Positions 1-64,000 of a stretch of 64,000 nt of DNA are shown one piece after another. The stretch comes from Octopus vulgaris. Lineage: Eukaryota. Position numbers and translations under genes: made by a program. Positions within the stretch are counted from its first letter, which is position 1; each line of letters opens with the position of its first letter. A model generated the notes under the pieces. That model saw nothing but the letters and a program-made list of their open reading frames with translations. It was not told where the DNA came from and ran no database searches. The stretch lies in contig OX597826.1 of the NCBI GenBank assembly GCA_951406725.2, positions 54,126,001-54,190,000 of the forward strand, in the 5' to 3' direction.

Positions 1-19
1 GAAGTCCATCGTATGTTGT

Positions 20-291
20 TGTTTGTTCCTTCTCGAGCCATCCCTGGCTCATAAGAGCCGGTCTCCCGGTTTCCTTGGTGTATAGGTTCCCCACCTGGAC
101 GGGGCGCCGGTCTGTCGCAAGTGAACTGCAAGATGCAGGAGGAAAGAGTGAGAGAAAGTTGTGGCGAAGGAGTCTGCAGAAGTTCGACATTACGTTCTGC
201 AGGATCCGCGTGAAGCTTAGGTCTGAGATTCGAACCTGCGATCCCTCGGCCGCGAGTCCACTGCTCTAACCACTGGGCCATGCGCCTCCAC
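20..291 (-). mobile_element. tRNA-derived SINE family A (GTGGAGGCGCATGGCCCAGTGG head)
   Basis: A/B-box tRNA-like head; related copies at 22711, 27345, 30630 and 60780. Confidence 0.85.
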
Positions 292-297
292 AAGTCC

Positions 298-538
298 GGC
301 GGCGAGCTGGCAGAAACGTTAGCACGCCGGACGAAATGCGTGGCCGTATTTCGTCTGCCGTTACGTTCTGTGTTCAAATTCCGCCGAGGTTGACTTTGCC
401 TTTCATCCTTTCGGGGTCGATAAATTACCAGTTACGCACCAGTACGCACTGGGGTCGATATATAATCGACTTAATCCCTTTGTCTGTCCTTGTTTGTCCT
501 CTCTGTGTTTAGCCCCTTGTGGGTAGTAAAGAAATAGG
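298..538 (+). mobile_element. tRNA-derived SINE family B (GGCGGCGAGCTGGCAGAA head; core gcctttcatcctttcggggtcgataaa)
   Basis: Many near-identical copies in the window (e.g. 2393, 16388, 17753, 21280, 24475, 36771, 38850, 44413, 49870, 50580). Confidence 0.9.
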
Positions 539-1079
539 TATATATGTTTGTGTGTATGTGCATGCGCGTCTATGTGTGTATGTCATTATTTCTATGTTTG
601 TCACCAACCCACACCGCATAGACAAAACTGATTTTGGTTTGTTTACGTTTCAGTAATCTTCTCAGTTCTGAAAAAGAGACCAATAGAACAAGTACTCGTC
701 TTTCCTTAAAAAAAAAAAACGGAAAAAAAACCCCAACAAAAGACAAAAAATAAATCATAAGTAGTAAATACGGTTTCTTCGACTAAAACCTTTCAAGGTG
801 ATGCTCCGGCATGGCCGCAACTCAACAGCCTGAAAGAAGTCAAAGATAAAGTGCAGATATACACCCACATACACTCACACCCACACACAACTTGTCGAGG
901 ATAAAACGATATGGACAAGAAGATGTCTAGAACACAGATATTCTTGTTTTCAGTTCTCTGCTATAGAGACAAGTTGAAGCATGATTAAATGGCAATAAAA
1001 TTGATTGGAAGCTAATTACAAACAGCTAATAATTAATTTTTTTTTTAATCTATGGGAGGCTGGATGTGGTGGTACACGC

Positions 1080-1530
1080 GTGTGTATATGTAAATACGCA
1101 CATGCATGTATGTATGTATGTATGCATGCATGTATGTATGTATGTATGTATGTATGTATGCATGTATGTATGTATGTATGTATGTATGCATGCATGTATG
1201 TATGTATGTATGTATGCATGCATGTATGTATGTATGCATGCATGTATGTATGTATGCATGCATGTATGTATGTTTGTATGCTTGTGTGTATGTATGTATG
1301 TATGTATGTATGTATGTATGTATGTATGTATGCATGCATATATATGTGTGTGTGTGTATGTATGCATACACATATATGTGTGTGTGTGTATATATATATA
1401 TGTATGTATATGTACACATATGTATGCATTTATGTATATATATATATGTATATTTGTGTGTATATATGTGTATGTGTGTGCGCACGCATGTATGTGTGTG
1501 TGTTTGTGTGTATGCGTGTGTACGCATGAA
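1080..1530. repeat. (TATG)n/(TG)n/(TA)n compound microsatellite
   Basis: Direct inspection. Confidence 0.95.
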
Positions 1531-2231
1531 TGCCGGCATATATGTCTGTATGCGTGGGGGTCTTATATATTATATTTGTATAGGTGTCTGGTCTGGTGTG
1601 GTTTGGTTCTTCTATAATGTAAAAGCACATCCAAAACAATGTACGTGATTCTTCAATTAATTAAAATTAATTTTCGGCTTACCGTGTCGTTTACGGCAGC
1701 CTGCACTTATCTATGAATTCTTCATTCAAAAGTCACGTCACCGTTATTTAATTTTCCAGTCTCATTATTCTAATTTGTCTAATGAGTGAATATGCCATTG
1801 CAAAGAACAAACAAACCAACGAATCCTCTGAATTATTCTGAGATCTTGATTAACATTAAGTGAGTAAATTCTTCACGGAGGAGACCCAATAAAACTGAAA
1901 CATGTGGCGTAGCTATACTGTGCGTTACTCGGAACACCCTGTTTGCCACCCACGGGAAACCAATGTTATATAGCAGACCCACAAATACTGCCGCCAATAT
2001 GAAAGCGTCACCCAAGGCAGTTATCTCCTCCTCCCAATTAATCCCTTTATATTAGCATTATGATTTTGTTTCAGATTGAAATTTCAATAATTATCTCCCT
2101 TGCTCTTTCTAACAGTAAACTTTCATAACGATGCTGATTTTTTATTCTCAGTTGGGTTGCAGTATCGTAGTATCAATTTATTAAAAATGAATTATTTTCG
2201 ACTCTCTTCTTCAAGCGGAGAAGTCGCCACT

Positions 2232-2305
<74 letters not shown>

Positions 2306-2324
2306 GCCTCTCTCTCTCTCTCCC

Positions 2325-2367
<43 letters not shown>

Positions 2368-2392
2368 TACGTTAAGTAAGAAACTAAAATAA

Positions 2393-2800
2393 GGCGGCGA
2401 GCTGGCAGAAACATTAGCACGCCGGGCGAAATACTTAGCGGTATTTCGTCTGCCGTTACGTTCTGAGTTCAAATTCCGCCGAGGTCGACTTTGCCTTTCA
2501 TCCTTTCGGAGTCGATTAAATAAGTACCAGTTACGCACTGGGGTCGATGTAATCGACTTAATCCGTTTGTCTGTCCTTGTTTGTTCCCTCTGTGTTTAGC
2601 CCCTTGTGGGTAGTAAAGAAATAGGTATTTCGTCTGCCGTTACGTTCTGAGTTCAAATTCCACCGAAGTCGACTTTGCCTTTCATCCTTTCGGGGTCGAT
2701 AAATTAAGTACCAGTTACGCACTGGGGTCGATGTAATCGACTTAATCCCTTTGTCTGTCCCCTCTATGTTTAGCCCCTTGTGGGCAATAAAGAAATAAGA
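2393..2800 (+). mobile_element. SINE family B dimer
   Basis: Second unit joined at aagaaataggtatttcg; flanking direct repeat aagaaactaa. Confidence 0.9.
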
Positions 2801-3439
2801 AACTAAGAGAGAGTGATCAATACTATATTAGTGAGTGACTAATTCCTTTCAGTAATAGAGTATTATTAATACGATACCAACTGTTTCATGCGAATACATT
2901 TGTAATAAACTATTAGTATCATTTTAACAGAATTCCGCTGTTAAAAGAATATATAGATAGCACGCATAAAAACATATGTACATATGTGTATGTGTGTTCG
3001 TTGAAAATGTTAATATCTTATGGGACATAATAGAAAGAATGGCAAGCCTATTCATCTGCAGTTGAGAAGTTGCTTTAATCTTCTAGAGTTTTTTTTTCTT
3101 TTAATTGAATTGATTTTAGGAGAAGTTCAAAAGAGTGGATTGGTTGCATAGTGAGCATTACCACTAGAGACAATATCAGTGTCTATTGACTTTCGTTTAG
3201 GTTTAGTCAATATAATCCGGTTTTGGCTTGATAATAGCATTTCGTCTTTTGAAAGTTGATCCAAAATTAAGTCTGTCACATTTTTGCACACACTTGTTGA
3301 AAGAATTGCTTTTTCCTTAGACTCAGTACTAATACAATGAGCTGTTTCTATTTGCTTTCAATCTGCTAGTTTTTGAGTAAAGTCACATAAGTGGTCAAAA
3401 TATTTGGTCTTATAAATGAATGCTACATAATAATTTCTG

Positions 3440-3800
3440 TAAAAAGAGTAGAAATCATCAGCTCACTATATTCTTTTTGTATCAACGGGACGAAATATTC
3501 TTCCAAAGTATTTTTTTTTTTTTTTTACATTAGTGAGATACAATTCCATGACAGAATCATACTTTGCCAGTAATTTTAGTGACTACTTCCAGCACAATGT
3601 TTTGAAATAGCTTTCCTCTTACTATTTATAGGAGGTCATATTACCACACAATCAAAGGTTTCGTGTTGCTTATCTTTTACGTAACAAGAATTCTGTGAAA
3701 GAAAAAATCTCGGTAGTTTGTCTCTCTAGTGTAATTTAGAGTTTGAAACTCCGCATGTGAATCCTTTATTTTCTAAAAGATTTCTATGGTCTCTTATTTT
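3440..3800 (-). mobile_element. Degenerate hAT (DUF4371-type) transposase fragment
   Basis: Peptides KLLAKYDSVMELYL...YFVPLIQKEYSELM resemble LLAKYDxxxxxHL...YLSPxIQNExIEL. Confidence 0.4.
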
Positions 3801-4739
3801 TACGAAAATACTTCTAACATCATTTTAACGTTTCTGTCTGAAGGGCGCTTGAAAAAAAATTACATTTTTAAAAAAATGCTTTATCAAACTTCAAGGAAAC
3901 GCAATAATGTTGTCTGTGCTATGTTGTGCTGTTTTCGTCTTTTCGAATACTCCAATTTTTTTTTTGGGGTGGGGGGGGTTGCCACTTTGGAAGCCATTGC
4001 TAGTTCTTGAAGGATGCTTAATTCTCCATCTGATTGATACACTAGTGGGTTGGTCGACATACATTTTGTTGTAATTAATGCTGATGGGTGAAGGTGGCCA
4101 AGTCCATAGAGTGTTCGGTTCACGATCATAATGTCATGGGTTCAACTCCTGTAATGGACAGTGTATTATATTCTTGAGCAAGACCATAAGTGTTTATTGA
4201 AATCTATAGTATTATTTCCTGTGATGTCTATCTATTAAGGGGTTTCTTTTAACAGAATGTATTATACGCAATTATTTATAACTGAATCCACTTCGACTCT
4301 CACCTTTAAAATGATTTATTTTGCATCTTCTCAAACCCTCTACTTTCTTGCTTGTAGGAATGCATTCAAATTCTGACACAAATCCAGCAACTGGAACTTT
4401 ACCTTTTGACTGGCAGATTTAGAAAATAATTTTTTGTAATTAAACACTTTCAAACTTCGTATACTGGTAGAATGTATCATATAAAACATCTTTTACTCTT
4501 AGCGTTTTTGAGAAAAGTTTATATTTATGAAGTTATTTCGTATTAAAATTGTCGTATTTCGGTAATTTCAGCCAATCAATGACGTAACTCTAATCCCAAC
4601 CCCTACCCTAAAACCCCAACCCTAATCCTAAAACCTAACCGTTTTGCTTGATATTGACTTTAAAAATTTTGAACTCTACAGGAGGAGGTGAGAGGACTGT
4701 TTATGTATATATGTGAGGTTTGCATTAAATTTATTATTA

Positions 4740-4780
<41 letters not shown>

Positions 4781-4789
4781 GTTGTTGTT

Positions 4790-4866
4790 GTTCAGATTAC
4801 TGCCTGGAATCGAACTCGGAATATTGGGGTTAGTAGCCCGCGCTTTTAATCACTACGTCATATGCC
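4790..4866 (-). mobile_element. tRNA-like SINE head remnant
   Basis: Reverse complement gcatatgacgtagtgattaaaagcgcgggctactaacc...gagttcgattccaggcag has degenerate A/B boxes; not a clean cloverleaf. Confidence 0.5.
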
Positions 4867-4989
4867 GTGTATGCCCAACGTTGTGTTAACAACAAACAAG
4901 ATGAGGACAAATATTCGTCAAATGTAAATAATGGAAAGTATTATCACTCGCAGGTTGCACTACGTGTCCACTCCAAGTTGTAACTGTTG

Positions 4990-5400
4990 AAACACAAAAA
5001 CTTGCCCATCCAACCAGATATGCATGATTAGTTCAGTGGTTTATGAAGCTGAAGTCACCGCAGTGCTCCAAGACAAGTACATTGGTATAAGTGAAAATGA
5101 TTTCTAAAAAAGATACGCTAACCACTAGTCTTCTTTCTGCAACCTGAATAAGAAGGAAGCCACGAAGTCTGCTAGACATATCTGGGAGCTGAAGGCTAAC
5201 AATAAATCACACCTGATCAAGTGGAGCATTGTTGAATGATCCCCACCATTCGTTAATAGATCAAAGAAATGCAGGCTTTGTTTAGCCCATAGATCTCATA
5301 TACATTTTTAATCTAAGAATTCTACTGACCTACGAAATTAAAGATCTGAAATTTTTATTATTGAACAAATTTCTTTTATTGAGCTGGAAAACACCTCTCC
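4990..5400 (+). mobile_element. Penelope-like element GIY-YIG endonuclease remnant
   Basis: Degenerate translation VVYEAEV...KYIGISENDF*KRYANH*SSF...HIWELK...IKWSIV...KKCRLCL, typical of the PLE endonuclease. Confidence 0.75.
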
Positions 5401-5724
5401 GGATTAAACATGTAATCTCACAAACTTTTATATTCTATCCGTTGAATTAATTTCAGCAACCATATTAATTTTGATTAAAAGGGATGCAACTCCCAATTAA
5501 AATTATTTTTCTCATTTCACTTTTTTTTTATCCTGCCTTCATTTTTTCTCGTATATTTCGAATTTGATGCTGATGAGAAGATTACTACTTCGCAATGCTT
5601 ATCCATGACAAACTGCAGTGAAGAGCCTTCTTACATGTTCAAATTATCTCACACAAATATTTGAACTGGTAACAAATTTATATTTATCTCAATCACTGCT
5701 TAGCGCATCTAGTTTATCTATCTA

Positions 5725-5803
<79 letters not shown>

Positions 5804-7520
5804 GTCTGTCTGTCTGTGTATGTGCTTGTGTGTGTGTGTGTATGTGTCTTTTTATTTATGTTTGTATCACCACAGCTTGACAGTCGGTGCTGGTTTGTTT
5901 ATGTCACCATAACTTAGCAGATCGGCAAAAGAGAAAGATAAAATAAATATCAGGCTTTAAAACGAAAAGACATAAAGTTCATGTGGTCGATGTGTTCAAC
6001 TAAACTTTTCAAGGCGATGTCCCAGCATGGCCGCAATCGAATGCCTGAAACAAGTAAAAGATAAAAAATAAAACGCAATGAGGGAATCTATTCGTGGTTG
6101 CTAGACATGCTAAAAATAGCAACTGAATCTTGTTTGAGTCACACGCTTAAGTTACGGGCCTTTGGAGGAAAATTTTGCAAGGCGGAACACGACTGCTTTT
6201 TTCTCTGTTTCTGCTGTGGGTGAGCGTCTCTCAAAATTGAGGATTTAATGTTTAAACGGATTAAGTTTTATCAATAAAGAAGATTGGATAACATAAAATT
6301 TTGAAATACTAATCTAACCTTCTTTTGTAAGAATACATGAATATGATAAATAAAAAACTACGAACAGCATAGAGAACTGTTTGCGAATGATTATGAAAGC
6401 ATAATTGAATATGATGGCTAACGTTAGCTTGTTTGAATGTAACCACTGCTAGAACTTTTGTAAATGCTTTATTCCCTCCCTGTGCATCAGACTGATAAAA
6501 TAACAATATATATTTTATGCACAAAGGGACGTTAAGCCTAATCAGCTAATGAAACGAGTTCTTCTGGCTCTTTCGGTCTACTAAAATCAATTTCTCTGGC
6601 AATTGATTTTCATAGGTATTGATTCAGTATTATTCAGTCTTGCAACATCAACAAGTTATGTTTGCGACATGGTGGACTCTAAAAAGTTTTTAATACGAAG
6701 TAAATCGTTTTTAATGGTGGGTGTATCTGGAAGTAGATAACGCTATAAATAATAGCGTGTAGGATTTGGGGTTAAAAACCCCCTTCTTGGATGTAAAAAC
6801 ACTCGTAGGTTTCCCGTGGTAACGTTCTGCCATTATATCAGAGCAACCTTTCCTACTTTCTCCATCCATTTTAGAAGCATTGTTCTTCTCAGCGAGTGTT
6901 GTACGTTGTTTACCTTATAAGAAAAAAAAAAAATTCGAGAGATATGAAATAAATCATTTTTAACGGTGGAACTTGAAGAAGCTTAAGCTATGTAGAATAA
7001 TGGGTTTAAAATCCATTTGGACAGAAAAAAAAGTCAAAAGTTGTTCGTGGGATCCGAACCCACATTCACAGATATGACATACGTTCTACATTTAACCCAA
7101 TATTCTACATTCTATTATTAATAGCTTTAGTGGCAAGCTGAGTGAATCGTTAGCATACCGGGCAAAATCCTCAGCGACATTTGTTTCGGTAATCATATAT
7201 TCTGTGGTCAAAAGCCACAGAGGTCAACTTTGCCTTTCATACCTTCCAGGGTCATGTGGAAATATATATCGTATGAGTGGGTAATTCGATTACATCGATC
7301 GCAGTGCTCAGCTGGTACTTATTTTATCGAACCTGAAAAGATGAAAGACAAAGGTCGATCGAGGTGATGGAATTTCGACTCAAATCGGGCGAAATATCGA
7401 GTTATTGAGTGACACTGGGGTAAAATTTACGAAACCCTGTATACCCATCATGACTACCCGTCTGATAAGGGTACACCAGTTACATACATCGCAACCATTA
7501 TTATTATTATTGTTATTATG

Positions 7521-8005
7521 ATTTTTCCTTCTTTCTTCAAATTTTCTTCCGTTTCTCGCCGAGTGTTTTCCATACACCTAGGGCAGAGAAGCTCATTGTA
7601 TGCATTCCCAGATTACACACGCAAATTCACAGATAAAATATGTATTTAAAAATTAATAAATAAATAAATTCTTGGATGGATGTTGTTTTCACAGCGATAA
7701 TGCTCTTCTCAGTACATGAGCCGTTCCAGTTAATACGATTTTTTGCACTTCCTGTAGGGATTGTAAACCTGGAATCATTTTCAAATAGGTTTCAGTACCT
7801 TTTTTTTTTATCATTCCTAGAGATCCTACAATCACTGGTACTGTAGTCGCCTTGAGATGCCACATTTTTTCAATTTCTATTAGCCGGTCTTTATATTTAC
7901 TAATCTTGTCAAATTTTTTCGCCGCTATATTGTGATCGCAAGGGATACCCATGTCAATTAATAAACACATCTTTTTTGTCTGATCTTTTGTAATAATATC
8001 CGGTT
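7521..8005 (-). mobile_element. 5'-truncated RLE-type non-LTR retrotransposon (R4/Dong-like): restriction-like endonuclease C-terminus plus 3' UTR
   Basis: Translates as ...PDII.KDQTKKMCLLIDMGIP...KISKYKD...VPVIVGSLG...QKIVLTGTAHVLRRAL*, a PD-(D/E)xK RLE signature; flanked on both sides by (TAA)n. Confidence 0.8.
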
Positions 8006-8120
8006 ATTATTATTATTTATTATTATTATTATTATTAATTATTATTATTATTAATTATTATTATTATTAATTATTATTATTATTAATTATCATTATTATT
8101 AATTATCATTATTATTATTA

Positions 8121-8190
<70 letters not shown>

Positions 8191-8239
8191 TATCATTATT
8201 ATTAATTATTATTATTATTATTATTATTATATTATTATT

Positions 8240-8310
<71 letters not shown>

Positions 8311-8322
8311 TATTATTATTTA

Positions 8323-8366
<44 letters not shown>
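8003..8366. repeat. (ATT)n microsatellite
   Basis: Direct inspection. Confidence 0.97.
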
Positions 8367-8367
<1 letters not shown>

Positions 8368-8419
8368 CCATCATTTAGAACTAGAACCAAAACAAACCAT
8401 AAATAATTTGAACTGCCTC

Positions 8420-8800
8420 ACTATGCACTCAGCTGTATCGTTTCCGCACAAATTAGTTGCATGCCAGCCATCTACTGCTCTAGTACTTTGTCGTGGGTGT
8501 CATTGTATTTTCTCGCCATGTTGGTATCGCTATCATATGCTTCCTCTCTGCTGCAGTGTTTCTGAACAATGGCGTACTAACTTTCTGTAAGATAGTCCTG
8601 ATTAACCGAACAATCTTTTAGCCACGTAATCGTAATCGGTGAACTTAGGAAATCTCTTTTATACCTATTTTATCTTACCATCCTTTGAATCAACATACCT
8701 CAATAAAAATGGCGTCCGCTAAACGTGAGGGGTGTCGCATCTCCAGTTTCCTCTGCAATAACTACGAAATATTTTTTGAAGACCTCATTTCCGAATGATG
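8420..8800 (-). mobile_element. Degenerate hAT (Tip100/ZMYM-like, DUF4371) transposase fragment
   Basis: Frameshifted peptides KYFVVIAEETGD...LRYVDSKDGK...AYDSDTNMARKYN resemble kyfsiiaDETtD...LRYV...QxYDgAsNMsGkxN. Confidence 0.55.
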
Positions 8801-9020
8801 ACATTGATGATGATGATGACGATGACGACGATGATGATGATGATGACGATGACGACGACGGTGATGATGACGACGACGATGATGATGATGATGACGATGA
8901 TGATGATGACGATGATGATGACGACGATGATGATGACGATGATGATGATAATGACGACGATGATGATGGTGACGATGACGATGATGATGATGACGACGAT
9001 GATGACGATGATGACGATGA
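8796..9020. repeat. (GAT/GAC)n microsatellite
   Basis: Direct inspection. Confidence 0.97.
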
Positions 9021-9171
9021 TGGATGTGGTTCATCATCAGTAACTTGATTACCTTCTTTATTGTTGTCGCCATCCACCACTGGCCGTCCCAGCCGACGTC
9101 GCCAGCAACAGCAGCAGCACCACCACCAATACCAACACTACCAATAAATTTTTCCTTTTTCTTCTGTGCTG

Positions 9172-9225
9172 TTACTACTACTACTATTACTACTACTACT
9201 ACTGTTGCTGCTACTGCTGCTGCTA

Positions 9226-9274
<49 letters not shown>

Positions 9275-9302
9275 GTTGCTACTACTACTACTACTACTGT
9301 TG

Positions 9303-9343
<41 letters not shown>

Positions 9344-9344
9344 G

Positions 9345-9379
<35 letters not shown>

Positions 9380-9400
9380 GTTGCTGCTACTACTACTACT
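9172..9400. repeat. (CTA)n microsatellite with CTG/GTT interruptions
   Basis: Direct inspection. Confidence 0.97.
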
Positions 9401-9780
9401 TCACCGAAGTTAATTTGTCCTTCACCACTTTCAGGGTTGATAAAATAAATACCAGTTGAACACTGTGGTCGATGTAATCGACTCATCCCCACCCCAAAAT
9501 TATTATTATTATTATTATTTCAATGGCATTGCTCCAGCATGGCCACAGTCATTGGACTGAAGCATAAAAGAAAAGAGAATTATTAAGGCAGTGTGCTGGC
9601 AGAATCGTTGGCGCGTCAGACAAAATGCTTAGCAGTATTTCTTCCGGTTTTTTAAGTTAGTTCCGAGTCCAAAATCTGCCGGATGAGGACTTTACCTTTC
9701 ATTCTCTCTCGAGACCGACTGCCACCTACCACCATATCTGCCTATAATTGCTGGGGCTTATACCAAAAATAGGAAAGAAT

Positions 9781-9794
9781 CAACACCACCACCA

Positions 9795-9826
<32 letters not shown>

Positions 9827-9871
9827 ACCGCCACCACCACCACCACCACCACCACCACCACCACCACCACC

Positions 9872-9926
<55 letters not shown>

Positions 9927-10616
9927 CCACCACCACCATCACCACCACCATCATCATCATCATTATCATGATCATCGTCACCACAACCATCACCATCCTT
10001 ATCATCATCATCATCATCATCATCGCCATCGCCATCATTATCATCATCATTCACGCCATCGCCATCACCATCACCATCATCATCATCATCATCATCCACA
10101 CCATCGTCATCATCATCGTCATCATTCACGCCATCGTCGTCATCATCATCATCACCATCGCCATCACCATCACCATCATCATCATCATCCACACCATCGT
10201 CATCATCATCATCATCATTCACGCCATCGCCATCACCAACACCATCATCATCATCATCATCATCCACACCATCGTCATCATCATCGTCATCATTCACGCC
10301 ATCGTCGTCATCATCATCATCACCATCGCCATCACCATCACCATCATCATCATCATCAACACCATCGTCATCATCATCGTCATCATTCACGCCATCGCCA
10401 TCACCATCACCATCATCATCATCATCATCATCCACACCATCGTCATCATCATCATCATCATCCACACCATCGTCATCATCATCGTCATCATTCACGCCAT
10501 CGTCGTCATCATCATCATCACCATCGCCATCACCATCACCATCATCATCATCATCAACACCATCGTCATCATCATCGTCATCATTCACGCCATCGTCGTC
10601 ATCATCATCATCATCA
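9781..10616. repeat. (CAC)/(CGC)/(CAA)/(CAT) compound tract with a higher-order ~120-bp periodicity
   Basis: Recurring blocks cattcacgccatcgccatcacc and catccacaccatcgtc. Confidence 0.95.
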
Positions 10617-10685
10617 ATAATTATTGCTGTTGCTACAACTAAATGGATACAAAAATTAAAAAACAAAATATTCACCTTCCCCTCT

Positions 10686-10723
<38 letters not shown>

Positions 10724-10939
10724 ATGTCTTTCTCTCTCTCTCCCTCCTTCCCACCTTTCTTTCTTCCCTTCCAAATGCACTCAAAAATTCTTAAAATAAA
10801 CAGAGAAATAAAGAAATCCAACATAATCGATCGTTCGGACTTCATTTTTCAGTGAACGCTGACGTCTTCATTGCTACGGAAACAGGCGTGTTCCCGATTA
10901 GCATTATTCTATTCAGGTACAGCAGCCAGCTCACAAGTC

Positions 10940-10949
10940 TGTGTGTGTA

Positions 10950-11021
<72 letters not shown>

Positions 11022-11950
11022 TTTGAGTGTGTGTGCGTGTGCGTGCGAGTGTGTCTGTGTAAGCACGTATATATGTAGTCATGTATGCGCGTATGTGTCT
11101 GCACGTTGGTATGTATGTATGTATGTATGTATGTATGTATGTATGTATGTCTATGTTTGTATGAATGTATGTATGTGTATGCATTTGTGTATATGTGAAT
11201 GTGTGTGTATTTATGTATGCCTTTATACGTGCGTGTAGTTATGTATGCATGTATGTGCATGTATGTAGATATGTATGTGTATGCTTGTATATATGTATGT
11301 GAGTATGTGGGTGTATTTCTGCATGCATTTATATGTGTGTGTAGTTATGTATGCATGTATGTTCATGTATGTATATATGTAGATATGTATGTGTATGCAT
11401 GCTTGTATGTATGTATGTATGTATGTATGTATGTATGTATGTATGTATGTATGTATGTATGTGAGTATGTGGGTGTATGTATGCATGCATTTATACGCGT
11501 GTGTAGTTATGTGTGCATGTAAATGTGAATGTATGTGTATATGTATACGTGTAATCATGTATGTATAGATGTATGTGTAAGTGTATGTATATATGTATAC
11601 GTGTAATCATGTATGTATAGATGTGTGTGTGCATATTTATGCATGCATAAATATGTGTATGTATGTTTGTATGTATGTATGTACGTACGTATGTCTGTCT
11701 GTCTATGTATGTATGTATGTTTGTGTATGTATATGTGTATGTATTTATATATGTAGCCATATATGTCTGTACACACGCACATATGCATGCATGTATGTGT
11801 ATTTGTGTGTGTGAGTGTCTGTCTGTCTGTCTGTATGTATGTATGTATTTGTGGGTCTGTGTGTCTGTGTAGGCATGTTCATATAAGTGTGTGTATGGGC
11901 TCTCTTCCTATCTGTGTATGCAATATGTATGTGTATGTATGTGTGTATGT
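10940..11950. repeat. (TG)n/(TATG)n degenerate microsatellite field
   Basis: Direct inspection. Confidence 0.95.
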
Positions 11951-12345
11951 GTATCCACTCACACAAAAACAAACATAACACACCCACGTCATTCAGATTT
12001 GGTTCAATGCTATCTTCATGTTATCGATACGCGAAACCCTTCCATACCTCTCCCAACCGCCATCCCATCGCTACACTGGGCAAAGCTACTACGCAGTCAC
12101 TCGACCTGCTAGAAATGGCAGCCAAATCTACCTCAAAGTACAACGTATCTTCTTAAATAACAAGGAATACATTCCATAAAGGATTTGTAGGCGGATGTGT
12201 GATAGGAAACTCGGTTCCCAACTCGGGTTCAGTCCCACTGCGTGGCACCTTGAGCAAATGTCTTCTACTGTAGCCTCGGGCCGACCAAAGCCTTGTGAGT
12301 GGATGTAGTAGACGGAAACTGAAAGAAGCTCATCGTATATATATA
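11941..12345 (+). repeat. Left arm of a ~400-bp inverted duplication (partner 14195-14600)
   Basis: Sequence ccactcacacaaaaacaaacataacac...gaaagaagctcatcgtata is the reverse complement of 14195-14600, with roughly ten substitutions by eye; it contains non-SINE sequence plus a SINE segment. Confidence 0.95.
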
Positions 12346-12378
12346 TATATACACACACATACACATACATATATACAC

Positions 12379-12421
<43 letters not shown>

Positions 12422-12605
12422 TATATACACGTGTGTGTATATATATATATACATACACACATACATATTTATATGTATATATATACATATATGTACATAT
12501 ATATATCCATACATGTACATATATATACACACATATATATACATACACAAATATATACATGCATACATATATTTACATATACATATAAATACATATATAT
12601 ACGCA

Positions 12606-13640
12606 CAGTGGTGGAAACCGTTCCACCAATCCGCTAACAACTGATTAGCGAAGCTAACTTTTCGTTTAGCGGATTAACGTTTTCGCTACCTTTGGAAACC
12701 GTCAGCGGACCAATTAGCTTCCACTAACTTTAAGTCCGCTAAAATTCATACGTTTGTTCCTGTCTGTTATGGGCATGTCTCGAAAAGTCCGTCAGGCACG
12801 CTATTGGCTGACTACGTGTACACGTGACAAGACGTGATTGGTCGACGCAGCAGCTGCTAGCTGAGCAGCATTGTGTAATTCTGCAGTTTTGAGTAGTGCT
12901 CACTTACGACGTTGTCATATTACAGTCTTACAGTGTTAGCGACAGCAGTGTATGTTATCGGTTTATCAAGTTATCGCTTATCGTTATAGAAGGTGAAGAC
13001 GTTTTTGTTCGGTCTGAGGATGATGGGCCTGCTGAGGAGTGTGCAACGGCTGTGGAGGAGGCAGATGTCACTCAGGTTGGGAGCCAGGAGTCTCAGGATT
13101 CTTGCCCCCACATGGAAGACTACTTTGTCCTTACGTCAAGGGATAAGAGGAACACCAAAATCCTGTACGTCCGGTGCATCATGTGCCAGCCCAAGGAGAT
13201 CACAATCAAGGGACAAACGGCGAGCCTCTGCAACTTAAAGTTGCATGTCAAGAGGAAACACTCAGCGCATGCCATCCAGTTTGAGGAGAGGATCAAGGTC
13301 GGTTCTTCCTCTGGGAAACACAGACAATCTTCTGGTAGCATTGCCAGTAGCCAGTTGTCGCAGCCATGTGCAATGAAAGCACGTCAGCTCGGCATTGGTG
13401 AGGCGATTGCCCAAACTGCAGTCACTGGCGTCTGACAGTCTATGGTGGACAGAAGGATTGTAGACCTGTTTGTCGACAACATGTTATCGCTGCATGTAGT
13501 GGAGTCCCCTACCTTGGTCAGCCTAATCAAGACGCTGAACCTCAGCAAGACTTCGATGTCTTGCCGTATTCTGGGCAGGATGATCTTGGTCAGCCATAAA
13601 CAGCTGGTGGGGTATCTTACAAGATATTTATAAATTAAAA
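12606..13640 (+). mobile_element. 5' part of a hAT DNA transposon with a BED zinc-finger transposase N-terminus (pseudogenised)
   Basis: Starts CAGTGGTGG, with repeated subterminal ccgctaa/ttagcgg motifs; GC-richer than host; ORF has YF...CIMC...TASLCNLKLHVKRKH (BED finger), an in-frame TGA at 13433-13435, then VDRRIVDLFVDNMLSLHVVESP (hAT DNA-binding region). No catalytic domain or right TIR seen. Confidence 0.8.
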
Positions 13641-14094
13641 TTATGCAAGATTATTAAATTATTATCATGGCATACTTCATATTTTCTTAATTTAATTAAA
13701 TTATTAAATTATTAAATAACAAATTTTATTAATTGATGTAATAAAATGTTTAATAGCTAACTGAAATAAATATCATAATATATAATATATTGTATATATA
13801 CATATTCCACTCATAATTAAGTCTGCATAGCCAAAACAGCAGTCTTTAATAAAATAACGAATGGACGAACCTTAGGTTCTGAACTTATTAAATTCTTACG
13901 ATTGTTCCATCCCTCATCTCGGTTATTCATCACCCCAACGTGTCACCTGTCAAGGTAGTGTCACTATTTTCAAAAGTTTATTAAAGGCTTTAAATTATAA
14001 GCAATATTTCTATGAATTTAGAACAACCTAGTAACAAATGTTAAATTATAATCTGTGTGATTTCTATGAACTAAATATGGTTATAAGATATATA

Positions 14095-14163
<69 letters not shown>

Positions 14164-14194
14164 ATGTATGTATGTATGTATGTATGTATGTATG

Positions 14195-14600
14195 TATATA
14201 TATACGATGAGCTTCTTTCAGTTTCCGTCTACTAAATCCACTCACAAGGCTTTGGTCGGCCCGAGGCTACAGTAGAAGACATTTGCTCAAGGTGCCACGC
14301 AGTGGGACTGAACCCGAGTTGGGAACCGAGTTTCGTATCACACATCCGCCTACAAAGCCTTTATGGAATGTATTCCTTGTTATTTAAGAATATACGTTGT
14401 GCTTTGAGGTAGATTTGGCTGCCATTTCTAGCAGGTCGAGTGACTGCGTAGTAGCTTTGCCCAGTGTAGCGATGGGATGGGGGTCGCGAGAGGTATGGAA
14501 GGGTTTCGCGTATCGATAACATGAAGATAGCATTGAACCAAATCTGAATGACGTGGGTGTGTTATGTTTGTTTTTGTGTGAGTGGGTACACATACACACA
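14195..14600 (-). repeat. Right arm of a ~400-bp inverted duplication (partner 11941-12345)
   Basis: Reverse-complement match to the left arm; the ORF track gives near-identical peptides on opposite strands (HSHKNKHNTPTSFRFGSMLSSCYRYAKPFHTS). Confidence 0.95.
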
Positions 14601-15695
14601 TGCATGCATGCATGCATACATACATACATACATACATACATACATACATACATACATACATACATACATACATACATACATACATACATACATACATACA
14701 TACATACATACATACATCGAAGTAAGTGATACTGCGATCAAATGTCCTGCCTCCTTCCTACCAGCGAAAAATTGTACTCGGCAAAAGAGACCGGTATAAT
14801 AAGCATCAGACTTTAAGAAAGTAAGTCCTGGGGTAGATCTGTTCGACTAAAAGGCGGTGCCATAGCATGGCCTCAGTCAAATGACTGAAACTAGTAAAAG
14901 ATAAAAGGTAAAAGATGGTTGAGGCTTCAACGCATTTTATCATAAGGCCAGCTCGATGAAGAATGACCAAGGGCTAAACTACAATAATGACAGCAACAAT
15001 GATGTCGAAAATGGCGTCGGCGGCAATTAAAATCATTGATACAGCAGACGATAACGCAACCTTATCACAAAACTAGATATATTCATTGTCTCAGTAATAA
15101 ACAAATTTTCAGAATCTTTAGAATGTATTTGAACCAGGAGTCACTCAAATTCTTTAATATCTTTAATCCACCAGTCACGGATCAATTCTGTTGTTCAGAA
15201 TGCCATATAATTCTCATCAAGATCAAATTATCATGGCGCTTCGTAGAGTAGAGGTTAGCCACGTTGGGAAATCAGTCATAGTTTTTACTAGTTGTCATTT
15301 CACTTCACTTCTGGAAAACATACGACAGTCACAGCTTCGCTATAACTGTCGTCTGACTTTATGATAGTGTGAGAAATTATATTCTTTTATCTTCATTCTT
15401 TTCAGTCATTCATTCTTCGTCTTACGTTGTTCGTCTATAGAAAATTTTGCCTTTTGTTCTCAACTTTTCATCTGATTGACGTCACAGATACAAGATGCAC
15501 TCACCTACATACATACATACAAACAAACAGATAGATAGACATGTGTGCGTACAAATGTAATTACATACATATAAACATACAAGTCTGCATGCATACATGC
15601 GTAACTACATACAAGCTTATAAGCGTACCTACTTACATGCGTACGTATACATACATATATACATACATTGTATATATATATATACATACATTGTG

Positions 15696-15742
<47 letters not shown>

Positions 15743-15822
15743 GCATGCATACATACATATAGAGAGGAAAACAGAAAGAAGGGAAAAGGAAGAAAGAAGA
15801 AAAGAACAAAGTGGTGGAGAAT

Positions 15823-15864
<42 letters not shown>

Positions 15865-16387
15865 GAAGGAAGGAAGAAAGAGAGAAAGAAGAGAGGAAGA
15901 ACAGTTTGAAAGGGTGTAGAAGCTATTCAAGATTAAAGTATTCTTATAATCTTCTGTCCTCGAGGGATCGAAGTAAGTGAGGTTCTGTTATTAATATGTC
16001 TTTTGTTTCTCCAGCTTTCATTATTTCAATGTTTTCTTCTGTCCATTGCCTGGCGTTGAATAGAGTGAGACCCCTGTTCAAAGAAAAGGGAAGCTTTATA
16101 AAATGATTTATGATCCACAATTAGAGGGAAATATGAGCAAGTTAAGTGCAGTATTGACAAGTTGCCAGCCACTGTTAGTATTTTCTTTCTGTAAAATCTC
16201 TGAATAATAGAAACAGCCACTATAAAGCTAGATTCTGTCGTCAAAAGAAATTATGAATATATAAAAGGCAAGGCTGAAGCAGGGATAGGCTAATTAAGAC
16301 TTCATTTCTTTCTTACTAGAATTAGCACCGTAGATAATTGTTGTGTCCAAGGTCCGACATTGGATTAACATTATTGATATTTCTAAA

Positions 16388-17400
16388 GGCGGCGAGCTGG
16401 CAGAAACGTTAGCACGCCGAGCGAAATGCGTAGCCGTATTTCGTCTGCCGTTACGTTCTGAGTTCAAATTCCGCCGAGGTAGACTTTGCCTTTCAGCCTT
16501 TCGGGGTCGATTAAATAAGAACCAGTTACGCACTAGGGTCGATATAATCGACTTAATCCCTTTGTCTGTCCTTGTTTGTCCTCTCTGTGTTTAGCCCCTT
16601 GTGGGTACTAAAGAAATAGGTATTTTGTCTGCCGTTACGTTCTGAGTTCAAATTCCGCCGAGGTCAATTTTGCCTTTCATCCCTTCGGGGTCGATAAATT
16701 AAGTACCAGTTACGCACTGGGGTCGATGTAATCAACTTAATCCGTTTGTCTGTCCTTGTTTGTCCTCTCTGTGTTTAGCCCCTTGTGGGTAGTAAAGAAA
16801 TAGGTATTTCGTGCGTCTTTACGTTCTGAGTTCAAATTCCGCTGAGGTCGATTTTGCCTTTCATCCTTTTGGGGTCGATAAATTAAGTACTAGTTGCGCA
16901 CTGAGGTCGATGTAATCGACTTAATCCCTTTGTCTGTCCTTGTTTGTCCCCTCTATGTTTAGCCCCATGTGGGCAATAAAGAAATAAGAAACGTTAGCAC
17001 GCCGGGCTAAATGCTTAGCGGTATTTCGTCTGCCGTTACGTTCTGAGTTCAAATTCCAACGAGATCGACTTTGTCTTTCATCCTTTCGGGGTCGATAAAT
17101 TATATACCAGTTGCATACTGGGGTCAATCTAATCGACTGCCCCTGCCTCCCCCAATTTTCGGGTCTTGTACCTAGAGTAGAAAAGATTATTGATATTTCT
17201 AAGGCGGCGAGCTGGCAGACACGTTAACACGCCGAGCGAAATGCTTAGTGGTATTTCATCTGCCGCTACGTTCTGAGTTCAAATTCCGCCGAGGTCGACT
17301 TTGCCTTTCATCCCTTCGGTATCGATAAATTAAGTACCAGTTTGCATACTGAGGTCGATCTAATCGACTGGCCCCCTCCCCAAAAATTTGGTCCCCTCTC
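16388..17400 (+). mobile_element. Head-to-tail array of about 5 SINE family B units
   Basis: Repeated ~190-bp units; target sequence ttattgatatttctaa recurs at about 16371 and 17187. Confidence 0.9.
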
Positions 17401-18099
17401 CCAAAATTTCGATATTTCTTTTATCGGCCACAAAGATCTAATATGCTGAGAAAAGTGCAAAAGTGAAATGCAGAGGGAAAAACCCCCAGACATACAAGAA
17501 ACAATAGTAACAATAAAGAGAAATTAATAAATTGATACCTATTAGTGCACCGGATTCATGACAAAGCATCGAAACCTCAGTCATCACCTTCGTTTCCATT
17601 GTTCTTTGATTTGTTTAACCTGCGAAATTCACCATTATCTTATGTTAAACAGGGGTGAATCGAGATTATTTCAGTGACCTGGTTCTGCTTTAACAAAGGT
17701 ATATATTCGCGATATATATATATATATATATATATAACAAAGGTATATATTCGCAGAAACGTTAGTACACCGGGTGAAATGCTTAGCGGTATTTCGTCTG
17801 CTGTTACGTTCTGAGTTCAAATTCCGCCGAGGTCGACTTTGCCTTTCATCCTTTCGGGGTCGATAAATTAAGTACCAGTTGCGCACTGGGGTCGATGTAA
17901 TCGACTTAATCCGTTTGTCTGTCCTTGTTTGTCCACTCTGTGTTTAGCCCTTTGTGGGTAGTAAAGAAATAGGTATATATTCGCGATACTTGTAAAATCA
18001 ACACTCATCCACCCCCAAAACGCAGGTTCTTGAAGACCTTGAGACTATTTATTTCTGTCATCTTTAGAAATTTCACCGAAACTTAGTTTTCACACACAC

Positions 18100-19362
<1,263 letters not shown>

Positions 19363-19529
19363 TGTGTGTGTGTATTTATGCGTGTGTGTGTGTGTTTATA
19401 TATATCTCCAAATGGAGTAGTGTAAAATAAAGTATTTTTCTCAAGAACACAGCGCATCGCACAGTCCTGGAATCGAAACCACAATCTTACAAGCGTGAGT
19501 CCAACACCCTGACCATTAAGCCATGGTGA

Positions 19530-20238
19530 CTAAAGCTATTGCAATTTTGTGGCCATCATAGCCTCAAGGCTGCTCCAGAACCTGGCATGTGCCTTCTTCA
19601 CTGTGTCCCAGGCAAGATCTTCGAACACGTTTTTAGCCACCAGCACGGCCTTGGTGTTGCAGGCAGAGCGATGAGCGATTGGTGTCTTTCTCAAGCGCAT
19701 CCCATACATAATAATCCATGGGGTTGCAATCAAGGGAATTAGGAGGCCAGAAATTGTGGCAGATGAAGCTGTAGAAACTCTCCAACAACAACTTCTAATT
19801 CTCTCCCGATGTATGGCAAGGAGCCGAATCCTACTGCTACACTTCTGACCTTTCAAAATCAACCCTCTCCTACCAGGGATTCACCGCAGTCTCCAACAGC
19901 TTCACATAACCGTCTAAATTGGAACTAAGGCATTGTTCATCAGTTCGATGAAGTCTCGCATGTATATCCAGTCAGAACACCCGATGTGTCCCTTCCTGCT
20001 GGCCACAGCTTCATAGTTTTTGTTGCAGCTGTCCTTGTCACATTTTACAGCCTTTGCAGGGTTCACAGAGCATAGAGAGTAACTCTTTCCCAATATTCAG
20101 TTAGCTTCAAGTCCTCCATGTTAGCAAACATTTCCTTTAATCTTCATGCTCTCCAACGCCGTTGACTTAACCAGTACGTTAAACTGTCCTCGAAAAAAGG
20201 AGACATAAAAATCATCAAATTTGGTTTGAATACCCTGT
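19530..20238 (-). mobile_element. Mariner-like (DD37D/maT-like) transposon relic
   Basis: Minus-strand WPPNSLDCNPMDYYVW...CNTKA...VKKA.ARF.S.LEA segment; terminus acagggtattcaaacc at about 20238. Confidence 0.65.
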
Positions 20239-20279
20239 GTATGTATCATTTTAATTTATTTTATTTATCATTTTTATTA

Positions 20280-20489
20280 CTCTTTTACTTGTTTCAGTCA
20301 TTTGACTGTGGCCATGCTGGAGCACTGCCTTTAGTCGAGCAAATCGACCCCTGGACTTATTCTTTGTAAGCCCAGTACTTATTCTATCGGTCTCTTTTGC
20401 CGTACCGCTAAGTTACGGGGACGTAAACACACCAGCATCGGTTGTCAAGCGATGTTGGGGGGACAAACACAGACACACGAACACACACA

Positions 20490-20527
<38 letters not shown>

Positions 20528-20703
20528 TATATATATATACGACAGGCTTCTTTCAGTTTCCGTCTGGCAAATCCACTCACAAGGCTTTGGTCGGCCCGAG
20601 GCTATAGTAGAAGACACTTATCCAAGGTGCCACGCATTGGGAGTGACCCGGAACCATGTGGTTGGTAAGCAAGCTACTTCCCACACAGCCACTCCTACGC
20701 CTA
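20280..20703 (-). mobile_element. SINE family C (tRNA head, GTGGCACCTTGGGCAAGTG core, internal (TA)/(TG) microsatellite)
   Basis: Full copies also at 24052-24435 (+), 25318-25712 (-) and 47520-47946 (-); partial copies at 37360 and 41440. Confidence 0.88.
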
Positions 20704-21279
20704 TTATTTTCATTTATTTTATTATTTTCATTAATTTATTTATTGCTTTGGGTGGGTGGGTGTTGTGGGGGGTTGTCTCTGTAGCTCAATGACAATGGGA
20801 AAGGAGTTAGAAACAGATTTTTCTTTTTTTTTTTTTTCAAAAGTCAATGAAATAAAAACAACTGCAACAAGAACAACAACCACCTTGGCTTGCTTTAAAA
20901 ATTCTTTTACACCTCAAAAACAATGAATCCAAATTTTGAAAGAAAAAAAACAGAAGCACACGAAACCTAATAACTGTTACAATCCAGGCAGTAATTGTAA
21001 GACTGAAAAGAAACATGTCCATGCAAGCTCACAACTTAAAGCGGTTCTTAATTTAGGCACAAGGTTAGCAACTTAGAAGTGGGGGTGGGTGGAGTTAGTT
21101 GATTTACGAAGAGCATGTTCGTTCAGATTACTCGGTCGAAGAGAGAGGGAGAGAGTGAAAGAGAGAAAGAAAGAGAGAAAGAAAAAGAGAGAGAGAGAGT
21201 GAAAGAGAGAAAGAAAGAGAGAAAGAAAAAGAGAGAGAGAGAGATAGTTGAATAGTAATTACCAGGTTCAAATATACTT

Positions 21280-21666
21280 TTCTACTCTAGGCACAAGGAG
21301 AATGGGGGGGGGGTCAGTCGATTAGATCAACCCCAGTACGCGACTGGTACTTAATTTATCTACTTCGAAAGAATGAAAGGCAAAGTCGACCTTGGCGGAA
21401 TTTGAACTCAGAACGTAAAGACAGACGAAATACCTATTTCTTTACTACCCATCGGGGCTAAACACAGAAGGGGACAAACAAGGACAGACAAACGGATTAA
21501 GTCGGTTACATCGACCCCAGTGCGCAACTGGTACTTATTTAATCGACCCCGAAAGGATGAAAGGCAAAATCGACCTCGGCGGAATTTGAACTCAGAACGT
21601 AGCGGCAGACGAAATACCGCTAAGCATTTCGCCCGGCGTTCTAACGACTCTGCCAGCTCGCTGCCT
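21280..21666 (-). mobile_element. SINE family B dimer
   Basis: Reverse complement of the family B consensus. Confidence 0.85.
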
Positions 21667-22710
21667 TGTCAGGTATCAAATAAAGTTAATAATCGGATCC
21701 AATAAGGCGGTGAGCTGGCAGAATCGCTACCGCACCGAACAAAATACTTAGTGGTATTTCGTCCCTAATTACGTTGAGAGTTCAAATTCTGCCGAGGTCG
21801 ACTTCGCATTTTAGCCTTTCCTGGTCGATAAAATAAGCACGAGTTGAACACTGCGGTCGGTGTTATCAACTTAGCCCCTCTCCTGGTGCCAAAATCCGAA
21901 AGCAATAATCTGATCCACTGTAAAAGCAATCTGAGTTGATTGTTAAGTCCCTTTCTCAAAGAGAAACATTCTCAGATAATCTGATAGTTAATACTGATAG
22001 AAAAAGATGATTAAGGTACACAAAAATAAATAAATAACGATGGTTTTAATTTTTTGGCTCAAGGCCGTCAGTTTTTGCGCGCGCATGTGTGTGGGGGTGT
22101 CTAATCGATTACATCGACTCCAGCACTTAGCTGGTACTTCTTTTATCGATCCCGAAATGATGAAATACAATGCTGACTTCGGCGAAATCCTAGAACATAA
22201 AAAAAAAAAAAAAAATAGCCGGAGGAAATGCGATAAGCATTTTGTCCGACGCGCTAACAACGTTATCAACAACAATTATTATTATCAGTAGTAGTAGTAG
22301 TAGTAGTAGTACTACTACTACTACTACTACCACCACCACCGCTACGACAACAGCAAGAGAAGAAGAAATAAGGTAGCAAAACATCAGCGATCTATTTAAA
22401 TTGATGCTATAATTCTCTTGGACCGTTCACCTTTAGAAAACTAATGCACTAAATACAAGCTGTCTTGTTTTCCAAAGAAGTTAAAGGCTTTGAATTTGTT
22501 TTGGGAAAAAGAATAAAACTTCTGTACTGTTCTGTGCGCTTCGAGTGTCGCCGCTGCTTTTTTTACATTGTTTTTATTGGTTTCGGTCACCAGATTACGG
22601 TTTTCTAGCCGAGATTGAGAAATTTGACGAGAAAATGTATTGGAAGCAAAAAAAGAGGTTCTTTCGCAGGTGCTTGAAATAACAGTCATCGCTTCCTTAC
22701 TGTTTTAAAA

Positions 22711-23092
22711 GTGGAGGTGCAATGGCCCAGTGGCTAGGGCAGCGGACTCGCGGTGATAGGATCGCGGTTTCGATTCCCAGACCGGGCGTTGTGAGTGTTT
22801 ATTGAGCGAAAACACCTAAAAGCTCCACGAGGCTCCGGCAGGGGATGGTGGTGATCCCTGCTGTACTCTTTCACCACAACTTTCTCACACTCTTACTTCC
22901 TGTTTCTGTTGTACCTGTATTTCAAGGGGCCGGCCTTGTCACTCTGTGTCACGCTGAATATCCCCGAGAACTACGTTAAGGGTACACGTGTCTGTGGAGT
23001 GCTCAGCCACTTACACGTTAATTTCACGAGCAGGCTGTTCCGTTGATTCTGATCAACCGGAACCCTCGTCGTCATAACCGACGGAGTGCTTC
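22711..23092 (+). mobile_element. SINE family A, full length, with TSD
   Basis: tRNA-like head with boxes TGGCCCAGTGG and GGTTTCGATTCC; flanking direct repeat actgttttaaaa. Confidence 0.9.
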
Positions 23093-24051
23093 AAGACTGT
23101 TTTAAAAACGAACGGGATAATGTAGTACAAAATACACTGATCAATGGTTTTGATCAAGGATAATCGGAGTTCAACAATATAAAAATGAATACTAGCACAT
23201 AGACACAACGTCAAAGTAAGATCACTGGTGATATCCCCCAAGATATAGCTGGTACTTATAGATTCCTGCTGGATATTGGAAAGCTACAAGGGACAAAATT
23301 TAATGTAGAACTAACTTATTAACTCCCTTCTCCAGGTTCGAGCGAAAATTAGAGTTATTTCCCCTGATTATTGGAGTTTTCTCCCCTGAATTCTCTTTAA
23401 CGTATTATATTCGCGTTAAGTTTTAGGCTGATAAAATAAAAAAGAAATTTATTGATTAGAGATCACGAACCACAGTAAGTTGCAATACAGGAAACGATTG
23501 ACTAGTTTATGTCATCAACGACTCATATTTCTAATGTTGTTACCGTTGAACATAGATTAATTACTAAAGTGCCAAATAGCGTGGATGATGAACGAATACA
23601 TAAATATACGTACTAATTTACAACCCTCTGTATTTAGTTTCGCTATAAAATTAAATCCCCAAGAGATTAATCAGACAATTTGAAAAGAGAATCGAACTTG
23701 AAGAATTTGGTTGTAACTGAACAATCCTGGTATCACCGAATAAGGAGCTGAAGTTTACTTCGTGGTAAAAGTGGGCGAATCGTGAAACCCTGTTACTTTG
23801 ATTGCACCCCTCCATTCCAAACTACCAAAAAGACCCATAAGGCCTAATTCCATAGTCAGTCATAATGCATATAACTCCAAATATTTGTTTGTACGCATGC
23901 ATTTCCATTTGATTTTAAATCTATCATCTTTGAGTTTTGTATAATTGTTACTTTCTTTACTACAAACCGCTTAATATTAAATTTGTCACAAAATCTTATG
24001 GCGCTCAATTCGTGTTTCAAGTGCAGGTTTTATTATTTTTTTTAAATGTAT

Positions 24052-24435
24052 AGTGGCTGTGTGGTAAGTAGCTTGTTTACCAACCACATGGTTCCGGGTT
24101 CAGTCCCACTGCGTGGCACATTGGGCAAGTGTCTTCTACTATAACCTCGGGCCGACCAAAGCCTTGTGAGTGGATTTGGTAGACGGAAACTGAAAGAAGC
24201 CTGTCGTATATATGTATATATATGCGTGTGTGTTTGTGTGTCTGTGTTTGTCCCCCTAGCATTGCTTGACAACCGATGTTGGTGTGCTAATGTCCCCGTT
24301 ACCTAGCGGTTCGGCAAAAGAGACCGATAGAATAAATACTGGGCTTACAAAAGAATAAGTCCCGGGGTCGAGTTGCTCGATTAAAGGCGGTGCTCCAGCA
24401 TGGCCACAGTCAAATGACTGAAACAAGTAAAAGAG
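24052..24435 (+). mobile_element. SINE family C
   Basis: gtggctgtgtggtaagtagc...ggttcagtcccactgcg...gactgaaacaagtaaaagag. Confidence 0.88.
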
Positions 24436-24474
24436 TTAATTATTCTCAACACTTAGAGGGGATCCCATAAATTC

Positions 24475-24710
24475 CTATTTCTTTACTACCCGCAAGGGGC
24501 TAAACGCAGAGAGGACAAACAAGGACAGACAAACGGATTAAGTCGATTATATAGACCCCAGCAGTACGCAACTGGTACTTAATTTATCGACCCCGTAGGG
24601 ATGAAAGGCAAAGTCGACCTCGACGGAATTTGAACCCAGAACGTAACGGCTGACGAAATACGGCTACGCATTTCGCCCGGCGTTTTAACGTTTCTGCCAA
24701 CTCGCCGCCT
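24475..24710 (-). mobile_element. SINE family B with TSD cccataaattcc
   Basis: Direct repeat at 24463 and 24712. Confidence 0.9.
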
Positions 24711-25317
24711 TCCCATAAATTCCGATTCTGAATAAGGGTTTGAAAACTTTCAAATCGAACCGTATGCAAAAGGAATGTTAGATCAAACCCTCTGAGACTA
24801 CTGATTTGGGTTACCTGTGTTCTCTGAATGCTCGTATTTTTTACATTTTAAACAATGAGGTGATAAACACTTACTGTGGAAGATAAGACATTTTTACAGT
24901 TCGACCTGGGGAAAAGAGTTGCGATGATGGCTTTTGCAGGTGCTACGAGACTGGTGCAAGTTAATTGTACTTCTCTATTCTGCCATCAAACCAAAAGACC
25001 ATCATTAATCTCGCTTCTCACAACTGGATACGGACGTTTCATGAACAGTTTTATGATTGTTGTACAACGATACATTTCAGTTTTCGAAGGTAGTTTTCAA
25101 GTATGGAGAAAATTGTGATAGCAACTACTAATTCAAAACTCCGATCAATTTGCAATTTTTACTACACCATATCAATGCTAACAATTCGTTTGATAGTTTC
25201 TATTTTAAACTTTTCTGGGTACAAGACCTCCAGTTCAAGAATGCAATTGTCTGTAATGATACCAATGTATTACCGTTGCTTTGAATATCTAGGTTTGATA
25301 ATATAAGCATTTCCGAT

Positions 25318-25516
25318 TACTCTTTTACTCGTTTCAGTCCTTTGACTGTGACCATGCTGGAGTACCGCCTTTAGTCGAGCAAATCGACCCCAGGACTTAT
25401 TCCTTGTAAGCCCAGTACTTATTCTATCGGGTTCTTTTGCCGAACCGCTAAGTGACGGGGACGTAAACACACCAGCATCGGTTGTCAAGCAATGCTAGGA
25501 GGACAAACACAGACAA

Positions 25517-25568
<52 letters not shown>

Positions 25569-25712
25569 GACAGGCTTCTTTCAGTTTCCGTCTACCAAAT
25601 CCACTTCTGCTATAGCAGAAGACACTTGCCCAAGAGGCCACGCAGTGGGACTGAACCCGGAACCATGTGGTTGGTTAGCAAGCTACTTACCACACAGCCA
25701 CTCCTGCGCCTA
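25318..25712 (-). mobile_element. SINE family C with an internal deletion
   Basis: Consensus match that lacks the cacaaggctttggtcggcccgag segment. Confidence 0.85.
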
Positions 25713-26195
25713 TTGTCATCTATTTTGTTTCTTAAAGGCTAAACTTTCTCACAAAGATAGACATTTAGATGTAGTTAGATTCTTCTAGACATATTGACCG
25801 TGGGTGGATGAAAAGACAAAGTTTTGATGCGTTTTTAATTTAAAATATAAAAGGATTTAACTATGTAGTAAGACCGTTTTTCTGGTATGCTAAAAACCCT
25901 ACTGTTCTCATTGCCTCTGCTATAATTAAACGAATGCTTTCCAACAGACAGACACTTAGGTCATACGTTTAGTATCAAGTGTATTATAGGTTAAATCGAT
26001 CAGTATTTGACTGGTACATTTTTTCTTATTGATATCTCAGAATAATGAAAAGCGAAATTAGCAAATGATAGAATTTGAACCCAGAAAGTAAAAAGTGGAT
26101 ACAACTAATAGTATTATCAGAGTGACAAATACAATACAGTTGGATATTTTTAATGCTTTATTAGCAAGAACAACAAAACCGATAACGAATTCTGA

Positions 26196-26359
26196 CTAGA
26201 TTATGGTACATCGCATTTTCTCAAAAAAACTTAACTGTTCTTCCACTGGAACGGTGCTGAAATCATTTCTTGATCTGTAAAGTTTCTCTCGAACAGTTTC
26301 AAGAAGTCTCGAAACTGCTTGTGTCTGAGTTAATGTATGAAGTGGCGATTCTGTAAAAC
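26196..26359 (-). CDS. DHDH: DHDH-like terminal exon 7: GFTESPLHTLTQTQAVSRLLETVREKLYRSRNDFSTVPVEEQLSFFEKMRCTII*
   Basis: Acceptor ttttgcag in phase 1; GxxESP...LxxVR motif of the DHDH C-terminus; stop TAG at 26196-26198. Exon lengths 84+112+164+250+125+163+164 = 1062 nt give an uninterrupted 353-aa ORF. Confidence 0.88.
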
Positions 26360-26469
26360 CTGCAAAAATGAACGAGAAACTATAATCGGTTTTGTGTAGA
26401 AAATCAGCATGAAACTAAAAGAAAAAAAAATTGAAAGCATAGCAAGTAGAGATACGCTGTTTGGATTGA

Positions 26470-26895
26470 GTGGGGGAGAGAAGGGGGAGAGAAGGGGGAG
26501 AGAAGGGGGAGAGAAGGGGGGATAGAGAGAGAAGTGGGGGATAGAGAGAGAAGTGGGGGATAGAGAGAAGGGGGGATAGAGAGAAGGGGGGATAGAGAGA
26601 AGGGGGGGATAGAGAGAAGGGGGGGATAGAGAGAAGGGGGGATAGAGAGAAGGGGGGATAGAGAGAAGGGGGGATAGAGAGAAGGGGGATAGAGAGAGGG
26701 GGGATAGAGAGAGGGGGGATAGAGAGAGGGGGGATAGAGAGAGGGGGGATAGAGAGAGGGGGGATAGAGAGAGGGGAGGATAGAGAGAGGGGGAATAGAG
26801 AGAGGGGGAATAGAGAGAGGGGGAATAGAGAGAGGGGGAATAGAGAGAGGGGAGAGGGAAGAGAGAGAGAGAAAGAAAGAAAGAAAGGGAGAGAA
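26470..26895. repeat. Purine-rich minisatellite (GGGGGATAGAGAGA[A/G])n
   Basis: About 15-17-bp unit repeated more than 20 times, just upstream of the DHDH-like exon 7 acceptor. Confidence 0.95.
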
Positions 26896-27344
26896 AGATT
26901 CTGGGAGACATTTTAATAATAATAATATTGGTTTCAAATTTTGGCACAAGGTCAGCAATTTCAGTGACGGGATACTCAACTAGTACTTGTTTTATCAACT
27001 GAAAGGATGAAAGGCAAAGTCAAATTCGGCGGAATTTGAACTCAGAACGTGAAATGCCGCTGAGCATTTTGCCCTGTGTACAAACTAATCTGTCAGGTCG
27101 CCGCCTTAATAATATTGGCTTCAAATTTTGGCATAAGTTCCAGCAATTTCGTGGGCAGCGGCTAAGTCGATTACAGTATTTAACAGGTGCTTATTTTATC
27201 GAGCCCCGAAAGTATGTAGAGCAAAGTCGACCCTGGAGGAATTTGCTTTCAGAACATAAAGACAGAAGAATATTGCTGCTAAGCATTTTGTCCGACGCGT
27301 TAACCATTCAACCAGTTCGTCGCCTTTACAGTGCCAATGACAAT

Positions 27345-27731
27345 GGAAGCACTCCGTCGGTTGCGACGATGAGGGTTCCTGTTGATCCGAATCATTGGAA
27401 CAGCCTGCTCGTGAAATTAACGTGTAAGTGGCTGAGCACTCCACAGACACGTGCACCCTTAACGTAGTTCTCAGGGATATTCAGCGTGACACAGAGTGAC
27501 AAGGCCGGCCCCTAGAAATACAGGTACAACAGAAACAGGAAGTAAGAGTGGAGTGAGAGAAAGTTGAGGCGAAAGAGTACAACAGGGGTCGCCACCACCC
27601 CCTGCCGGAGCCTCGTGGAGCTTTAAGTGTTTTCGCTCAATAAACACACACAACGCCCGGTCTGGGAATCGAAACCGCGATCCTCCGACCGCGAGTCCGC
27701 CGCACTAACCACTGGGCCATTGCGCCTCCAC
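27345..27731 (-). mobile_element. SINE family A, full length, 30 bp from the DHDH-like exon 6 donor
   Basis: Reverse complement of the 22711 copy; TSD ccaatgacaat at 27334 and 27734. Confidence 0.9.
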
Positions 27732-27760
27732 AACCAATGACAATAACAACGATAACTCAC

Positions 27761-27923
27761 CTGCACGGATCCAATGACGTACGAGTTCGGCCTGACAAAT
27801 GAATCCCATGCTCTCGGGATAGTTAAATTCAACATCCGTCGATGGATTCGCCAAACCAAGCGGGATTTCAGTCTCTACTCTATTTATCGTTATTTTGTTG
27901 GTGGACCAAAGTGGCGGATGTAT
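27761..27923 (-). CDS. DHDH: DHDH-like exon 6 (163 nt): IHPPLWSTNKITINRVETEIPLGLANPSTDVEFNYPESMGFICQAELVRHWIRA
   Basis: Acceptor tttttcacag, donor gtgagt, phase 0->1; matches the DHDH PCWCPT...NFxNxxG.xYEAxHVxxCL segment. Confidence 0.9.
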
Positions 27924-28182
27924 CTGTGAAAAAGAAATATTTGGATATATTCTGGCACACAAAAGACAGGCACACATTAAAACTTTTTTTTTTTTCGAGG
28001 CGTTACTTCGAAGTTTTAATAACAGCCTTCATCAAATTGATAACTATTAGGCCGAAACATCAAATTAACTGTCAACCTTTTCTCCGTAAAAATATGTTAG
28101 CTTACAGAAAAATATTGAGTGATGCTTCAATTTGATTTTATGTATAACTATATAAAACAAAATTATGTGGAAACACATACAG

Positions 28183-28317
<135 letters not shown>

Positions 28318-28519
28318 CCATCTATCTATATCTATCTATATATCTATCTATCTATATCCATCTATCTATATCTATCTATCTATATCTATCTATATATCCA
28401 TCTATCTATATCTATATATCCATCTATCTATATCTATCTATATATCCATCTATCTATATATCTATCTATCTATCTATATCTATATCTCTCTCTATATATA
28501 TATCTATGTATATATATAT

Positions 28520-28559
<40 letters not shown>

Positions 28560-28632
28560 ACATATATATATAGAGAGAGAAGGGGGATAGAGAGAGAGAA
28601 GGGGGATAGAGAGAGAGAGAGAGAGAGAGAGG

Positions 28633-29851
28633 GGTTGGACAAAATAGAAACTCCTTAAAATTTCGAGCAAATTTATTGTAATATGTGGTAGGATTGCCTT
28701 TGGCAGTAATTACAACTTGAATTCTACGAGGTATGGATTCGTACAAAGTTTGAATTGTTTCTAAAGGAATTTTTGTCCATTCTTCAGCTAAAACAGTTTC
28801 CAGTTCTTGTAGTGATGATGGTGGAGGATATCAACTCCTTACTTGTTTATCTAAAGTGCACCATAAATGTTCAATAATATTGAGATCTGGTGACCGGTGG
28901 CCAGATAAGATGTTCAACTTCACTAGAATGTTTCTCGTACCAATCAGTAACAACTTTTAGTGCATTACCATCCTGAAAGATTGCGTTCCCCTCCAGAAAC
29001 AGTTCTGCAACCATAGGATGTATTTGATCAGATAAAATGCTTAAATAGTCTTGACTATTAATTCTGCCATGAAGGGAAACCATTGGGCCGGTGGATTTCC
29101 AAGATCCCCCTCCCCCAGATCATCACAGATCCTTCATGTTTAACAGCTGGAAGAAGGCAGTCTGGGTCAAATGCATCTTTTGGCTGTCTCCACACGTATA
29201 CTCGGCCGGTGGTCGAAAACAGGGTAAAGGATGACTCGTCTGAGAAAATAACATTCTTCCACTGCTCTAGGGACCAATTCTGTAAGTTTTTACTCCACTC
29301 TAAACGCTTTGCAACGTTTGTTTTTGAAAGTAGTGGTTTTCTGATTGCAGCCCTCCCGCAAAATCCGGCTTTGTGTTGCTCCCGGCGAACAGTTTTTGTA
29401 CAAACTAGGTTCTCGAGGTGGTCATTAAGTCAGTAATTTTGGGAGCTGTACTTTCGTGATCCTTTATAACAATTCGCGTAAGAGTCCGATGGTCCCTATC
29501 TGAAAGTTTTGGTTTTCTTCCGGAGTTTTGTTTCAATGAGGAGGTTTTTCCCCTCTTTCTCAAAAGCTGTCATTACTTTTGAAACGGTACTTCTTGATAT
29601 AAACATTTCGGCTGTTTTCGTTACGCTAACGCCTGCCATACGAGCACCAACAATTTGACCTCTTTGAAAGTCCGATAGATCTGTCATTTAATGAATTTTA
29701 ATTACCTTTTTCTGATGATATCTGAAAAGAAACAGCAAGTTTAGCAAATCATATTAAGCAACACTAACAATAAATGAAAAAGCATAAGCTTTTGACGGTT
29801 TTATAGATATTTCAAAATTGATATTAGGTGTTCCCATTATTTTGGTCCAGC
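28633..29851 (-). mobile_element. Near-full-length degenerate Tc1 (DD34E) transposon in DHDH-like intron 5
   Basis: MTDLSDFQRGQIVGARMAGVSVTKTA (paired-like HTH), FSDESSF, FQDGNA and WPP..PDLNIIE motifs across frameshifts; degenerate TIRs ggttggacaaaatagaaactcct / aggtgttcccattattttggtccagc. Confidence 0.9.
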
Positions 29852-29873
29852 GTGTGTGTGTGTGTGTATGTGT

Positions 29874-29934
<61 letters not shown>

Positions 29935-30629
29935 CTTTGATATATTTTTTAATATAGTTCAAATGTATTTTGTATTGTGTTTGTTGACCGGTTTCGGTTT
30001 CGCTAATCATGACATTGAAATTATTGTAATTTCGAATTAACTCAAGCAAATTTTAGTCCATGTTATATGTTGAGAAGTTTATGAGTGAATGATTTAAGAA
30101 GTAGAAAAGGGGATGTAATAGGTAATCGCTATTGGGGTTAAGGGAGGTAATTAGTCATCTTTCGGTGGGGTGGGGGATAAATATGCACAAAAACTTAAAA
30201 GCTGAAGTAGTGAGAAAAAATATGTACAGTGAGGGGTAGGTGATCATGAATTAAAATAAATATATACTGAGATCAAAGTTGGTTATGCGTTCATATATAG
30301 ACGTGTTGCATTACAAGTCACCATGTGGGGATAATCGAAATTCCTCCCTTTAACTTACTATATATATACATATATATATATATACATAATGAAAAGTGGT
30401 GTTTCAGTCGGATTGCAGGCCATGCTGGGGCACCGCATTGAAAAAACTTTTGTCGAACAAATCGATCACAGTACTTTCTTTCTAAGCTCTCTTTTGCCAA
30501 AGCGTTAGGTTTCGGGGACGTAAACACACCTATATCGGTTGTGAGTGAATTTGGTAGACGGAATTTTTTTTCGTCTAAATTCCTTCAAGGTGGTGCCCTA
30601 GCGTGGTCGCAAATCAATATAGTAGTTGT

Positions 30630-30921
30630 TTTTCCTTCTCAAGTCACGTCTGGCTCATAAGGGCCGGTTTCCCGGTTTCCTTGGCGTATAGGTTCCCCGC
30701 CTGGACGGGACACCGGTCCGTCGCAGGTGAGCTGCAAGATGCAGGAGGAAAGAGTGAGAGAAAGTTGTGGCGAAAGAGAAGTTCGCCATTACCTTCTGCC
30801 GGAGCCGCGTGGAGCTTAGGTGTTTCGCTCATAAACACACGCATCGCCCGGTCTGAGATTCGAACCCACGATCCCTTGACCGCGAGTCCGCTGCTCTAAC
30901 CAATAGGCCATGTGCCTCCAC
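30630..30921 (-). mobile_element. SINE family A variant (alternative 3' tail)
   Basis: Closely similar to the copies at 20-291 and 60780-61083. Confidence 0.85.
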
Positions 30922-31069
30922 AATCCAATAAAGTAGTTGAAAAACAAAAACCATAAGTTCTTTGCGCCTATTGTTTTCAGAAGCTTCTGCTTTCTCAAAG
31001 TCACTTCCAGATTTTTTAAAAAAAGAAAAAAAAATTACAAACAAAAAGTTTAAAGTGAGAATTCCTTAC

Positions 31070-31194
31070 ATAAATGCTTCCATTTGTTCCATAGATCCAG
31101 GCATCTGCTCTTCCTTTCAGTTTTGAATGACATGACAAAGAAGCTTTGCTACCATTCTGATACAGAAGGATAATGTTACAAGCTTCATCAATAC
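31070..31194 (-). CDS. DHDH: DHDH-like exon 5 (125 nt): GIDEACNIILLYQNGSKASLSCHSKLKGRADAWIYGTNGSIY
   Basis: Acceptor gacctaag, donor gtaagg, phase 1->0; matches DHDH GVDDTVTVLLQY...GTKG. Confidence 0.9.
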
Positions 31195-31615
31195 CTTAGG
31201 TCAATAGAATAAAAATTTACGTTAGTGTTTTCCGTAGTATAAAAAAGGAGACAAAACAAGATCTAGTTTGTCTTACTACCAGCAGAAATAGCATTTCTTT
31301 CTCTCTCACACATACACACAGAGTCTTGTGAGTGGATTTGATAGATGGAAACTGGAAGAAGCTGGTCATATGTTTGTGTGCGTGTGTCCCCACCACTGCT
31401 TGATAATTGGTGTTAGTGCGTTTATTTTCCTCGTAACTTAGCAGTTCGGCCACAAAGAGACCGATAGAATAAATACCAGGCTTATAAAACAAAATAGGTA
31501 CTGTGGTCGATTTATTCTACTGACAATTCTTCAAGGCACTGCCCCAGTATAGCCGCAGTCTAATGACCGAAACACGTTTCTCTTTATCTCTCGATCTATC
31601 TATCTACGTCCCCTT

Positions 31616-31659
<44 letters not shown>

Positions 31660-31660
<1 letters not shown>

Positions 31661-31935
31661 TGTGTACAGTGCTCAGGTGCACTACAACTCATCTAAAGTG
31701 TATATATAATCAGGTGTAGTTTCGGCGGATTTCGGAAAGCATGAGGGCCTTAAAGGATGCAGTGTCATGGCAGTCAACAACTGACGCAGGCAGTTTATTC
31801 CATGCTTCAGCAACTCTGAGCGTGAAAAAATGTTTCCGAAAGTCATGTGTTGTTTTCTGACTTTGTAGGCATGTCCACGTGTATTAGACACATGGAGATC
31901 AAAAAGGTGTTCAGTGTTGTTGTTGTTGTCTCCAT
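31660..31935 (-). mobile_element. CR1/L2-clade LINE 3' end
   Basis: NTRGHAYKVRKQH...KHFFTLRVAEAWNKLPASVV..TASFK, typical of CR1-like ORF2 C-termini, followed by a (TTA)n tail. Confidence 0.8.
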
Positions 31936-32923
31936 GCATCTACATATAATAGTCGAACTGCTCATGTTAAGTATCTTGGTTGTGAATGTAATGCAGCTGA
32001 AGTGACAAAGTGCGAACCTGTCATCGTTCCGTCAGTAATCAAAAACATTGGACATTTGTCCTAATTAGCCAATTGTTAAACCAGTTCTTCTTAAAACTAT
32101 CTGATGTAGCGTACCGGTAGTTTTTTTCTCTCTCTCCAATGTGTCAGGGACTAGTAATAATTCTTAGCAATATTTTTTTCTACTCTAGGCACAGGGACTG
32201 AAAATTGGGGGCGGGGGGGGGGGCAGTCGATTTGATCGATCCCCAGTACGCAACTGGTACTTAATTTATCGACCCCGAAAGGATGACTGTCAAAGAGGAT
32301 CTTTGTTTGTCACAATGTCGTTGATAGATATTATAAATTGAAAGAACAAAAGTTGTAGGAAGGAAGTGAAAGTGGAACTAAGAATATGAGAGACTTGGAG
32401 CAGAGAATCTGGTCGAGGTTATGTTATTTGATGTCACGTTGAAGAGCTAATAGTTTCTTGCTTTGAAGACATATGGACAGACAGGTTTTTAAAACACGCC
32501 GTGTCTTCAAGCAATCTCCAAGCTATGAACACATGGTCCGTTCTATTTGAAAACCAATGCTCTGGTACATTAGAAACCACGAGAAAAACTAAAAAAGTGC
32601 AAGGGTGAATAAAAACAGGGGTGGGGGATAAGAAAATTAGAGTTGACTGTAGAAATCATAATTGAACTAGTTGTAGAATAATTCTACGGATAGGGCTCCA
32701 AAGTTTGCGCGACAATCTACTTGGATCTAACACCAACAATGGGTTACATTACTCAATTTACTTCTGATGATCTGGCTTTACTGCATAAATTACTAGTTCT
32801 AGCTGGTGAAACACGTGTACACATTATGTAATGTGTGAGATTATATAAATTCTGTAATCTCATCTCGAATTTTATTTCGCTCTGTGTGCGTGGGGGGTGG
32901 GGGGTGAGAGAACATATATTTAC

Positions 32924-33173
32924 CGTTACTTGTAAAATCTCCAATAGTGAGGACGTGTTCAGGATTCTCTCGGAATACAAATTGTACCAACCACAAAAGA
33001 TACACGCCTATATTGGAAATACAGCCTCCGCTAATTCCTGTAGTGGATCTCTTTTCCTTATGCAGAACATCGAAAAATAGAGCAGCATCGAAATATTTTA
33101 CATCCCCTATGGTACCTTGATCAATTTCCTCTTTAATGTGTCTAAAAATCGGCAGGAAACACATCCAGATGCC
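32924..33173 (-). CDS. DHDH: DHDH-like exon 4 (250 nt): GIWMCFLPIFRHIKEEIDQGTIGDVKY...SGGCISNIGVYLLWLVQFVFRENPEHVLTIGDFTSN
   Basis: Acceptor cttttcatcag, donor gtaaat, phase 0->1; corresponds to the DHDH segments AIWTRFFP, GTLGD and GGALLDIGIY. Confidence 0.92.
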
Positions 33174-34746
33174 CTGATGAAAAGAGAACAAATCTAGTTA
33201 ACGTGCTCATGGAATCAACAGTAAATAAGTACCTCCCCACTAGAAACATGCATGCAAACACATACACACACACATACGCGCGTGCAAACACACCAACTCA
33301 AGCAGAAGTATTCCCGCACATCTATGTGAAAGAAGTTTTGTTTTTCTATTTGGCGTGTAACCAGAAAAAAAAAAACATTTCTAAATCTCTGAAGAAATAT
33401 TCAGTAACAGTTCTTTTGAGTAAAGACTGTTCGCCAACATAATGTGGCAGTCCTGGATGGGATGAATGTTACTGTTGTTTAGGCCCACGGATATTGTGTC
33501 GTATAACCAGCTGGAAATGTTTCCAGTTGCTAAACAACAGTAATAATCGTCCCGTCCAGGACAGCCACAAATTGTTGGCAAATAGTCTTTACTTTCCAGA
33601 AAGAAGCTTAACAGGAAGTGGCAATTATGCCTCTCCCTATACCAGTAATTAAAAAGTCAATCGCAAATAGGTTCATTGATTTGAAAACGGCTCAGTCAAG
33701 CGTTCACACACCTACTGATAACGCTTCGGCAGTAAACTGCTCAGTTTTATGATGGCTTATCTATCGATAACTTTCTAAGTAGTTTGTATAATCCTATGAA
33801 CCCGGAAAAATTTTAAACAGAGTTACTTACTTGCAAATAAATGTGTTAACATGTGATATTATTGACCGAGGTTACCGTGGTCTTTTCCGTAGGCTTTTCT
33901 TTCCACGGATAAGCCTTATCTGATTCCCTCCCCTCTTTACACTTTACATCATGACATTTCTGTGATACACGATCCCTATTGATGATTTTTTTTACGATCC
34001 CTTTTGATCGAAATCCTACCCTCCCCTTCATTTTCTCACAAAAAAGAAAAGCTCTACTTTGTAATTTGTCTCCTCTGTGTTCAGCCCTGTGTGGCTAATA
34101 AAGAAACATAATACGTAGTTTGTATGTACTTTTCTTTGAGATTTATTTAAAGTTTTCTTAGCCTTTTCAGAATTCCAGACGATCACAGAGTAGCAAGGCT
34201 CTTGATTAAGTCAACATCTCTTGAGATTTGTTGCTTTCTGAATTGGTTGATGTATGTATGTGTGATGTGTGTTATGTGTGTAGATAAAACTTTTACTCAT
34301 GGATGTGTGTCACGACAGAACATGAACATGGTCGTATGTTTCATTACATTTTTTATGTGTAAGTGCATTCCATGGGTGTATGCGAATGTGTGCATATGTT
34401 CACTCACTCAGGAACTTCAAATGGAGAATCACTGAAATGTTTTTACAAGGTTTCGCTGTACCTAATCGACTGTATTTGAAGAATGGGAACCATTCTGCTC
34501 TGTTCTTTTCGTGGAAAACCAAAAGTGTTATCGATATTTTTTTTCTTTGTATCTATAGACAATCTAATCTTACATACTCCTTAAAAGAAAAAAAAGGAGG
34601 GAAAAGGTTACGCATATAACGCCTTCGATCATGTATCTATTCACGATTGAGTTGGGGTTAAATAATTCCAGCATGGGGGGTCTTTACATGCTATCTCAAT
34701 TTTCAAGAAATAGCAACCAAATCTTTTTCACATAACGCCTTTTGAG

Positions 34747-34778
<32 letters not shown>

Positions 34779-34986
34779 TAAACAAAACAAAAAAAAAGAA
34801 AAACTACGTAGAGGAGATAAGACATACAGAATGTATGAGGTTGACACTCTTCAGAAAAAATAAACAAGGAGAGAAAAATGCGGAGAAAAGATCAAATGTG
34901 TCTCAGACGATTACGGCAATGCTTTTATTTATTTCTCTCCCTCTCTTTCTCTCACACACGCGCGCGCGCACGCACGCACGGAAATG

Positions 34987-35190
34987 CTAAGTTCCTGGCT
35001 TTAAGGGTATCGCGAAAGAACTCGGAAGGTTGGGCTTCCTCAACCTTCCGAGTTCTTTTACAGGGCTCAGAAAAACTGAAGGACAGCTGCAATAAGTGCG
35101 TCAATCTGAGAGGGGAATATGTTGAATAAAATTATAATTAACTGGTCCTCCTGTATTTTCTTTTACTTAAAGCCAAGAACTTTTCAACAA
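34987..35190 (+). mobile_element. Mariner-derived MITE (deletion derivative) with an internal hairpin
   Basis: TIRs aagttcctggctttaag / cttaaagccaagaactt; retains the mariner C-terminus KLKDSCNKCVNLRGEYVE*; internal perfect stem aagaactcggaaggttg...caaccttccgagttctt. Confidence 0.75.
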
Positions 35191-35199
35191 CCCCTCGTG

Positions 35200-35640
35200 T
35201 GTGTACACACACACGCACGCGCACACACACACACACGCGCGCGCGCACACACAGACGCGCGTACACACACACACGCGTACACACACACACACACGCGAAC
35301 ACACACACAACACACACGCGTACACACACACACACGCGTACACACACACACACACGCGCGTACACACACACACGCGTACACACACACACGCGTACACACG
35401 CGTACACACACACACACACACACGCGTACACACACACACACGCGCACACACACACACACGCGTAGACACACACACGCGTACACACACACACACACACGCG
35501 TACACACACACACGCGCGTACACACACACACACGCGTGCGCACACACACACACACACACACACACACGCGTACACACACACACACACACACACACACGCG
35601 TACACACACACACACACACACGCGTACACACACACACACA
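35200..35640. repeat. (CA)n minisatellite punctuated by CGCGTA
   Basis: Alternating purine-pyrimidine tract of about 440 bp. Confidence 0.95.
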
Positions 35641-35708
35641 TTTCTCGATCAGAGATGGCCAGGAGTTAAACAGCAAAATAGGCAAGTTTCATAAAAAAAA
35701 TACCATAC

Positions 35709-35872
35709 CTCCATGAAAAACACTTTATTTCGTCTTGCAAACTCTATCAGCGAAAAGCATTCCTCTGCTCTCAAAGCGCAAGGAGCTTCGCATAGAACGT
35801 GTTTGTTATATTGTATCATAAGATAACAATCTTCGTAACGGTCACCGACTGGAGATGATACATACACGACAT
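35709..35872 (-). CDS. DHDH: DHDH-like exon 3 (164 nt): DVVYVSSPVGDRYEDCYLMIQYNKHVLCEAPCALRAEECFSLIEFARRNKVFFME
   Basis: Acceptor tattccag, donor gtatgg, phase 1->0; KHVLCExP and FFME motifs of Gfo/Idh/MocA proteins. Confidence 0.92.
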
Positions 35873-35960
35873 CTGGAATAGACAATAACGAAAATGAAAA
35901 AGAATAACGTACACCTGTGAATGAATTGCAACGTGAAATATCAATGTCAATGTACATCAA

Positions 35961-36517
35961 TGTGTGGTGTTAGCAGTGTTATGGGCTGTGATGAGCTATG
36001 TGGTGTTGGTGGAGAGGATGACAGATGAGGTGGACGGAAGTAAGGCTTGCAGGGGCCGGCGGAAGAGTGAAAGGGACATGCGTTGTCAGGCAGCACGTGT
36101 GGTCAGTTCCAGCAAAGACGGCGCAGAGACAAGACGTGTTTAATTCGTGAGAGTGACCGCTGATTTCGCCGAGGTATTTCTTTCTCCTATTTGCTTCTTT
36201 TTTTCTGTTGTCCTCTTCCTCCATCACACTACAAGCTATTTCGTCCCATAGCAGAAAAAAAAAGAAGGAAACGGGAGAAAGAAATACCTCGGCGAAATCA
36301 GCGGTCACTCTCACGAATTAAACACGTCTTGTCTCTGCGCCGTCTTTGCTGGAACTCACCACACGTGCTGCCTGACCACACGTGCTTCCTGCCCACGCAT
36401 ACCCCTTTCACGCTTCCGCCAGCCCCTGCAAGCCTTACTTCCGTCCACCTCATCTGTCATCCTCTCCACCAACACAACATAGCTCATCACAGCCCATAAC
36501 ACTGCTAACACCACACA
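35961..36517. mobile_element. Foldback/MITE-like palindromic element with ~245-265-bp inverted arms and a ~45-bp spacer
   Basis: 35961-36207 is nearly the reverse complement of 36252-36517 (tgtgtggtgttagcagtgttatggg ... cccataacactgctaacaccacaca); one ~20-bp indel; possible AAT target duplication. Confidence 0.9.
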
Positions 36518-37499
36518 ATGTTTGAACAGTATTTCTGAGACATCATGCGATTTAGTTACCAAAAAGTCACTTCGCTATGAACTACAGTTCCGTTGCATGT
36601 CAACTTGGGCATGTGTATTCTTCTAAAGCCCCATGACAGCTAATGCCTTATGAGTGAATCTGATAGACGGAGATTGTGTGGAAACCTGTCGGGTTTGTGT
36701 AATACATACATACATACATACATACATACATACATACTCAACGGGTTGTGTGTGCGTGTGTATACATATACCTATTTCTTTACTGTCCACAAGGGGCTAC
36801 ACACAGGGAACAAACAAGGACAGACAAACGGACTAAGTCGATATATATCGACCCCAGTGCGTAACTGGTACTTATTTAATCAACCCCGAAAGGATGAAAG
36901 GCAAATTTGACCTCGGCGGAATTTGAATTCACAACGCAGAGGCAGACGAAATACTGCTAAGCATTTCGCCCGGCGTGCTAACGTTTCCGCCAGCTCGCCG
37001 CCTTATATATACATATGCCACCATCACTTGACGACTGTGTTGGTTTGTTTACGTTCCCGTTATCTAGCGGTTCGACAAAAATCAATATAAAACCAGACTT
37101 AAGTACTTGAAAGCAGTACCCTAGCATGGCTGCAGTCCAATGACAAAGTAGAAGGTAAGTATAGACTGATCCTTTCCGTATTTGCGCACCAAACCGTTGC
37201 CCTCTCCTAGTTACTTGCGTCGACCTTTTCTGTCGTAACCTTAATGTGACCTTGATGTTGTGTGACGTTCTGGAGCATTAAAAAATATATCCAGCTCCAC
37301 CATGGAATTTTGGAAATATAAAATAATTCCATGACTGTGTGGAGGTGCAGGGTGGGTGAGTGGTAAGAAGTTTGCTTCCCAACCACATGGTTCCGGGTTC
37401 AGTCCCACTGCGTGGCATCTTCGGCAAATATCTTCTGCTATGGCCTCTGGCTGACCAAAGCCTTGTGAATGGATTGGTTGACGGAAACTGAAAAGCCCG

Positions 37500-37542
<43 letters not shown>

Positions 37543-37720
37543 ACCACCGCTTGACAACCGGTGTTGGTGTGTTTACGTTCCTGTAACTTTACTGCTTGGC
37601 AAAAAGAAACAGTAAGTACTGAGCTTAAAAAATAACTACTAGGATTGATACATTCGACTAAAGATTCACGGTGGTGCCCCAGCATGGTCGCAGTCTAATG
37701 ATAACAAAGAAACGTTTTAC

Positions 37721-37832
37721 CTATATTCTTATTTCTGACAAATTCTTCACAGCATCCGTAAGTATTTGGTATTTTAAACTTCTTCCCGAACTCACTGGCA
37801 GCTTTACTGTCATCACAACCAACAGCAACGAT
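37721..37832 (-). CDS. DHDH: DHDH-like exon 2 (112 nt): IVAVGCDDSKAASEFGKKFKIPNTYGCCEEFVRNKNI
   Basis: Acceptor ttttccaaccag, donor gtaaaa, phase 0->1; aligns by eye with DHDH [31 protein letters not shown]. Not in the ORF track. Confidence 0.9.
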
Positions 37833-38017
37833 CTGGTTGGAAAAGAAATTTAAAATAAATGCATTTTATAGAAAACGTCTCAGGTAGCACAAATCCACAA
37901 ATTTTAAGGGAAGTCTGTCCAGTACTTAATGATACTGCGAAATTCAAAACCCGAATGTTTATGGTGTAAAGCCGAAACTGCTGACGTGTAGAACGTGATA
38001 ATTTTGACTAAAGATAT

Positions 38018-38345
38018 TTAATGCATAAAGCGCGAGGATTTGCCCTTACATAGCATGGACGGCTGAGCAAATTTTATGAAAATGAGACTAAAATGCACAC
38101 ATAAAAAACAAAATATAGTTAAAATATCTTCTTAGTATATAATGGTGGCAAGTTTTACATTATCTGAAAAGTCATTAGTTGAATTATTAGTCCTCTTGCA
38201 TTCTGGGGTGGGGGGTAACGGAGCGTTTGAGTGACAGACCCCGACAAACGCCCATAAATTAAATGCATCTACCTGGGCCACGATCGTGGCTTGTGGACTT
38301 GTGCCTGACGGCCACGATCATAGCCTGTTGCGCTTTATGAGTTAA
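38018..38345. mobile_element. piggyBac-like MITE with TTAA ends
   Basis: TTAAtgCATAAAGCGC ... GCGCTTTATGagTTAA terminal inverted repeat. Confidence 0.55.
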
Positions 38346-38379
38346 GGACAAGATCAGCAATTTTGAAGAGAGAGGGTAA

Positions 38380-39228
38380 GTCAATTCCATTAATTTCCAG
38401 TGCTTGACTGGTACTTTAATTTAAAAGGAAAAGTTGACGTCAGCGAATTTTTCCCTACTATAAGCACAACACGTGAATTTTTGAAGGGAGGGGAATTATA
38501 GATTACATCAACTGATACCCGTTTTATCGATCCCGAAAGAATGAAAAGCAATATCGTCCAATATCGTCAGAACGTAAATAGCAAAAACAAAAAATAAAAA
38601 CGCTAAGCTATTTGTCCATCGCGCTAACGATTCTGCCATTTCGTTGTCTTAATATTTTCCACTGTAGACACAAAGTCTAAAACTTTTGGGGAGGGGACAA
38701 GTTGAAAATATCGTCCCCAACGCTCAACTATTTCATATATCATCGACCCCAAAAGGGTGAAAGGTAAAGTCAACCTCGGCGCAATTTGAACTTAGAACGT
38801 CAAGACGGACGAAATGCCGCTAAGCATTCTGTCCGGCGTGCTAACGATTCTTTTCTACTCTAGGCACAAGGCCCGAAATTTTGGGGGAAGGGGCCAGTCG
38901 ATTAGATCGATCCCAGTACGCAACTGGTACTTAATTTATCGACCCTGAAAGGATGAAAGGCAAAGTCGACCTCGGCAGAATTTGAACTCAGAACGTAAAG
39001 ACGGACGAAATACCTATTTACTGCCCACAAGGGGCTACACACAGAGTGGACAAACGGATTAAGTCGATTATATCGACCCCAGTGCGTAACTGGTACTTAT
39101 TTAATCGACCCCGAAAGGATGAAAGGCAAAGTCGACCTCGGCGGAATTTGAACTCAGAACGTAGCGGCAGATGATATACCGCTCAGCACTTCGCCCGGCG
39201 TGCTAACGCTTCTGCTAGCTCACCGCCT
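38380..39228 (-). mobile_element. Cluster of old and young SINE family B copies
   Basis: Several successive reverse-complement copies of differing divergence. Confidence 0.8.
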
Positions 39229-41581
39229 TTCTGCTTGCGAAAAATAATACCATGATATAGTAATACCCGGCAAATTAACCGTGATGGGTGATGCTAGTCT
39301 AAAGGAAACGTTTAATTTTTGCACCTAAAGACATTTGGAACACTCCAGAATTCTGAAAACATTTGGTAAGCTCCAGAATTTTTTGGAAGGGCTCATAGAA
39401 ACCCAAAGATTCAACAATGTTGGGATATTTTCTTATGGTAGCTGGAAGTCCCACGTTTCTAGACTGGTATTTGATCATTTTTCATCCTTGAACTTTCAAC
39501 ACAAAGATTATATTCTAATGCTTATGTTCTTGTATACACGAAACTTTACAGCTGTTATGCCTGGCAAACAATTTCTGGGTTTATACACATGAATTTTAAA
39601 ATTGTACAATTGCGTATTGAAAAGTTCTACATATTGTTTATTAAAAAGTGTGTAATGTTATGAATATACTTTATTGAAAAAAATTTTGCTTCTTGAAAAC
39701 TATGATTTTAAAGCCGTATGTTATGGAACTTTAGACGCGAATACATTTATTTTCTTTGTACACGGTCAAAAAGAATGCCTTGACAAAGTTCACTGGTCAC
39801 TTTTCAGAATACAAGTACCCACCCCCACACTCTGTGCACAAAGAGAACTCGTAACAAATATCTACTTAAACCAAATACAAACTGGTCTTATCTGTAATGT
39901 TTATTTTAACATGTTCATATAATACACAGAACAAAATGGTGACCCTACCCCGCCAGCCGTATTTTGTCGATCCCAGAAAGATAATCTGTGAAGTTGACGA
40001 AATTAGGATTTAAACTCAAAATGGAAATAATGAAATACTGTCAAGTAGTTAATAAAATATCAATCAACAATAATGAAGGGAAATATCACGATTATTTGCA
40101 GTTTAGCCGCAATCGCTTTTGGTCGAACAGAGCTATCATCAAAGACATTCTGCCAGAGATTATATCGAATATCTTTAATATTTTTAAAAACATTGTCTGC
40201 GAGACAATGTAGTCAACGTACCCTTCTCATAATCCTTTGAGCCCTTCGGTACCCTATAACTGGTACGATTTCCATGGAGGAGGTTGTGACATTCATATCC
40301 TCGTGAACCCGAAATAATCAAAAGCGTTTGTTGGGACTTTGGGATTTGGAACGCAGAAATAGGGGACGTAATTATAGTTTAACATGGTTATTACACATTA
40401 CTCCACGAGAAGCATAGGGATGGTTTCCTGGTTTCTCTGGCGTATATATTCCTCCTTGGATGGGACGCCAGTCCATTTCAGGATAGTCCTTTTTACCAGC
40501 TGGGTGGACTGGAGCAACGCGAAATAAAGCGTTTTGCTCAAGAACTCAACGCATCGCCCGGTCCAGATATCGGAACCATAATCTTACGATTAGGAGTCCA
40601 ACATCCTAACAACTAAGCCATGCATCTCTACATTTGAGTGAACCCTTTATATAACTCAATGAAAAACTATCAAGTCACTCGACCTGCTACATATCACAAA
40701 TCTCATCACATCCCTCATAAAAAAAATGACAGTGTATATTAAACAGTGTTTGAGTGTGTCTATAAAAACGGCAGGATGCTAAGGGACCGAATACCCTTGA
40801 CAACAGGTCTTGCTCTATTTGAGCAAAATCTAAAACCAGGGGCGCTAAAATTAAGTGCCTGTTGTATACAGAACCTAATTCAATTAACCATATATCGTCC
40901 TTACACATTTGGAACTTCCGGTCACAATTCGACTAGAATCTTGTTAGAAACCATACGATGGCAGAAACATGTATGTAAATGCAGGCATTTACATACAAGC
41001 TACGTTCAGAGTTCAAATCTTGCTGAGGTCGACCAACGTTGGCTTTTCCCAGTTAAGTTCTAAAGTTTATTCGTTGATCATCAGGATTCACCTGGGACTA
41101 AACCATCCAGTCTTAGGTTCGTCATGTAGACCGGAGCTTATTTTGGTTGCCATGGCGTTTAAGAATCAGAACGAGTACAGCACTATCGCCCTGAATGGAA
41201 CGCCAGTCCATTGTGGGGTTTACCAGCAATTGTTGCTGGTGCTCATTTTCAACCGAGTGAATGAACTGAAGCAATATAAATTGAAACATTTTGCTTGAGG
41301 ACAGCAACTCCAATTCGTAATTGAAACCACGACTTCAATATCATAATTCCAGCAACCTAACCTCTAGGTCAAACACCTTAACATAAGACACTCGCAGAGA
41401 ATAGTTTTAAGCTCTTACATCCACCCAAATCTATAAATGGTTATAAGTTTGCTCCTCAACCACATGATTCCAGGTTCAGTCCTACTGCGTGGCATCTTGG
41501 GCAAGTGTCTTTTACTATAGCGTCGGGCCGACCAAAGCCTTGTGAGTAGATTTGGTAGACGGAAACTGAAAGAAGCCAGTC

Positions 41582-41612
<31 letters not shown>

Positions 41613-42004
41613 ATGTAGGTGTGTCCATCACCGCTTGATAACCAGTGTTGGTGTGTTTACGTCCTCGTAACTTAACGATTCGGCAAAAGAGATCGAAAGG
41701 ATAAGCATCAAGTTTTAAAATGAAAATAAGTACTAGGTCGATTCGTTCGAATAAAATTCTTGAAGGCGGTGCAACAGCATGGCTGCAGTCTAACTCTAAC
41801 AAGTGAAGCTATAAAAAAAAAAAAAAAAGATGCGATATCCATCCGTGTAAAGTTAAGGATTTTTTTTTTTGTCAGTTTGAGGATATTTGATAAAGAGAGC
41901 AACAACAAGGACTGCAATAATTTACGAAGAAATATTAAAACAAAACAACAAATTCTTAAAACCATAACATAAAACAAGAACCAGAGAAGGAATGAAGTTC
42001 TTAC

Positions 42005-42088
42005 TTCATGTAGAGACTGATCCATACAGCTCAAAGCTGTGCAAAAATCTTCTGCTATACATCCAGTGCCATATATTCCCCAACGCAT
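42005..42088 (-). CDS. DHDH: DHDH-like oxidoreductase (Gfo/Idh/MocA), coding exon 1: MRWGIYGTGCIAEDFCTALSCMDQSLHE
   Basis: ATG at 42088; Rossmann motif RWGIxGxGxIA matches the DHDH N-terminus; phase-0 donor GTAAGA at 42004. An upstream acceptor (tttacag, exon starts 42102) implies a further 5' exon that was not located. Confidence 0.9.
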
Positions 42089-42763
42089 TGTATAGTTTTT
42101 AACTGTAAAGGAACTAAAAGTAAAACGTAAATGGCGGTTGCAAGAATCGTAAGTCAATATGTCACAGGAGACTTGGTGACCTTTGCTTTTTATCGACAAA
42201 TTAAATTTAGATAGATGCTTATTGACGAGGTGGGGGGGGGCTTATATTGATTTATTGTGTGAATTGAATCGACGAGTCTATGATATAGACAACAAATGAA
42301 AAAAGGTATTAATGAGAAAAAAAGGAAACGTGCGCAGAACCTAGGAAAAAAAGAAAAATTTATTAAACTTTCAAATAAAAATGAAACTGTTTATTAAAAA
42401 CAAAATGAAGCAAGAATTTAATAAATTTTTCGGAAATGATGGTACATCTTGTAATGTGTATTTTGGTCAGGGAGATCGGTGTTTCTCATGAGAGAATGGA
42501 CGACAGGGGTGGGGGTCTGTAAAGATTGAAAAAAAAAAGAAAAGAAAAAGAGGGCGGACAAATTGCTATGTTTTATGAAATTAAATTGATTTAAAACCAT
42601 TTTGTAAACTTGTCCAGCACCAGATACAAACCCTCTTTGTCCTTTTAATAAAGAAAAAAAACCTAATGCTGAGGCGGAGGGGTGATGGTTAAAAAAGTGT
42701 ACACATACACACACATGTATACACACACGCATACATACATACATACATACATACATACATACA

Positions 42764-42798
<35 letters not shown>

Positions 42799-44412
42799 GT
42801 ACATGTATATATATATATATTTACGCGCACACACAAATATATATATAGGTTTTTTTTTATATAAGGTTATATGTACAAACAATTTAATATTAGATTGTAA
42901 GATAAGGTGGCGAGTTGGAAGGATAGTATGCCGAACAAAATTCTTAGCAGCATTTCGTCCGTCTTTGCGTCCTGGGTACAAATTCCGTCAAGGTCGACTT
43001 TGCCTTTCATCCTTTCGGGGTTGATAAAATAAGTACCAGTTGCATACTGGGGTCGATGTAATCGACTTAACACTTTCCCGAATCTGCTGGCCTTGCGCTA
43101 AAATGTTTCTGGCAGGGTCACTCTTTTCGGGGTCGATAAAATGAGTACCGTCAAGCACTAGGGTCGATGTAATCGTCTAACCCCCGCATCCTCGAAATTA
43201 CTGGGCTTGTGCCAAAATTTGAAACCAATATTCTATTGAAAGATTCGGGCTGTGAGATGGCAGAGTCGTTAGAACGTCGGGCGAAATTTGTACTCGTATT
43301 TCTTTCGACTCATTACGTTTTCAGTTAAAATTCCTCGAAAGAATTGATAAAATATGTACCAGTCAAATACTGGGGTCCATGTAATCGACTAACCCCATCT
43401 CCCTAAAATTCCAGGCCTTGTGCCTCTTGTAGAAAGAATAATAAATTGAAGGATTATTCTGTACTTTTTAGAGAGTACATATTTATTAATATTTACAAGA
43501 AAAAATTGACAGTGATTTTGACGTTTCGGGTTGATAACCGTCATCAGGCAAGTAAACCGAAATTTTGAAGTCACAGTTCAGCTTCCTCATCCGCCGTGAT
43601 CTCATGGTTGCAGTGGATGGGGAAGTATTTCACTGGGGTGAGAACTGATTGGGACATTGCTCAAACGGTTGTCCAGGACGACCTTAGTAGAAACCGACAA
43701 ATGGCGGATGCAGCTACGCGATGCAACTCCGAGTAGAAACCGACAAATGGTAGATGCAGCTACGCGATGCAACTCTGCATGCTCCCATGCCTAATCTGTT
43801 CAACGTTTTCCTTGTAAACATTAACACACACTACTAGTAAGGACTGACATGTATCAGTTTGAATATCACTGATCTACATTGTTAAAGATTACGTTTAAAA
43901 TTTTTTTTAGGCTTAGTAGTAATGTGGGTAAGATGTTCGCTTCTCAAATATTAGGTCTTAGGTTCGAACCCACACCGTGGTACTTTAGAGAAGTGATTTT
44001 GTTTTTGTTATCATATCCTCGCATCGTCCAAAACGTTGTGGGTGAAATTTGGTAGAAGTAATTATGAAGAAATCCGTTAGGATGATTGTCCCTATTTTTT
44101 AACACCGCTACCTGAACCAACTTAGGTATCTCTCGCAGGGTCCACACTATTCCTAACATTCGCGCCTGGTCTCTGGTCTGAGAATGACGTCTTCCATCAA
44201 GTTTTGGAGCCCCTGAAAAGCGCCATCAGTACCACCTTTTTTCTCCTGACACAAAAAGCTTGATAAATATTTTATTTCATAAAATAGCTTGAAATATATA
44301 TCAGAAACAACTAGGCTATTTGTTGTGTCTAGGAAGTGTCATAATGCCAATATGATTAACAAACACACTGGTTTAATTCCACTTCTTTATTGTTAGTCAG
44401 TTGGTTAGATAT

Positions 44413-44643
44413 ATTTCTTTACTGCTCACAAGGGACTAAACACAGAGACGACAAACAAGGACAGACAAAGGGATTAAGTCGATTACATCTACGCCAGTGC
44501 GTAACTGGTACTTAATTTATCGACCCCTAAAGGATGAAAGGCAAAGTCGGCCTCGGCGGAATTTGAACTCGGAACGTAACGGCAGACGATATACCGCTAA
44601 GCATTTCGCCCGGCGTGCTAACGTTTCTGCCAGCTCGCCGCCT
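44413..44643 (-). mobile_element. SINE family B with TSD ttggttagata
   Basis: Consensus match with a flanking direct repeat. Confidence 0.9.
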
Positions 44644-46898
44644 TTCAATTGGTTAGATAACGAACTAACCAACCGATTGAAACAGTAAGTAGTTTCAAAG
44701 CTCTTTCGTTTCGATTTACAACCTTTTCAACTCACGAATTCACAAAAATGAATCTTGCAAACCAGATGCAAAAACGAAGCAGCGACATATTTTTTTATTT
44801 GGTTAACAAGACCATTAGCAACATGCTTGAATTTGTCAGCTGAGTTTCGAATTAAAAATCTGGTAGTTTCTGCAGAATTTTGAAGACCATTTCAATGTTA
44901 TCCATTTCTATTATCAACGGTGGTGTCTCTCGCTTGTAATACCATGGTGTGCATGTTAATGGGAGCGAGAATAATGTCGAACAAAATGGATGAAGTGTGT
45001 ATGCATCTCAAAAAGGAACGTGAATGTAATGATTCCTGTTGTTTCACTTCTACCCTTCTACTAATTTTCAGAACATACAACAGGGCCGATTTGATATTAT
45101 TCAGATTTTATACAAATGTTACGATCAAGAACACAAATTTCTGCTCAGTTTTTTTTTGTTTTGTTTAAAAAAAAATATCTATTTTTATCGTTAACAAAAT
45201 AAATGTTGTCGTTACTACGAACAACAAAAATGATGTTTATACCCAGATAATTCTAAGTTTATAAGAGGTGTTGTTGGATCAGGTAGCCGTCATCATATTT
45301 CCTAGAGTTAGGAGGAGGAAGAGGGGTCGTGGCGCCGCCGCCGTTGCCCCCGAATGGCGAAAGGATTTTAAGAAACTTAGCTCATTGATTGATGGACCAG
45401 CGGTTAATCAAACAATCGATTAGTAAATTGGTCAAATGGTTAACCAATTGACAAATAAAAGTAAAGAAGTGAAATAGGATCAATGAAAGTTTTTTTTATT
45501 ATTGGTACAATGATCCACTCAAGATACAAGTATTTGATTGGTAATGATGAAAGGCAAAGTCGGCCTCGGGGTTACTCAGAACGTAAAGACGGACGAAATG
45601 CCGCTAAGCATTTTGCTCACCATGCTAACGATTTTGTTTGTAGATATAACAGAAATATTATAGACACTTTCAAAAGTTGCGAGAAGTTAACTGCTTCACG
45701 AATTTGTTTTGCAAATTATATTTTGTGTCATCCTCATGGTGTGAAAATAATCATCAGATTTTTATTGAGTAATATCCTTTGTGCTCCATTGTACTTGGTT
45801 GCCATATTTGGCACCGTTGTTATAATCCTTACCCTCTGCAATCTTTCAAGAGAATGCCATTTTCATTTAATGGTTTCCTTTATCATATTTTCAATGTCAA
45901 CCTGTTTTCTCATAACAGTTTTGAAAAGATAAATATCTCTTTCGAATTTTAAACTCCTACAATCTATTTTTTGAAGGTAACGAACCATAAATACTGTATG
46001 TTCAACATGTGTGGGATAAAGCGCTACATTAGCTATTATTGAATATTATTTTGCCATCGATCTTTCAAAAGTTATGTGTTTTGAGACAAGATAGGAACAA
46101 AGAGGTATAAATTAACATTTTTTTTTTACCCCCGTTCAGCTGATAATTTAATGTCTTTGCAACCTTTCAGCTTTTTTTTTCCAGTTATATTTGTCTTCCC
46201 AATCATGAGTTTTAAGTTTGGTATAGTTGAAGCAACAAAAACAGCAGGGTATCATTACTCCTGGATAAATGTGCGTGTGTGTGTGTATATATATATATAT
46301 AAAGTTAATCCAAACAAGAAAACAAAAAGACAACAACGCGAGGATGTGGAACAAATAAAGTATTATTGGACGCTCAGGAAAGAAGGGAAGAAGGAATATA
46401 TACATGGGATTGTGATTCTGGGAGAAAATACTTCATAATGTTAATACAAATACACCAGGCTATCAAAATGTTTTCAAATGATTAAAGAACAACACGTAAT
46501 CTTAGGTACGGTCCGAGAATGGATTTCTGGATTTCACCTCTCTCTCTCTCTCTCTCCTTTCACCTTCCTTCTTGTGTCTCTCCTCTTCTGCTTCTTTCCA
46601 TTTCCTTTTGTTTTCTTTTTTCTTCTCTTTCTTTTCTTTTTCTCCCTCTCTCTCTCTTCGTCCCCTTCACATACTTGTATTATTTTGGTTTTGTTTCCGT
46701 CTAATGTACCATTCGAAACACAAACTCTGACGAAGATAGCAATAGTTTTTTTTTAAGGTCGTTCAATTTTTTTCAGTCGCTCAATGGACCGATTGAGTAT
46801 GCAGAACTATGAACGCACCTATAGGGCTTATCAGAAACAGCTGTAATGTCATAATCGCACGGTTAAAGGACTAGGTAAAGTTCTTTATTTATGCCTTA

Positions 46899-46938
<40 letters not shown>

Positions 46939-47519
46939 ACACACACGTACACATATATATACATTACCGACCACATATACTTAACGTATATGCTTTGTGA
47001 ATTTGCCGATAAGCTGCGACATAGCGTGGTCGAGATTACTCTCTCAAGGCACCGAGTGTTAATATGAAATAATGTCGGGAATCACTGTTTTGTTATTCTT
47101 TAGTCAGGGTTACCAATTTGCAACGATTATGAGTCGCAGATAAATGCATCAAATAAATAATTGAAGAAGAACACAGCTAATTGTTTATTGAGATGGCTAT
47201 TTTATTAATATGATTATTACGATGATCGTTGCAATATATAAAATTCTTCGAGCTGTCACGATAAACAAATTGTTTGTTTGTGTAGACATTATTTGTCGTT
47301 ATGCCCAGTTTCATATGTGAGTAACTACTAGAGAGAAAGAAATAGTAAGAGTTGTATTGCCAAGTAGAGAGTACAGATAATGCGTTGTCCCACGCATGAA
47401 GGTGTGGTTTCTCCATCGTCAACGGAAAGAAAAGGGAAGGATGAAGAGAGATGCTTTCCGGTCAAAAGTCAGCAACCAAAAAGGATGAAAACAATTTGGC
47501 TTTGCTTATTTATACTCTT

Positions 47520-47946
47520 ACTCTCTTTTACTTGTTTCAGTCATTTGACTGCGGCCATGCTGGAGCACCGCCTTTAGTCGAGCAAATCGACCCCGGGACT
47601 TATTCTTTGTAAGCCCAGTACTTATTCTATCGGTCTCTTTTGCCGAACCGCTATGTTACGGGGACGTAAACACACCAGCATCGGTTGTCAAGCAATGCTA
47701 GGGGGACAAACACAGACACACAAACACACACACACGTATATATATATATACATATATACGACGGTCTTCTTTCAGTTTCCATCTACCAAATCCACTCACA
47801 AGGCATTGGTCGGCCCGGGGCTATAGCAGAAGACACTTGCCCAAGATGCCACGCAGTGGGACTGAACCCGGAACCATGTGGTTGGTAAGCAAGCTACTTA
47901 CCACACAGCCACTCCTGCGCCTATCCACACAGCCACTCCTGCGCCT
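47520..47946 (-). mobile_element. SINE family C with a duplicated 5' end
   Basis: ccacacagccactcctgcgcctat occurs twice in tandem at 47901-47948. Confidence 0.88.
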
Positions 47947-49619
47947 ATTTATATTGTTCCTAACTAAATTAAGTCAATTTTTTTAAAGGATTTTTCCTCT
48001 ATATCAGTTTTGACCGCATGTATGACTCCTGATTGATCAAGAGGTCCGATTATTCTCATAAATCTCTTAGTGCAACAAGCTAGGACAATAAACCGAGCAC
48101 TTGTACGAAAATGTGAATTCGATTTCGAAACTTGGCTTAGGTATTTGGATGCTGTTCCACACACACAGACACACACACACATGCAAGAATAGGATACAAA
48201 GGATAGCATAATTATACTTATTCCTAAAAATGATGGGATGGTCAAAGCTCTGGAATGCCTTTGATCATAAGCCTGCTTGCTCGATAACGGTTTCCCTGGT
48301 GCCAAATAACACATTACAACCAGTTCTCTTGAAATCAATTTTTACATACACGTGTTTTTATAATAAAAAAAAAATACTGGTCTCAAATTTCAGCACAAGG
48401 CCAGCAATTTTGAGGAAGGCGGAAAGTTGATTACATCGACCTCTGTGCTCAACTGGTATTTATTTTATCGACCCCCTAAGGATGAAAGACAAAGTTAACC
48501 TTAGTGGAGTTTGAGCACTGAACATAAAGACGGACGAAATTCCGCCAAGCATTTTGCCCTGGCATGCTAGCAATTCCGTCAGCTTGCTGCTTTACTGCCG
48601 ACTTAAATATTGATTTCAAATTTTGGCACAAGGCCAGCAATTTCGGGGTATGGAGTAATTTGATTACATCGATCCCAGCAGTCAACTGGTACTCATTTTA
48701 TCGATCCATTAAGGAAGAAAGGCAAAGTCAACCTCTGTGGAATTTGAATACAGAACATGAAAACAGATAAAATGTTGTGAATTCTTTTGTCTTGTATGCT
48801 ATCGGTTCTGTCAGCTCATCACCTTACTGCCAACTTAAATACTAATGGTATTTGGTAGCAGCGGTAGAATAAATGCAATTGAAATGGTAGAATAAATGCA
48901 GCCAAAATGGTAGAGTCAGATTTTTTTAGTGTTTATTTCAACCTCTGTGTTCTGTGCCAGAATCCTGTTGTAGTTGACTTTCTTTTCCACCTCTGGTTGA
49001 TAAAATAAGTAGCAGGTACCAGTAATATGTTAAGGTTGATATTATTGATTACACTTTTCTTTTACAAATATAGTAGGGCTTTGTGGAAGTATTAAAAATA
49101 TTCATATATATTAACAATGAAAGCATTCTTGATAACAAAAATATTTTATTGATTGTCTTGAATATTTTACAAAATAAATAATAGCCATTTCTTTTTTGGC
49201 CCAAGGGCCTATATAAAAATTTACAAAAGACATTGATAGAAAAACATGGAAAAATCACAGAAAGGGATTCATACATTTACACAAATTTACAGCAGTAAAA
49301 ATGAGGTAACAAGAAAATTTTAGTAAAGAATAATTCCCCCAAAGTGGGGAGACTTCCAAGTGGCCTCTCTTCATTCTCAGCCCCCAGTCTATAGATGGAT
49401 GCTCAGAGCAGGCCCATTCACTCAGACCATCCTTGCCACTCTCATCTAACTTTTCAATAAATTGCTGGAAGGCAGCACTTCCCTCTCTGCCCTCATTTTC
49501 CTTTTCAAGAGAAAACTGAAGAAGTTGATGAGATATTGATGAAAGACGAAAGTATTTGTTTTCAGCAGCAGCAGCAGTAGTAGTAGGATTAATAATATTA
49601 ATACAAATAAAAATCCTTT

Positions 49620-49826
49620 CTACCTTAGGCACAAGGCCTGAAATTTTGGGGTAGCGAGCAAGTCAATCACATCGACCCCAGTACATGACTGGTACTTAAT
49701 TTATCAACCCTGAAAAGATGAAAGACAAAGTCGACCTCAGCAGAATTTGAAGTCAGAATGTGAAGATGAGTGAAATACCACTAAGCATTCTACTCAGTGT
49801 GATAATGTCTCTGCCAGCTAACTGCC

Positions 49827-49865
<39 letters not shown>

Positions 49866-51046
49866 TATTTCTTTATTGCCCACAAGGGGCTAAACATAGA
49901 GGGGACAAACAAGGACAGACAAAGGGATTAAATCGATTACATCGATTCCAGTGTGTTACTGGTACTTAAGTTATCGACCCCGAAAGGATGAAAGGTAAAG
50001 TCGACCTCGGCGGAATTTGAACTCACAATGTAACGGCAGACGAAATACCGCTAAGCATTTCGCCCGACGTGCTAACGTTTCTAAAACTTATGAAAACAAG
50101 ACATGTGTACTACAGAGCCAGAGCTGGTTTCAGCTGGGTTGGTAATGAAAGGGTTAATTAGCAAAGTAGCTAGTTAGAAAATCTCTATAAGAGATGAAAG
50201 CAATAACTATGATTGATTGATTGATTGATTCTAGTTTCAGCTTATGAGCTGTGGCCATGCTGGGGCACCGCCATTATGCTGAGAAGTAATGTTGAAGTGG
50301 CAACAAATGTTACTTCTCAGTTCTTTGAATTTTCTTTCCATTATTTAAAGAAATTTTTTAAAGAACTGCAGAGTTTTTCAACAGAAATTTGGTAACAAAG
50401 GGATTAATAAGGATGAAGTTATTTTATTAAACATTTCCATTATTTAAAATTTTTTTTTTGAAAGAATGGCAGTGAATTGAAACAGAAATATGGTAACAAA
50501 AATGGTTAAATAATACTTCTGTGGTATTTGAGATGTTCTGAGATTTAAATATTATTTTTAAAAGTATCAAAATATTCTTTTCTACTTTAGGTACAAAGCC
50601 TGAAATTTTGGGGGAGTTGGGGCAGTCGATTAGATTGCCCCAGTATGTAACTGGTACTTAATTTATCGACCCCCAAAAGGATGAAAGGCAAAGTTGACCT
50701 TAGCAGAATTTGAACCTAGAACGTAGCGGCAGATGAAATACCGCTAAGTATTTCACCCGGTATGCTAACGTTTCTGCCAGCTCACAGCCTTTCTGCTAGC
50801 GAAAAATAATACCATAATACTGCTAAGCACAAGGGGCTTAACATAGAGGGGACAAACAAGGACAGACAAAAGGATTAAGTCGATTATGTCGACCCCAGTG
50901 CATAACTGGTACTTAATTTATTGACCCTGAAAAGGATGAAAGGTAAAGTCAACCTCGGCGGAATTTGAACTCAGAACGTAATGGCAGATGAAATACCGCT
51001 AAGCATTTCGCCTGGCATGCTAACGTTTCTGCCAGCTTGCCGCCTT
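49620..51046 (-). mobile_element. Cluster of SINE family B copies, partly CpG-decayed, with intervening MITE-like TTAA ends
   Basis: Copies at about 49620-49830, 49870-50080, 50580-50790 and 50825-51046. Confidence 0.8.
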
Positions 51047-52360
51047 AACAGTATCAAAATATTACAGACAAACTTGTGACAAAAGAGCAAGTGTAAAGAA
51101 AGAATCTCAGTAATGATTTCATCATCGCTTGCCATGTCAGCTTAACTGAGTCTATGTCACTTGAAGATATTGATTACAACTGAACTGAAAGACAGAGGTG
51201 TAAGTGAAGTATACTGACCACAGCTAGAAATTGAAACTAAATCTCAAGAGATCAGATAGTCTACTATAGTCATTTTTATGGCACAGGCACAATATTTGCA
51301 AATCTGGCCAGTGTAAAATCTGTAATGCAATAACAGTTTAAGCAAATATTTGAGAATATGTGAGAGAGTTTAGAAATGTATTTATATGTAGTTACATGCA
51401 TGAATATGTTTGTACATGACTGTATATCCATGAATGTGTGTATGTGTGTGTATGGTTGAATGAATGACTGAATGAGTGAGTGTATGAATGAACATATGAA
51501 TGTATGAATGGGTAGGTGAGCGAATGAGTAAGTGAGTGTGTGTGTAAATGCCTTAAATAAACTTAAATGCACAGGCCTGGCTCAGCTACCCTGTAGCATT
51601 AGACAGGTAACAAACAAAAAGCTTTCCATGGATCAGGTACCAGTCAGTCTCAGGTAACATTGGTTTCAAATTTGGTTCCAGATTTAGGCAAAGGGCTAGC
51701 AATTTCACAAGGTGTGGGTAAGTCAGCTGGTACTTATTTTACCAATCCTGAAAAGATGAAGGGCAAAATTGATCTTGGTGGGATTTGAACCTGGAACATA
51801 AAGTTCACCTCAGCAGAATTTGAATTGAGAATGTAAACATTTTACCTGGTGTGCAATCTCAGGTAATATTACCAAATGGAATAAAGTGATGATCTGGCAG
51901 AATTGTTAGCATACCAGGTAAAATTCTTTGTGGCATTTCATCCATCTTTATGGTCTGAGTTCAAATTCTACTGAGGTCGAGTTTGCCTTTCATCCTTTTG
52001 GTGGGGGTCAATAAAATAAGTACCAGTTGAAAACTGGGGTTGATGTAATCAGCTTACACCTCCCCTAAAAATTGCTGGCCTTGTGCCAACATTTGAAACC
52101 TATATTACCAAATGGAACTCCTCACACCTGATAACTGAACTGATGTAAAAGCTGTGTGGTATAGTGTTACAGTCATGACCGTGTGTGATTTAGGGGCAAA
52201 GGCATAGCTCTGTAGTTAAGGGCTACGGGCAAGGTTATATGATTTAGAGATACAAGTACAGCCATGTGGTTTACGGGTAGAGGCATACTTGTATGGGTAA
52301 GAAGCACAGCGACTGTGGTTTAATCACACTGGCATGACTTTATAGTTAAAGGGCACAAGC

Positions 52361-53580
52361 GTAGCTGTATGATTTAGGGGTCCAGACATGGCTGGAGTGC
52401 CATTATTGTTTCATAACATAGTTTATTTTGCAACTTTATATTCTCAGATCTGATGCGACTCTTTTGAAAAGGTGTCTTCAAGCACAGTCATAGGTTAACA
52501 AAGTCTTTTAAATAAAATTTGGTAGATAGAAACTGTGTGGAAGCCTGTTGGAGAGACCATTTCTAATCTTTTAGCTTCTATGTTAGTCAGTGTTGACCGT
52601 ACACCTGAATATCATCATCATCATCGTTTAACATCCGCTTTCCATGCTAGCATGGGTTGGACAATTTGACTGAGGACTGGCAAACCAGATGGCTGCACCA
52701 GGCTCCAATCTTGATTTGGCTGAGTTTCTACAGCTGGATGCCCTTCTAACGCCAACCACTCCGAGAATGTAGTGGGTGCTTTTACGTGCCACCGGCATGA
52801 GGGCCAGTCAGGCAGTACTGGCAACGGCCACGGAAAAATTGTGTTTTTTTTTACGTGTCACCTGCACACCGGCACAAGTGCCAGTAAGGTACGCTGTATA
52901 TATATATGTATATACAAATGTATGTATATACAAATATGGCTAAGATTGTTTTGCAGAAGACTGGCATTTGGCCATGCATGCAAGTCTCCTCATTCCACAC
53001 CTCAGGTGTTTATCTAAGAGAATGGCCACCAACTTGGGCTCATACCGCTTAGCAAAAGGTATTGCTGTCAAAATGCAGAAGAATTTGAGCAGATGCTGCA
53101 GAGTATCCCACTCTACTGTCTCATACGTCTGCTAAGACAATCCTCTGGATTGGTGCTTTTTCCTCAACTCCTGGAAAGTGGTAAAGCAAAGTTGGACTCA
53201 GTAGGATGTGAACTCAGAACACATAGATTCAGAAAAAACTCTACAAGGTGTTCTGTCCAATATTCTAATGACTGCCAAGTCACTGCCTTTGGTTGTTTTT
53301 TTATGAGGTAGAATTAGCTTTTCACTCTAAAAACAGTAGCTGTGTAATTTAGGGGTCCAGACATGGCTGGAGTGCCATTATTGTTGCATAACAGTTTATT
53401 TTGCAACTTTATATTCTCAGATCTGATGCGACTCTTTTGAAAAGGTGTCTTTAAGCACAGTCATAGGTTAACAAAGTCTTGTAAATAAAATTTGGTAGAT
53501 AGAAAGTGTGTGGAAGCCTGTTGAAGAGACCATTTCTATTCTTTTAGCTTCTCTGTTAGTCAGTGTTGACCGTACACCTG
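52361..53580 (+). repeat. ~245-bp direct duplication (52361-52607 and 53337-53580)
   Basis: gtagctg...ggggtccagacatggctggagtgccattattg...cagtgttgaccgtacacctg occurs twice with few differences. Confidence 0.92.
52613..52890 (-). mobile_element. RTE 3'-tail fragment (truncated LINE or SINE tail)
   Basis: catcatcgtttaacatccgctttccatgc...ggatgcccttctaacgccaaccactcc, same sequence as the RTE 3' UTR; further fragments near 54570-54740 and 55070-55250. Confidence 0.7.
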
Positions 53581-54273
53581 TTGACCGTACACTTTTGAAA
53601 ATGCTTGCTCCTGTGCTTTGAGGAAGCCGTGACAAACAAAGAAAAAAAAAAGAATTCAGTGGACTTTTGCCCAAATACACAAATGTCTGCAGCAAATTTG
53701 AAGCTAAAACCCTCATAAGATGATAATCCAACAGATTATCCACAACAGACATTTTAATTTAGCAAAATGAACAAGGGCAGTGGATTAGCAAAATTGCTCA
53801 AGCTTGGGACAAAATGTGTTTTGATAAAATCTGCTTTTTGTTCTGTTGGTTATGATGACAAGTGTTCCAGTTAATCTGAACAGCCTGCTCATGAAATTAA
53901 CAAGCAAGTGGCTGAGTACTCCATGGACACACGTACCCTTCAAGTAATTCTCAGGTGATTCAGTATGACACACAGGATGTGACAAGATTTCATCATTTGA
54001 GTGACAGGTGTAACTCATTTTTGTCAGCTGAGCGGACTGGAGTAATATGAAATGAAGTGTCTTGCTCAAGGACATGACACACTGCTGGGAATTGAACTCC
54101 TGCCCATATGAATGTGAGCCAAGTACTCTAACCACAAAGCGAAGTGCTTTCACTGAGAAAACTTAAGCACCTGTTAGGTAGCTGTGGTTAATCTTTAAAT
54201 CAGTGTAAGCTGCCCCTAAAATGAGACACCTTGTAGATGTGTTAAGAATTGATATATCTTTTGGATTAGCAGA

Positions 54274-54491
54274 TTAAACCACTTCAGTAACAGATGGTGT
54301 TGCTATGGCATAAGTGTATGTGTTTTTTATGCAAATCCCACATATGCCTATGACTAGTATACTACCCACAATTCCATACAAGACTATGAGGTACCAAAAG
54401 GTAAAAAAGAAAATATGTGGGTGGCAATAATATTCTGATGTGATGTCCTTTACTTCCACGACTTTGTTAAACTTGAACACTGAGATACTTC
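54274..54491 (-). CDS. Terminal coding exon of a TMEM272-like membrane protein: GSISVFKFNKVVEVKDITSEYYCHPHIFFFTFWYLIVLYGIVGSILVIGICGICIKNTYTYAIATPSVTEVV*
   Basis: Strong polypyrimidine acceptor (ttttttcttacag), phase 1; G..VF...YCxxxxFxFxFW followed by a hydrophobic TM helix and Cys residues resembles the TMEM272 family C-terminus. Upstream exons not confidently found in the window. Confidence 0.65.
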
Positions 54492-55949
54492 CTGTAAGAA
54501 AAAAAACAAAAGAAAAAATAATTAAATAAAACACTTAAATAATCATTATAAATAAACAAATAGAAATCATCATCATCGTTTAACATTTGCTTTCCATGCT
54601 GGCAAACTGAAGGACTATACCAACCTCAGTTACCTGTTATGACATGTTTCCTTTGACTGGTAAACTTCCTAATGCCATATACTTTACAGAGTGTACTGGG
54701 TGCTTTTCTTCATGGTCCTACCACCAGCAGGGTCACCAGTGCGTGCTATCTCTGTATTATACTAAATGTATGATACATAGATGGCATTGGGCCTCATAGA
54801 GATGATAAAGGACTGAGACTTCTGGTGGTTTCCTGTGCATGAGATGACATATCAATCTAAGTGAAAATGGCCATCCATGCATACAGATGTGTCCTCAACG
54901 ATCCTCTCTCAGATGAGAGGTTTTTCTTCTGAGGGCTTACAGGTGCTGGTGTCATGTAAAAGCACCTGTGTCAGTGCCATGTAAATATGCCCATGATGGT
55001 GCCATGTAAAGCTGCTCTTACTGGTGCCATGTAAAAGGTGCCCTTGTCAGTGCTACATAAAACTACCCATGCTGGTGCTATCTAAAAAGCACCCAGTACA
55101 CTCTGTGAAGTGGTTGGCATTAGGAAGGGCATCCAGCCATAAAAACCACACACAAAAAAAACCCAGACCATAGGGACCTTGGCAGCTCCCCAGCTGGCCT
55201 GCTCCTGTCAAACTGTCTAACCCATGCCAGCAGATATTAAATGATGTTGATGTATATACACTGTTAATGGGCCATTTACTGCAGTATTTGTCCTGCGATA
55301 ACATTTGTTTTTCTCATGGACTTGCTATGTTAAAAACACAATAAATATTAAAGGGTGATTTTTATTCAGCTAAGCAGCTGTTAGCAACATCAGTGAATGC
55401 ATCATTCATTCTTTTGCATAACAGAGGCAATGAATTCTTGTCCAAGGATGTGGCTGGTTGCCAATGAAAGGGCCCATGAAGGATGAAACTCATCTGGCAT
55501 TCTTGTTTACTGCTGCTTGGATGAATTTTCTTCTCACCTTGAAATTTAAAATATTTTTAACACAGTATGTTCATAAGAGATGCTATTTTAGGATAAATAC
55601 CACATTAATTGGCCTATCAACAGTGTGTATACATTAAATATAATACATAGATATCAATTTTAATTTTATACTGCATCAGTTGCGTATACTTGATTTTCAT
55701 TGAAAAAAAAAAATATATATATTGGTTTCAAATTTTGGTACAAGGCCAGCAATTTCAGGAGAGTTGGTAAGTTGATTACACCATCCCTAGTATTTAACTG
55801 GTACGTATTTTAATGACTTTGAAATTACGAAAGTCAAAGTTGACCCTGGTGGAATTTGAACACAGAACATAATGACATGAAATGTCGCAAAGCATTTTGT
55901 CTGGCATGTTAACAATTCTGCCAGCTTACTGCCTTCCATAGAAAATATG

Positions 55950-57130
55950 CAAAAACCAAAGTCTTAGTAAGTAGGCAGGCAGACTAATCACAAATTCAGG
56001 TAGATAGCCCCACTTGATCTGTAAAAAAGATGTAGGTAGGATCTCCATAAGATGTACCTGGCGTAAGATATGAACACATAAGAGGTGCAGCAATATCAGG
56101 GAAAGTAGCTTTTGTGTGTGGAAGATGCACAGGGACAATAAACACCAAAAATGTACAGAAAATAAACTCCATCAGCTGCCAGTGGGGTAAGCTAGATGTA
56201 GTAGATAGCTTCCATTATCTATGTGATTAAGTTAGTAGTGGAGGTGGATGCTCTGAGAGCATAGCTATGAGAATAAGAATAGGCTGGGCAAAGTTCAGAG
56301 AGCTCCTACCTCTGTTGGCAACAAAAGGCCTCTCCCTCAGCGTGAAAGGCAGATTGTATGATGCCTGTGTGCAAACAGTTATGCTAAATGACAGTGAAAC
56401 ATGGGTTGCGACAACCAAGGACATGCATAGGCTTGAAAGAAATGAAGCCAGTATGCTTCTCTGGATGTGCAATGTCAGTGTGCATGTTTGGCAAAGTGCA
56501 AGCATCTCGAGAGAAAAGTTGGGCATAAGAGGCATCAGATGTGGTGTGCAAGAGAGATGACTGCAGTGATATAGTTATGTGATGCATATGGATGATGACA
56601 GCTGTGTAAAGAAGTGTTGATCTCTAACTGTGGAGGGAACATGTGGTAGAGGTTAGACCCAGGAAGACATAGGATAAAGTGCTGAAGCATGATCTTTGAA
56701 CTTTGGGCCTCACAGGGGAAATGACTAGTGACCAAGACCTTTGGTGATATGCTGTGCTTGAGAAGACCCATCAAGCCGAGTGAAATTGTAGTAGTGGCTG
56801 AAGTTGGTGTCATGTAACTGGCACCCATGCCAGTGGCATTAAAAAGTACCTTTTGAGCATTGGGCCTCACAGAGGCATAGTGGTTGATGCCAAGTAAATT
56901 CACAGTTGTGGCAGATACTAGTGTCATGCAAATGGTACCCATACCAGTGGCACATAAAAGCACCCATTACACTCTCAGAGTGTACAGTGTTAGGAAGGGC
57001 ATCCAGCCATAGAAATCATGCCAAATCAGACTGGGGTCTGGAGCAGCTTTCCAGCTTACCAGTCCTGGTTAAACCATCCAACCCATGCCAGTATGGACAA
57101 TGGACGTTAAATGATGATGATGATGATGGT
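55950..57130 (+). mobile_element. RTE-clade LINE 3' fragment with (GAT)n tail
   Basis: RIRIGWAKFRELLPLL...VKGRLYDACVQTVML..SETW...RLERNEASML.WMC; 3' UTR ending gacgttaaatgatgatgat. Confidence 0.85.
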
Positions 57131-57899
57131 GATTGCAAATTTGGGTACAAGGCCACCAAGTTCAGGAGAAGGAGCAAGTTGTTTACATCAACCCCAGTAC
57201 TCAACTGGTACTTATTTTATTAACTTTGAAATGATGAAAGGCAAAGCTGACCTTGGTGAAATTTGAATGCAGAACACAAAAGACAGATGAAATGCCACAA
57301 TGGATTGTGCCCAGTAGGCTAACAATTCTGCCAGCTTGCTGCCTTCCATAGAAAATAAATAAATTGGTTTCAAATTCTGGTAAAAGGCCAGCAATTTTAG
57401 GGGAGGGTGTAAGTCAATTACATCAACCCCAGTGCTCAACTGGTACTTATATTATCAACCTCAAAAGGATGAAAGGCAAAGTTAACCTTGGCAGAATTTG
57501 AACTCAGAGCATGAAGACAGACAAAATGCCATTAGGAATTTCGTCTAATGTGCTGATGATTCTGCCAGCCCACTGTCTTCTACAGGAAAAATATATATTA
57601 GTAAAGAAATCCCTTCTAAAAATGCAATAATAAAAGGAAATCAATATATGCACGCACACAAGTATTTGATAGATTCTGTTGCCAAGGTAACAGCACACAC
57701 ATAATAGCACTTCTGTTACCTAGGTGATCACATATACAATAGTAGTTGAAACTTCTGATCGACTGTGGAGAGAGAAGTTCTAAAAAGCATAGTAAGAAAG
57801 TGTGGGAAAAGTTTAGGGAGCTGGCTAAAAAGGGATTTTATCTGTGAGTGAAAGACAGACTGAATGATGTTTGCGAAGGAAGAATGATATTGTATGGGA

Positions 57900-58152
57900 T
57901 TATGATGATGATGATGATGATAATGATGAAGTTGATGACAACGATGGTGGTGATGATAAGGATGATGATTTTGATGATGATGGTGTTATTAGTGATAATG
58001 TTGATAATGATAAGTATGATGATGATGATGGTGAAGTTGATGATGATGTTGATGATGATGTTGATGATGATGAGGATTAATATGATGATTTTCATCTAGA
58101 TGATGGTGTTATTGGTGATAGCGTTGATAATGATGATAGCAATGATGCTGCG

Positions 58153-58183
<31 letters not shown>

Positions 58184-58300
58184 ATAATGATGTTAATGGC
58201 AATTGCATTGATAATGATGATGGTGATGACGATAGTAATGTTGAAGGCAATAATGATGATGATGATGTTGATGATGCAAATGGTGATCACCATCGTCATT
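57900..58300. repeat. (GAT)n degenerate microsatellite
   Basis: Direct inspection. Confidence 0.95.
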
Positions 58301-59720
58301 GTCATTTAACGTCCACTTTCCATGCTGGTATGGGTTGGACTGTTTGACTGAGAACTGGCAAACCAGGAGGCTGCACCAGGATCCAATCTGATTTGGCAAG
58401 GTTTCTACAGTTGGATGCCCTTCCTAACGCCAACCACTCTGAGAGTGTAGTGGGTGCATTTTATGTGCCACTAGCATGAGAGCCAGTCAAGTGGCACTGG
58501 CACTGGCCATGCTCAAATAGTGCTTTTTATGTGCTGGTCAGGTGGCACTGGTATGGGCCACTTTCGAATGGTCACTTTTATGTGCCACTGGTACAGGTGG
58601 AAGTCAGGAGACACTAGCATCAGCCACCACTCAGTTCAACAGGTTATCACAAGCACGGCATATTGTCCAATGATTGAAGGCTGTTTTTAAATGGGCCAGT
58701 TGCATCACTAGCATCAGCCACAACTATGACCTCACTTGGCTTGTCGGGTCTTCTCAAGCACAGCATATCTCCAAAGGTCTTGGCTGCTTGTCATTGCCTT
58801 TGTGAGGCCCACTGTTCGAAGGTTGTGCTTCACCACTTCATCCCATTTCTTCCTGGGTCTACTTCTTCCACAGGTTCCCTCCCCTGTTAGAGTGTGACAC
58901 TTCTTCACACAACTGTCCTCATCCATACACAATTCATGATCATACCAGTGCAGTCATCTCTTGCACACCACATCTGATGCTTCTTATGTCCAACTTTTCT
59001 CTCAGGATGCTAACACTCTGTCATGTATGCACACTGACATTACACATCCAGTGTAGCATACTAGTTTCATTTCTTTCAAGCCAATGCATGTCCTCAGCAG
59101 TCACAGCCCATGTTTCACTACCATATAGCATGACTGTTTGCACACAGGCATCATACAGTGAAAACTCTGAGTGAGAAACCTTTTGTTACCAGCAGAGGTA
59201 GGAGCTCTCTGAACTTTGCTTAGCCTATTCTTATTCTAGCAGCTACGCTCTTGGAGCATCAACCCCCACTACTGACTTGGTCACCTAGGTAATGGAAGCT
59301 ATGAACTACTAGTTTTTTCCCCTGGCATGTGATATACCTTTTCGGTGTTTATTGCACCTGTGCATCTTCCACACACAAAAACTATCTTCCCAGTTAACCT
59401 TCCTTTGATATTGCTGGACCTCTTATGTGTCCCTAGCGTACACAGGTACATCTTATGGAGTTTCTACCTACTCCTTTTCTACAGATTGAGCAAAACTATC
59501 TACCAGAAGGGATTTGTGATTTGTCCACCTTTCTACTAACTAAGACATTGATTTTTGCTAGGTTAATTCTAAGGCCCTTCGATTCTAGGCCTTGCTTCCA
59601 CACCTGAAACTACTTCTCTAGTTCAGCTTTTAAAACAAGGTCATCAGCACAGAGGAGCTCCCAGGAGCAGCCTGTCTTGAATTCCTCTGTTATTGCCTGA
59701 AGGACTTTGATGACAAAGAG
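58300..59720 (-). mobile_element. RTE-clade LINE 3' fragment (same family, opposite orientation)
   Basis: VLSPLFVIKVLQAITEEFKTGCSWELLCADDLVL (RT YADD region) and EDSCVKKC...GTCGRSRPRKKWDEVV; 3' UTR like that of the 55950 copy. Confidence 0.85.
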
Positions 59721-60779
59721 GGGGCTAAGGACTTGTGAATAAGAGGGTGATGGTGTTGATAATAACAATGATAATGATGATGATGGACATGGATACTGAT
59801 TGATGAGGATGTGTGAAGGATGGAAAGAAATGAGATGTGCTGGCTCTACTGGACATGTGTTGTTAGAGATTTTCCATTTCCACAGGTTTCTATCACTTGC
59901 TTCAATTAGCACTTCTCTAGAGAATGGCAGAGAGTTTATGGATAAGGTGAAGAATATTGTTAACATGTTTCTTTAGAAGGGACAGTCCCAGGTTTCTTAG
60001 GCAAGCTTAACTTATCAATAACTTGTGCCCCCAGAACTGAGCAGTTATAGATTATACAATATGAAATAAATATTTCATGTCATGAAATAAATATTTCATG
60101 CTCAAACCATGTGTAAGCAAAACTTGTATTATTTAGCCACGTGCCTTCACATGAGGATAAATAGTTCTCTGCAACTAAATGCAGCAAAAGTGTTTCCTGA
60201 TGATCTATTCTGGTTAAGTAACCAACTGCACTTGAAACATCCAATGCAGATGTGGAGGCACATGGCTAAGTGGTTATGGTGTTGGAATCATGAGTGCAAG
60301 ATTGTGGTTTTGATTCCTGAACTGGGTAATATGTTGTGTTCTTGAGCAAAACACTTCATTTCACATTGCTCCAGTCCACTCAGCTGGCAAAAATGAGAAT
60401 ATCATGTAACAGATTGGCATCCCATCCAAGCTGGGATACATTCACCTGAGAGACCAGGAAATTGACCCTATGCTTCTAAAAGAGTAATGTGGACTAACCT
60501 AAACAGCAATGACCACAACTAAAGCAAAATCCTCACAATGCAACACCATTAATTTAAGCTTTATATATAAAGCAGCAAGATGGCAGAACCATTAGCATGC
60601 CAGGCAAAATACTTAGCTGCATTTCATCCCTCTGTATGTGCTGAGTTCAAATTCTGCTGAGGTCAGCTTTACCATTCATCCTTTTGGGATCAATGAAATA
60701 AGTATCAGTTGAGCACCGGTACCCCCACCCCAGAAATTATTGGCCTTGTGTCAAAATGTGAAACTAATATAAGCTCTAT

Positions 60780-61083
60780 GTTGTTGTTCCTACTTGAGCC
60801 ATGCCTGGCTAATAAGGTCTGGTTTTCCAGTTTCCTTGGCATATAGGTTCCCCACCTGGATGGGACACCGGTCCGTTGCTGGTGAGCTACAAGATACAGG
60901 AGGAAAGAGTGAGAGAAAGTTGTGGCGAAAGAGTCAGCAGAAGTTCCTCATTACTTTCTGCCGGAGCTGCATGGAGCTTAGGTATTTCACTCATAAACAC
61001 ACATATTGCCCGATCTGAGATTCAAACCCACGATCCCTCGACCGTGAGTCTGCTGCTCTAACCACTAGGCCATGTGCCTCCAC
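60780..61083 (-). mobile_element. SINE family A variant, CpG-decayed
   Basis: Same family as the 30630 copy, with CpG->TpG/CpA changes; TSD aatataagctctat. Confidence 0.85.
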
Positions 61084-62039
61084 AATATAAGCTCTATAGA
61101 CAAACAAAAATATTTTGCAGTTTCCTCATTCTTCTTCATTAATTTCAAGATATTTAATATTTTCATTTGATTTTTATTTGTTGTTTTTATTATTTTTATG
61201 CTGCTGGTGCTTAACTCCAAGAAATCAATATTCCACTATTTTAGCCTCAGAGAAATGAACTCTCCTCCTTCTGCTTATTAACCAAAATTCCCTCCCCCGC
61301 CAACCACAATCACCAGCAACCTCACCACCATCCTCCACTCCCATGGATACTGTTTGAAACAAGAACAGACAAACCATTTTTATTGTTAAAACTTCCTATT
61401 ATATTCTATTCAATAAAAATCGACAATTAATTCTTAAGCTTGGAATACTAGAAAATATTCTTATATTTTAAAGAATTAAATAGCAAATTTGCTATTTGTT
61501 TTTCTTGTTTGCTTGTCACTTTTTATATTTTTATCTTTATTTTATTTGAATGTTTTTTTTTTGTTTTTAGTTGGTAGTGTTGAGTGATGGTGGTGATAGT
61601 GGGGGTTTTCTTTCTCATTATTTATTTTATTTATATTAATTTAATTATTTCAGGTAAATTCATTATTGCCAAAACTTCATGCAGAAATGACAGTTATTGA
61701 TCACAGAATATTTAAAAAAAACAAAAAAAAAACAAAAGAATAATTAAAATAAATTAAAAAATATAAATGTCTTTCAGCATACATTCTTCATCAAAAATTT
61801 TAAAATACTTTTTGTTGCTTTTCATGATTTTATTTTATATAAAATTCATTTTTTGGTTTATTTATTTATTTATCTATTTATTAACTCAACCTCTACTCTA
61901 TCCCAATACTGCACCAACATATTTATGTTGATTTATGAAATTTTCATTTCATTCATTTCATATACTATTCTATTCTTTTTATTTTCTTCTACTTCTTCTC
62001 TCCTTTCTTTCCTTATCAAACAAACTTAAACATACACTA

Positions 62040-62047
62040 ACTCACAC

Positions 62048-62119
<72 letters not shown>

Positions 62120-62508
62120 ATATACTGACACACGCACAGATATTAAAATGCAAACATTCACACATACATACAACACAGTTAATTTTACATACATACACAT
62201 ACATAAGCATTCACATAATTTAAACCCTATTATCTCCCTTATACAAACTACACAACGTACAGCTATCTATGTCACATCTACCTCTAATTATATATAAATA
62301 TATATATACACACACACACACATACATATTTATACACACACACAAGTGATGGGCAAAGGGAGTAACAGACCAAGCTTGTAGAAAGTTGTATGTATGCATG
62401 TGTGTGTGTGTGTATGTGTGTGTATATATGTATATATCTATATATATATACATAAATACATATATATATATATCTATATATATATATATACACACACACA
62501 TCTCTCTC

Positions 62509-62587
<79 letters not shown>

Positions 62588-62706
62588 GTGTATATATATA
62601 TATATATTTATATATATATACATATATATACATATACATACATACATACATATATATATATGCTAATAATATGTAGAATGTATATGTGAATGCATATATG
62701 TGTATA

Positions 62707-62747
<41 letters not shown>

Positions 62748-63279
62748 CGCGTGTGAATGGGTGTGTGTAATATATACATATATATGTATACGCTCCTACA
62801 CACTCACAGATCTCTCACTTCCTTCTCCCTTCAGTTTATCACTGCCCATATTTTATTGTGTAAACAAGATTTCATTACTAACGAGAGCCCTAAATGGCTT
62901 TTTGACAATTCCTGTTTTATATATATAGTAAACACATTAGCAACAACTACATACACTAAACACACACACACACACACACATACACATACAGAAGCACACA
63001 CATATATCATTGAATGAATTGCTACAATATACATATAAACAAAACTCTAATATATCCCTATGCATCTTGTGTGTGTGTGTGTATGTGTGTGCGCATGAAT
63101 GAGTGCTTTATATTATCACCCACACATGCAGAACACATACACATATATATATACACACATACACTCATGAATACACCATGGTGTATCTTTATACTAAAGT
63201 ATTATTATATGAATGAATATATGAATGCATATATATACATAGATACATGCATACATACATACATACATACATACATACA

Positions 63280-63362
<83 letters not shown>

Positions 63363-64000
63363 ATGTGTGTATGTATATATCTATATGCGTGTGTGTGAGT
63401 GTGTGCATATAAGTACATCAAAATAACATTAACAAGAGTATTGCTAAGATACCAGAGATTATATATCATATACACACATCATTACTTGAGCTTCTCTTGA
63501 GTGAGTGTGTATGTATACATATATATATGTATATATATATGTGTGTGTGTGTGCATGTATATATACACATTTATATACATACATATGTACATATATACAC
63601 ATGTATATGCATACATACGTATTATGTATGTATGTATATATACACATACATATACATACATATGTATGTGTCTGTGTAAGAACATACATATATATAAGAA
63701 TACGTAAAACAATTTTTGTTGTTGTAATTGTATATGTATATACATATGTGTGCATATGTGTATGCATCTATAGATACACATATACATACATACATACATT
63801 ACATACAATACATACATGCAGCATATATATATATATATATGTTGCATACATACAAACATACATACATACATACACGCAAGCATGCATATATGTACATACA
63901 TACAAAACCACACATACATATATTTGCAATAACAACAACAATACTATCACAAAACCAAAAATAACAATGATAATAATGATAATAATAATAATAATAAGAA
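62040..64000. repeat. (TA)n/(CA)n/(CATA)n low-complexity field
   Basis: Direct inspection. Confidence 0.93.

Follow-up and report, generated by a model that had tools for sequence, protein, structure and literature searches.

A CaaX-ending DHDH-fold gene and its transcripts

The window, the whole 64,000-nucleotide stretch of Octopus vulgaris DNA that was analysed, carries a gene with a DHDH fold whose product ends in a CaaX box. The gene lies on the minus strand and comprises seven coding exons; all introns are GT-AG, and the encoded protein of 353 amino acids is free of internal stops. Its parts are as follows.

42005..42088, minus strand: coding exon 1, with the ATG at 42088 and the GxGxxA fingerprint as GTGCIA
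37721..37832, minus strand: coding exon 2, beta2 loop; the monkey Arg37 position is Asp35
35709..35872, minus strand: coding exon 3; the His79 equivalent is Arg77 (35840-35838), and EKP has become EAP through Ala95 (35786-35784)
32924..33173, minus strand: coding exon 4; the Asp176 equivalent is Asn174 (33014-33012), and the Tyr180 equivalent, Tyr178, is retained
31070..31194, minus strand: coding exon 5, which encodes the dimer beta-sheet and is conserved best
27761..27923, minus strand: coding exon 6, joined to exon 7 in transcript contigs
26196..26359, minus strand: coding part of terminal exon 7, with the last helix, linker, CaaX box and TAG
26229..26276, minus strand: variable linker of low pLDDT, residues 328-343, sharing 2 of 16 positions with Argonauta
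26211..26228, minus strand: conserved element FF[ED][KR] preceding the Cys (residues 344-349), a short helix predicted at low confidence
26199..26210, minus strand: CaaX box Cys-Thr-Ile-Ile, of GGTase-I-type consensus
26143..26195, minus strand: 3' UTR of 53 nt, with AATAAA at 26162-26157 and the poly(A) site at 26143

The C-terminal reading of exon 7 is ...LETVREKLYRSRNDFSTVPVEEQLSFFEKMRCTII-stop, with the Cys codon at 26210-26208 and the TAG at 26198-26196. The original prediction that the spliced frame uses this terminal exon and ends in CTII-stop was confirmed by contigs from sequencing runs, of which eight of the 24 listed (X1-X8) were compared with the locus. In all five RNA-type runs (X1-X5, from four studies), contigs depart from the genome at 26364 and their loose ends map to exon 6 at 27766, with one base different in X4; the evidence for the exon 6-7 junction is thus loose-end mapping, and intron 6 holds a long simple repeat. 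Contigs from X1-X3 (two studies) pass through the stop and reach 26143, where those of X2 and X3 (one study) terminate in a poly(A) tail, 14 bases past the AATAAA. The RNA nature of X1-X5 was guessed, as it is not on record and no tissue is named, but their contigs show splicing and, in two runs, polyadenylation. The contigs of X6-X8 lack splicing and add no lineage: X6 and X7 are unchanged across the coding part and the stop, and X8 ends at 26213. An alternative terminal exon was rejected, since the stretch from 27760 to 20000 holds no further terminal exon of the ESP/ECP type and the contigs of the five RNA-type runs contain none.

Because an AG acceptor lies 14 nt upstream of the exon 1 ATG (window 42102-42109), and the two longest transcript contigs have the length of the seven exons plus ~100 nt upstream of the ATG, the data suggest a further, unlocated 5' exon. 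The protein may therefore be longer at its N-terminus, by at most 33 residues. It differs from RefSeq XP_029643826.1 (Octopus sinensis) at four residues; at each of them, the aligned O. vulgaris CAI9731947.1 is the same.

Several other features were observed in the window. Directly past the stop (26187-26194), X6 and X7 share a 28-nt insertion and a base change. Intron 6 holds a GA-rich tandem repeat of ~450 bases at 26460-26900, a short way upstream of the terminal acceptor, and intron 5 contains a broken Tc1/mariner transposase remnant (PF01498; 28500-29700, minus strand). A mariner-like remnant recognised by eye (18139-18970) and a BED-finger-like frame (12893-13435), both on the plus strand, gave no Pfam match.

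The C-terminal tail and its conservation in Argonauta

The Octopus tail extends 30 residues past R323, 18 more than the family median of 12 (IQR 10-13.5, n=139 of the 150 relatives listed). Monkey DHDH, of 334 amino acids, aligns to R324, and the Octopus tail is 20 residues longer; the predicted excess of roughly 15-20 residues over vertebrate DHDH therefore holds. The composition chance of a single C-x-[VIL]-[LFIMV] ending is ~0.0013 per protein, and dozens are expected in any proteome. A lone CaaX-like ending is thus unremarkable in a genome scan, and it is conservation in Argonauta that lifts this one above chance.

A HMMER scan of 1.84 billion representatives at 50% recovered an Argonauta hians orthologue, GAB1601661.1, of 354 residues and 44% identity. 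Its C-terminus reads FFDRIGCTLL against FFEKMRCTII in Octopus, with the Cys four from the stop in both. The CaaX box is therefore real and conserved between the two genera, and the Cys at -4 that had been expected in orthologues is present in the single orthologue recovered outside Octopus. Identity over the last ten residues is 40% (4/10; mean BLOSUM 3.3, mostly conservative exchanges), and over the linker only 12%, with a four-residue indel; 80 of the 320 ten-residue body windows score equally well as this end. When we simulated sequence change under LG, ignoring drift of the stop, both lineages retained C-x-[VIL]-[LFIMV] in 16-17% of simulations run at the body rate and in <1% of those at a linker-like rate.

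The body itself has changed quickly. Octopus-Argonauta identity is 45% for the CaaX pair versus 64-68% for four short-tailed paralogues, and the path length is 1.29 changes per site versus 0.30-0.44, a body evolving ~3-4x faster. In a tree built from 28 rows chosen among the HMMER matches, with tails trimmed, the CaaX pair is united with support of 100/100 and is sister to the short-tailed octopod copies, the octopod clade being supported at 100/99; a quick 64-row tree agrees. By this placement, and with DHDH as the top sequence and fold match, the gene is assigned to the DHDH lineage. The duplication that produced the CaaX copy is best read as predating the Octopus/Argonauta split.

The copy is known from two lineages, represented by three sequences of Octopus origin, 99% alike, and by one Argonauta gene model for which no transcript was seen. 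Beyond the Octopus cluster, Argonauta was the sole orthologue among the best 150 of 15,200 HMMER matches. Word-based searches with exon 4 against longer proteins, with the whole protein, and with residues 240-353 against shorter proteins found no orthologue in squid, cuttlefish or other octopodids, which is weak evidence that squid and cuttlefish lack one. The ESM Atlas returned generic family clusters only, and the last exon alone had no significant match in the PDB.

The two basic residues described in the original prediction are present before the box (K347 and R349), but they do not form a conserved polybasic signal. Within the ten residues before the Cys, they are balanced by two acidic residues in Octopus, and Argonauta has one basic and three acidic residues. 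The charge 10-20 residues before the Cys is net neutral to acidic. A polybasic second membrane signal was therefore rejected, given the offsetting acidic residues and the acidic Argonauta tail near the Cys. A basic stretch does occur at the end of the last helix, 15-30 residues upstream, in both orthologues and more strongly in Argonauta. No second Cys lies near the CaaX box, and no transmembrane or signal segment is evident in the predicted fold. A second membrane signal is not needed for prenylation itself.

Both boxes follow the substrate rule of GGTase-I (Cys at -4, aliphatic a2, and L, F, I, M or V as X), with CTII in Octopus, where transcripts confirm the stop, and CTLL in Argonauta. In both predicted folds, a cytosolic protein carries the motif on an exposed, unstructured tail, at pLDDT <50 for Octopus 333-353 and Argonauta 333-344 and 350-354; these low values may reflect a shallow alignment there. 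A yeast screening study gives Caa[L/F/I/M/V] as the GGTase-I consensus (PMC11304957). In the same study, CTLL was recovered twice among Rho1 variants supporting growth without FTase, all retested hits of this screen supported growth, and CTII was absent from 94 sampled hits (PMC11304957). CTII was depleted in the accompanying Ydj1 screen, like the validated substrates CAIV and CTVL, and unmodified sequences were depleted as well (PMC11304957); this depletion is uninformative because it fits both canonical processing and no modification. The enzyme in these screens is that of yeast and not of a mollusc. Very probably, Cys350 receives a C20 lipid from GGTase-I, after which aaX is trimmed and the new end methylated.

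Active-site losses, fold and paralogues

Both orthologues depart from monkey DHDH (2o48) at three positions: His79 is replaced by Arg, Lys97 by Ala, so that EKP reads EAP, and Asp176 by Asn. Among the 139 other relatives (those of the 150 listed that remained as full-length once fragments and fusions were dropped by length), position 79 is His in all 139, position 97 is Lys in 135 and position 176 is Asp in 116. We take His79 to be an active-site residue of DHDH, an enzyme that uses NADP to oxidise trans-dihydrodiols and D-xylose. Both orthologues retain the GxGxx[G/A] fingerprint (GTGCIA in Octopus, GVGANA in Argonauta), Glu96 and Tyr180 (Tyr178 in both); the Arg37 position is Asp or Gly, and Trp125 is kept in Octopus and lost in Argonauta. 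When checked as catalytic residues, the EKP lysine, His79 and Asp176 were missing from both, and Tyr180 was present in both.

The GFOD1 paper names Lys and Tyr/His as the Gfo/Idh/MocA family's catalytic sites (PMC11612644), and a report on Pl-scyllo-inositol dehydrogenase states that K106A and D191A abolish activity, with the data not shown there (PMC5969746). Judging by its residues, the CaaX copy is quite likely to lack DHDH-type catalysis. Since the catalytic residues are missing despite its DHDH gene lineage, it should not, on sequence grounds, be classed as an active DHDH, and the database label of an ordinary dehydrogenase is probably wrong. With GxGxxA and the glutamate of EKP preserved, its Rossmann fold could still accommodate a dinucleotide.

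The protein has the two-domain Gfo/Idh/MocA architecture, a Rossmann domain at the N-terminus and an alpha/beta sheet domain at the C-terminus (PF01408, 63 bits with a cut-off of 24; PF22725, 63 bits with a cut-off of 27). Its predicted fold is intact, with pLDDT of 85.5 and 85.4 for the two orthologues, and DHDH 2o48 is the best fold match (TM 0.85-0.90, rmsd 2.1 A). The most conserved region is the sheet at 204-250, which is 65% identical between the orthologues and 51-54% identical to a canonical Argonauta paralogue; this C-terminal sheet is the dimer surface of the family, according to the GFOD1 paper (PMC11612644). A predicted heterodimer of the Argonauta CaaX copy and a paralogue scored 0.81 against 0.00 for the best control, with contact agreement of at least 95% and partner pLDDT of at least 86. 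Of 78 solved pairs, 51 attained the mark used for such scores, as did 2 of the 108 mismatched ones; in the calibration, close cousins did so in 10 of 12 cases. The score can therefore reflect likeness to solved DHDH-type homodimers and does not tell hetero- from homodimer, so the modelled complex points to a compatible surface and not to binding. Among the octopod copies, the interface is 45-55% identical versus 32-44% for the rest, a difference short of significance (p 0.12-0.23); for the CaaX copy against the octopod paralogue, the values are 45-48% and 32-39%. In 11 of 12 outgroup comparisons, the interface is less conserved than the rest. These identities hint at a shared constraint on the octopod dimer interface.

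Thirteen further DHDH copies lie on the same chromosome in two clusters (G000:C13:42.16-42.23 Mb and 64.50-64.71 Mb; L040-L065). No CaaX consensus ending occurs in the 13, nor in the 157 other retrieved relatives, three of which have an unrelated Cys at -4. The paralogues keep His79 in every case and vary elsewhere: Lys97 is Gln in four, Asp176 is Cys in six and Glu in two, and Tyr180 is Asn in two. Only one combines His, Lys, Asp and Tyr, and the designation of these copies as active is inferred from sequence. In an ink proteome, one short-tailed paralogue with Gln97 was detected, the sole DHDH copy among the supplementary entries covered (PMC10142993). The CaaX copy resembles the short-tailed octopod paralogues (including Argonauta GAB1601625.1) in forming their sister clade, in matching tblastn exon breaks and in sharing a contig with them in both genomes. 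The paralogues differ from it by tails of 10-17 residues without a Cys at -4, by the His79 of all 13 and by slower evolution.

Two other relatives were observed elsewhere in the octopus genome. A broken DHDH copy with stops and frame changes (G000:C8:27493215-27493949; L001, L016) spans several exon boundaries and is probably a processed pseudogene. A 435-codon open frame matching PF01408 (G000:C1:137.19 Mb; L003) is presumably a GFOD1/2 orthologue-like gene.

Candidate roles and relation to known systems

Overall, we consider it likely that the gene encodes a lipidated pseudoenzyme. The membrane-tethered, lipidated Gfo/Idh/MocA paralogue proposed in the original prediction is supported by the stop and the conserved CaaX box; on its active-site residues, the copy is probably a tethered pseudoenzyme rather than a tethered enzyme. 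As to its role, our leading explanation, held tentatively, is that a geranylgeranylated pseudoenzyme tethers or regulates soluble DHDH paralogues. Put more fully, and a shade more cautiously, the dead DHDH duplicate may serve as a lipid-anchored subunit that brings members of an expanded family of soluble, detoxifying DHDHs to membranes by forming heterodimers; both the lost catalysis and the gained anchor would have been fixed before the Octopus/Argonauta split. Given lipidation and inactivity, we slightly favour a soluble paralogue as the partner rather than only the protein itself or an unrelated one.

The proposed sequence of events would begin with a DHDH duplicate losing three active-site residues and gaining a CaaX box by a short extension of its last exon. 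GGTase-I would prenylate Cys350 and thereby anchor the copy; as it lacks a polybasic patch, its lipid and FF motif would direct it preferentially to ER/Golgi-type membranes or to a prenyl-binding partner. The retained beta-sheet would dimerise with the soluble DHDH paralogues, holding them at an internal membrane. If true, this would be a compact case of neofunctionalisation, in which the duplicate of a soluble dimeric enzyme became lipid-anchored and inactive; its scope so far is one animal lineage.

The lipidated pseudoenzyme might instead be a homodimeric scaffold, or an NAD(P) or metabolite sensor, that serves small GTPases or other unrelated membrane partners and not paralogues; we take Gal80 and GFOD1, which binds NKIRAS2, as models for such a role, which we judge rather unlikely here. 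It shares the lipidation and inactivity evidence with the proposal of paralogue tethering, the kept dimer sheet suits a homodimer equally well, and GxGxxA and Glu96 are preserved. GFOD1 itself is a homodimeric family pseudoenzyme with a small-GTPase partner (PMC11612644). However, the ~3-4x faster body of the CaaX copy is unlike the conserved GFOD1, and the higher identity of the interface toward the octopod paralogue, reversed in outgroups, weighs against unrelated partners in a suggestive, not significant, way. Closest to the original prediction, and improbable in our estimate, is a lipidated oxidoreductase that remains active with altered chemistry or substrate, for instance an anionic or lipid-soluble one held by Arg77, with Tyr178 as acid/base. 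The retained Tyr180, Glu96 and fingerprint fit such an enzyme, as do the identical Arg, Ala and Asn replacements fixed in both lineages, which suggest constraint; moreover, the paralogues themselves vary at Lys97 and Asp176, and the Gln97 copy is translated, as the ink proteome indicates (PMC10142993). Against it, three sites were lost at once, including a His invariant in the 139 listed relatives and in the 13 paralogues. Argonauta also lacks Trp125, the Arg37 position holds Asp or Gly, and a Lys-to-Ala change is reported to inactivate a family member (PMC5969746).

We give still less credence to a CaaX-like end that goes unused for prenylation, whether inherited by chance or serving another role, such as a folding-back or binding motif, on a soluble, relaxed duplicate. 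This would accord with the missing polybasic signal, with a conservation argument that comprises a single pairwise comparison and a 16-17% chance of retention at the body rate, and with the Cys-rich Octopus copy (16 Cys versus a family median of 7). Yet the Argonauta orthologue is not Cys-rich (8), the Cys stands exactly four from the stop although the adjoining linker has fallen to 12% identity with an indel, the box has changed by swaps of I and L that the consensus allows, and a yeast reporter accepts CTLL as a prenylation signal (PMC11304957).

A prenylated Gfo/Idh/MocA protein is apparently an undescribed combination. Our literature search, in which subscription papers and the slashed family name are poorly covered, found no description of cephalopod DHDH or of CaaX or prenylation together with DHDH or MocA. 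PMC9834058 deals with vertebrate DHDH, and the sole CaaX mention in the GFOD1 paper is that NKIRAS2 lacks one (PMC11612644). With GGTase-I CaaX proteins such as Rho1 (CVLL) and G-protein gamma subunits, the Octopus protein shares a C-x-aliphatic-[L/I] end on a flexible tail, but its carrier is a metabolic-enzyme fold without a polybasic patch or nearby second Cys. Human GFOD1/GFOD2 (PDB 8y7p) are similar in their Gfo/Idh/MocA fold, presumed non-catalytic state, dimeric form and plausible adaptor role; GFOD1 has lost cofactor binding and keeps both residues of its catalytic site, Arg94 and Tyr179, whereas the Octopus copy keeps the fingerprint and Glu and has lost the Lys (PMC11612644). Orthology to GFOD1/2 was rejected, as the match to 8y7p has an E-value of 1.9e-4 versus 1.6e-45 to DHDH and octopus has its own GFOD-like gene on C1. 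The nearest known relative is monkey DHDH (PDB 2o48; EC 1.3.1.20), the best sequence match, with which the Octopus copy shares Tyr180, Glu96, Trp125 and possibly, by prediction, a sheet-to-sheet dimer, and from which it differs by Arg for His79, Ala for Lys97, Asn for Asp176, Asp for Arg37 and the longer tail ending in a CaaX box.
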